Below are positions 1-64,000 of a stretch of 64,000 nt of DNA, one piece after another (the stretch's first letter is position 1; each line of letters begins with the position of its first letter). The position numbers were made by a program, and so were the translations under genes. The notes under the pieces were generated by a model. It had not been told where the DNA came from, ran no database searches, and worked only from the letters and a program-made list of their open reading frames with translations. This DNA is from Paramecium tetraurelia (lineage: Eukaryota), in NCBI GenBank assembly GCA_000165425.1, contig CT868252.1:248001-312000 (forward strand). Reading direction: 5' to 3'.

Positions 1-3000
1 TTAAGAAGTGAAATATTTTAAAAAGGAGCATTCAAGTACCTTGCTTTTGGAATAATTTGAATTAAATAAATTATGTTTAAATGGTTTGACAGAAGAATAA
101 AAGGAGGAGGAAGAAGATTCAAATTAATTGCTGTTTTGTTAAGCTTATGTAATAATTGAGAACAAAGGTTAGGAGGATATTCTATTTTAATTGAACATTT
201 GGAACCCTGATGCTAGAATAGAAATGAAAGACGGACAGCAATATTAATTTAATTTAGAGTATTTATCAAAAGAAACCTTTTTATATTATAAAATTATCTC
301 TAATGATACCGATGTTTAATTACATATTAATTCACATTATGGTTATACTAAATATGAGATTGAAATTATTGATACTTAGAATTAATAAGCAGTTTCTTTG
401 TTTGCAAAAGAAGAGTACAAAACATAGCATTCCAAAAGCATTTACATGAGTGCATTTGCATTTTGTGGCAAAAATTGCTTATTAAAAATTTCATTAGTAG
501 CATAACAATAAGAATACAACATTTCATAAATTAACAGAACCTTAGATTTTGATGATTTGGTGTATGTCACTGTGACACAAGAATTTATGGATATACAGAC
601 TGGCATCCCAACTTAAATTCAAGTTAATTAGAATTCTCCAAGAAAATTCATTTACAATTAGATAAATGATCTGTCATAAGAATCAAAAATGAAATTAGTG
701 TTACATGAAATTTATGGAAGAGGGACGATTTGTTTATCATTTAATGATGAAGACTAATAAAATTTAGAGAATTGTGAATTTTAAGTATTAGGAAATGTAT
801 TAGAACTAACAAAGCAGTAAATATAATCGAAATTGGATGAATTAAAACTAAAACAAAACCCTTACATTGTAATAACAGTATTTTCATTAGTGAGTACTAG
901 CAAATTGCAATTATCAATAGAAATATTCGATGACAAAAATAATCATAAATTGGTTTTAGGAATTCCTACCAGGATAAAAATGAATGCCTAAGAGGAATCA
1001 TTTTATTAATACTTTAATATTCAAAGTAATGATGATTTATACTTCAAATTCATAAAAATGCAAGGGCAAACCTATATTGAAGTAAGTAGATGCCTAGATG
1101 ACTCAAAAATAGCATGTGAATCAGAAGTAATAATAAATGAATAATTTTTGACTGGCCAATCTTATAGTCAACACATTATCCATAAATCGGATATCAAAAG
1201 ATATTGTGAACTATGTACATACGTAATTAAAGTTAAAACCATTGGCAATTCTTTGGATTTATTAATAGTAATCACTTCATAATTAAACTTTGTGTAACTC
1301 CCTTAGAATATAGCATTCACAGATTTTTTAGATGGACCAGATGACTACAATATTTATCATTATTCTTATGATACAGATCATCAAATAGAAGTTCAAATAA
1401 ATCAATATAATGGAGACACTTAGATGTGGATTGGATATCATGCAGATCTTAATATATCCAACTATCTTTATGGACCATACAACACCATTAAATAAATGAA
1501 ATTGATGAATATCACAAATTCAATTACTTACTATTAAGCCATTATACCACCCAGATAACACTTAGAAGAGAATGACAAAGATTACAATATAACTTAATAG
1601 ATCAATGGAAATTAGACTCTTGTTGGACATTACAATGATGATGACATCTATATTATTGTTAAGAACAATCAGTAAAGACAAACAAATTATTCTATTATTG
1701 TTACTCAATCTACAACAGGCAATGGTTAACTATTATAGGACGGAATAATCACATCTGCATATTTGAGCAAGCTGACCCCTACAATAACATTCTATCATTA
1801 ATAAAAAAATTAATAATAACTCTAGCTCTTTGTAAAAGTAAATCCATATGGAAATTTGAATAATTTACCTTTTGAAGATTATTTCAAAATAGAAATATCA
1901 GATGAAGCAAATTCAAGTAATTTTACAATAATCCATGCTTTTTCAATTCGTAATAATTAATTAACTTATATACTTCCAGTGCTTGAAGGCATGATAACAA
2001 TAAAAATGCACAGTTTGTTGGAGATATCTTCTAATGATTTCAATCATGTCGATTATTCTTTTAATCCAAGAGGAGATATTATTCCTATTCCTAAATAACC
2101 TTAACCTAGACTCTATTATTTTTCAAATAACTATTTAAATAGAATAGACTTATAGATCAGCATAGTTGGATAGGATGTTTACATGATCAATCAGAATTCT
2201 AATTAAATAGATATGATTGTTGATTAGAGACCAAAATACTATGAATCATATATATAAGGGGATGGGAAATTGGCAATTCAAGTTTACAATTGTCTTGGAG
2301 ATTTGAGTGTGTCTATCACTCAAGATTATGATTAATTTTTAAATAATACTTATAATGGAACCAAGACAACTTTGGAAGGACAATTAACTGACATTTTAAT
2401 GACTGTAAAGCCTGGTCCTATTTATTATTAATTCTCGTCTAAAAGTAGTGTGTATAAGTTTACAACTAAATTGTATTCTTAATAAGACAAGATTCCTTAT
2501 GGTTAATTGATTTTAGGAGGAGATGGATAAATCAATTATTTCTTTGGTACTACTGATCCAGACATAATTACTATTAAATTCAAGCCAATAAAATGTGTAG
2601 GATGCGATTTGCAGTAGGAACATAATAGTGTTATTAAATACTATGTGAATTGGGGCAGCAGTGTTGAATATTCGCATATCATAGGACTTTGTCAATATCA
2701 TTCTTATAATAATTTGAATAAATTACAGGTGGAGCATTTTGATTAGAAGGATGTTGGCAATTATTATTTGAATTAAACTGAAGAGATTTCTTTTAATATC
2801 ACAGTCGATAAATAGTCACTACATAATTAATTGTTTATTTCTATTAGAGCATAAGTTTTATAATTCAATAATGTCCCTGTTGGTGACTATGAATTGTATT
2901 ATCATATTGCAGAAGTTGGATTGCCAAAGAATGCTTTCTATATGTATAAACATAGATTCTTTGAATTTGTGATTGCTTTGTCTATTTTGGCAGCGACTAC

Positions 3001-3203
3001 TTTCAGCATGTAAATTAAGATATATATTTGTTAGGCTCTGCTGTTTATGTATTTTCTATAGAAAAGCTCGTAAGTTAAAGAAGTAGAATTTGAATATGCA
3101 ATTGGAATAGAGGATGGAAAGTGCAAAATAGAAAGAGTAGACAGAAGTGCAAGTGGGATATGATTCTTTTTAGGATGAGAATAATGAATAGTCAAATTAA
3201 TGA
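1..3203 (+). CDS. Large single-pass (type I) membrane protein, 5' end outside window; >1000-aa beta-rich ectodomain, TM helix, short cytosolic tail
   Basis: Long frame-2 ORF under table 6 (QEVKYFKKEHSS...). Hydrophobic FFEFVIALSILAATTFSMLCCLCIFY is followed by basic RKARKLKK. 25-nt intron at 3010-3034; TGA at 3201-3203. Confidence 0.8.
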
Positions 3204-3226
3204 TCATAAATATATATATATATTTA

Positions 3227-4817
3227 TCACACACCAACACTAGGCGAAACATCATAATAGTAATTATAATCTTCGCTTAAATGAAATTGTAGGCGTGGTA
3301 CTTACAATTATTCGAGTAGTTATTCATCTATATAATCGTATTGATTTGAGTCAGCTAATATATAATAATCAATAAATAAATACTGAATTGTTGATCGATC
3401 ATTCTGCAATTTTCCTGGTATCTAAGTGCATAATCTTTTTATCCAGAACTTAAGGCATTTAATATTTTTTTAATTAATATGCGTTTAATAAAAATCATCA
3501 CTTTGGGAAACCATTTCAAGTGATCCTACTCCAAATTATTAAGAATTTAATAGGGATTCATTAAAAACCTCTCCACATACTCCAACATATACAATCCACA
3601 ATCTACTAGATTCGTTTATCTTGGTACTATAGGCTAGTGCACAGGAAAAGTTGATCTCATCACAATCTCATAGATCTAATCATCAGTATATCTCTTGTGC
3701 TCTTGATTATAGACATGCATCAAATAAAACTTAATTTGTATTCCAATCCTTTAATCCTATACAAGAAGAGAATCGAAATAGATTAAATACCCATTCTTAT
3801 TCACATCATTACTCAATTAATAGTTATTATTACACAATTGTTCGCAAACTTGCAATGGATTCACTACAAATATCACTGCCCAATGTTCACGTAAATGCAG
3901 AGGGAACAATACATATTATTTCATAAAGATGTTTTCTTTTGTCCATCTCTATAGCATTTAATTGTTTTATAAGTATTGAGCATAAATTTGTTTGTATTCT
4001 GCATGAAACGATAACAGTCGAGTGCAGAAATAAGTGTTGTAAATAAGTAGAGATTTGTTTTTGAAGATATCATTCTCAATGAATCTTAAGAAAAAGTTTA
4101 TTATAGTGTCATTAACATAATTCTGAGGATTTAACTTTAAGAAATCGTAATACTTGATGTCAATACTTACTAATCTCCCCTGACTCAAATATTGATAAGT
4201 GCATTTGAAATCTTCTTTTACTTTCTCGTCATATGCATGATGTTTTGATTGCAAGTCTAATTCATTTATCAATTCCAAATAAGCTTGTTATTGCATTTCC
4301 TATTTCATTAATTGTATGTTTTACTTTCTGCTTTTAGATCTTCTCCTTCAATTGATGCTTAACAATCTAATCCAATTCACTCTCTTCCTAAACTACAACA
4401 TCGCATTCATATGTCATTGTTGGCTTTAAATTCATTAACCATTTCGGTGAAACTAATTGAGGTGCTGCTATGATCTCAATATCTTATTCCTTTTTTTGTT
4501 ATTGTGTAATTGTCTAAATTAATTGTATGTCTTTTGAAGGTTATTAAATTTCCAGTTTCTCCAATTAATTCAATAACTCTAGATGTTCTTGTCTCTTATT
4601 TTGAATCAACTACTCCATCTTGTTTTATTATTATTTCTTTTTTGCTTTTATCATTTAATTTATATTATAAAAATGGTGGATTTAATTAACCAAACAAATT
4701 TCATGATACAAATAATAACTCAACTATATTCCTCACCATTACATCACTCTTCTATAGCAACATACCTTAAATTCATTAATAAGCTATTATCATTATTATT
4801 ATTATTAATTTAGACAT
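3227..4817 (-). CDS. Ulp1/SENP-family SUMO protease (peptidase C48)
   Basis: Motifs LNPQNYVNDTIINFFL, YNTYF, LFPLHLREHWAVIFV (His), IYFDSL (Asp), PRQTNLVDCGLYML (Gln/Cys). Stop at 3227; 5' end uncertain. Confidence 0.88.
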
Positions 4818-5167
4818 AAAATAATAAGGGATCATATTTATCAATTATTTCTTTCGCTAATTAAAATGTTATGATTCTCTACTTTAATATTAATTTTATA
4901 AAATATAATAACATATTTTTTGTAATACTTTTTCAAATCATTCAAATTATTAGATTGCCATATTTAATTTCATACTGTTCTAAAAGTAATCCATTTTCCA
5001 ATACTGACCTTTTCTATCGTCTTAAAATTTTCCTTTAAAGAATCAAATATTAAATTTGATCATTTTTATCTCAACTTATTGTTTATTACAGTAAGTATTT
5101 ATAAATAAAACTAATTTATATTTTAATTTGATGTTTATAAAAAATATGATAAACTTGAAAATCCAAA

Positions 5168-6291
5168 TCATTTTAGTTATTGATTAGATTGATTTTGTAC
5201 AAGATATTTCTCAATTTCTTCTACATCTAACCATCTCTTTTTTATTCCATCCTTCCACTCACCATATTTTTTTTCTCCATCAGGCAAAAAGTATACACCA
5301 ATCCCTTACTATTTACCTAACTTATAATATAATAATTTACCGTTAATCCAAATACCCTCATATTTCCTTCCATCTCCCCATTCAAATGATCCTCTACCAT
5401 GTTTTTTATCATCAACATATTCCTAAAATTAAAATAAATTTACTCCTATGTATTTTCTTCCATCCATCCAACTCACTTATCCATGTCCATGCATTTTGTT
5501 TCTCTTCCATTATCCTGAATATATTCTGCTATCTGGCCATTAATATGTTCCATATCCATCTATTTGATTATCAACAAATGTTCCTTCATATTTAGAACCA
5601 TCTACAAAAATTAGTATTCCCTAACCATTTTTCTTTCCTACTTTATATTCCCCTTCATATTTAGCACCATCTGGCCATATTTCCACTCCAAGACCTTCTT
5701 ATTTATCATCGACCCACTAAAACATTTTATTCAATAGATTACATTTCCTTAATATTTCGCCCCATTGATATGGATATAGTCGCCCTTCCCATTTGCTTTA
5801 TCATTTGACCATTCTCCTTCATAAATATCACCATCAGCATGCAATAATTTCCCCCAACCACAGCTTTTATCATCTTTCCATTAACCTTCATAACTTGAAC
5901 CATCAGGCCATTGTTATTTTCCAAATCCATCTCTTTTACCTAACAGCCATTCTCCTTCATATATTGCACCCTTATCTAATTAAATTGGTCCAAATTTTTA
6001 TCTTTCCATGCAATTTATATATGTGATACTCACCTCTTTTAATGATTGTGGGTCTAAATTCTTTTTTAAGGACTAACTATCATTATCAGCATCAAATTTT
6101 TCTCTTTCTTTATTTATCGACTTCGGAGATTAATTAATTTGCTCTTGTCGCGATCCAGAGTTTATGCTACTTCCATTATCTTCATAATTTTGAAGATCAA
6201 TATTATCTAAATCTATTTCGTTCTTTCGACAATCTTTTGAAACTAATTCCCCATTTTTCATGGCACAACAATTAACTTGACAAGTACCCAT
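5168..6291 (-). CDS. MORN-repeat protein with N-terminal myristoylation/palmitoylation motif
   Basis: Starts MGTCQVNCC. Tandem YEGEW..GKRDGFG..WPDGS repeats; several short introns. Confidence 0.9.
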
Positions 6292-6676
6292 ATTAAGTAT
6301 AATATTATATATATAGATGTAATATTAATGTTCAAATTTCCTATCTTTGATTAATTTTAAAGCTATATTATTTATATATTTCAGGTCTTTTTAATTTATT
6401 ACAATTGTTTGCTAATATTTTAAAATGAATGGTATTATTAAATAATTAAATAATATACTAAAGCTAAATAATTTAATGTAACAATTTATTACATTTTCTG
6501 TATTGAGTATTAGTTTTCACTTACTTTAAAGTTTTATAACTAGTTTAATTAAATTTGATAAAAATTGGGTTAAGCACTTTGAATTGAAAATGACTACATA
6601 TAAAAGAATGTTTTCTGTTGTATTTTTTATTAATTCAATAAGACTAAGACAATTTTATATATATATTATTAATAAA

Positions 6677-8123
6677 ATGATTAAGAATTGCATATATCCT
6701 TTAATTGGATTTTTTACTGTTGTTGGAAGAATTTTCATATTTTTTTGCTTTTGGTGGGCATATGATGGTGTTGAAGAAGCTTTCAGTGATAAAAGATTAG
6801 GGTACTAAAATGAATTTTATGCTTGGGAATCACCTCCTATTTTTAAAATACAGTAATTATTCTCAAACCCAAATTGTCCAGATGGAGTATGATAAGTGAT
6901 TAAATATTAGACTGAAATACTGTATAATTATATTTGGTAAGGGAGATAATCGTTCACAGAAGATGGAGTTGAATAAAAAAGCATCTCTTCACATCAATTC
7001 AAATTTTGGGTGTATGAACCTTTGCCTTCTAAGAAATTTATACTCTGCGCAACATTAGGATTGAAAAATGAGACTTATGCATAGTTTGGAAGAGTTAAGA
7101 AAACTTGTGAGGATAGATAAATGAGATCATGTAGTAATGGTAGGTTTTGTGTTCCATCTACTTATCAATATTGTCCAATTACTAAAGTAGAATTTGATGA
7201 AGCAGGTGTTCTGAAGACTGAAGTTGACCCATCCGAGATGCCTATAGCATATTTTAAGGTTGATACTTACTTTGTTAGTGTTTACAACAACAGAGATTAA
7301 AATTTGTATCCAAATCAACCTTAGGATGATAAACTTGTAGAGAAATACTCCTCTAAAGACATTGAATACAAAGATAACTCTTTCATTCCTTTAAATACTG
7401 TAAATGACTAATTATTTTACTCAATTAATTCAGCATCTGATTATGATCGAACTATAAGTGCAAATTACAATAAGACATTATTTTATAGAAGATATAAAGA
7501 ATGGTAGTATGAAGCATTGGGAGATTTATTTGACTATGCATTCAATATTTTTGATTCATTAGACGAGATTATTATGTTGTCTGATTCTGGTACAATAACA
7601 TCATTGATTTATCTATTATTGGTTTGCTACCTTATTCCAGCACTCCCTGTTATCTTGAGATTTATTAGTGTATTCAAAGTGGAAAACATATTTATTTGGG
7701 ATATTGTCATCAGAATGGTTTTGTTGTTTACATTGTTGGCTTAATCATTATATATTATTAAACAATGTCAAGATGTAGTAAACTATTCTAATCTATTATT
7801 AAAAAATGATAATATTGTTGGATTTGAAGTATATTTCATATCATTATATAAAGGATCAATATGATGGTGTAATCGAACTTATAGATGGGTAGGAACCATA
7901 TCATATAATTTCAATTGCAGTTTCATTAGGATTCTTAGGAGTTGAAGTATTTTTGTGGTTCACAATTGGTTTGAAGGCTTGTTTTGCTTGGATAATGAAA
8001 ATTTTTAAATAAATTAAATTCAAAAAATAGATTAAAGAAGAAATTCGAAGGGAAGAAGATATTGAGAATTTAAATCAATTACATTCAAAGCAAGGTAATG
8101 CGGAACAAGAAAAATTAAATTGA
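6677..8123 (+). CDS. Multi-pass membrane protein with Cys-containing extracellular loop, unknown function
   Basis: N-terminal hydrophobic segment (MIKNCIYPLIGFFTVVGRIFIFFCFWW), loop with CGSNGRFCVPSTYQYCPITK, 3-4 C-terminal TM segments, TGA 8121-8123. Confidence 0.75.
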
Positions 8124-8171
8124 TATTCACAATAATATTTAAATTTTGCATTTAATATCATTTCAATTTAT

Positions 8172-9264
8172 TCAGTATTATATTTTGTTACTAAGATCAG
8201 TAGTTTTAGCAAAATCTGATTCTATGAATTAAAACATTCTTGCTGCAATAATATGAATACGTTATCTTTTAAGAATGTCAATTAATTTTAACTATTTCTT
8301 TAAAGCCTGAAGTGATTCTGTTATTTATTGTTCAATTCTTTAATTATCCTTTTTGAATTAGTCTATATTTAAAGATAAATCGCTCTATTTATCATTATTA
8401 GATAATTTATTTTTTTATTGTTCTAATTTCAACTTTTAAATTTATTCAACTGTTCTATTTATTCCAATATCTTTTTTATTAGCTTCTGCATCAATTTTTC
8501 TATATTCCTTCTTAACTGATTCTATTTCTTTTGTGATTGCCAGATTTTCTTTTTCTGACGCTTTAGTCTTTTATTAAGCTTCCAATAATTTTTATCTGAA
8601 TTATTCGTATTTTTCATTCAAACTAACAATTTGGGCATTATACTTTTTGGTTTAATCAACAATGTTCTTCCCTTTCAATTCTATTTCTTAAATTAAATTT
8701 TCTTTCATCTTGTTTTATTATAGTATATTATCTAATTCCTATTTCAAGGCATCTGCTTTCAAACTTTACATTCTTAATATTTTTTCTACATAGTTTAGAT
8801 AGTAATACTTTATTCATCTACTATTAGTTCTTATTCTAAGATTTCTTATTTTTTGTCATCATATTTTATAGGCTATTGACTATCTCTATTTTGGTCAGCA
8901 CTCTTGATGTTTCTAACCTGATTTACCATCTATTGAACAGCAACATCATTATTGAAATCTTCATCTTCAGAAGAGTCATAATTTTACTATTACTATAAAT
9001 CTTACTCTTAATCGCTATCATCTTTATATACCTAATTTAAATTGAATTTAATAAATACATCATTGAATTCATTCTCATCGTAATCCAGATTCTCATCATA
9101 GTTATCATCCTCATAATTTGAATCTTTATTTTTGAATTTTATCTAAAATTTTACCAATTACTTCATACATAATCTTCCTTCAATGCTCTTCTTTATTATT
9201 CTAATTCTTAATTCATTCTCATTAATTGTTCTTCTTTTGATCTCAGATCATCATAATTACTCAT
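8172..9264 (-). CDS. TEX9: TEX9-like coiled-coil (centriole/cilium-associated) protein
   Basis: N-terminus MSNYDDLRSKEEQLMRMNQELE and C-terminus [32 protein letters not shown] match the TEX9 signature as recalled. Confidence 0.8.
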
Positions 9265-9285
9265 ATTATTATATAATAATTATAT

Positions 9286-10189
9286 TCATTTCTCTATAAA
9301 AACATACTATTTTTTCATCTTATCCATGTCTTTTTCTAATTATATCAATTCTTTTTCAAATTATTCTTTTCTTCTCTTCTATCCAACTGTGTCAACCTTT
9401 TTTAAATGAGTATATTATTGATATTGTTTATTGACTTCATCATACCTTTGTTTCAAACCATCTCTAATTTATTATAATTCTTCTTCAGACAATAATTATC
9501 TAATTTATATTAGTATTTGGATATTTACAATTTATTATTTTGTTCTTCCAATTGTCGTTTAGCATTGTTTTATTCTTCTAAATAAGATTATTAGAGCTGA
9601 TCTTTGATTTAACTCAAATACAATGGAATTTATCCATAATTTTTTTTGGTTATCCAATTAGGATCTTCTTGTGGTTGTTTTGGAGCTATAAATAAAGATG
9701 GATTTAACATTTGAGAATGACATCAATCTTATTCGTGGCGATGAAATTTCTATTAGATTATAATCCCATTGTCGGTTTTTCAATGGATCTAGGAACCAAA
9801 GGTTTCAACTTATTTCTATGAGAATGAACAAATTCTCGACTTCTTACAAGAGATCCCTTCTCAATCCATTCATCCAAATTGTTAGTGCCCATAATTCTCG
9901 GTTTAATAGGTGAAAGTTGTTCTACAATATTAATTAAGATTATGAACATGTTTTTGCTTTTCCTATAGTTCCACTCTCAGATGCATATCTATTAGATGAC
10001 AATTGATAATCTCCGCTTATGTTTTTAACCTCAAATCTAAGCTGATTTTCATACCTAAATAACATTTGAGTGATTTGCAAATGTACTATAGGATGGCTAT
10101 ATTGTACCTGGGAATTAAGATCTATATTTTTTTTATCGCTTAGGTGGGAGGGGATCTTCTGTTATTATATTATAGATGCTTTCTTCCAT
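9286..10189 (-). CDS. ENKUR: Enkurin (ciliary microtubule inner protein)
   Basis: MEESIYNII N-terminus; C-terminal enkurin domain LSEEELQQIRDGLKQRYDEVNKQYQ...KRRKEQFEKELIQLEKDMDKM. Confidence 0.85.
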
Positions 10190-10207
10190 TAAATAATTAA
10201 TTATATC

Positions 10208-11464
10208 TCATAAATCATATTTTTCTTCTCTCTTTCTCCTTGACTCCTTTATCTCATAATTCCTGATCATCTCATCCAATTATGGATCAGTCTTGCCGTT
10301 ATGAAAGATATTGCTACATGGTTTATTATCTGGCCATGGTACAATATCATAATGTACATGATTATCACCGCTATTCTCAAGCCAACTAAATACTAAGCAA
10401 ATATTTTACTCTTAAAATTTATCAGACAGTTTTCCTCCAGTAGCCATAGGAATTTAGAACTTTGGGTGATTCCAGGCTTCAGTCCAGATGACCATCTCAT
10501 TAAACACACAACTTATTGCCCATAATCCCCAGTCTGGTTTAGCTTTCATCAAATCTTTCAATTCCTATAAAATGCCTGATCTTATCTTCTCAATTTATTT
10601 CTTCTCTTTAGGAGTGCATTTATCTAAATGGATTTTCCCTATACATTCAAAACGGTCATTAACTTCTAATTACCACCAGTCATATTAAGAATGTACTATA
10701 AAAGTTGGGACATCCACCTTTCGAAGAGCATCAAAAGAGAAGATATCATTGATTGTAATACCTACTCTTTATGTGACCTCAGTATATGCATCTAGAATCT
10801 CTTGATTTCTAGAGATATCAAAAATGACACTATCAAGAAGGATTCTTAATTCAACATCTTCTGAATAAAACTCTTTAATGGCTGTTCTTAATTCATTATA
10901 TTTATTAACTAAATACCATCCTCCAACTCCAGAACCTGCTAAAATGATCCTTTTAGGAATTAACTTCATTTATGATAGTGCTCCTTTAAAGGCTTCTGGA
11001 TTCATTTGTTTATGCCACATACTACCATCACAATACATTAAGAACATTTTGTGTGCTTTTCTAAGATGTACATTCTAATATTGAGTATTTCCCATTAAAC
11101 CTTAATTTGCATTGAATTCTTCTGGATACCCGTTGCTAGTTCCATAAAATGTAGAATTTCGATGTGTGCAATTGTCAATGTAAGCATAATCTCCATATTT
11201 TAGAAATTTTGTGCTATCTTAAACACAGATTCCCCCAGAATAGAAATACATAACTAAATCATCAGTGCTGCCTTCAAAAACATAAGCAGCAGCTTTTGTA
11301 CCATCCATACAATAGGAATCCTTTAAATAAGTTCTATGCAATGGATGAGCAAATGAACTTTCTTCATCAGGTGGTTGATTTAAGAATTCATCATCCTCAA
11401 TAGATTCTTCTTCTCCTTGAGCTGCTAATAGACATATTAAAGATGCAAAATAAACAAAGTACAT
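10208..11464 (-). CDS. Pectinacetylesterase/Notum-family protein, probably catalytically inactive
   Basis: Signal peptide, then CMDGTKAAAY, YFYSGGIC, LMYCDGSMW, ILAGSGVGG, SQYDWWQL, WAISCVFNEM. C-terminus EKYDL. Confidence 0.85.
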
Positions 11465-11514
11465 GCCCTATTTATATTTTTAATTATATTAAATTAATTA
11501 ATATCCAAAAAACG

Positions 11515-13083
11515 ATGATTAAGGATGACGTATCTATTATTGCTCCAACCCTTAAAGAACTCAAAGCCAATTTCTTGACTAAAAAGTCTCGACCAATCCC
11601 CTTTAGACTTCAACAGTTGCATAACCTACTGAGAGGCCTTAAGGAATTAAGAAATGAGTTTTACGAGGCTTTTCAGAAAGTAATTTCTTCCTAAAATTCC
11701 AATAGGATTTAGGATACAAAGACTAATACTTTTGTGAATTGGTATAGTATTAAGCAGTGTTAACCCATATTGAATGTGATATCAAAAACATCTACAAATA
11801 CACAGCCAAGAGATCCGTCAGCACATCCATCATGGCAGCTCCAGGAACAAGTTATTTAATACCAGAACCCTACGGAGTTGTCTTAGTAATAGGAGCTTGG
11901 AACTATCCAATCTTCACTTGTATCCCTTAACTATCCCAAGCTATAGGAGCAGGAAATGCAGTTGTTGTAAAACCCTCTGAGTTGGTTCCTCATGTTTCGA
12001 ATATCTTAGCAAAATTGATAACGAATTATTTGGATCAATCTCTCTATCGTGCAATAGAGGGAGGAGTTAATGTAGCAATTAATATTACCAAATAACATTT
12101 TGATCTTATCATTTTTACAGGAGGAACAGAAAAAGGAAAACTAGTAGCCAAAGCTGCAGCCGAAAACTTGGTTCCTTGTATCTTAGAACTTGGTGGCAAA
12201 GGACCCTGCATTATTGATTCATCAAGTGACTTAGCCTTAGCTGGAAGAAGAGTAGTTTCTACAAAATTATTGAATTGTGGTCAAACATGTGTTGCTCCAG
12301 ATTATTTGTTAGTGGAAGAATCAATCCTAGATAACGTTGTCAACACTTTCAAATAATAAATAAAAGACTTCTATGGACCTGAAACCAAAAATTCTGAATG
12401 TCTGAACAGAATAGTTAATGAATTCCATACCAATAGAATTGCTGAATTATTAAATAATCATGGAGGTAAGGTTGTTCATGGTGGTTAATTTGGCTTAAAA
12501 GAAAAGTGGATTGAACCAACATTTGTAGTTAATCCTGATCCTAATAGTGAATTGATGAAGAATGAAATCTTTGGACCAATACTTCCTATTATAACCTATA
12601 AGAACATCGAAGATGCTATTAATTTTATCAATTCTAGACCTAAACCATTGGCTCTCTATTATTTTGGTACAAATAAAGCCCATAAGAATGCTATTCTTGA
12701 ATCTACATCATCAGGAGGTGTTTGTATTAATGATTGCATCTTTCATTTAATTAATCAAGAATTGCCATTTGGAGGAGTAGGTGATAGTGGCTATGGAGTT
12801 TGTGGTAGTAAATTTGGATTTGATCAATGCCAACATCTGAAACCAGTTCTTGAGAAATCAACAATTGATCCATAAGCAAGGTATAATATCTTCGTTATTT
12901 CTTAGATATCCACCATACACCGATAGCAAAAAAAGCTAAATGAAATTCTTAAGTATGCTAGGAACATAGACCCAATCAGAAGTTTTGTATAAACTATTAT
13001 TGGTACTCCTTCTTTTGGGAGTAATTATATACGTAACATGTTTTTGTGGCTGTTCTAAAAATAAGCAATAAGCCGATTTATGA
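11515..13083 (+). CDS. Aldehyde dehydrogenase, ALDH3/fatty-aldehyde type, with C-terminal membrane anchor
   Basis: PEPYGVVLVIGAWNYP, FTGGTEKG, LELGGKGP, NCGQTCVAPDY, EIFGPILP, LPFGGVGDSG. Hydrophobic tail, ends QQADL; two introns. Confidence 0.95.
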
Positions 13084-13136
13084 TATCATTAAAATATAAA
13101 GAGCAATTAATTATATATATGTATATTATTTTATAT

Positions 13137-14719
13137 TCATCTCCATGAATTTCTGATGAATTTCTCAAAAGCTGGTTCACTTTCTATAAGAGCACTAATA
13201 TCAGTTAAATAATCATTAAATTATTGTTATGTTACAGCCTATACGTCTTTCCATATCTCATTGAAGTCCTTAGTAGCATCAGCAACAGTTTTAATACCTA
13301 AAGATACATCTTGACTCTTTGAGGCATCATAAAATTCTAGTAATTATTAGATTCAATTTACATTTAAGCTACTAAATTGCAACTGATGGTTGTCCATTTG
13401 ATATTCTATTCCATAATTAATTTACTAGATCAGCCCTAAATTATGTTAATGGTTCTATCATTATTAAAATTCATAACATACTTCTTAAGAAACTTATGAA
13501 TTCAAAAAATGAGACTTCATCATCACAATTCTTATCGAAATATCTAAAGAGATTGTCATATTCTGTCTTAGTAAGTAAAAATCCAGATTCCTTCATAGCC
13601 CATTAAAATTCTTATCTATTTAATGTTCCATTCTTATTTTTGTCTGAATTAGCAAAGATTGTAGCCATTCTAATGACAGAATGCTAACCTTTCTTTATTA
13701 AATCAGCTCTAATTCTATTGAGAGTTTCTGAAGGTGGAGATCTTGCAATTTGAAACACTGGATTAACATTAGCATTATTTCCAGATCCCATTAAAGCAAT
13801 CAATCCACAGATTTCATCATAGCATAATCTTCCACTTTTGTCGGCATCATATTTATTAAACAATGCTTGAATCTCTTTATCACTGAAAACACAACCAAAC
13901 TTTTGAAGAGCCTATGCAAATTGATAGATATCAATAGTCCCTTTATTTTCCAAATCAAAGTACATAAAGGCCTTTTTAGCTGTCTTGCCTTCATCATCCT
14001 TTGTAACCGTTTTCTATCTTATTTTTTCAAACAATATAATCTCCAATTATGCCAGTCTTTCTGGAGAAACATAATCTGCTCCTGAAGTGACACCCCAAGT
14101 GGATGTCAATAACTAAATATAATATGATGGGGAATACATCTGTAAAATATTCCTCTTTTTCACTAGGGAGAGTTGCATTGCAATCAGCATAATAATTGAG
14201 GAATTCATCTTCGCTGATACTTTGACCGTCTTTGCTTCTTTTTGAGATGGCATTGACGAACTCTTTAGTAACTTGATCTGCGGTCTTTTATCTAGTTCTT
14301 ACCCTTGGATGATTTTTTGATTGATAGAGTCTATACAAGTTTTCTATTAGGAGTCTTCCTTGTCTTTGTTGATCTAGAAATGCAAAAGTGCTTCTGACAA
14401 CATTGATTCTTTTATCACTCATATTTTCCCTAATAAGATTCACAAACTCAGCATAGGCTATATTGCCATCTTTATTTTAATCATATTTATCATAGACTGC
14501 TCTCAATTCTTGAGTTGTAAGGAAGACACCTATTTTGGATAGAAACTTTTAGAATTCATCTTTATCCAAATAACCTATATTAGAAATATCCATACCAGAA
14601 TTGTCTTTATCGAATTCTGCCATTAATTGGTACACTCCTTCCAAGTCATCTATTTTACGAGCATGTAATTAGCCTCTTATTTTGTTTTGAATCAACTCTA
14701 ATTTGTTTCTCCAATCCAT
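13137..14719 (-). CDS. Calcyphosin-like multi-EF-hand Ca2+-binding protein (two modules)
   Basis: EF loops DKDNSG.LDKDE, DQNKDGNIAYAE, DADKSGRLCYDE, DKNKNGTLNRQE, DKNCDDEVSFFE. Calcyphosin-like EFSNYYADCNATL and FEKFIRNSW. Confidence 0.85.
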
Positions 14720-14893
14720 CAGTTATTTTTTATATTATTAATATCAGATTTTGATAATGCTCCTTATTTTTTATATATTCAATATTAATCTAGAATAATT
14801 TGTTTTTTGAAGGAAGATGAGTTTAAATTACCATAAAAAAAATTTAATTACATGAATATATTGAATCACAAAAGAATACAGTATTTTCTTATT

Positions 14894-15400
14894 TCATAAT
14901 TAGAAGTAGTCATCTAATGATATATCAGCAGTTTGATTATCTGATGAGTAAGATTCGAGTTAAATATTTGAAATCACTTTTTGAGACTTTTTTTAAGTTT
15001 CGAAATAGTGTTATCTCACTTAAGTCATCCAAGATCTCACTTATGGGTCCAATTGGGCTATACAAAATCACAACATATTAATACCCTTCCAATCTTAATT
15101 AAAAGAGCTATAAATCTTAGCTTCTTATGCAGTTGCTAAATTTTTCAATTATTAAAGTAGTATTTCATGATTAGTGTTCTCATTGTAGATTTCATTCTGA
15201 TTTGAATCATCATAGGGTATTTCATCAAAAATCATAACTTTTAATTCTTCTAATTTGTTTTTCTAAACATACCATAAAATCTAATTACTTCTGTTAGTTC
15301 ACAAATTATACATTTATATTAATTAAGTAGTTTTTTAAATATTTTAATTAATAATATTTCTTAAGCACAATTCTTGGATTATGATATTTTTAGATCAAAT
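14894..15400 (-). CDS. Small hypothetical protein or pseudogene; no clean start found
   Basis: Two canonical-size introns join a ~125-codon frame (…LEELKVMIFDEIPYDD…SLDDYFQL*), but an in-frame TGA lies upstream before any ATG. Confidence 0.4.
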
Positions 15401-15665
15401 TTAACTCTTTTTCAATTATTTGGTTATTTTTTTGATATCTCTCTTAATTTGATAAATTTTGTTTTTAAGAATTATGTCTTTCTAAAATTTTAATTTTAGA
15501 TATCTTAATTATAATTCAAAGATAACATTATTGAAAAGTATTGTCGAAAATATTACATTCAGAAAGAATAGACATTTCTCATGTAATTCCAATCGCATAA
15601 ATTAAATAAATTGTAAAATCCAAATTTTACAAATCCTTAATTTGTATATTAATTATTATTGTCAA

Positions 15666-18207
15666 ATGAAAGCTGTTCAAACCTTCATTAAAGAATTCTT
15701 CCAGTAGAATTAAATCTAAGAACTATATAAAAATGAGTGTTTCATAAATAGTCTGACACTTAAATTTATTTCATCGGAATTGGAATAATGTTATTAAAAT
15801 CGATAAATGACCAAGGTTGTTATATAATTTAGGTTATCTATTATGCTGCAAATCATTATAAATGTCATTTACATTATTGATACATACTAGATTTACCAAT
15901 CACTTGATTTAGTGATATATAGATCCCTATATACTGTTTGGATGTTAATCTCACTAGTGATGCAAAAGATTTCTTAGAGGTATTGGAGTGCATTAATTAA
16001 TGGATTAATCCTCATTAACAGTGTGTTCAACATATTGCTTTATTTTTATTTGATGAAATTTGTTATCAAGACTGAAGACAAGATTGAAGATGTAATAAGT
16101 AATTCATGTGTTTCAGGTTTGTAATAAGTATTATTTGCGATCAGTCTTATTTTAATATAGTCTAATTATTTGATGTAAAGCCTAACCATCACTAGCTACT
16201 TTCTTACTCTGATGGGAATATTCGAATAATTTTAAAATAATCGATTATGGTCTCAATACATACTTTTATTGTTTACCTGTCTTTTATTAAGACAAAATGA
16301 GAAATCAAGCAGATTGAATTATCTGTTGATTCACAAAAAGTAAACAAATTTAGAGGAGTGTAAAAAATTATTTGATGACACTATTCCCACATCAATTATA
16401 ATTTTAGAATTAATTTAAAAATAATCAACCTAAAGAAATGATTTATTGAATTCTCCATTTAGTTTAAAGGATGAATTATATACCCCAGGAAATAGATCAA
16501 TGAATGTAATTTACTATAACAAAAGTGCTTCTATTCAATTTGAAACTGAAAGTGAGGACAAATTTATAGAGAGACTTTAAGAGCTAGAGATGGTTATTAT
16601 GGACAATTTGAATTTGGATAAAGAAAAAAAGAAGCTTTTGGAAAAGATAATAGAACTATAATCTACAATTCAAACAGAAATTAAACTAAATTCATATTAC
16701 CCATTTGCTTATTAAATTATATCCTTACATCATGATATGTTATGTTCAAGAGTAAAATATTTAACATAAATTATTAGTTAACTAGAATGCAAGACAAATT
16801 ATAATTCTATGATACTATATTATAAGGTTGTTTATGGGATGGGAAATTATGTATGATGGTGATATTGAATAACGCAACAGAGAGGGAGTTAAGATTGTAA
16901 AATTTAAAAGAATTAGATAATTATAAAGATAATCTACTAGCTTCAGTTTCTCATGATCTTAAGACTCCCTTGAATGTACAAACATTATTAACTAATGTGA
17001 TCAAAAATGGTTTAGAAAATAAACAAAACATTTAGTCATAAGAAATTTTAGGTACTCATTTATTTGGCTAAGTTAAGAAATTATCAAGCATCTAGATGAC
17101 ATGCTAGCCAACCAATATATTTAATCAAATATGATCAATGATCTTATTGATTATTCATAAATGAAATCACAAGGATTAAGATTAAATTTAACTCATTTTG
17201 ATCTATCTTTGTGCATTTAATAGATTAAATAAATGTTTAAGACTCAAATTGAATTAAAAAACCTATAATTAATCATTACAGAGCTTAATGAAAACAGTAT
17301 TTTATTTTCCGATCAGGCCAGATTATAATAAATACTGTTTAATTTAATTTCGAATGCTATTAAATTTACTTTTTCTGGAAAGATATCCATCATAATTTAA
17401 ATCATAAAAGTATAAGATACACAATTAATTTAATTTTCTGTATAAGATACAGGCATAGGCATACCAACCTAAATCTAAAGTAAATTATTCAAAGCTTATT
17501 CTACTTTTAATTTAGGAAATTTTAATCGTCAAGGAATTGGATTAGGCTTGGTAATCTCAAAGAATCTTGTTGGATTATTAGGACCAAAACCATAAATCGA
17601 ATTGATTTCTAAGGAAAATGAAGGGTCTTCATTTACATTTACTATCTATATGAACATGTTTGAGAAGCAAATTTAGCCCATGAATTGCAACTATGAATTT
17701 ATATCTTCAGAAAATGATCCTTCACCTATTAAACAAATGCCTAGCTTTTCCATAGTTTAATAACAAAGATCTACAAAAAAAGCGAAGACTTTAATAGATT
17801 TATCAAAAGATGCAAAAGGATCATTACACATATTGATTGTGGATGATTCTGCATTTAATTTGCATGCGCTTAAATTATTACTTAAGAAAAGATTGCCAAA
17901 ATCCATTATAGATTAAGCATTAAATGGAAAGGAGGCTGTTGAGAAAGCATAGTAACAATAGTTTGATTTAATTTTCATGGATATCTAAATGCCAATAATG
18001 AATGGCATAGAAGCAATTGAGCAAATTAGAAAGATTGATTAAAAACAATCACATAAATTAAAAAGACCAATAATATGCATATTATCAGGTGGGAAAGATG
18101 ATTTTGACCAAAACCTAACAAAAACTATTGGTGCAGATATGCATTTAGAAAAGCCATTGTCTATAGATGATCTAAGATTTCTCTTGGAATAATTTTAATT
18201 ATTATGA
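15666..18207 (+). CDS. Membrane hybrid sensor histidine kinase / response regulator
   Basis: N-terminal TM helices. H-box ASVSHDLKTPLN, N-box QILFNLISNAIKFT, G1 VQDTGIGI, G2 GIGLGLVISKNLV. Receiver ILIVDD...FMDIQMPIMNG...EKP. Confidence 0.95.
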
Positions 18208-18296
18208 TTAAATTTACAAATTATTTATGGTATCATCTAAGATCTCATTTCTTTAGCATATATTAATGATGAAGTGAGCGTATTAAAATATATATA

Positions 18297-18812
18297 TCAC
18301 ATTTTAATTTTTCTAACTTAAAGCAGATTATTCATCCAATCATATGATTTGTTATCTCTTTCATAAAATCCTTGAAAATATTTAATTTATTCTTTTTATG
18401 AGAATTATTTAGTTTTGAAGGCAGGTAATGGATAATTAAAACACTACTTTGGACAGATGTCTAACAAAATTTTAGTTTCTTTCATGTGGGATTGAGTTCG
18501 TTTTGATCTGCGTTGATTAGGAGTAGCAGTTCTTATTTGACTTCTCACTCTAAAGGATGAATCCAAAGTAGATTTTTACGACTAAACTGGTCTATGATAG
18601 TTTTTATAAGGCTTCTCTTCTTTTTCATTCCAACCAGCATATACATCAAAGGTGTTAGATAGGAGGAATTAAGAACTGATTTATTCTAAGCATTATTATG
18701 CTCTTCTTTCTTAACAAAGTCGTTATGGAGATTCATTAAATTTGCATTCATAATTTTCAGACGGGTTCTCATTCTCATTATTTATAAGCTTGTGCTTTTA
18801 TCTTTTCAACAT
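18297..18812 (-). CDS. Hypothetical protein (~170 aa)
   Basis: Continuous table-6 ORF MLKRQKHKL...WMNNLLQVRKIKM*; may extend 5' through an intron. Confidence 0.6.
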
Positions 18813-19007
18813 ACAAAGTGACCGTTAAACAAATAATATATAATAATAATAGATATTTTTTAGATTATTGATTTTCGCTAAGTCTTTTGTTATTTAATGC
18901 ATTTAGTAAAGACATCTATAAAATTCCACTCATTTGATAAGAAGATAAATTTTCAATATATTAATTAATAAGACTGTTTTTAAATTGATCTTACTTCTTT
19001 TAAAAAT

Positions 19008-22000
19008 ATGGGTTGTTGTTTAAGTAATCATAATTAACATGATGCCATTATATAAAATATAATAGAATAAACGGTTTTTGAATAGCAGTAAATCCAAATA
19101 GAAGAAGGACAATAAGAACGGATTAGGACGACTTTAAATTCTGATTAAGAACTTATACACAGTGATGATTCCAAGAAATAGTATAATGTAAATACAGAAC
19201 ATCATGTAAAGAGTTCAAGCCATCATAAACGAGAATTTGAGAAGGTAGATGAGAGAAATTATTTGTTAAAAGTAGAGTATAATGTGAAAATAAAATAATT
19301 TATAGTAGAATTGATAAAATTGGATACATCCTCATTTTACAAAATATAGATATCAGCATCATTTTTGGATTTCGAAATTATGGTGGATTTGAAGGGAATT
19401 TAAGTGAATGACAATCATTAACATTTACAAATATACCCATTTACTTATTCAGAGGCATCCAGACATGCAAGATATGATTGCTTTTTTTCAAATGACAAAT
19501 ATTTCAACATAGATGAAAGCGATTTTAAAAAGCAGCACTTTTTCCAATAATTATTATTAGTATAAAGACAAGTGCTCAAGAGTCATCAAAAGTCCACTTC
19601 ATCATAAGAGAAGAGAGTGGTTAATAGGAGATGGGCTATGATTGCAGACTTAACATCAGTCCTAATAAAATCATCAAATATACCACAGAGAGCTAAAACA
19701 GAGGTAAACTATGATTTAGTAAATGAATTCATGGAGGTCATTTAAGTATTTGACATTGAAACTAATCCTAGGTTTCTGAACATCATATTTCATCTTATGC
19801 TCTAAACCTACTTCCCACATTTAAGAGAATATCTCCTCTTTATTGAAGAAGTCTATTTTCTATTCCATGATCTTCCTCATTTAGATTGTCCTCAATATTA
19901 TAAGGTCCTGTTATTCTACTAAGGGATGAACTACTCTCTGAAGGATCTACACATTCATTTGGATTTTGAGTAACTGCAACTATCAGATATATGTCTTTTA
20001 AAACTGGCACTGTGTCTTATCAAAATTTTATACTCTTGTTATGTAAAATATCTTTATAGATTGAACTTTACTCTTAGTAATATATACTATTTCAGAAGAT
20101 TGAAAGTATTTAAATTGCAGTCATTTCAAAGAATAAGTTCACTTATTCCATTTTAAGCTGATGTTGAATCATCAGTGAATTGCATTAGTGAATCTAAAAT
20201 GATATCCTTTAGAAAATGTTATCTTAAGGATTATTTTGCCATTTGTGACATCATATTATTATTTAAGAATCCTAGAGGTTAAAATTAAAGAACTATAAGT
20301 AAATTAAGAAAGAAGAAGCCTTAAACAGAAACAGATGTTAAATATAAAGATTATCTATTATATGCTGATTCCATATTTGATGAGGTTGAGGATAGAGTCA
20401 TTCTAGATTTCATTAAAATAGGTCTCAATAGATCGCTTTTAGGAAATGATTTCAATATTGAATAGTAATTTTTGATTTCAATATTAGAGCTTTAGAGGAT
20501 TTGAAAAGCAATATCACTTAAATGGAATGTCTTATTTTGAGTTTGGAGTAATTGTAGAAATAAAAAAGGAAGGATGAACATATTTTGAATTACAAAAATA
20601 ATAATGAATACTAGGATGTCATTGATTTATCTTCTAATAGTGAAGAAGAAGAAGATTAGGATAATGTATTGAAGCATTTTGATTTGGAATTAGATATTGA
20701 AAATTTGACAATGAAACAAATGGATAACAAAGAAAATGAAGATGCAAAAATAAGAGAATAGCTAAAAAATGAGATGAATTATTCATCACTATTAATGAAT
20801 CATTATTTCTTAAAGAATTGTGACAATTTTTTGAAAAAAGAAGAATAATATTCCATAGATAAAGTCTAAGCTTTAATATATTTGGCTTAGGCTAAATCTT
20901 AAGAAATTCTAGATGAAAATGTCAGGAAAAATCAATTTTAAAAATATCTTGAAGCAGCTATTTATTAGGTGTAAAAGTAAGATGATAAAACAATGTCTAC
21001 ATCACACTTTTTAGTTCTAATTTAGTTGCTTTAATATTCTTCCAGAAAGCCTTAAGTTGTATTACTTCGTCTCTTGTAATTAAGCTAACAATAGTCATAA
21101 AAGAAATTTCTAATGCGACGTAAAATAAAGAAGGCCATACATTCATAAACTGGATTGATTGAGATGAGAAAGCATGTTATAATTCAACTAGCTAATGTAG
21201 AACATTGTTTGGCTAATTCAAGATTGAATGAGGCTAATTCTATGATATTCTCTATTATTGATATCCAAATGAAAAGGAACTTACTTTCTACTTTACTTTT
21301 CGGTTATTCATTGTATATTTATGGTATCATTTGTCAAGAGACCATCTAAATTTAATCAGCCATGATAACATTTTAGATGAGTAAAACTATTTACGATAGT
21401 TTTTTCCCAATGGAGAAATGGATAGAAATTAAAGAAAAATAATAAGAAGACAATTTATACAAAAAACCAATCAAAGAGGCAAAACAAAAGGATGAACCTG
21501 AAAATCCTTAAAAAGTCCTAATAAATTTTCATAATATGGCCACATACAACCTTTCTAAATTGGCTTATAACTTAGGTGTTGTATTTTGTTAATTAAACGA
21601 TCCAGAAAATGCATTAAAAGCTCTCTAAAAAGCCATTGAGTACAGAAAACTAATACATGATGAATTTTCAGATGAAGTCATAGAAATTGTTTTAATAATT
21701 TTTAAGATCTACATTGAAAATGAAGAATCCTCATAAGTATTGAAATTAGGTTGGCTTTATGCTAGAAAAATAAATTAATTATACAGAGATAATAAATTAT
21801 AATGTTTGCATAATAAAAATTTTGCATAATTAGAATTCCTACTTGCAGGAGTGTTTTAAAATTGCAATTCCTATTTTAGTGCTCTAAGATTTTACTCAAG
21901 AGCTAGTAAAGCTTACACAGTTTCAAGGACATAAACTTTTAATAGGATGTACTTTGTTCAATAGTAAAGAAAATTGATTATGACCTATATTAAGGATTAT

Positions 22001-23305
22001 CAATTGCATAATGATCGAATGTAATCATAAGAATTTTATTATTAAACTAAAGTAAGAAGCATTTATGATAAAATGAAACCATTTTTTGAATAAGTTTACT
22101 TTGTGTCTTCAATTTTATATATGGATAATTCATTAAACTAATTGACTGGTACAAAGTTGTTGCATTCGAATGGTTTTTTGAAGAATAATGATTATCAATT
22201 GGCATCATAAAGATATTAAGAAATTCATAAATAATATTCTTAAATATAAAAGGATGAATGTTATGGTCATAATATCGAGAAAATTGGTGAAATATTTTTA
22301 GAAAATGGATAATTGGATAAAGCAAAAATACAATTTGAATTTGCTATTGGTATCTATGAGAAATATTTGTTTTTTCCATATAAAGAATATTGTTAAATGC
22401 GTTGTCATTTATACATAATCTGTATTCTAGCAATTTAAAAGTAATCCGAAAATTTGATTAAATATTTTAATTTGGTTGAAACATTTATACTGGACTGTTA
22501 GTAATTTATGAAATGGAGTATCATAGCTGAGGAGAGAAAATATAATAAATTTTAATTGTTATCTAAAAAGGCAGGTGTTAAAATCTTGTATTAATTAGTA
22601 GAACTTATGGATCTAATAGATAAATTTAGAAATGTAAGGAAACGATGGTTTAAGAAGATTCAAGATTTAGATTACATAAATTAAAGAGGATAAAAGATGA
22701 GGAAAAGAATGAAGGTGCATCGATCAGAAAATAAATTATTAGCTGAATTTCGTAAGTCTTGTTTACTTGGGAATCATGTATCAATACGAATAAGAAAATA
22801 CGAAGAGTAGATTAAAGTATCTTTAGATGATTTACAAAAATTGTAAGAAAAGAGATTACAAGAAATGTTGAAAGTGCAACCAACTAATTAAAATGATGAT
22901 TAGAGAGTTGTTGAGTAATCAATTCTTATATAAAAACCATCATAAGAATAAGATCAGATTCCTTAGTAAACTACTAGAAGCAAGAAGTCTAAATTCTTTA
23001 TTTTAGACATTGATGAAAATACAAAAAAGAAAAAGAAATAGAAGTAAATCAATGAAGAAGTTCAAAAAATAGAAAGTTCTTAATAAACGTCATCTAGAAA
23101 TATAGATTTGGCTTCAAGTACATTAGAATCATAAAGAACTCAACCTACAAGTGAAAGAGCTCTTAAATGTTATAAATCAAAGAGCTCAACAAAAGCCAAT
23201 ATTATTCAAAATGTCTAAGACAAAAACAACATAAGTTAAAGAGGTACTTCATAAAAAAGTTGCAGATTAAATCCATTTTAGAAAGTGAGTAAAAAATAAA
23301 TTTGA
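19008..23305 (+). CDS. Large N-acylated protein with degenerate kinase-like region and TPR-like repeats
   Basis: MGCCLS start. Kinase-like C-lobe remnant at ~19900-20270; TPR-like YNLGVVFCQLNDPENALKALQKAIEYRK at ~21550; low-complexity C-tail; TGA 23303-23305. Confidence 0.8.
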
Positions 23306-23320
23306 TTAATGTATTATTAT

Positions 23321-24863
<1,543 letters not shown>

Positions 24864-25007
24864 TTTTATTAATAAATTATTTTTATTCTCATTAAAATCA
24901 AATCCTTCACTTAATTTTAATCCAGAATATATTCCTTATTTTCTCTCATTCCTTCAATATTTTCATAAAATACTATCATTTTACTTTTATTCAATATATT
25001 TTTTAAA

Positions 25008-26390
25008 ATGAAAAACAAAAATAAAAAATCTTAAGTGAATTCCTTATTTAGATATATTCCAACTGCCACTCAAGAATAGTATATCAGAAGAAATAGTTAT
25101 TCTTATCCTTCTAATAACTCTGCAATCCAATAAATTTTCAACTTCTACTCTAAATAATCATACGCTATAGGCGTAAATGCAACATTCGATAGGTAGTACC
25201 AAGAAAGTAACTCATTAAATTTAGCTAAATTCTTTCATTTTTGCAGAGATTTCAATATAAAATTCCTAAATAGATAAGAACTCCAAGATCTTTTTAAGAA
25301 ATGTGCAACTCAAGGATCGAACGTCACTTTAGAGGAGTTCGAATAAATTTTTAGTTTGCTACCATAAATATATTGTAATTGATCTATGCTTATTTAATTA
25401 TTAACTGAGATCTGAGCTTTATATAGAGGAATTGATTTATGCTAATTTTATTAAGAACTCGGCTTTGATGTTTGGTTAGAAAATTAAAAGAAAATGAGAT
25501 TATTAGGGAAACCTTTTTAGATGAAGGATGATAAACAAAGGTTTACTAAAGATCAACTTAATTATTAATTCAAACTATTCCATCCTGATATCAAAGATAA
25601 CACTCTCATTAAAGAAATATTAAAGTAACGATAATTAAAATAAGAAAATCAAAAAAATAAAGATAAGGAGAAAAAAATAAAATAAAAGTTGCAATTTGAA
25701 CTAAAATTTCAAAGTGGAACTGAATTATATCAAAAATATCCTCGCAACATTAAATTAATAAAGCACCTTGAAAAAAGAAAGGAAATAAAGCACATTGATT
25801 ACTTCAAATCTTCATTTAAATAAGCATATAGCCTAAATATCCAAACAGAATAAAATCAACCAAGGAAATCCTCCTTTATTACATGGGAAACCTTAGATGA
25901 TATTGCTCCTGATAACGATCTAATACAAAATCTGATAGGACCAGATTAGGATGATTACTGCTATCGAAATTAGCATGAAATAAAAAATAACAAATCTAAA
26001 AATTAAAGAAATCGATTACCTTATAGTATTATCAGTCTTTCTCAGGACGTAAGATCCATTTCTGACTCTAACCCTAATTATCAAAAAAATTGTACTACAA
26101 TTTAAACTGAAAGATAATAATCTCAAAGATGCTAATATTAGGAATCATCTAGAATACCATCGAGTTAACAGTATTACATATAAGAATCTCCTAAATCCAT
26201 ATAGTTATAAAATATATAAAACTAAATTGAAAAGCCTCCATATAAAAATAATGTAAATATCTCAATACTCAAAAGAGTAAATGAAATAAAGTAATTATAA
26301 GATCTAAAAGAAAAGTATCTTTTAAACAAAATTGTAAACATTTAATTAAGGAAAGAATAATGTAACTAACAAAATGGAACTAATATCTGA
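25008..26390 (+). CDS. Hypothetical protein with N-terminal EF-hand-like helical pair and Gln/Lys-rich tail
   Basis: IQQIFNFYS...LNLAKFFHFCRDFNI...ELQDLFKKC...VTLEEFEQIF; TGA 26388-26390. Confidence 0.65.
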
Positions 26391-26627
26391 TATTAATTTT
26401 ATATAATTAATTTTATTATCAATTAGACTTTAGAAAATAAAAAATTTGTTCAAAAGACTATGTACTTTTATTGATATTTCTAATGAAATTTTATTTTAAT
26501 ATAATTTATACTAGAGTAGGATGTTAGGAAATGGTTGCAAAAGTGGATTAAAATGTAAATTTTCATTCTTAGAACATTCTAAAAAAGATAGATATATTAA
26601 TAATGAATAATATGCTTTGATATAGAT

Positions 26628-27790
26628 TCATTTTATAGAAATAATCAATTTTTAATTTTTGTATTCATAGTCAGAAAATACAGCTATGATTTTTAAGGTT
26701 TCAGAAATGTTAACCATAGATATTTCTAAACTATTAGCAGCTACAATTTTAATTTCTAATAATACTAGGTATTTGTTACCAGTGACTTTAGCTACAAGTC
26801 TCATCATCTCTGATATTTCCATCGCTTCCGTAACACCACTAAGAATGATAGTTTTAGATAAAGGAACAATCACTTTGGGTCCATTAGGATTATAATATGT
26901 CATATATTCATCTGAAATCGTAGTTGGTTGTAACTGTTATAAAGGGTGATAAGAAATTCTCCACTAAAAGGTGAATATAATTTGATTACTTATTGATCAA
27001 AAAATTAAATATTATTTAAATATTCTTTGGCAATTTAAGCAAATTCTATAGTTGAGTATCTTACAAAGAGTCTTTGCATTTACTTTTCTAAAAGAAGTTC
27101 TTCAACATTTCCAAATTTGTTAAAAATATTATACAGCATTTTAGCAGTAACTCTATCATCGATAGTTGTTACTTAAATAATTTTGGATGGTTTTTGAGTG
27201 ATCATATTTTTAACATCTTAAGAAATTTGCGGTCCTTGTTATTTTTGCTATTTCCAGATATCTATGTCATCATCAGAATCTGAATTCAATAAATTATTGA
27301 TTTCATCATTCCTTGCAGAATTGAGATTTCGTTAAGAAGTTTATGTGAAAGTACGAGTAAACTAATCAATCTATTGTCTAAGTATGTTTGGATCATCAGT
27401 GTTCGAATGCTTCATTAGATCAGAATTTGTGCTGCTAGCTTAGGTATAATCTGTTCCTCGAGATTTATCCACAACCTCAAGATCAAGATTCTTAAGACGA
27501 GAGAAGTGGATGGTTAGTCTATGCATATTTAAATATTTCTACTTTCCTTCTCCTTCAGCTAAATATTTACCAAGTTTGTCCTTTCTTGCTTCTATTGCAT
27601 GTTTCACATCATAATATTCAACAAAAGCTTTGTTTGCCTTGCCTCTTTCGAAAATAAGAATTTTTTTGATATCACCATATTTAGAGAATTATTCAAATAG
27701 TAGCTCATTAGAAAGTGGAAAGGTTGGAGATAATTGTGTCATAACAAGAAGCAAAATTTTGCTAGGTGGATCTCTGGAATTATTATTCAT
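26628..27790 (-). CDS. RRM RNA-binding protein, PTB/hnRNP-L-like
   Basis: PPSKILLL...LFEQFSKYGDIKKILIFE..KAFVEY; second RRM PSKIIQV...LYNIFNKFGNVEELL. Confidence 0.8.
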
Positions 27791-27902
27791 AAATAAATAT
27801 TTTATGTTCCTACTAATTATTTAAGTAGCCAAGACTCAAAAATTAATATTAAAAATCAATAACTTAATAAATTATATGATATTTAATAAAAAAAGAAAAA
27901 CT

Positions 27903-28927
27903 ATGTAATATAATTTACAAATAAGTTCGCTCAATACTAAAGGATTAATTAAATAATGTTCTTTCATTAATTCTTTAGGGATTCAAACCCAATATCAATC
28001 AACTTTAAAGAAATTTAATTATGATAATGGCAATTATAATATTACAATATCTATATCATAAATATATGTAGAAATTAATCTATAAATTTTCATCAGGACT
28101 CTTTTCAGTCAAAAATCATGATAAAATTAAGGGACTTGCCATTGCAGAATTAAATAATCCATAAAAAAAGAATGCTTTGTCAAAATAATTGTTAGTCGAG
28201 ATGAGACAGGCTCTAAGCGAACTTGCCGCATCAAAAAATATAAATTGTGTCATATTAAGGTCATCAACATCAGGCACTTTTTGTGCTGGTGCAGATTTAA
28301 AGGAGAGAATAGGATTAAGTAATTTTGAGACAGAATTGGTGGTAAAGAATTTGAGAGAGACTTTTAATTAAGTTGCTAATCTGCCTCAACCAGTAATTGG
28401 AGTCATAGATGGATTTGCGCTTGGAGGGGGTCTAGAATTAGCATTGGCTTGTGATTTAAGAATTGTAACGAAATCATCAATATTGGGATTACCTGAAACA
28501 GGTTTGGCAATTATACCAGGAGCAGTAATTTATAATATTATATAAAAGGGCGGAACCTAAAGAACCCCAAGAGTTATTGGAGTCGCTTTGGCGAAAGAAT
28601 TAATTTTCACAGGAAGGAGATTAAGTGCTGAAGAATCATTAAAAATAGGATTAGTTAATTATGTAGAAGAAGACGGATAATAAGCAAACAACAAGGCTGA
28701 AGCTATTGCATCTTAGATATTGCAGAATGTATTTTTTAGTAATATTGAAGGGTCCAATAGGAGTGAGAGCAGCTAAGTCAGCCATAAATAGAGGAATGGA
28801 AGTAGATATTGAGAGTGGATTAAAAATTGAGGAATAATTATATTATTAAGTTTGCCATAGTTAGGATAGATTAGAAGGTTTGAAAGCATTTGCAGAGAAG
28901 AGAAAGCCATAATATAAAGGAGAATGA
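27903..28927 (+). CDS. AUH: Methylglutaconyl-CoA hydratase / enoyl-CoA hydratase (crotonase family)
   Basis: [47 protein letters not shown]-terminus FAEKRKPQYKGE. Start uncertain. Confidence 0.88.
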
Positions 28928-29023
28928 GTATATTAATATTATATTTATTATGACGATGCTAATTTGCATATTTAAAATTTGAAAAGTATATATAAAGAAA
29001 TTTATTAAATAAATTAATAAAAC

Positions 29024-32011
29024 ATGAGTACTAATATGAGAGGGTTGAATACATTCATCACTGACATCCGTCACTGCTCAAATAAGGAATAGGAGGAGAA
29101 ACGAGTGGAAAAGGAATTGTAAAAAATTAGAGGCAAATTTACATCTCAAAAAGGATTGGCTGGCTATTAGAAAAAGAAGTACGTTTGGAAATTGCTGTAT
29201 ATCTATATTCTAGGTATCAAAATAAATATCATCTAATTAGGTTATGAAGTTGACTTTGGATAATAGGAATGCGCCTTCTTAATTAATTCTTCAAAATTTA
29301 GCGAGAAATATACAGGTTACGTAGCTACTTCAATTCTGGTGAGTGAAAAAACACATGACTTATTTACATAAGTAGCATCCTCAATTAGAAACGATCTATA
29401 ATCTGTAAATGAAATTAATCAATCATTGGCCTTAACTATGGTTGGAACATAAGCACCATAGGAATTGGTCAATGCATTGCATTAGGATGTCTAGAAATTG
29501 GCATTGACAGAATCTAGATCAACTTTCCACGTTAGAAAGAAGGCATGTGCTTGCTTACTTAGAATGTATAGGAAATATCAAGATAAATTCCAGCCATCAT
29601 AATGGGCTTAAGGAATTTCATAAATGTTCGAATCTAGGTATCTTTATCCAACTTATTGTTAGACACCCTTCCTTAGGATTTATGACTGCAGCTACTTCAT
29701 TATTAGTCGGAACATGTTAGTTAAATAATCCATCAATCTTTGAAGATTGCACACCTAAATTAATCAAATTACTTCACAAAATTGCAATTCAAAAAGATAG
29801 CCCTGGAGATTATAATTATTATGCCACTCCTGCACCATGGCTTCAAGTCAAGATTTTGAAGGCGCTTTCATTCTTTTCACCCCCTCCTCCATCCACCGAT
29901 TCTCATCGATAATTGACTGAATGCCTTACTAAAATCATCAAAAAAACTGAAGTTACTAAAAGCATTAACAAAAATAACGTTGATCATGGCATTCTATTCG
30001 AAGCTGCAAATCTTGTTATAACATATAATGGCGCAGTTGGAATGGAGTTGAAAAACGATATCTTAAAATTACTTGGAATTTTCATATCAGTTAAAGAACC
30101 CAATCTAAGATATTTAGGATTAGAAACAATGTGTAAATTTGTTAAACTTGCAGGAGATTCCCTAGAAGATCATTTAAATACTATTTTTAAATCTTTAAGA
30201 GACAATGATATATCAATCCGAAAAAGAGCTTTAGATTTATTATATTTAATCAGCAGTCCAAATACTAGTTAAAGAATAGTTGAAGAATTGTTGAGTTATG
30301 CTGAAAATGGGGCAGATTTACAGATTAAAGATGATTTAGTTTTAAAAATAGCAATATTATCTGAAAAATTTGCAGACAATTTATATTGGTATATTGATGT
30401 TGTTGTAAGAATGATAAACTCATCAGGAGATTTTGTCACAGAAGACATTTGGTTTAGAATCATTCAAATTATTGTAGGATTCTAAAAAGAGGGCAATCAA
30501 GAACTATAAAAATATGCAGCCACCAAATTATTTTCATAACTATCCATGCCTCATGTTCATGAAACATTGATTTGTATTGGAGCATTTATTATCAGTGAAT
30601 ACTCTTAAATGCTAGTGGAATAGAATAAAGAACCATAGAAATTATTTGACATTCTCAACAAACATTATACATTTAGCACTGAAAGAAGCAGGCAAATGTT
30701 ATTAAACGCTTTTGTTAAATTGGCATGCAAATATCCAGAATTAAGAGATCAAGCAATAATGATATGTCAAATAGCTGGGGAACATTTTGATCCGGATATT
30801 TAATAAAGAGGAATTGAGTACTTCTCTTTATTAATGGAAGATGATAAACTCTTAAATCAAATTGTTGTTAAAATGCCCCCATATTCAGAATTAGTATAAC
30901 AAAATAACCCACTAACTAAGAGAATTTATGTTATGGTGTTAAACCCAAAGGAATAGAAGGATCCAACTTTATTAAATTAGGCCAGAATCTAAGCTAGTCA
31001 AGAGATTGCTATGGCAGAATAGAGACTGTAAAGCAAACCAGAATAACTTTAAAAGCATCTGAGTTGGTTGAAAGCGTGTCCATATCTAAATCAATTTTAA
31101 GGTCAAATTGCACTTGAAGGAGTGAATATTATGGTTCCTCCATCTCCAGAAGATAATAATTTGAAATCTCCTTCAATAAGCAATGTAAATGAAATTAAGG
31201 TGTTATTAACTTCATAAATTGGAAAGGTAGTCGATAAACCAGGAGATCTTGTTGTTTAATATAAATCTGAGATAAGCGGACATTTGGGAAAGGTATTATA
31301 TAAAAAATTTAAATTTAGGTTTCTTTCTAATTTGAAGGAGCCTCTCCAATTTAAAACTTATCAATTCTTGTATCTTAGACCAATGGTATGTTATTCAACA
31401 TTTTACCTGTAAAATAAGGTGATTTTCCATAAGTCATGATGTAAGTTTTAAGTTGTGATGGAAATATGACTTTGCCTATAGCATCCGTTTTCTATGAATA
31501 AAATGGATAATAAAAGAAGCATGAATTCAATCTACCAATCTATACAAATAAGTTTGTTCAACCAGTTGACATGCCATACGATAAATTCACTAAATTCTTT
31601 GACGATTTTACGTATTTATTTTCTTTTAATCATTAGCAATAATTTAAGCAATTAAAACTATTTTAAATTAGATTCATTTATCAGAAATACAGCTCCGTCT
31701 AATATCCCCATGTCTGAAGTGCTCAAAAAAGCTGGAGGACTCCTTTCTGTTGGATTAAATTTGAAAGCGTAATCAATGTTTTATAGCATAGGTAACCATT
31801 CCCATCTCTTGAAAATTTACAAATGATTTGGGCTTGTGGATAATTGATGATAAAACCGCCAGAACAAAGTAACATTTTAAATCTACCAATTATGGTTATC
31901 ATTTCATCATTGGATTAAACCAATGAATTTTTAAGAGTTGGTATTAGATGTGGTGGAAGTGGAGAAATAGCTAAGAATTATATGAAATTAATAATGCTAT
32001 ACCTGGGTTGA
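29024..32011 (+). CDS. AP2A: AP-2 adaptor complex subunit alpha
   Basis: MRGLNTFITDIRHC.NKEQEEKRVEKEL.KIR, YQKKKYVWKLLYIYILGY, PAPWLQVK, EPNLRYLGLE, DISIRKRALDLL. Confidence 0.96.
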
Positions 32012-32067
32012 TCAATATTACATAATATAAAAATATTTATATCTTTATCACTTTTATTTTAATAGAA

Positions 32068-32628
32068 TCATTCCAAATTTAAAACATGATTCTTGAAATA
32101 GGTGATTTTGCTATGAGTATAGATAGCTGCATTTGTAACACCGCTTGCTGGATAGCTAGTCTTGGAATATCCTGGATCATTAACGTTGAAAGTGTCACCA
32201 GAATATGATGTCATCAAAACATAATGTCCACCATTGTTGACACATAAGATAACGTGTTATCCAGCATCAAATTTGCCTTTTTATTAATATTAGTAAATAC
32301 CTTTAGCTTATGCAGCTGTGACTTTTCCTTCATAAATGAATCCAAGATTCTTAATTGAACCCCAAACAAATAAGTCTCCAGAAGCATATCCACCATTCTT
32401 CTTCAACCAAGTATTCATTGTTCTAGGAGTAGTTGTTCCATCGGTTGTGACACCATAAGTATGTAACATCATAGCAACTGATGAAACTAAACAACCAGCT
32501 GAACAAATGGTATTTGAACTTGTGCCTAATTAATCCTTGCCCCAAGTTGCATCACACTGTTTGTATAATGTATATGATCTCGCATGAGCGACGGCAATAA
32601 TCAACAATACACTAATCACCTATTTCAT
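32068..32628 (-). CDS. Small secreted C39-like (papain-fold) cysteine peptidase
   Basis: Signal peptide MKQVISVLLIIAVAHA, YKQCDATWG, AGCLVSSVAM (Cys), GGHYVL (His), VNDPG (Asp). Probable 24-nt intron at 32277-32300. Confidence 0.85.
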
Positions 32629-34289
32629 TATTTTTAATTATGTCACAATGAGATGACGTCAAAGTTTATAAATTATTATTTTTTCTGTATAATCCACTAT
32701 TTTTCAACTAATAAATAAGCAGTTTCTAATTGAAAGAATTACTTTAAAATATGTTTGATGACAACCTCAAATTCAAATATATATTCGAAGCCAGAATTTC
32801 ATGAGTAAAAGATTCCCAAAATACAATATAAAAATATATATATATATTTTTGTGAATTTTACTGTTGAAAATTGTAAACAACACAAATATTCAAAAGTCA
32901 TATTAATCATTCTTTTCTCTAATTGAACAAAATTTTGTTTAAAAATAAGAAGTATGGAAATATTTATGCTTTCATCTAAATTACCAATAAACTATCTTTA
33001 TATATATAAATATTAGGAATTCAAAGAGAATTTGCCAACGTATTATAAATTCAAATTGATTTATAATTTTCGATTATTCCTCATATAAGAAGACCTTTCA
33101 TCACCTAATGAAATATAATAGAAACTAAATATTTTTTTTATTAATATCCAACAGAATATTCATTTTATATTATATTTAAAATTAGTTTATCCTCGAAATA
33201 TATTATTAAAGATGTTTAGAGCAAAAAACAATTAAAAGTAAACAAAAGTTAATTCCATTTCTTCCAATTACTAAAAATCTATTTGTATTATTATTCATAA
33301 ATTAACATCCATAAAATCATAAAGTAAGTTTGTTTATAAATAATTAAAATTAAAATACAATAATAAATCCAGAAAATTTAGACAAAATTGTAGGAAACAA
33401 AGAAATTGATTAACCCAAGATTCAAATTTAGCAGCAATAATAAAAATAATATTATGATGAATATTTAATCACTTTTAAAATCTATAATAGAACTAACTTA
33501 ATAAAATTTATATTGTATATAACAATAGGAACATGATAGGATAATTTTTCAGTAAATATTACAAAAGAAGTAGATATGTATAAACGAAAATTATAAATAA
33601 ATTATGTATTTAGTATGATATATTTTGATATTTATTCTCAATATTTTCAAATTTAAATTAAACTATATTAGAAGAATGATAAATTTTAAGTTTAAGAAAG
33701 GTGAATTATCAATTAACACTACTCATGATAATATGAAAGAAATTCCATCAAAATCCAAATCAAATTGAAATACATCTAATAATAAGAATTTTTAGTATGG
33801 TTAGTTATATTTGATATAGCCAAAATCAAAAGCAATTTAAATTGGCTTCATAATTTGATAAAAATTATATATATTGGGTTAAATACAATATTCCGATTTT
33901 ATTGTCTTGATATAATTCATTTATATTACAATAACTTTATATTTTGAATTTTCATGTCAAATTTAGATTATATCTCACAATATTAATATATAATCCTAAT
34001 ATAGATGAATTATATCAACTCAATAAAATTGGCATATTTTATTGACTCTACATATATTTAATTTATATTATATAATTAAGCCAATTCAAAATTCCTTTTT
34101 GATTTCGAATGCAAATAATATGATTTAACTGCTTTATTGGCATCATTATGAATTACAATTTATTACTATTAGACATGTCTAAGCATAAATTAGTCATCCA
34201 GATCAAAACAAATATAATGAAGAACATATATTAATTATATATAAGGGAATGTTGAGGGCGCCCGGAACAGACGTCGCGGACTGCACATC

Positions 34290-34602
34290 NNNNNNNNNNN
34301 NNNNNNNNNNNNNNNNNNNNNNNNNNNNNNNNNNNNNNNNNNNNNNNNNNNNNNNNNNNNNNNNNNNNNNNNNNNNNNNNNNNNNNNNNNNNNNNNNNNN
34401 NNNNNNNNNNNNNNNNNNNNNNNNNNNNNNNNNNNNNNNNNNNNNNNNNNNNNNNNNNNNNNNNNNNNNNNNNNNNNNNNNNNNNNNNNNNNNNNNNNNN
34501 NNNNNNNNNNNNNNNNNNNNNNNNNNNNNNNNNNNNNNNNNNNNNNNNNNNNNNNNNNNNNNNNNNNNNNNNNNNNNNNNNNNNNNNNNNNNNNNNNNNN
34601 NN
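34290..34602. other. Assembly gap (313 N)
   Basis: Run of N. Confidence 1.
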
Positions 34603-35600
34603 AGATCAGCTCTTTAACAATTAATAAATAATTGATAGGATAATGGAAGTCGAATCTTAGGTTTTTAAGCATCAAAAATAATGCAAAGTAATTTTCAATT
34701 TAAAAAGTAAAGTAATCATATAATTTTGAACAGTTTGACTCGATTTTGTTCGATATTAAATTTGAAATTTTTTAGATTTGTAAAAATAAGGCAAAGGAAA
34801 ACCTCGTTTCTCATTAGAACTTTTTTTAAAATGTTATAAGGATGAAGCAATTTTGCAATAAATTGCATAAAAGGAAAAGCTAAATAGAGGGCGCAAATGT
34901 CATTTAAGGCGTTTTCATAATTCGAAGAATAATAAATTAGTAAATATATTAAATATAAATTATAGGTCAGACCCTCAACTTTTTATCCGACTACATTTGT
35001 TGCCTAACATCTGCAATAAAAAGCCTTAAGAAAAATGAAATGAGAAAGAAATCAATCTTCAAAAGAATGTCCAGTATTTTGATAAAATATTCCAAAAATA
35101 TCAAAACTCAAAGTAATTTAGGTGCATCATAATTAAAATATTCGGCAAATCTCCTTTAAAGCATGAAGAGAATCTCCAACCACTATTAGAAGGTAATTCG
35201 AGTTATAACTCGGATAAATGAGAGAGTCTCAAGAACTTGTATTCAACATGTAGAATTTAGAGAAATATATTTAATTTGAGGAGGAATTGAAAAGATATTC
35301 TTAAACTCTAAACAATTCTCCAGTTGCAATGAGGGCTTAAAAGAAGCAATAAACTGATACAGTTTAAGATTAACCAAAAGTTGTCATAAATTTGAGAAAA
35401 AATCAAAGAAAGAATTTATAGAATAATGCAGTTATTAATCACCACTTCTATCTAAAATTATGTTAATGAACGTTAACAAAGTATTCAGGCTAACTAAATA
35501 CCAAAATTGATGGACTAAGTTTAATTGTAATATTTTTAGAAGAGAGGTAAAGATTAGTTGCTTCTTTCATTCATATATGTAAATTATCTGTTTTTTGAAC
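34603..35600 (+). pseudogene. Possible gene fragment or decayed gene after the gap
   Basis: Coding-like stretches with intron-like GTA..AG segments, but no single clean frame to a clear end. Confidence 0.35.
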
Positions 35601-36437
35601 AATTTATGATGATGAATTTTACATATATTTGATTAATTAAGTACAAAATTGTTTTATTATGTTTCCTTTATTTAGCATTGTTTAACACAATAAGAATAAT
35701 CTTTCATTATTAAGTGTTAATAAATATCACCTTGGTTGTTTTTCTTCAATACTTAATTTTGTTTAGTTGCATGAATGGATTTACCTACATCTATCTAAAT
35801 TATTTTCTCTTTCTGATTATAATTCGACTTGTATTTTTTCTATTTCTCTATATATGATTTCTTCATCGCTTAAAGATTATTAATCAAATTGTTCAATGGT
35901 AACTATTCAGCTTATTTACAATTTCTACAAGCTGATGTGTTGTATCATTTAGAATATTTTCTATGAGTTAATCATTGATTTAGCTGAATGGTGTATATTT
36001 GTCAAGCTATTATTTAATTTGCAATATTACCCATAAAAATAATAATAATTCAATAATTGAATCAATAAAATAGTTGATTTAATAATTTTAATTAGATATT
36101 CAAATAATAATAATTACATTTTGCTTTTAGGAGCAGCCATAATATCGGTAACTTGAAAGTCTCACAGATACTGATAGTTCATCTCCAATAAAATTGAAAA
36201 CCGCGTTTACAACTAGAAATTTAAATCAGATTAACTACTTATCTAATTTTCCAGATATAAGAGAGACAGCCACATAAAGATCTATAACAAATAGAAATCA
36301 AAAATTAGTGGAGAAAGTCAAAAATGTTACATTTTTAGTCCATAAAAAAAAAAGGTTTAGTTTGAAAAATAAAATTGCGAAAATATTTCCACTAATGAAT
36401 TATTATTTATAAGTTTTCACTTATTATATATATTAGT

Positions 36438-37278
36438 ATGCAAAAAGTTTAAATAGCATATAATTATTGCTAAAAGGAGTCTCATACAGAAGAATGGCTA
36501 AATACAATTTGTATTGACTAAAATTGTTAATAAGAAAGACTTCTCTGTTGTTTATGCTTAGAACTTCATGAAGGACACAGAGTCACTGCTTTAAAAAAGT
36601 TTCTAATAGAGTATAAATAACAATACCAAAAAAAAAAGAGAGATGAAGAGGAAATGAATGACAAATATTGGTTAGTTGTCTATTTATTCATATTTAGTTT
36701 ATCCAAAATCTTAGAGAGCTTCGAAAAAGAGGTAATATAGGTCAAGTAAATTATTGATGGGAATTTCGATAATCTTTTGAGTTAAATAAAAGAGTATTGT
36801 TTTAGAGTTATTTAGGTCTATCTCTAATTTTAACTGTTTAGAGACATGTTAAACTTATGATAAAATTGGAAAGATTCTCGATAAGATATCTACATCAGAA
36901 TAAGCAATAGACGATGTGAAATAGTTGTTTTCCTCAATCGAAACCATTACCTCAAAAGATGGGTTTTAATTTTAAATAGTATAACCTCGCCCAAAACTTA
37001 GTAATCTATAAGAGAGGCATTTTTCATCATAACAAATTTTCAACGATTATGTCGAATTTAATAAATAAATTTGTTTAAACTTTGAAAAAACAATTAATAA
37101 ATTGAGCAAATAAATAAAAGGTTTCTTTAGTGAAATTCAAAATAATGACGATTCAGACAGCCTAGGATAGATTTCAACATCAATAAGCAATTGGAAGGAG
37201 GATCATACTCAAATTTTGACATAAAATTGTTAGAACGGAATCTAATATTAACCTAAATAGAATGATTAGACAGAGTGA
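36438..37278 (+). CDS. B-box-like zinc-finger plus coiled-coil protein
   Basis: C-x4-H...ICIDQNC...LCCLCLELHEGHRV followed by a heptad-rich region; TGA 37276-37278. Confidence 0.75.
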
Positions 37279-37639
37279 ATTTTATCATTTACATCATTTA
37301 AATATGTGAAACAATTATGTTGCTAAATCTAGAATTTATATTAAAATATAGCAATATTAAATATTATTATTAGGAATTTTTTTAAAGGATTATGGATATT
37401 GTGATATTCTATAAAATTTAATATCTTTAGGTCTACGATCTGGCAATTCTTTATAATATATAAATTCTGAATGGACTGATAGAGAGACAGTGATTTTGAA
37501 TCTATAATTTTTTTCTAATAAGTGCACCTTCTCTACTTAAGGGTTGAGCATAATTTTGATGTTAGTAATATTTTTAATAAAAATAAAAGATCAGAATGGG
37601 ATTGTATGATATTTATAATTAACATCTAGGGATATCAAG

Positions 37640-38074
37640 ATGAGATTAGTGTTGAGCAACACATTCATGTCACTAGTAATAGTTTGCAATCTTGCATACT
37701 ATTCATATTTGAAGGAGAATGATGATAGTCATATTCAAATCGCTTCATTAATTACAAACATACCTACATCAGACCCTGATAAATATTCAAGCTATTTGAG
37801 TCTCTCAATTGCTGCCTTTTGCTTGATGTTGGTAGGATTTTTGATTGGAATGGTTTAACCATTTTTGAAATAGGCAGCACTTACTTATGCTTAGGCTTTA
37901 TTGATATTAGTAGGCTATGTGTGCTTATTTGCAGGAATTTTTATACTAGACTCATTCTCATATGGATTTAAAGAAGGAGAAAGCTTCAATTATCAAGTGG
38001 CTTCATTTTTTGCAATCGGAGGAGTCTTCATATAAGGAATGGTTAATTCATGGAGACAAAGATCAATCAGTTGA
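37640..38074 (+). CDS. Small four-TM (claudin/MARVEL-like topology) membrane protein
   Basis: Four hydrophobic segments in a 144-aa table-6 ORF. Confidence 0.7.
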
Positions 38075-38126
38075 ACAATTATCATATAAACAATACAATA
38101 TAATTGCAATTGAATTAATTTAAGTT

Positions 38127-38573
38127 ATGAATTCTCTTGAACGACTAAAATAGCAATTCCAAAAAACAACAAGCTCATTATCCAATTTCCACAAGACAGC
38201 TACCAATCTTGAAAGGTAAGCGTATTTCTAAGGATAATACGATATCCTATTACAAATTGTACCATTTCCATCAATGGATGGACTGATGGAATGGGTAAGA
38301 AAAAAAAGAGATGAAATATTACAAATATTAGAGAAGAACAGCGTCCGATATTAAATATCAAAGCATCCATTATTAACTTCTGAGCCTGCTGCCTTTAAAA
38401 TGAAGACTACATTTTTAGAAGAGCCCTTACCTCAATACTTTTAATAACAACCATAAATGTAAATGAACCAAAGTTCATTTGAAGAAGAGAATTGCAATGC
38501 TTATTATACATAAAATAATAGCCAATATGATTACAGGAAGAGAAGGAAGGATCAATAATATAGAAACTCTTGA
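38127..38573 (+). CDS. Small hypothetical protein
   Basis: MNSLERLKQQFQK... and ...QYDYRKRRKDQQYRNS*; exon joins not resolved. Confidence 0.45.
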
Positions 38574-38637
38574 AATATGTTTTAATAAACTTGAATGTGT
38601 AATTGAATATAAAGAATATGATCTGATGAATGGATAA

Positions 38638-40069
38638 TCATTTTTAATTTCTGGAATTACTTTCTGGTTCATCGCTTCCTTCGCTTTCACTGCCATCATC
38701 TTCATCTTCCCCAGCATGGAAATCATCGTCATCATCGTCAGAATCCAAATTGTTAGGATCGATGTTGGTCTTCTATTATATTTATAAGTTGCATATACAT
38801 TCTTCTTCTTTTATCTACTATCATCGTCATCTTCCTCATCATCGCTATCATCTAATGGAAGATGAGGCACCTCATCTTGAAGTTTTCTTACAGCAATTTT
38901 CTTTTATTAGAAATATGAGGTCAAATTGTCAAGTTCATCTCTTTCTATTCCTGAAAATAGTTGATTTTAGTTTTTGTATACAATTTTCACATCAAAAAAT
39001 TTATTTAAATTAGTCGAACCAATCTAACATAAAAAATTATAGTTACTCTTTAGAAAATGACTTCTTTAATTTCCTCATGTTTTATATGTAATACAGGCTT
39101 TTATAAATAAATTAATGATTTTTCTAACGGAAATAAAAATCCTGAGTGAGGACCAACGGAACATCTCAAACAAAATAGTCCATTCTTGCTCTTGAAATTT
39201 TTGGGAGATACAACTTTGATTCCTGTAATCTCAGCCAATACTTCGCATACAATATCATAGAGCGGCCCAGAATATTCTTCCTTAATTCCCTTCCAACCAA
39301 TTTCATCTAACTTTTGTCTACTGTATTTTAGTTTAATTTCATTCTCAACATCCTTCTTGAATTACATTACCAAGAAATTGTATGTAGTCTAACCTTATTT
39401 GAATGGATGTTCCAAACCAATTACAAAAGAAAGGTTAATTTCATCAGGCATAGGTAACAAGAAGAATCTAGAAATTCCCTTATAATCAGTTGTAAATTGA
39501 TAGGTATTTCCATGAAATCTGATATCTTTTGTAAAGAAATCCATCGTATATTTACCCCTAATATTTATAATAAATAAAGTAATTACCTTGGCACGATTAA
39601 TGGAACATCATGAATAGTTAGAATAGAATCAGCACTACTTTAACCAATTTTGGCTTTGGTTAATATTTCATTTTGTAATTTCTATTAAAAAGTTGGTTCA
39701 GCATCTTCATCTGCTCCATCTTCCTCTTCCTCCATGCTGATTTAATTTTCCTCATTTTCTTATTTTTTCTTTTCCTTTTCTTGTTTCAATTTCTAATTTA
39801 TTACAACTAACTTACCTACTCTTGAGGTGGAATATAAAATCTGACTTCGCATAACATGTCATCACTTAAAGGTTATGATCATATACATACTTTTCTCCAT
39901 AATCATCTGTACTCAATTACAGGACGATATCATTCTTCTAAGTGTTCGAATTCACCACCTTTTTCAATGGTAATTTGATTATGTTGCTCTGATTATATTT
40001 CATACATAAATTTTTATCATCAATGGAAACCACACCCCAATTAGTGCCCTTGGTGCATTGATCTGACAT
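38638..40069 (-). CDS. SSRP1: FACT complex subunit SSRP1/Pob3 (no N-terminal PH domain, no HMG box)
   Basis: TKGTNWG, SEVRFY, PLIVPRGKY.MDF, SFVIGLEHPFKQGQTTY, GFLFPLEKSLIYL.KPV, TFDLIF; acidic tail. Confidence 0.9.
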
Positions 40070-40107
40070 AATTTAAATTATAATATTTATTAATTGGCGC
40101 ATAAAAA

Positions 40108-41251
40108 TCAATATATTAAATAGTTCCTGTTTCCATATCTATCTTTATTCTGTTCAATGTACTGCTTTAATTCAATTGCATTCCTCTCTATCCAATTTAT
40201 GTTCATTTCTAAATGATTTACACTCTCCAAAACCGCTTAGCACATTAAATAATAATTGAATAATTACAACTCTTTTATCTATCTTATTTTCCATCATTGT
40301 TAATAGAATGCAGCTAACTGCCCTATTGCCTTTAGAAATCTGTCGAAATTTATTCCCAAACTCCATCAACAATAAATTATCTAAGATTTATTTCCTTAAA
40401 TTATCAATCTTTCCAGAATCATAAAGCTACTCCATATCCGAATTAATCTCCTGCATAATCCGATAAACTATTTATAATGAACAAGTGCAAAACAAATTGA
40501 AATTCAGGGTTTAGCAAATTAATTTCTCTTATCTCAAAACTTCATAATAGTCAAATCTACATTCCAACACCTAAAAATTAACTTCGATTTTACTTCATTA
40601 ATCAAATCATCAATATAAATTGGATTTAAATCAACTGTTTTTGATGATAAATAAATGCAGCACCCGCTTATTAGTTCTAAATCCTCAAACTTAACCTGCT
40701 ATGACTTACTTAAATATAAATAAATCAGTTCTATTGTTTTAAATAAGGATTCATAGCTAAAATTTTTAAATCTAATAATTTAATAAATCATCCAATCTAG
40801 AGCTTTTTCTAACTATTTCTCTGTAAAACAATGTTATTTTATATCAAAATAGCCCTCTTGTTTCTAAATTGAATAAAATCACATTTACTTTTTATTCAAT
40901 ATCCCTTTCAAATTATTGAATTTCAGAATAATAAACTTCATGATAGGAGAGCATCGATTTCTCTAATATAGAACATTAACGTATCTTATAAGTTTTTGTC
41001 TTGGTTTCTGTATAATTAAAAAAAGCAGGAAATTTTTATATACAGGGAATTATTGCATTTCTTCTTTTAGTCATTTAGTATTGTTATTATTCTTCTATTT
41101 TATTACAAATTCTTTTTTCTTAAATAATCTTAGTAGAAAACTCAAGATTAGATACATCAGAGAACACAGATCGAATTTTATTTTGATTTGTTGGTAAAGG
41201 TATTTTTTCATTCTTTAGTTTGCTATGATTTGCAATATGATTTTAGTTCAT
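40108..41251 (-). CDS. Cyclin with N-terminal destruction-box-like motif
   Basis: RSVFSDVSN; cyclin fold ALDWMIY...ESLFKTIELIYLYLS...LELISGCCIYLSSK...EKLICQTLNFNL. Confidence 0.85.
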
Positions 41252-41372
41252 AAAAATTTAAATAAATGTTAAAATGGAATAGTTCATTGTTAAAAAGCTT
41301 TTTAATGAAGTAAAAATGTATTTGATTAATTTTTAGTATTCAAGATTAAAATATGGCTTAATTATATAATGG

Positions 41373-41865
41373 TCATAATAACTCAGGTTTTGGAGCAAAT
41401 GATGCTTTACAACTGCATGACTTTTCTGCATTTGGATTCTCTTAGACCTAAATGTTTAAATATTAAAATTACATAAAATGCTGCTCTTATCATCTTATCT
41501 TCATAGTCAATAACACATCCATTAACAAATTTGAGTGTTATTTCGTCAACAACAAATATTATTTCGTTTTATAGTTTCAGAACATAATCATCATCTAAGA
41601 TTTAATCATCAAAATTAAAAGAGTATTTAAATCCTGAACATCCCTCTACATTATATATGATAAGATGTTACATGCTCCATCAACTCCTAATCTTAAGAAT
41701 TTGTTTCGAAACTTGGTTGTTTACTTTCTTTAAATTTCCTTCCATATATATTTAATATACCTTAATACAAAAATCTGTAAGTTATATTTGATCACTTATG
41801 GTATGATAAGCAAATCGATTGATATTGGTCAGATTTGAAAACAATGTCTTTGATATTCTTAGCAT
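41373..41865 (-). CDS. ISCA2: Mitochondrial Fe-S cluster assembly protein, IscA/HesB family
   Basis: Transit-like N-terminus, LRLGVDG..GCSGFKYSF, NPNAEKSCSCKASFAPK. Confidence 0.9.
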
Positions 41866-41940
41866 GCAAAAGTTGTAAGATGAAATATTATAAATTAATA
41901 ATTAAGAATTTTAGGAAATATAGAATTATCATCAGCAGGG

Positions 41941-43184
41941 ATGTTTTTCGATATTTTCATCATTTTATTGATATTGTTTCTGCTATATCAAGTGTACTAA
42001 TACAAAAGGCCATCCATAAAATTAATTTACAAAGAAAACGAAGAAATAAGATAAATCATATCGAAATGCCCTTCATTATTCACATATTTTCCAACTCCTT
42101 ATTTGAATGGGTTTTTGCATACAGTATTGTCTTCATTTAAGCATCCAACTGAAAAACATTCAACAAATAAGGAGCATATTGAAAATACAGGAATGTCAAT
42201 TGATTGGATAGATAGGGGACATGGAATCGACAAAAATAAACCACTTTTATTTATAATGCCTGGATTAACAGGATCTGTTGAAGATGGCTACATCAATACT
42301 ATAGTAAGCGAAGCTCACAAATAACATTTTCATAATATATGTGTTTACAATTATAGAGTTCTGCAGAAGGAAGGAGATTTTACTTTCAGGCCAAAATTCT
42401 ATAATTATGGACTAAATATGAACCCATAAAATTATGATGATCCTTATCGAGATTATGAACATTTTGAGGAGGATGTTATTTAGAATAAGAGAACAAGAGT
42501 TGATTTGCCTGCAGATCTACACCATTGTTTAAGTTATTTAAAATAGAAATATCATTTTAATAAAATACTAGCCATAGGTTGTTCATATGGAGGAGCATAA
42601 TTGGGTAACTATTTAGGGAGATTTTCTAATATCAGATTAGTTGATGCGGCTGTCTTAGTATGTGCTCCTCATCATATGTTGATTAATTAGAAATATTTGT
42701 CCTACTCAATGGATATTGCCTTAACAAAAATTTTAAAAGGGAAATTGAAAGAATGTAACCCTAAACCCGAATGCTACTAAAGATACCCTATAGAATGTTA
42801 GAGAGTTGTTAATAGAGCTTTATCAGCCAATTGGATAAGCGATTTTGATGCAAATTTTGTTATTTAGCTCTATGGATACAAGAGTGTAAAAGATTATTAT
42901 TAGCATTTTTCATTAGCTAATAGATTCCCATTAATAAATGTAATAATAGAATAAATTTTTAGATTCCAACTCTATGTATATGCACCGAAGATGACGATGT
43001 TTGTCATATCATGGCTTTACAGGAAAATCAACTTTAAGAGAGTGCTAAAAATATTATATGCGTAGCAAAGGCAGGAGGACATATAGGGTTCTTGGAAGGA
43101 TGGAAAACGGAATCAATTTGGTTTCCAAAGCCTGCTATTGAGTACTTAAAACAATTTGCTGAAATTCATTATAAAAATCATTGA
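41941..43184 (+). CDS. Alpha/beta hydrolase, ABHD1-3/YheT family
   Basis: N-terminal TM, PGLTGS, GCSYGG nucleophile elbow, EDDDVC, GGHIGF. Confidence 0.9.
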
Positions 43185-43606
43185 TTATATAAATGGCTTT
43201 TTTGATATTAAAATAAATGATTGGAATCTATATAAGATCAATCAAGTGGTTTATTATTGAACAAAATCATAAAAAAATATCAGTCAATTAAAATTTTATT
43301 CATCTCATGAATACTAATTTTGATTTGTTATAAGATTTTCTCTTAATATATAGATAGATTCTTATTTCATATACCAAGAAGCTTAGAGACTAACAGTATA
43401 TTTTTGACAATATACTACGATCTATAAATATTAGAATATAGGCATAATAATAAAATTACTTAATTGTTGTTATTCACAATATATTGTTATTGATAATTCC
43501 TTGTTATATGAAACGAGTTAAGTAATTATTTTACATTATTCACTTTTAACAAGAGTGAAAAATGGAATTTTATAAAGAATAATGATATTTAATATATTCA
43601 AATAAT

Positions 43607-45214
43607 TCAACAGTCTTCAGTTATTTCATCAACTTCTTTTATTCCCAAATCACCAAAAAATTAAGTAAGCACAGAGCTCCTTTTTGGAACACCCAAACTA
43701 TCTAATTAATTGATGACCTTGGTTTGATCTTCAGGAGTGAGATTGATACTAGATTCAATTTGGGATCCTAATTATTGAAACAGCTTTTAAGAATTATTCT
43801 ATTGAAAATTAGATTCCTATTGCTCTTACAATTCTTAACTTTATTGGATAGCAAAATCCCCAAAAGGATCTCCAGAACCTTTAATGTCACAAATTTTCCC
43901 TTTAAATAGGATAATATTTATACTTAATGCATCAGATTGAGCTTAATAAGATATTTCTTGCCTACTTCCAAATCTACTCATTAGAACATTGCTACTTCCG
44001 ATGGAATTCATTAATTATATTGGCCCTCTTTTTTCATTCTATTTCTATGTAATATGAATGTTTCCAAAGTTTCTTGTTAACTCTTCTACATCTACTCTCT
44101 CCTGGTTATTTTCCCCTTGCAGTTTCTAGATCATATTACCCAAATTTGAGTTGTGGTAACCAAAATAATTGTTGTTGATGGCTAAACTTGTTTGTAATTA
44201 TTTCATATGTTTATTACTATTATATATAAGATTCTCCAAATTTGTACTGATGATCAGAGGCGTACTTTCTTTCTATTGCTATTCAAAAAATGAATTCCTC
44301 AATGCATCATCTATAGTAATTCTTTTCTAACTATCTTACTCCAGCATTCCAATAATCAAATTTTACAGAGGTATTTCTAGTTCTTTTAAATGTTCCTTAA
44401 ATTTCCATTTATCTGGACATTTCAATAACTCAACAAAATCTTGATATTCATCAGAATGTAATGGCAGTTTTTGAAATAAACATTAAAAGGCTATCACACC
44501 GATTGCCCAAATATCCACTTCTTTAGAATAACAAGATTTATGATAAATTTCAGGAGCACAATAAAATATATTCCCTGTTTTTGTCAACATTTCAATTTCT
44601 TATCCTTTTGATTAAAATCTTCTTGATACTCCAAAATCAACAACCTTTACTCTTACTTCAGATTATTCAATATTCTCACTCAAATCCACGAGAACATTAT
44701 CAGGTTTCAAGTCTCTATGACAAATGCCCTTCTGATGAGCATGTTGAATTGCTAAAAGTAACTATTTAATCACTATTCTAAGTTCCATTATTGTCAATTT
44801 TCGTTTCTTAATAATGGATTCTAATGAGTCGAATGCACAATACTCCATTATCAAATATGAAGTTTCCATCTTTTCATTTATAAACAATTCAATATCCTAA
44901 GCAATATTTGGATGTCTCAAACATCTAGTGTTATTAAAAGTTCTTTTAACGTTGTTTTATATTTCCTAATCTCCAGATCTCACTATTTTCACTGCAAAAA
45001 TCTCGTCTGTATCTTTCTTTTTTGCTACCTTCACTACAGCATGAGCACCCTAACCTAATCAGAATTATTATTAGTTTATACCCAAAGTCTATAATGCCTC
45101 ATATCTATCCTCAAATTTTAGAGCATCATCAAATTGATTAAGAGTGATAATCTCTGGTTTAACTTCATCCTCACTAAATGATATCTAAAACTTAAGACGA
45201 TGACTTCCATTCAT
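43607..45214 (-). CDS. Ser/Thr protein kinase (CAMK-like)
   Basis: LGQGAHAVV, FAVK, CHRDLKPDNV, DFGVS, TGNIFYCAPE, DIWAIG. Confidence 0.93.
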
Positions 45215-45262
45215 TTTATATATAATATTAAATACATGCGTTTATTTCATAACAATATCAAA

Positions 45263-47577
45263 TCAGATATTTAATGTCTTTATCAGGTTTCTAACCTCCT
45301 TGTACAAATTACTGAAATATCCTTCCACTTTGAATCCTTACTTTGTTTTACTTACTATAACCTAGCCATTATTCAAACTTATCTGACAAAATCCTAATTC
45401 CAATTTTAAATCCCCTCTCTTCTTTAATTCTTCATACAAGGCCAACAACTAAATATTCTAATGGCAAATCGGTTTTTTATTTTAGGTTGCCACCAACTTT
45501 AAAATCTAACTCATAGTTTGGGTATTTCTGAAGATTTTTAATTCCAATTTCCCTTTTACTTATATAGCTGATCTAATCTCAATCTATTTTTCAGACATTT
45601 CTACAAAAGGTAAATTTTATCCATCATTTAAAGAAATAAGTGATTATGCTTGGCTTTATTTTGCTACTGCTAATTACACACCACCTTGTCGAGGTTTTGT
45701 ACTTGGATTTAATATTAATAAATTCTAAGGGTTTAAATATTCTAGAAGCATTTAAGCATTTCTTAAATTTTAAGGTAGTTATTTAACAGATACTGTTGCT
45801 TAAACTGTCAAAACTTTTTAATTCTAAACTTTGTTCATATTAGGCATAGCAAATGTTGATTCTTGCAACTTCTATTTTTCATTCTCAGCATCTTATTCTT
45901 CTTCCATTTATTAGGTTTGTGTTTCTATTTATTATCTTCTCTTGCTCTTCATTAACTTAATATGTTTAGGTATATCTGAACCATAATCATCTCTTAAGTG
46001 AAGTTATTATATCGGTCTAAGTGGCTTGTCCAATTAAACTGTTGAAAATTATATTTATTCTTTAATATAGTCAATTCAAATATACCTTTAATTTCAGTAT
46101 CGATAAAATACTATTAATTATGTGACTTATAATTATTTTTATCAAATAAGGGTTCAAGGTTTGGTTTCTAATCACTAACAACTGAAAATTGATCATCTGT
46201 CTTTTAGTTACCAATATCCACACTCTGAGTTTCCACTAAATCAGTTGTACTTCCAGGCAAGTAAGTTGTACTCGGCGCATTAGATATAATTTTATTTTCC
46301 TTCTCGTTTGTTTTTAATAATAATCTAAATTAATAAATATCATTTACTTTCTTATATAGTTTAAATTTATTGAATAGGATTCCTTGATTTATAAATTCAA
46401 TTCAAAACTCTTCCTAATTTTCCCCATATTTTCATTAATTAAACAAGGTGGCTTGTCAAAAATAATAATTGTATTGTTTGGATCAGTTAATAAATTCTCT
46501 TGAAAGAAGGGACCAGAAAATAAATTATTATAGGATGTTAGTATAATTTATGATTTAATTTTAGATTAATTATCATAATTAAGCGATTAAATGTTATCCC
46601 AACATAAAAATTCTCCAAATGTCCTTGCTTTATCAACTAAATCAAGATATAAAACATTTATATCCCATTTCATTCCTACATACTTCTCATTTTCCTTAAA
46701 TATTTAATGTAGAGATTTAATTCCCTCCAAAATTCTCTCATTAGGGTAAAATGCAAATATTAATTATCCTTATTACTTTTTATGATATAAACTTAATTCT
46801 TCTTCCATTTTAGTCTTAATAAAGAATTAAGGAGGAATACTCAATTAATTGATTTATGGTTATACTATTTCCTTGGGATAATTCTCCAAAATAAGTAAAT
46901 CAACAATTTCTCTATGAAGAAGTGATTATTTTTAATTTTTAATTAACAATCGTTCAATATTCAAAGAATCGATGTGCAATTCTTTTATCATATTATAATC
47001 TGTGATGTAGATAATATTTAATGTGTTCACTTAAATTTTCCATGCACATGCACCTATAACCTTACCTGCTCTAATAGGACAAACAGTAACTTAAAACAAT
47101 CCATTCTCAAACATCATAGTTTCATTCTGTCCAAATTTTAATGGTTTAATTTGACGATATGCATCATCTGCAGCATCTAAAATTCTCTTCCAATCTTATT
47201 TAAAATCTTCTTCCATAATTTCTTTTTTAAGAAATGCTTATTATAAGTGTATCAATTGATCTACAAAGTTTCTGACTCCAAATTCAATTATTGGGCTTGT
47301 AGATAAAGTTTTTATTTAGAATTCAGAAATTAAAGGGAGACCTCCAGCATACTCAATTGATGGTTATGATAGTAGCACTAATTTAGACTATAATAGATTC
47401 ATTCATTACTTTCTAAATTTTATTCATATAATGCTTAATGTGATTGCATTCCAATCTTTAATTCAAACCACAATCTAACATGATTTATAATTTGTGATTT
47501 TTCTATTCAATTATCAATAACAAACACAATGCTCCATTTTCAGAAATGGTTTATACACTAAAAACTTCCACTTTCAT
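45263..47577 (-). CDS. CPSF2: Cleavage and polyadenylation specificity factor 100 kDa subunit (inactive MBL/beta-CASP)
   Basis: IMLDCG, VLLSQPSIEYAGGLP, IRAGKVIGACAWKI, IIYITDYNMIKELHID; C-terminus VEGYFSNLYKEVRNLI. Confidence 0.8.
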
Positions 47578-47639
47578 TTTAATCTAAAAATATAAAAATA
47601 CAAATAAATTCACTATTATTGTTAATAACATCTATAATA

Positions 47640-48400
47640 TGAATTATTAATTAAAAATTGCTTCAATCCTATTTTCTTTCTTTTCAGATGGTGTTTTAGG
47701 CCACGCTGAAATTTCACTGAAAAATAATAGTGGATAAAATTTTTGAGCTATTTTCTTAGACTTTAATTCTGATTGTATAACTAGAAATTTGTTAAAGAAT
47801 TTATTAACAAGTTGATTAAAAAAAGTGTGTATGATAAGGAAATAATCTTCAATGTTATTTAAAGAAGATAATAGGAGAGCAGTAGTAAAATTAGAAAATG
47901 ATGTACAGTTTATAATAAATTTAACAGCATATGATAGTATTAATTGATTTAATTAAATCAATTAAGTAATTGAATACCAGGAAATTTATATCCAAGAATT
48001 ATTTTGAAATAGATTAGTAAATAATTTTATTCATAAGATATTGTGAAAAATTTTAAAGTAGTAGCGAAATTCCTAATAAACAATTCTAGATTAAGCATAA
48101 TAAATTGTACGAAGAATTCTAAGTAATTATTATCCTTAGATTCTTATTCACTTAAAACAATGGGATATGAAAAATGAATGCCTTTTGAAATATCATTTGA
48201 TACCGATTAAGAAACACTTAAATTTATAAATTAAATAAGGCTAAAGATAAAATAAAAATGCATCGTTCAGTATTTTTTCCAAAGAAAAGATATTCTTTTT
48301 AAGTTAAAAGCAATGATATGATCTAAATTATTTTATAATTTTGAATTTAATATTGTAGGTATATTTTTTAAACTTGGAGATCTATGGGGATGAGATAATA
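47640..48400 (+). pseudogene. Possible decayed gene remnant
   Basis: Short coding-like segments (MNYQLKIASILFSFF..., EDNRRAVVKLENDV...) broken by TGA and frame changes. Confidence 0.25.
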
Positions 48401-48438
48401 AGAAAATTATAAATAACTTTGGTAATATTGATAATTGG

Positions 48439-51400
48439 TCAACCACTTTTTATTTAATGGGTTACTTAACTGACTTCTTCAATCCATACTTAAGCTATCA
48501 TTTAAGGCTCCATTGAAGCTTATATTTTAGCAAAACCAAAGTATTATTTACCGAATTCAACAACCCGGACCAATGTCGTTGGAGAATCTTCAAAAGAACA
48601 AGCAACTAGCTCTATTTTTTCTCTTTTATCTGAAGGGAATTATTTAACTTTCTCCATTGCTTTTGTGGGGTATTATGCTTATCCATCAGTGTAGAAAAAG
48701 ATAGAATGGCTATTTATATATGAATATTTACGAACTAAAATTGTCAAAATCTGGATTGTTAGCAATTTTATCAAAAGCAAGTTTTAATGGTTCATCAAAA
48801 TCAGTTCCTCCACCTCTAAATTGTATTTCCTTTTATTAAACTTAAGCATCAGGGATTTCATAATCAACTACACATCTGGCTTAGTGATTAAAAAGTATAA
48901 TAGTAACCCTAGATTCAGGATTTTTTTGAATTTCTTAAAGAAAAGCCACCAAGCCTTTTTTAGCTGCTTCAAAAAATGCTCCTTCCATTGAACCAGAGTC
49001 ATCTAATATAAGAATATAATGGGCAGTTTTTTAATTTCCACCTAATTAAACTTCTTACTTTGGAACATAAAAGACATCTTTTCCAATTTCTTAAGTCAAT
49101 TTTATGCAAATCATTCTCCCAATATTATCATTCCAAATCTTCATGAACTTCTCCTTCTGAATATTTAATTCATCCTTACTAAGACATGAAAATATCCACC
49201 CATTATAAAGTTATTTGATATCCTTCCATTTTTTAATTATTGATGTTTCTAATAGTGAAATTTAATAGTCATCCTATATTTCTTCACATGTATATAATGA
49301 AGGATGACTACCTATTAAGACTCCAGTCATACCTATTTTAAAATTAAATATTACCTCTTAATTAATGCCCATTTTAACATTAGTGTTTATGACTACTATC
49401 ATCAATTTCTTAATCGCACTTCCTCTTACAAAGCGGGCAAAATTACAAACAACCGATTTATCTCAGTTATTAAGCATCTAAGTCATCTTATAATTTTAGT
49501 GTTTCTAATTGAACCTGAATCAAATCTGAATTTTTAATGCCCAATAAAATCCTTTATTTAAAAGCTTAAACAAAATTAAATAATATTTATATTTCTTCGT
49601 CTGACTTTTAAATAGTTGAACATAATGGTAACTCAAATCTGTGAAAATCTTAAGTTTAAAACACATGAATTTTATCTTATTTTATTTTTTCTAATAAATT
49701 CTATTCTACGTATCCTTAAAGACATCCTAAAGTTATTTTAAATAATAATTTAGGAGCTTCATCAGGGTTCTCCTACTATACGAAGTAGTCCTTTGCTTAT
49801 AGAGGAGAAATAACATAATCATATAAATATTTTGTGTTTGCATCCACTTTTTGAAGATATGTCTTCAAATCTTATTATAGTTTACTTGTAAATTTGGTTT
49901 GAATATCTGATTTTAATTTATTAATATTGTCTTTCACGAATCTTTCAACATAATCTGTGTGATTTTTTATATAATGTAGTCTCTAATCATCAGTTATACG
50001 ATTATCATTTCTTTCCAGAATATCTTTGTCTAGTTATTTTATAATATCATAATTTGACTCTTTATTAAATCCAGCCCAAATTTATTTAGCTTCTTCACAA
50101 TATGACCTCTGAAATCTTGCAATTGTTTAATTTATAATTTCTTCTGCTAATGATTATCCTCGAATTTTGCTTTGTTCTTTATTATTCTATTAAATATCAG
50201 CCTTAAACTTCTGATATTGCACTTACTCTTAACTACTCAACTATTCTGAAGCTCTCTCACATGATCTATACTATTTAAAGCACAAAACTCTCCAAATACT
50301 AAAAATGGCATAATAATATATGCATCTTTCTCCTATATCATTTAAAATCACACCAAAATCTGAAAATTACATATTTAAATCTTTTATTTTACCTTCTATC
50401 TTTTATAAAATCCTTTTGATTAAACCATAACTAAATTATTTAGCCTTCATTTCTTTAATTTCATCAAGTATCATTTAATGTATTTCACTATAGACTTTTT
50501 TCCATCTCTCATAATTTATATCGCTCATTAAATCTTCAATATACCTAGCAATACTTTGCTTAAAAGTATTTTCATATTAAGAGTTTTAATTTCTATTTAA
50601 GATATAACTAAAAATTTATTCACCTCTATTAATTTAAGATCCAGTATTTTATTTTAAAATCACCTATTACTTAACTGATACTAAAAAAAATTCTTTTTCA
50701 TTAAACCTTCCTTTAAGACTTTCTATTTCATTATTCTAGGACAGATCAGTAATCAAAACATGTCTCTTATAATAATTCATCAAGTTTTTACAAATTTTTT
50801 TTATCATATCGATTGAAGAATCGTATTAAGCATCTCCGAAATATTACCTTTCTCCAGGTTAAAAGCAGGAAGATAGCATATTTATATCAAATCTAGATTA
50901 TTTATTAACAGAATTAAATAATTATTCTGCTTTTAATTTAGAAATTTCATAGCCAAACAAAGAGAAATTTTGTAAAAAAGATGTAAATGAATACTTATCT
51001 ATTCCCTTTTCCTTTTTATATAATTCAAGATCAATAGACAAATCTTTTTATTTATATTTATTGAAATCTTCTTTTGTTAGATATATGATTTCTACTTAAT
51101 TAGAATAAAATTAATTGATTGATAAGACTTAATTAGGTGAACATCTTGCAATTTTCTTTTCAATGCTTTAATTAAAATTGTCATAAAATAATTAATTTTT
51201 ACTAGAATTTGCTATAAACATGAGTTAAGCTGTCGATAATTCCGGTTTTAATATTTCTAATGATGTGAGATAGTCAATTTATTTAGGTTTTTCTTTATTT
51301 AATTTTGCAATGTATTATTGTTTATAACTATTTTCATTTTTTGTTGTCAAAATATAGTTTTTGAAATTTTCCTTAATTACCTTTAACAACTGATCGCTAT

Positions 51401-54400
51401 AACCCATAAAACTTTTATCTTATTTTTATTTGTCTTATGTTAATATTTCATTCCATAGTTGCTTAAACTTACTTTCAATCTTACTTTCATCCTCTTTATA
51501 TTATTTTAACTGGTTTTCATTTCCAATTAACTATTGAATAAAATGGTCAATTTTTATAAAACCCATTTTCTGTTAAAAATTAGTTTCTTAAATTCTAATT
51601 TCTGATAGCATTGCCAATGAGATGGCTGATCTTTCACTATCAATTCTAACTTAAACCATATTTTCATATTTTTTGATTACCTTTTTTGATATTTTATGTT
51701 CATTTTTTATTTAAGTTAATTTTTCTAAAAATTCATTGTTAATTTAATCAAATTAGGCATTCATTGATGTAGTAAATTCACTTAATATATCATTTAAAAT
51801 TTCTATAGACAAGCTTTCATTTCTCTCTGATATATTTTAATGAATTTGATTAATAAATTAAATTTTTGTAGGATACTAATAATTGTTTATGATTTCATTA
51901 AATTATTTTCTCATAAATTGATTTTATTAATGCTAAATTAACTCAGAAAATTCAAGTAAATCAGGTAAGGTTATAATGCTTTTCCAAGTGGTTTCAATTT
52001 TTTCTATAAAATATTTTAAATTTTCCATCTATCTTCTTCCATCTAAATCGTCTTCCCTTCCAAACTTATTTACATATGCTTGAATTATTCGAATTCCTTC
52101 TTCATAAGCTTCTGAAGAGAAAGTGCCATTTAGAATTAACTGGCGCCAATCTGCATACACCCCTTCACTATCATTTTTTTTCCATAACTTTTCAGTTGAT
52201 GCAAACCCTAATATCTTAACATTGTCTTCAGTAATTCCAAGAATTTCATTATAATCTATTTATTCAGTCTCCTAATTTTAATTGCTTAATTCGTTATTTA
52301 AATTTGTAGCTATTGACACTAACTAGACTAAAAAAGGATCGCGATTATTGACATCATTATTTTAATTAAAACACCAAGTAATTGATTTTGTACTTGTAAA
52401 ACTTTTCATTTATCCTAGAGTATATATGCACATTTCAACTAATTCTCTAAATTATTTTGTTATATCTCCTTTCACGTTTACAAGAATAATATCGCTTATT
52501 GATAATACAAAAAGTGCTATTTTTTTATCAAATTCCAAATCCTCTTAATTTGGGCTCTAAAGACCTTCAGTATCCAATATAATAATGTAGTCAAATAAAT
52601 TATTAAAATATGCTTTATTATGCACTTTCAATAATTGCAAATATATTCCTTTAGTACATCTACCAACACTTGTCCAAAAATGGCATCCAAATATTTTGTT
52701 TAAAATTGTTGATTTGCCAGAACTTTGTGGACCTAATACACTTAAAACTAAAATTCTTTCTTAACCTTGCTCCTTAAAGTTAGATATTAGCTTTTATAAG
52801 AATGGTTAATCGATTTTTAATGAATCACCATCTAAGAATTCAAATGGTTCTCCTTTAACGATCATTTCTTTAACAATCTTTAGAAGGATCAAAATCAATA
52901 TGTGATTGTTAACATTATTCTCTTTAGGATATAACTTCTCTCCAAAATAATTCTATTCCAATATGTCTTTTTGATATTATATCAGAATTCTATTTCAATT
53001 AAGCAAATTATTTATCTATTTTTGTTTGCATTTAAATTATTTATTCTTATAAATAATAATTATTGCCATTCTCTCTTTGATTTTATAACTTCTTCTTTTC
53101 TCTATTTAATTGTTAAATTTCTTCATTAAGTTTCTAATTTTCTCTTTATAGTTTGTAGGTATTTTTTTCGTTAAATTTTCTAATTTTATCAACAAAATGT
53201 AGATATAATATATAGTAGTTTGGTCTTTTAAAAATATTACAAAATTAAATTAAAATTTATGTAGGTTTCTATAAACTAATAGAACTTTACAATTGTTTTA
53301 TTTTTAAACTGATTTAATTGAGTTTTTGTTCAATTTATTTGTCTTAATGACTCTTTTAAATTTTCTAGTATTCATCTTTCTCTTTTTTGATTTACCATTC
53401 AATACTTCTCAATGGAAAAGCATTCTAATTATAGAAGCCATCCACATGCTCCATTTAGATTTGCAATTCTTTTTCAATATCTTAAAATAGATCTTGAGCT
53501 TATTGAATTTGAATTTTTTGATCTTAAACACAACTTACCATGTTAAATATTTAGTTCTTGTATTGTTCTTATTTCAATGTGAAAGATTTATTTTTATTGA
53601 TTAAATCAAATAAAAATTATGATGCTTATGCAATTTCAGCTTACTTCATTTAATTATTTAGATCATTATCTGATAAATCAATTATTTGCTAATATTAAAT
53701 ATTAAGATATTATAATTCTGCAGTTTCTTTCTCATCTAAATCCCTTATTGAATTTCGAATTAAAAAACAAATAACATTTTATTTATTTTTAAAAGATTTC
53801 AACTTTTATAAATTTTATATTGTTTCTTTAATTTCTCTCTCAGTATCTAATTAAATAATCCACATCCTAAATAGAGGTAGGATATCATCTAAAATTTCAT
53901 AAGGGATAAAACCATGTGAGTCTGCAACTGATAAATTTCTTGATCCATTAAATTCAAAATCATACATAATATCTATTGTTTGCTTATTCAGATAATTGTT
54001 GTCTGATATTTCAAATTTATATTGTTTATAAAATATTTTATTAATTAAATCTGTTTTTCCTATTCCTTTTTTGTTAGTTGGCCAAACTTAAATTAATAAT
54101 AGAATAGTTTTCCTCAAATACATAGAATGTATTAAAGTTAAATGTTAGTTTGTCATATTCTCTATCTTTTGTATCGTAAGAAGTTCTGTATAGTAATGGA
54201 ATCGGATATTGTTTACTAATAAGTTTTAGTAGCATCACTTTCAATTCCTCATCAGCATTATTATAAAATATTTAAAATATGGACTTTTAATTAAAACAAC
54301 CATATTTGGTCCTTAATTCTTCTTATTTAATTATTTATTTATTAATAATGGTTAAGAATTCAGATGATGGTTCTCCTCTTTTTATAATATTAAAGAAGAA

Positions 54401-56654
54401 TGGTATTAATTATTTAAAAGCTTCAGGGTCTTTAACCTTTTGAATCCAATTCTTCACCAATTCTTCCTATTATTGCTTATTTAACAAAGTCAATGAAATA
54501 TTAAAATCTTCTAAAGATATGTTTAGAGATCTTGGATAAATATCACGCATAATTTTTTATTGTAGCTTTGTAACTTCTAATTAATCTATGCCAAAATAGT
54601 TAATTTTTGAGAATTTTTCACTATACATATTGGGATTTTATTTGCAAAACAATTCAGCATCAATCTGTAATTTTTATATTAATTTATTTTACCAAAGGTA
54701 AACTAATTTAAAAATATTTATTATCTATTCCAAACTACTTTCACTTAAAAATAATTCAAGAAAATGATTGAAACAATAGATTGATGGAAATATTGAAAGA
54801 CTTTCTATGGCTTTCTTAAAATGTTTCTGTTGATTTTATCCTTACGATTACCTGAAAACCTTATATAATACTGTTATAGTTGTAATATAATCATCTAAAG
54901 AAATCTGATCTAAATTTCTTTGATATATTAATAGATGTATTTAATCAATTTACAAGTATTAAAAAAGAGGAAAGAAAAAATTGGTGTATTAATTCTCCTA
55001 TTCTAACTGTTAGTTTATTTAAAACAATCTTCTTAAAACTTCAAGGAGTTAATAATGATTTTAAATTAAATTTTATAAATATGATTCTATTAAAGTATTG
55101 ATGAGCGCATTTTAATTTAGAACCAATTTCAACTGATCATAAGAAAAATAGTAAAGCATTTAAATTTTTTTTTCAAGTGGTAAATTTTCATCGTATTCAG
55201 CAACTTTTAGAATATTTTCTTTCTCAGTTTGACTCCTATCTTATGATAAAACAGAATAAAGTAGTTAAAAATTAATTATGCTTTGATATGAATTTTCTAA
55301 AACAATTCTAAGAATAATTTCTAATTCTTGAGGATAAAAATTTTATTTTTATTATTCTAATATCAAAACAACTTTAATTAAACTATCCTACTTCATAATC
55401 GTTTCTAATAGTTTTGCTACTTTGCGTATCTTTTCAGCACTTATATTTGTCAGCAAATTAAAAAATTTTGGATTTTATTATGAATATGACTATGAATTCA
55501 AGTTTACGACATGCTATTTTTTAATCAGATTATAAAAATTTTTCTTCAATAATAATTTCTATCAATTCGCTGAAAGACCAAATTTTCCATTTATCCAATT
55601 CATCTTTTCTGACACATTAATTTTTGTAATACGACTAAACCCTATTTATTAGCTCCATATTAAGTTGGTTATTTTCACTCACTCTGCATTAGATGTATTA
55701 ATCAAGTTACATATACTTTTATACTTTATTATTTTAGGCCAAAATTTTTCTATAATGATTGTCAAAGCTAATTAAACAGTAGAAACACATCAAATAGAAG
55801 ATATTTTAAAGATCAAAATTTATTGGTAATAATTTTTCTATCAAATTTTCAACAATAAGAAAATTTAAATTCCCTGTAGTATTATTATTTAATAATTTAT
55901 TCAATAATTGAATTATTGAGTCATGTAATATTTTTAAGTCTTTCTTCAACAAATTTAATATTTCTTATAGAGCTTTTAACTGAAGTTAGTCTTAATTTTT
56001 CTATTATAACTACTGATAATGATATTCAAATTAAATCCAACTATTACATAATATTTCTCCTAATATTTGAAACAATCCTGTTTTTTCTTAATCATTTATC
56101 TCTAATTCTTTAGGTAGAAAAAAAAAAAATATCAAATTTTTCAAAATAATAGAATTTAATTAAAATGAAGTATTTCTACACTACAACATTAATTCAATAA
56201 TTCTAAAGCCATGATGTTGAAGTTTTTCAAAAATATGTTTTTACCTTTACAAAGAAGTTGGGAATCTACAAATTACAAAAAAGTCTCTTTCTTCTAAAAG
56301 TTAATGAAGACTTATCCAATCTTTATTTTACATTACATTATACAGTCTATCATATTATAAATTAATCTTCTTATTTTCCATTAATCCGAAATCGTTGACG
56401 CTGAATGTCTGTAAAATCCTCCTTATCACTCCTTCATTTAAACTGGCCCTCAAATTAATAAGGTCACTATTGTTAGGAAATTGTGAAATGAGATATTCGA
56501 TAGCCAATTTTTTATCTTCTTTTTTTTTCAATTATCTGAGGAAAAGGTCTAATATTTTCTTAAAAACTTCTTCTGAAGAAAAAATGTTATTTGATTTGTC
56601 TTCAGCTATGCTTTACAACTCCAAAGTCTTATTGTATTTTGATAATGCAGACAT
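48439..56654 (-). CDS. Very large inducible GTPase (GVIN1/URGCP-like) with C-terminal VWA domain, ~2700 aa; three apparent +1 frameshifts
   Basis: YPIPLLY; degenerate P-loop KGIGKTDLIN; IGIELFWRE; GEPFEFLDGD; G1 VLGPQSSGKSTILN; G2 GRCTKG; G3 LDTEGL; GCLQFCPLCKRKC..H..GH; VWA MIDAS LILDDSGSM, GGTDF, FYTDG. Confidence 0.88.
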
Positions 56655-57437
56655 TATCTATTACTTTAATATTATAAAATTTATTATAATGAAAGTAAAA
56701 TATTAATTTTCAGTTATATAGCAAGGGAGATACAATTTTTCGTACAAAAATAACAATCTTAACAACTATTTATCTTAATTTAAATTATATCAAATAGGAC
56801 TTTGAAAATTGCATTATGTAAATGATGAAAATTCTACTAATTTCGTATTTCTAAAGATGTGAATACTCAATGTGCATACTCATCAAATTACTCTTAAATA
56901 CTAATAGTATTCCAATTTAATAAAGTAATCAGCTTCAGAATCTGGCATATTTCTTTAGTTAATTTTTAAACTCTTTTTAAGCCGAAGAAACTCATATAGT
57001 ATTAATTATCTTTCATTTATATGATGAGCAATTAGTGTTTATTTTGCCGAGATGTTCTCATAATACTAATATTATAAGATCTCGATTTGAGTTGATATAA
57101 GATTTTATGCTGTATAAAAAAGAACCCAATACAAAGTATAAAAAAAACCCAAGTAATAATGATTATAGCATTTGTATAGGTATGCTTTTGGATATTTGTC
57201 CCTTTTCTGTTAAAATAGATTGATCACTGATGAGTCACCTTATTGATTTATAATATAAGTTAATTAAGTAGATTAGAATCATTTTTATTTAATAATAATT
57301 TTCAGAGTGGATTATATTAAATTATCTTTAGAATTATCTCTTAAATTAATGTTAAAATGAAAAGACTTTGTAGTTTATTGGTTTTATTAACTAAAAGATA
57401 AAGATTAATTGAATATAATATAATAATAAAATGATAT

Positions 57438-59291
57438 TCAAATTTCAGCAAAAATTATATTGAATGTTCTTTTATTCCAATTGGAAAACATCCCATCTGC
57501 ATAATCCATAGGACCAGGTAGATTATTTTTTGGAACACTTTTTGAAAATCGTTCTTACTATTGATATAAATTTTAGACTATTACTTTGCACATAAATGGA
57601 GGAGGATCTTTCTTTTTCTTTTTAAATAATCCTAATTAATTTTATGGTGATTTTTCTAAATAAGGAGGTTCATCATCTTCTTCATCTTCATTTACTTCTT
57701 TTATCTTCCATCTTTCAGCACCAACACCAAATGGTGGTTTAATAACTGCCAATTTAGGATCATCTTCTTCTGGTTTGATAATTTTATTAGCAATTGTATG
57801 TGAATTAACATTATATGCACCTGGAGCTGGATTGATGTTTGGGATTGATAAATCCTAACTTTTTGGAGCGTGACTCATAAAAGCGTATGTTCCCTTTTGT
57901 TCTGGTAATTTCTTGTCTTTTTTTGCATCATCAAGTTTATCAACTTCATATGCCCCAGGACCAGGAACCAATAACTTTTGTTCTTTGAATCTATTCTCAT
58001 TAGCTCCAAACTATCCTAAAGGAGCCTTCATTAATTTTGAGATCAATCTCTATTCTATAGTATTCGCAGCTTTATATGACCCAGGAGCAGGAGTCTCTGA
58101 CTGTTATTCTTCAAACCTAGTTTTGCTTATCAAAAATGGAGGTTAAGCACCTTTATGTCGATGAGCAGTTACTTCCAATTAATAACTGCCAGGACCAGGA
58201 GTATGCTATGATTTTGATTGAAATCTTTTAGTTCTAGTTTTAATCGAGCCTTTAGCTTAAGATTTATTTAAAAATTAAGAAATCGTTTACTGAGTAGAGG
58301 CATTTTCATAGTAACCAGGACCTGGTGTTGCATCCTATATTAAATGATATAAAATACTTCAATGTAACTATATTCTGAATCAACATCAGTTTCTCTGGCT
58401 GTAGTTGCTGGATTAGTAGATTGATGAAAACTATATTATTTATTATCCAATCCTTTTTTGATATATCCAGTGTTGTTTTTGAGATTTTAAAATTTGAAAT
58501 CCGATTAGCGACTTTGTTTAGAACTGAATGCTGTGGTTGGTTTCATTTAGTACATAGGTTAGGATTGACCGCATATGTCATAATAACCAGGGCCGATAGG
58601 TGACTAATTGTCTTTTTTGTCTTAGCTTCTTGGCTTATGCCATGATACTCCTCTTGGTTTTGTATTGTTGAATGTACTTTTAAGATCGTACGATCCGGGT
58701 CCAATATCATAAGATATGTCAACAGGATTTTATTCCAACTGATTGTCTTTTTATAGTATTGAGTATTATAACCTTTATTCTCAATGTAGCCTTGATGAAC
58801 ATTAGAAGGAATTGAGGGTATGCTTAAGTATTTGTTATCCCTAGCCAATTGTTCCAAAACATTTAGTTTTTTAGGCCGATTGGCTTAGCCGGCTGAATGA
58901 AATTTCTTCCTTTCATCTTAAAAGTATTGAGTGGGACTAAGGATAAAATAAGTTGAGTATACCTAGGTCCTTCAAATCTATCCTCCTTAAATCTCACAGT
59001 AGTGGATCTGAAAACTGATATTGGTTTAGGTACTTCCAAAATTTTGATTTCTTATTCGTCTGATTAAAAGATTACTTTTTGGCACTCGAAGGAGCCTTGC
59101 AGGTTGTAAGTTCCTGGGCCGGGAATAGGATTAAGCTTATCAGATTTATTTATTCTTTCGACAGTTGAATTGAAGGGATGATGATTGGCCCTATTTTCTA
59201 TTTCAGGGATGTGATCATATTGTCCAGGTCCCACTAATTCAGTTTTTGGAATATACGTTCCTCTGTTTTCACTTCTATATACAAAAGCCAT
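57438..59291 (-). CDS. Sperm-tail PG-rich repeat (STPG/SHIPPO) ciliary protein
   Basis: More than 8 PGPGxY / PAPGxY repeats separated by F...RF motifs. Confidence 0.9.
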
Positions 59292-59324
59292 TTGAATATA
59301 CTATTTAGTTAATTAAATAAACTA

Positions 59325-60531
59325 TCAATCCTTTTAAGTAATCCACTCCAATAATGTGCCATTGTCCCATCTTCCTCTGTGTTCTTCGCCTTTTTCATCA
59401 ACTACCGAACCTAGCCCATGTTATTTGCCATCATGCCATTCTCCCACGTATTTTGATCCATCAGCTATAAGAATGGTAAATATACTTACGCCAATCGAAT
59501 GTCCCATAACCCTATTTCTTATCATTCTAATAAGATCCTTTGTATCTTCTCCCATCTGCCCATTTGAACTCTCCTAATCCATGCATTTTATTTTATCTCC
59601 ATTATCCTATAAAGGTTCTCCCATCTCCCCAAACATAGGTTCCCATCCCATGAATTGCATTGTCTAAGAATTCACCCTCATAATATGATCCATCTGGCCA
59701 TTTAAATATACCATGTCCTTCTTTTTTACTCTAAATGTAGGCTCCTTTATAACTTGTACCATCCGGCCATATTTCATGTCCCAATCCATCTTACTTATCA
59801 TCTTTCCAACTACCTTCATAACTTGCCCCATCAGCATGCACATACTTCCCTTATCCATGTGCTATTATTATACTTACTATACTTTACCTTTGTCATTATC
59901 CCATTCTCCTTCATAATAATCTCCATCTGCATGTATCAATCTGCCATGACCATGAGCACAACTATTTTTCCAATATCCTTCATAATAGCTACCTTCTTTC
60001 CAAACTTGTCTCCCTGTCATATTTAACCAATTCTATACCTCTACCCTATCTTAATCCATATTTCCATTATCCATCATAAACCATTCCTTGTTCAAATATT
60101 TAAGGCTCTAAAAATACTGCTTCGGGATCATCTCCTCTAGTATATTAATACTCCTTTAATCTGCTAAGGACCATTTTGACTTTTGATCCTATCAAACTTT
60201 AGAGTTCACTGGCTGGTCTACCCCAAGGCTACGCCAGTTTTGCTATTGGACAATGCACAGAAATTAGTTATTCTGAGTTTGTTTTTTATTTCTAAATATC
60301 CGCACCATCTCCAACCATAGACAATGATGCCTCCTTTTGAATATTGATCGAAGGTTTCTGACTTGTTCTCAATTAGTGCTATGAAGCATTTACAATCTCT
60401 GCTAAAGATGCTTTTGAAAAAGGTTAAGATCTTCTAACTATTGAGTGTAAAGATGCTTGTTTAGCATTCTAATGAGCACCATATTCGCTTATATTTTATG
60501 GGTCATTCATACATGCCTGACAATTACCCAT
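59325..60531 (-). CDS. MORN-repeat protein with N-terminal acylation motif
   Basis: MGNCQAC start; tandem YEGEW/GYG..WPDG repeats; introns. Confidence 0.9.
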
Positions 60532-61181
60532 TTATATTTTCAAATTATATAAATAATTGATTTGATAATTTTACACATTCAAACCTTCTAATTTATATTT
60601 AAGTATCACAACAATTTATCCCATAATGAAACATTCTTATTAAGCATTTTGATACTTTTGTCTAAGATCCTTTTAATAGAATATTTATGTAATTTAGTGA
60701 TATCACAACAAATACTGAGATTTTTATCAAGTTTTTAAAAATATACTCTAATTTTATTCACTGTAGTGCCTTATTTTATTCAATAACGCTTTATGATCAG
60801 CCAGAATAATAATTTTGAATTAAATAGCATACATTTTGTATTTGATTATAGATTTGATTACACAACCATATTTATAACATTTAATTTAATTTTGATAATT
60901 AATATCTGCGTTGAGGTACAACGATAATACTTGATCTAATGAAAGATATGTAATCTAACTTGTTAGATAGTCATTATGCATTTACCGAAATGACTGGTGT
61001 CCTTCTTGGAGGGGAATTTAAGAGTCAATAAATTAGTTAATAAATTATATACATTATAACACCAATAGTACGTAATATCTTGCTTTAATTTATTCGATTA
61101 TGAAATATCTTAATTTTCTTAGGTTCAAAACTACCCAACATATCCAAAAAAATCATTAATAAACAATCTAGAAACTCAAAA

Positions 61182-61564
61182 ATGACACTCTTTGAATAAT
61201 TAGGAGGTGAAGCCGCTGTCACAGCTGTTACAGCATAATTTTATGCTAACATCCAAGCTGATGCCACAGTTGCCAATTTCTTCAATGGAATCAACATGGC
61301 TGACTAAACAAACAAGACAGCATCATTTTTATGTGCTGCTCTTGGAGGACCAAAGGCATGGGGAGGCAGAGTACTATAATTTATGTTAATATTTATTAGA
61401 ACTTAAAGGAAGTTCATGCCAACATGGGAGTCACAAATGCTCAATTTACAACAGTCATTGGACATTTGAGAAGTGCATTGACCTCAGCTGGTGTTGCTGC
61501 TGATTTGGTTGAATAAACCGTCGCTGTTGCAGAAACAGTTAGAGGAGACGTCGTCACAGCCTGA
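61182..61564 (+). CDS. Truncated (2/2, group I) hemoglobin, Paramecium type
   Basis: [74 protein letters not shown]...VRGDVVTA. Single 29-nt intron at 61371-61399. Confidence 0.97.
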
Positions 61565-62855
61565 TTTATATAATATATCATGCACAAATATCAAATACCA
61601 TCTAAAATATCCATCCATTAGTTCTATTGTAATACAACAATTCTTAGACTAATCTAGACAAAATTCTCCTATTCGATTGAAAAAGAACAATACGCGCTGA
61701 CCTCAAGCCTGTCCTTCTAAACAAATTATCTTTATCATTTACTATTCTAGAAAATAATACAAAAATGGAAATAATATGAAAAATCTTATTTTATTAAATT
61801 AAGCCATTTATTCATAAACTTGCTTTACAAGCCACTCTATTTATTTTTATTATAGTTAGAGAATTCAAACGCTATGTTTTTACACTAAAATTTTTGTCAT
61901 GTTTATAAAAACCATAACAATTATTTAATTGGAATTAGAAAATATATTTTTATATTTCTAACTATTATTAGCTTTTGTATATATAAGTACTGATGATCTA
62001 AATGAGTGGATGTGTTGTTATTATAACTTATGTTTTAGAAATTTAATTTTATTCTAATGTATTTTATAATTATTATAAATATATATTAAAATATAATTGT
62101 TATACTTCTAGAAGAAAGAAATATCTAATTTCAAAAATAGTTTTAAACTAAATTTTATGAAGAATATATTTGAATAGAAGGTAATCATATCTTAATAGCA
62201 TTAGTTGCAAGTGCCAAATTATTAAATAATAGGTTCAGTAAAATATCGGATTGCAATCACTTTACACTATAATTTATTGGTCCTTGTTTAGTATATCAAA
62301 TAATTCACTAAATTTCCTAATAAAATGGTCTAAATATTTTATTGTGAAACCTCATCTATAAAATAATCGAAAGTTGTGTAATAAAATCATGATTATTGTT
62401 AAGGTCATTTTGAATTGAAATCAATGAGGCTAGTTTTATATTATTTCAAGAAGTAAATAAAAGAAATTCATTTAATCTTTATATTTATTAATTATTTTTA
62501 CTATAAAAAATCTAAATTATTAATTAAATTTCATCATTTTTCATCCCATCACATTAAATTTAATTCTAATGTGAAAGCTGTGTTAATTTAAGTAGGAGTA
62601 ACGATCTCAATCATATTATGCACTTTGCCTGGTACCTCAGATGAAGAAGGAAGAATAATAAGTTTGGACATTCTTAGTTATGACAACCCAGAAGATAAAT
62701 TATTATGTCCTATAAAATTTAGACTGAATAATTTATTTTTTAATGCCTGAAAAATTATTTGAGCTTCAAAAGATTGATGGAATTTGGATATTTAAGTAAA
62801 ATTCAATGAGTTTAGTAAAATTAATAATAATACATTTTAGATTATTTTATTTAAA

Positions 62856-64000
<1,145 letters not shown>

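Follow-up and report, generated by a model that had tools for sequence, protein, structure and literature searches.

An intact giant GTPase gene of the VLIG/GVIN branch with a C-terminal VWA domain in Paramecium tetraurelia

GVIN1 and the Paramecium locus

GVIN1/VLIG-1 and URGCP are large GTPases of animals that share a G-domain family. According to a recent preprint (10.1101/2025.03.24.645074), human GVIN1 is predicted to contain two LG domains and to dimerise through them, it coats B. thailandensis, and GVIN genes are found in most vertebrate genomes. That coat around Burkholderia thailandensis was the first cellular function of GVIN1 and, by the same part of this source, was reported only in 2025. 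We found no paper on a GVIN/VLIG-type GTPase family in protists, and a term search of Kaur et al. 2020 (PMC7159879) found no occurrence of VLIG, GVIN, URGCP, GBP, dynamin or ciliate.

Here we analysed a window of 64,000 nucleotides from Paramecium tetraurelia (contig CT868252.1). A preliminary description of this window had proposed a gene of about 2700 codons at 48439..56654, encoding a GVIN1/URGCP-like giant GTPase fused to a VWA domain. Pfam, a fold match and a complete MIDAS all agree with this fusion, and the gene occupies the same coordinates on the minus strand, with a product of 2,722 aa after correction of three assembly errors. The protein consists of a lineage-specific N-terminus, two GTPase domains (LG1 and LG2), a long middle region, a Cys/His module and a VWA domain with a MIDAS, in that order. 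The proposed kinship with GVIN1 extends past the G domain, to the tandem LG domains and the C-terminal Cys/His module, which both proteins have in common.

Gene structure and assembly errors

The gene (48439..56654, minus strand) reads from an ATG at 56654..56652 to a TGA at 48441..48439 in the ciliate code (table 6), and has three exons when the assembly errors are discounted. RNA-derived contigs show just two introns, each of 22 nt and of the form GTA..TAG. Intron 1 (49333..49354, minus strand) has been removed in the X17 contig but is still present in that of X20, and intron 2 (48710..48731, minus strand) is spliced out in both. Four independent runs were used (X6, X15, X17 and X20, the last being RNA-seq), which gave DNA- and RNA-derived contigs. 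As regards expression of the giant GTPase gene these runs bear on transcription only, and transcripts were present in both of the RNA-derived runs, which came from ordinary cultures. The corrected product aligns from end to end with its ortholog P0001 (2,731 aa).

The reading frame of the window is broken at three sites. At 55539, an extra base within an A/T run, absent from the contigs of all four runs, creates a false stop and a truncated public model of 406 aa; this truncated ORF has the same sequence as P0244. A second extra base, at 54064..54065, is absent in three of the four runs (missing at 54064 in X6 and at 54065 in X15 and X17), X20 having no cover there. The third, at 52878, lies just upstream of the G domain and is again absent from 4/4 runs. 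The public model of 1,460 aa begins at an internal Met directly after it, and aa 1263-2722 of the corrected product match P0121 without a difference. Because the independent contigs lack the extra bases, we attribute the three frame breaks to single-base errors of the assembly rather than to real frameshifts. To account for the frame changes, introns at 54216..54186, 54087..54066 and 52874..52850 were considered and rejected, given that P0001 reads through and the contigs are one base shorter. Programmed +1 frameshifting, for which an AAA codon is found at each of the three sites, was also rejected, since RNA- and DNA-derived contigs simply do not have the base. Short-sided joints in the DNA runs, with sides of 20-26 letters, were taken as chance or paralog matches.

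The three frame breaks and the fragmentary public models would fit a pseudogene undergoing decay in a region of fast turnover, with a truly broken frame and truly gene-poor flanks. However, this explanation is already refuted by the absence of all three extra bases from independent DNA- and RNA-derived contigs. In addition, the corrected frame is open over 2,722 codons in a code whose sole stop is TGA, the functional motifs are intact and both introns are spliced. We regard decay as extremely improbable; this Paramecium gene is intact and is transcribed. In practical terms, users of the reference sequence meet three single-base errors in this gene, and the public models (406 aa and 1,460 aa) cover only fragments of it.

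The flanks (47.6-48.4 and 56.7-57.4 kb) had been described as lacking clean genes, and indeed none of the four ORFs tested there had a Pfam match and no RNA contig covered them. They are AT-rich spacers between genes, about 1.0 kb and 0.8 kb long. The accompanying suggestion of a fast-turnover locus found no support, as the flanks are plain intergenic DNA and the adjacency to the neighbouring CPSF gene is apparently kept in P. primaurelia. In that species, the orthologs of the giant GTPase gene and of CPSF both lie on contigs of 558,834 bp, which suggests that they share one contig.

Domains of the giant GTPase

The canonical VLIG/URGCP-type GTPase domain, LG2 (51840..53163, minus strand), carries the G1 motif GPQSSGKS (52733..52710), the G2 motif GRCTKG (52664..52647) and the G3 motif DTEG (52574..52563). 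The intact VLIG-type G domain first noticed at this place is thus confirmed by its motifs and by Pfam URGCP_GTPase (PF25683), which matched the stretch 49356..52847 of the minus strand with E 1.3e-37 and 130 bits, against a cut-off of 55. The same family scored 143 bits in ortholog P0001. In addition, hhalign aligned LG2 to residues 1391-1782 of mouse GVIN1 at 99.9% (E 3e-33). Among 32 family rows, K1313 is conserved in 29, T1333 in 31 and D1360 in all 32.

Some of the evidence from LG2 would also fit a housekeeping GTPase for membrane dynamics, either of the atlastin/RHD3/Sey1 type or of a related one in trafficking, that remodels the ER, phagosome, trichocyst or contractile vacuole and has no role in defence. 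Among solved structures, the closest match by sequence was Sey1 (E 4.3e-10), and RHD3_GTPase scores 53.5 bits on the G-domain stretch, above the Pfam cut-off of 42.4. Transcription in ordinary cultures (2/2 RNA-derived runs) and the apparently kept place beside CPSF in P. primaurelia point the same way. However, the G domain did not group with atlastin/RHD3, since URGCP_GTPase outscores RHD3_GTPase on it by 130 to 53.5 bits, and the protein differs from atlastin/RHD3/Sey1 in its extra domains. A C-terminal transmembrane hairpin in the ER is the defining feature of those proteins, whereas no transmembrane-like segment was found by hydropathy anywhere in the Paramecium protein; the highest 19-residue Kyte-Doolittle mean is 1.59, on a strand of the G domain, and nothing comparable follows on the C-terminal side. 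Moreover, tandem LG domains together with a Cys/His module are common to this protein and GVIN1 but not to atlastin/RHD3, and the family diverges fast, with an inactivated P-loop in some paralogs. We therefore consider a housekeeping role of this kind unlikely.

The other large GTPase domain, LG1 (aa about 811-1043; 53524..54223, minus strand), is GBP/atlastin-like. It has a P-loop, QQKRIGKT (54076..54052), in which the first glycine is absent and GK[T/S] is kept, a G3-like DSHG (53922..53911) and an IR[N/D] motif. The true context of the P-loop is ...LSLANQQKRIGKTD..., as in 31/31 aligned paralogs and orthologs. The preliminary description had read a degenerate first P-loop, KGIGKT, at this site, a misreading caused by the extra base at 54064/5. 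The motif in fact reads KRIGKT, and rather than a stray degenerate motif it is part of a strongly conserved second LG domain. The best match of the LG1 profile was the canonical G domain of GVIN1 (E 3.3e-5). Structural models were those of the 70%-identical ortholog P0001 rather than of the window's own protein. In these models LG1 and LG2 are present as tandem large-GTPase domains, a likeness to human GVIN1 as predicted in the preprint (10.1101/2025.03.24.645074), and the top Foldseek match of LG1 was RNF112, which joins a RING to a GBP-like GTPase. The Pfam URGCP domain (PF25496), which lies upstream of the G domain in GVIN1, had no Pfam match in the Paramecium protein, and an hhalign comparison of LG1 with the URGCP-domain part of GVIN1 was not significant (E 0.24). 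The URGCP domain of GVIN1 may be a diverged counterpart of LG1.

Unlike GBP1/2/5, the protein gave no match to the Pfam GBP family on the window exon (E up to 0.1). A CaaX box at the C-terminus marks membrane-targeted GBPs, and the corrected Paramecium protein has none, ending in ...HQIKSG. It is also about four times larger than GBPs or RNF112, and has two LG domains and a VWA domain. In giant size it resembles GVIN1, and hydropathy revealed no membrane anchor.

The Cys/His module (aa 2396-2481; 49187..49466, minus strand) follows the pattern GC-x3-CPxC-xRKCD...HxHxCxNGH...C, with CPLCKRKC...CQNGH starting at 49439 and intron 1 lying inside the module. By profile comparison, this cluster, already seen in the preliminary description, is homologous to the C-terminus of GVIN1 (hhalign 95.8%, E 8e-9 over 82 columns, 51 rows against 40 mammalian C-termini); an earlier comparison with fewer rows had given 56% and E 1.1e-4. 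All 51 rows of alignment A2 keep C32, C36, C39, C43, G59, H60 and C79, and the module is probably zinc-binding. Its CxNGH may resemble the RZ finger of RNF213/ZNFX1, which we take as a lead only.

The VWA domain (aa about 2535-2715; 48463..49027, minus strand) closes the protein. Pfam VWA_2 (E 6.1e-10) and VWA (E 3e-05) matched the stretch 48734..49330 of the minus strand, and a fold search with the C-terminal model of ortholog P0001 returned a VWA fold. As had been proposed, the domain bears a MIDAS, here complete (D2543-x-S2545-x-S2547, T2609 and D2641, with DDSGS at 49003..48989), and a metal site is predicted. These five residues are kept in 30, 31, 31, 31 and 31 of the 32 family rows, respectively. 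Animal GVIN1 rows differ in having no VWA family in their Pfam lists.

The combination of these C-terminal parts could potentially serve a GTP-regulated scaffold for signalling or protein modification unrelated to microbes, in which the Cys/His module would be a zinc finger or E3-like and the VWA domain an adaptor, as in TFIIH p44/Ssl1 or Rpn10. The VWA fold matches do include TFIIH p44/Ssl1 and a proteasome subunit (chain 8amz_W), LG1 found RNF112 as its top match, and the relative P0081 has ubiquitin-like domains in its N-terminal part. Nevertheless, the VWA fold matches are generic, and no Pfam RING or zinc-finger family matched the protein. In the fold searches, matches to the VWA part (model residues 162-350) took up the results for the C-terminal model, and no fold was returned for the Cys/His module. 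Such a scaffold seems to us a doubtful explanation.

Two long regions have no known domain. The N-terminal region (aa 1-790; 54284..56654, minus strand) is lineage-restricted and diverges fastest, with 58-63% identity to the ortholog, the lowest of all regions of the protein. It had no Pfam family above cut-off and, unlike the domains described above, appears unrelated to GVIN1, with no match by hhalign; its residues 1-370 found 5 matches only among 1.84 billion representatives. The long middle region (aa about 1605-2390; 49482..51839, minus strand), a presumed stalk, had no significant Pfam match and is 67% identical to the ortholog, and its hhalign match to GVIN1 was not significant (E 0.11).

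Family, relatives and proposed function

The protein belongs to a Paramecium family in which each P. aurelia species has 5-9 long copies, counted among the 31 listed, so that the family is multi-copy and divergent rather than single-copy and conserved. Many Paramecium genes are expected to be multi-copy following whole-genome duplications. A second copy, 86% identical, was found on a contig of equal size, apparently the same contig. The P-loop lysine is lost in three paralogs. Identity to the ortholog is 70% for the giant GTPase versus 95% for the neighbouring CPSF gene, a comparison of rates based on this single housekeeping neighbour.

In a G-domain tree of 36 rows (unrooted, from a quick search and without an atlastin or GBP outgroup), 8 animal GVIN rows were split from the 28 others, including Paramecium, with an SH-aLRT of 100. 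The Paramecium family falls in a VWA-bearing clade with Amoebophrya and a rotifer, apart from animal GVIN1, and function may therefore not transfer from GVIN1. VLIG-type GTPase-VWA proteins include P0032 of Amoebophrya, P0056 of Brachionus, and P0033, P0038, P0040, P0055 and P0081 from ENA/JGI. These relatives share the major clade of the tree with Paramecium and have an LG1-like GK[ST] and DxHG, a G domain with GPQSSGKST, the pattern GC..CP.C..C...GH and then a VWA domain. They differ in their N-terminal regions, where P0081 has ubiquitin-like domains and P0043 has domains of the HTH type, and one ENA group has a VWA domain of the VWA_4 type. Five relatives were compared with NCBIfam and PADLOC profiles, with no relevant outcome (0 and 1 marginal match, respectively). 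A scan of bacterial and archaeal genomes with the ENA-group alignment found 3 loci only, and so this group is probably not prokaryotic. Our literature search found no paper on these relatives and no described function.

We favour, with about as much doubt as confidence, the reading that this is a soluble GTPase of 2,722 aa in the VLIG/GVIN branch of the dynamin superfamily, which would assemble in the cytoplasm in a setting of surveillance or defence linked to phagocytosis. GTP binding and hydrolysis at LG2 would drive pairing of LG domains and higher-order assembly, and LG1 would be a second site, either regulatory or slow. This model draws on the analogy with related large GTPases, namely the GBPs and the coats of GVIN1 on bacteria. 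A target or partner would be bound by the MIDAS site of the VWA domain and by the fast-evolving N-terminal region. GTPase activity, zinc binding, oligomerisation and a VWA ligand are all predicted properties. Surveillance or defence against things that enter by phagocytosis is the most likely setting, as suggested by kinship with GVIN1 and the evolutionary pattern of the family. To our knowledge, ciliates have no interferon system, a difference from the setting of GVIN1.

A broader proposal is that GVIN-type giant GTPases with tandem LG domains long predate the interferon immunity of animals. The VWA-bearing clade (ciliates, Syndiniales and rotifers) would then build coats, driven by GTP, around bacteria, symbiont compartments or phagosome contents that have escaped, with recognition by the MIDAS and the fast-evolving N-terminus, as a cell-autonomous immunity of protists homologous to the human GVIN1 coatomer. 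We put this forward tentatively and judge it less probable than the favoured reading.

In conclusion, a single-celled eukaryote also possesses three modules of the GVIN1 type: tandem LG domains, a G domain of the VLIG type and the Cys/His module. They are joined here to a VWA domain in a member of an expanded, fast-diverging family. Paramecium constantly ingests bacteria, hosts endosymbionts, and allows RNAi by feeding and GFP tagging. It may therefore offer a simple system for studying how giant GTPases recognise their targets and assemble.

Gene structure and errors in the window assembly

Between 56654 and 48439 on the minus strand, the ciliate code gives successive long open frames whose phases differ. 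A search with the largest exon recovered complete Paramecium proteins some 2,700 amino acids long. The best of these, the 2,731-aa P. pentaurelia ortholog P0001, aligned by tblastn as six collinear segments between 56657 and 48451. At three of the five junctions between aligned pieces P0001 is uninterrupted and the window has one base too many, each time within an A run of the coding strand. We compared contigs of four public sequencing runs with the window over 47400-57600. The extra base was absent in all four runs at 52878 and at 55539, and in three of the four at 54064/54065, where the fourth run has no cover. Short introns joining all of the frames were ruled out at these three junctions by the read-through of P0001 and by the independent contigs, which are one base shorter.

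The remaining two junctions are 22-nt introns (GTA..TAG). Both are spliced out in a contig from run X17, and a contig from the RNA-seq run X20 has lost intron 2 and retains intron 1 (49333-49354). Removal of the three surplus bases and the two introns from the window gives a single open frame of 2,722 codons. Since the extra bases are absent from independent contigs and the introns are spliced, we conclude that this is an intact, transcribed gene, that the window's assembly is at fault at all three frame breaks, and that a pseudogene is essentially excluded. These insertions split the gene, and the public annotation is therefore in fragments: P0244 (406 aa) is identical to the ORF ending at the first false stop, and P0121 (1,460 aa), which public records assign to the P. 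tetraurelia macronucleus, matches residues 1263-2722 of the corrected product exactly. Elsewhere in the window, 34290-34602 is an assembly gap of 313 N.

Domain architecture and comparison with GVIN1

The preliminary description of this gene proposed an intact VLIG-type G domain, and this was borne out. The large exon matches the Pfam URGCP-like GTPase (E 1.3e-37, 130 bits against a cut-off of 55), with RHD3_GTPase a far weaker runner-up on the same stretch (53.5 bits), and in P0001 the URGCP-like match spans model positions 34-346. The G1 (GPQSSGKS), G2 threonine (GRCTKG) and G3 (DTEG) motifs of this domain, LG2, are intact and almost invariant across 32 aligned family members; K1313 is its P-loop lysine. 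The degenerate first P-loop "KGIGKT" of the same description proved to be an artefact of reading over the 54064/5 error; the true motif is QQKRIGKT, which sits within IINxSL...IGK[T/S]xLIN, with DxHG and IR[N/D] motifs downstream. In this first large GTPase domain, LG1, residues G865, K866, D911, H913 and R966 are conserved in 32 of 32 rows. An AlphaFold2 model of P0001 residues 771-1101 (LG1; 51 aligned sequences) was confident (pLDDT 89.7, pTM 0.87), and its top Foldseek matches were RNF112, GBP2, GBP5 and GBP1 (E 7.5e-7 to 4e-5). Thus, given the LG1 motifs and the GBP-like fold modelled for the ortholog, the protein has two large-GTPase domains in tandem. Compared as a profile, LG1 best matches GVIN1's canonical G domain (E 3.3e-5), as expected if LG1 is a diverged internal duplicate.

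The middle region is long, matches no known domain and is followed by the Cys/His cluster. In an alignment of 51 sequences (Paramecium, Amoebophrya, a rotifer and environmental eukaryote-like proteins), the cysteines of this cluster and its GH pair do not vary. At the level of sequence, the alignments show constraint on the LG2 nucleotide-binding motifs, the P-loop-like site of LG1, the cysteine/histidine pattern and the MIDAS, the metal site of the VWA domain.

In profile-profile comparisons, the G domain matched 15 vertebrate GVIN1 sequences with 99.9% probability (E 3e-33), and the Cys/His module aligned with the extreme C-terminus of GVIN1, GCWKQCP[LF]C...H..DH...H. The latter match reached 56% (E 1.1e-4) with the Paramecium rows alone and 95.8% (E 8e-9) when the 51-row alignment was set against 40 mammalian GVIN1 C-termini. 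According to a preprint on human GVIN1, this protein forms a coat around B. thailandensis, is predicted to dimerise via its LG domains, and in an AlphaFold3 model has two LG domains joined by a helical linker, with further domains at the N- and C-terminal ends (10.1101/2025.03.24.645074). Given the matching G domain and Cys/His module and this GVIN1 model, the two proteins have a common module order from LG1 onward. The N-terminal 790 residues, in contrast, are unrelated to GVIN1 in profile-profile comparison, and the Paramecium protein has the additional VWA domain.

Family, divergence and locus

The matches listed include 31 long Paramecium proteins, of which there are nine in P. octaurelia, seven each in P. 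pentaurelia and P. sonneborni, five in P. primaurelia and three in P. tetraurelia. A second search found further, shorter Paramecium gene models, some of which are surely fragments. Whole-genome duplications inflate many Paramecium families. A FastTree analysis of 35 full-length rows resolved about eight deep lineages and placed the window protein as sister to a P. pentaurelia/P. primaurelia pair (support 100). Outside the window, a further gene model of VLIG type, P0126, is 86.4% identical to residues 702-1561, closer than orthologs are between species; its contig has the same length as that of the present gene (509,599 bp), and it lies 17 gene-model numbers away. P0126 is also the probable source of alternative contigs in the sequencing runs that carry 2-12 differences across 52068-52578. 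Three Paramecium paralogs (P0009, P0010 and P0015) have the LG2 P-loop GSGNS (Lys to Asn) and degraded G2 and G3 motifs but retain LG1, the Cys/His module and the VWA domain; they are probably the family's pseudo-GTPases. In the shorter Paramecium proteins P0128 and P0130 (1,131-1,341 aa), MORN repeats (PF02493, precomputed) accompany a VLIG-type G domain and replace the usual N-terminus.

The module order, including the VWA domain, also occurs in Amoebophrya, Brachionus and many ENA/JGI proteins. Two ENA proteins combine the GTPase-VWA core with other domains in their N-terminal part, ubiquitin-like in P0081 and bacterial-type HTH/GerE in P0043 (precomputed list), which suggests that this end of the protein can be swapped as a module.

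In an unrooted tree built from 36 G-domain rows (quick search in IQ-TREE, LG+G4), eight animal GVIN rows were split from the other 28 (SH-aLRT 100); the tree held no atlastin, RHD3 or GBP outgroups, so the root is not placed. Eleven Paramecium rows formed a clade (100) within an alveolate group of 15 (99), and P0128 and P0130 adjoined P0011, a related protein. A scan of bacterial genomes found only three bacterial loci. One, in a Saprospiraceae MAG (L001:4654-9708, plus strand), encodes a 1,684-aa ORF with a URGCP_GTPase domain (E 3.6e-34). Its protein nests beside the eukaryote-like P0081 (SH-aLRT 99), which may reflect acquisition of the gene by a bacterium or wrong binning of the contig.

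Overall identity to the ortholog is 69.8%, with values of 85% in the Cys/His module, 84% in LG2, 77% in LG1, 70% in the VWA domain, 67% in the middle region and 58-63% in the N-terminal region. The neighbouring genes, both on the minus strand, encode a CPSF-type metallo-beta-lactamase subunit with a Lactamase_B_6 domain (46074-47402) and a SHIPPO/PG-rich repeat protein (57441-58358). The CPSF neighbour and its ortholog in P. primaurelia share 95% identity. Because the P. primaurelia orthologs of the CPSF subunit and of the GTPase each lie on a 558,834-bp contig, the location appears conserved despite the fast evolution of the protein, judged against a baseline of one gene only.

The flanks (47.4-48.4 kb and 56.7-57.4 kb) had been taken as a hint of a fast-turnover locus. 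They are indeed without a recognisable gene (none of four flank ORFs had a match in a Pfam scan) and longer than the average intergenic spacing in Paramecium. However, they resemble ordinary intergenic DNA and nothing in them marks decayed genes: GC content is 21-25%, a search of both flanks found no tandem repeats, and cover is full in the DNA runs and zero in RNA-derived contigs.

Possible function

By analogy with related proteins, the LG domains would pair in a GTP-dependent manner and larger structures would assemble, and a partner may be bound through the MIDAS. A non-microbial scaffold role is unlikely in our estimation. We likewise consider a housekeeping membrane role unlikely; RHD3_GTPase is the runner-up Pfam family on LG2, and hydrophobicity along the corrected protein revealed no stretch resembling a membrane anchor. 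A role in conflict with microbes is favoured by indirect evidence, namely the kinship with GVIN1, the copy number, the inactivated paralogs and the fast-evolving N-terminus. Taken together, the mechanistic picture and a defence-leaning role stand at about an even chance of being correct.

Literature searches found no paper on the VLIG/GVIN-type GTPase-VWA family in ciliates or other protists, and database labels are automatic ("VLIG-type G domain-containing protein" or "VWFA domain-containing protein"). We regard the family as a protist-wide group that carries a VWA domain and is sister to animal GVIN1.
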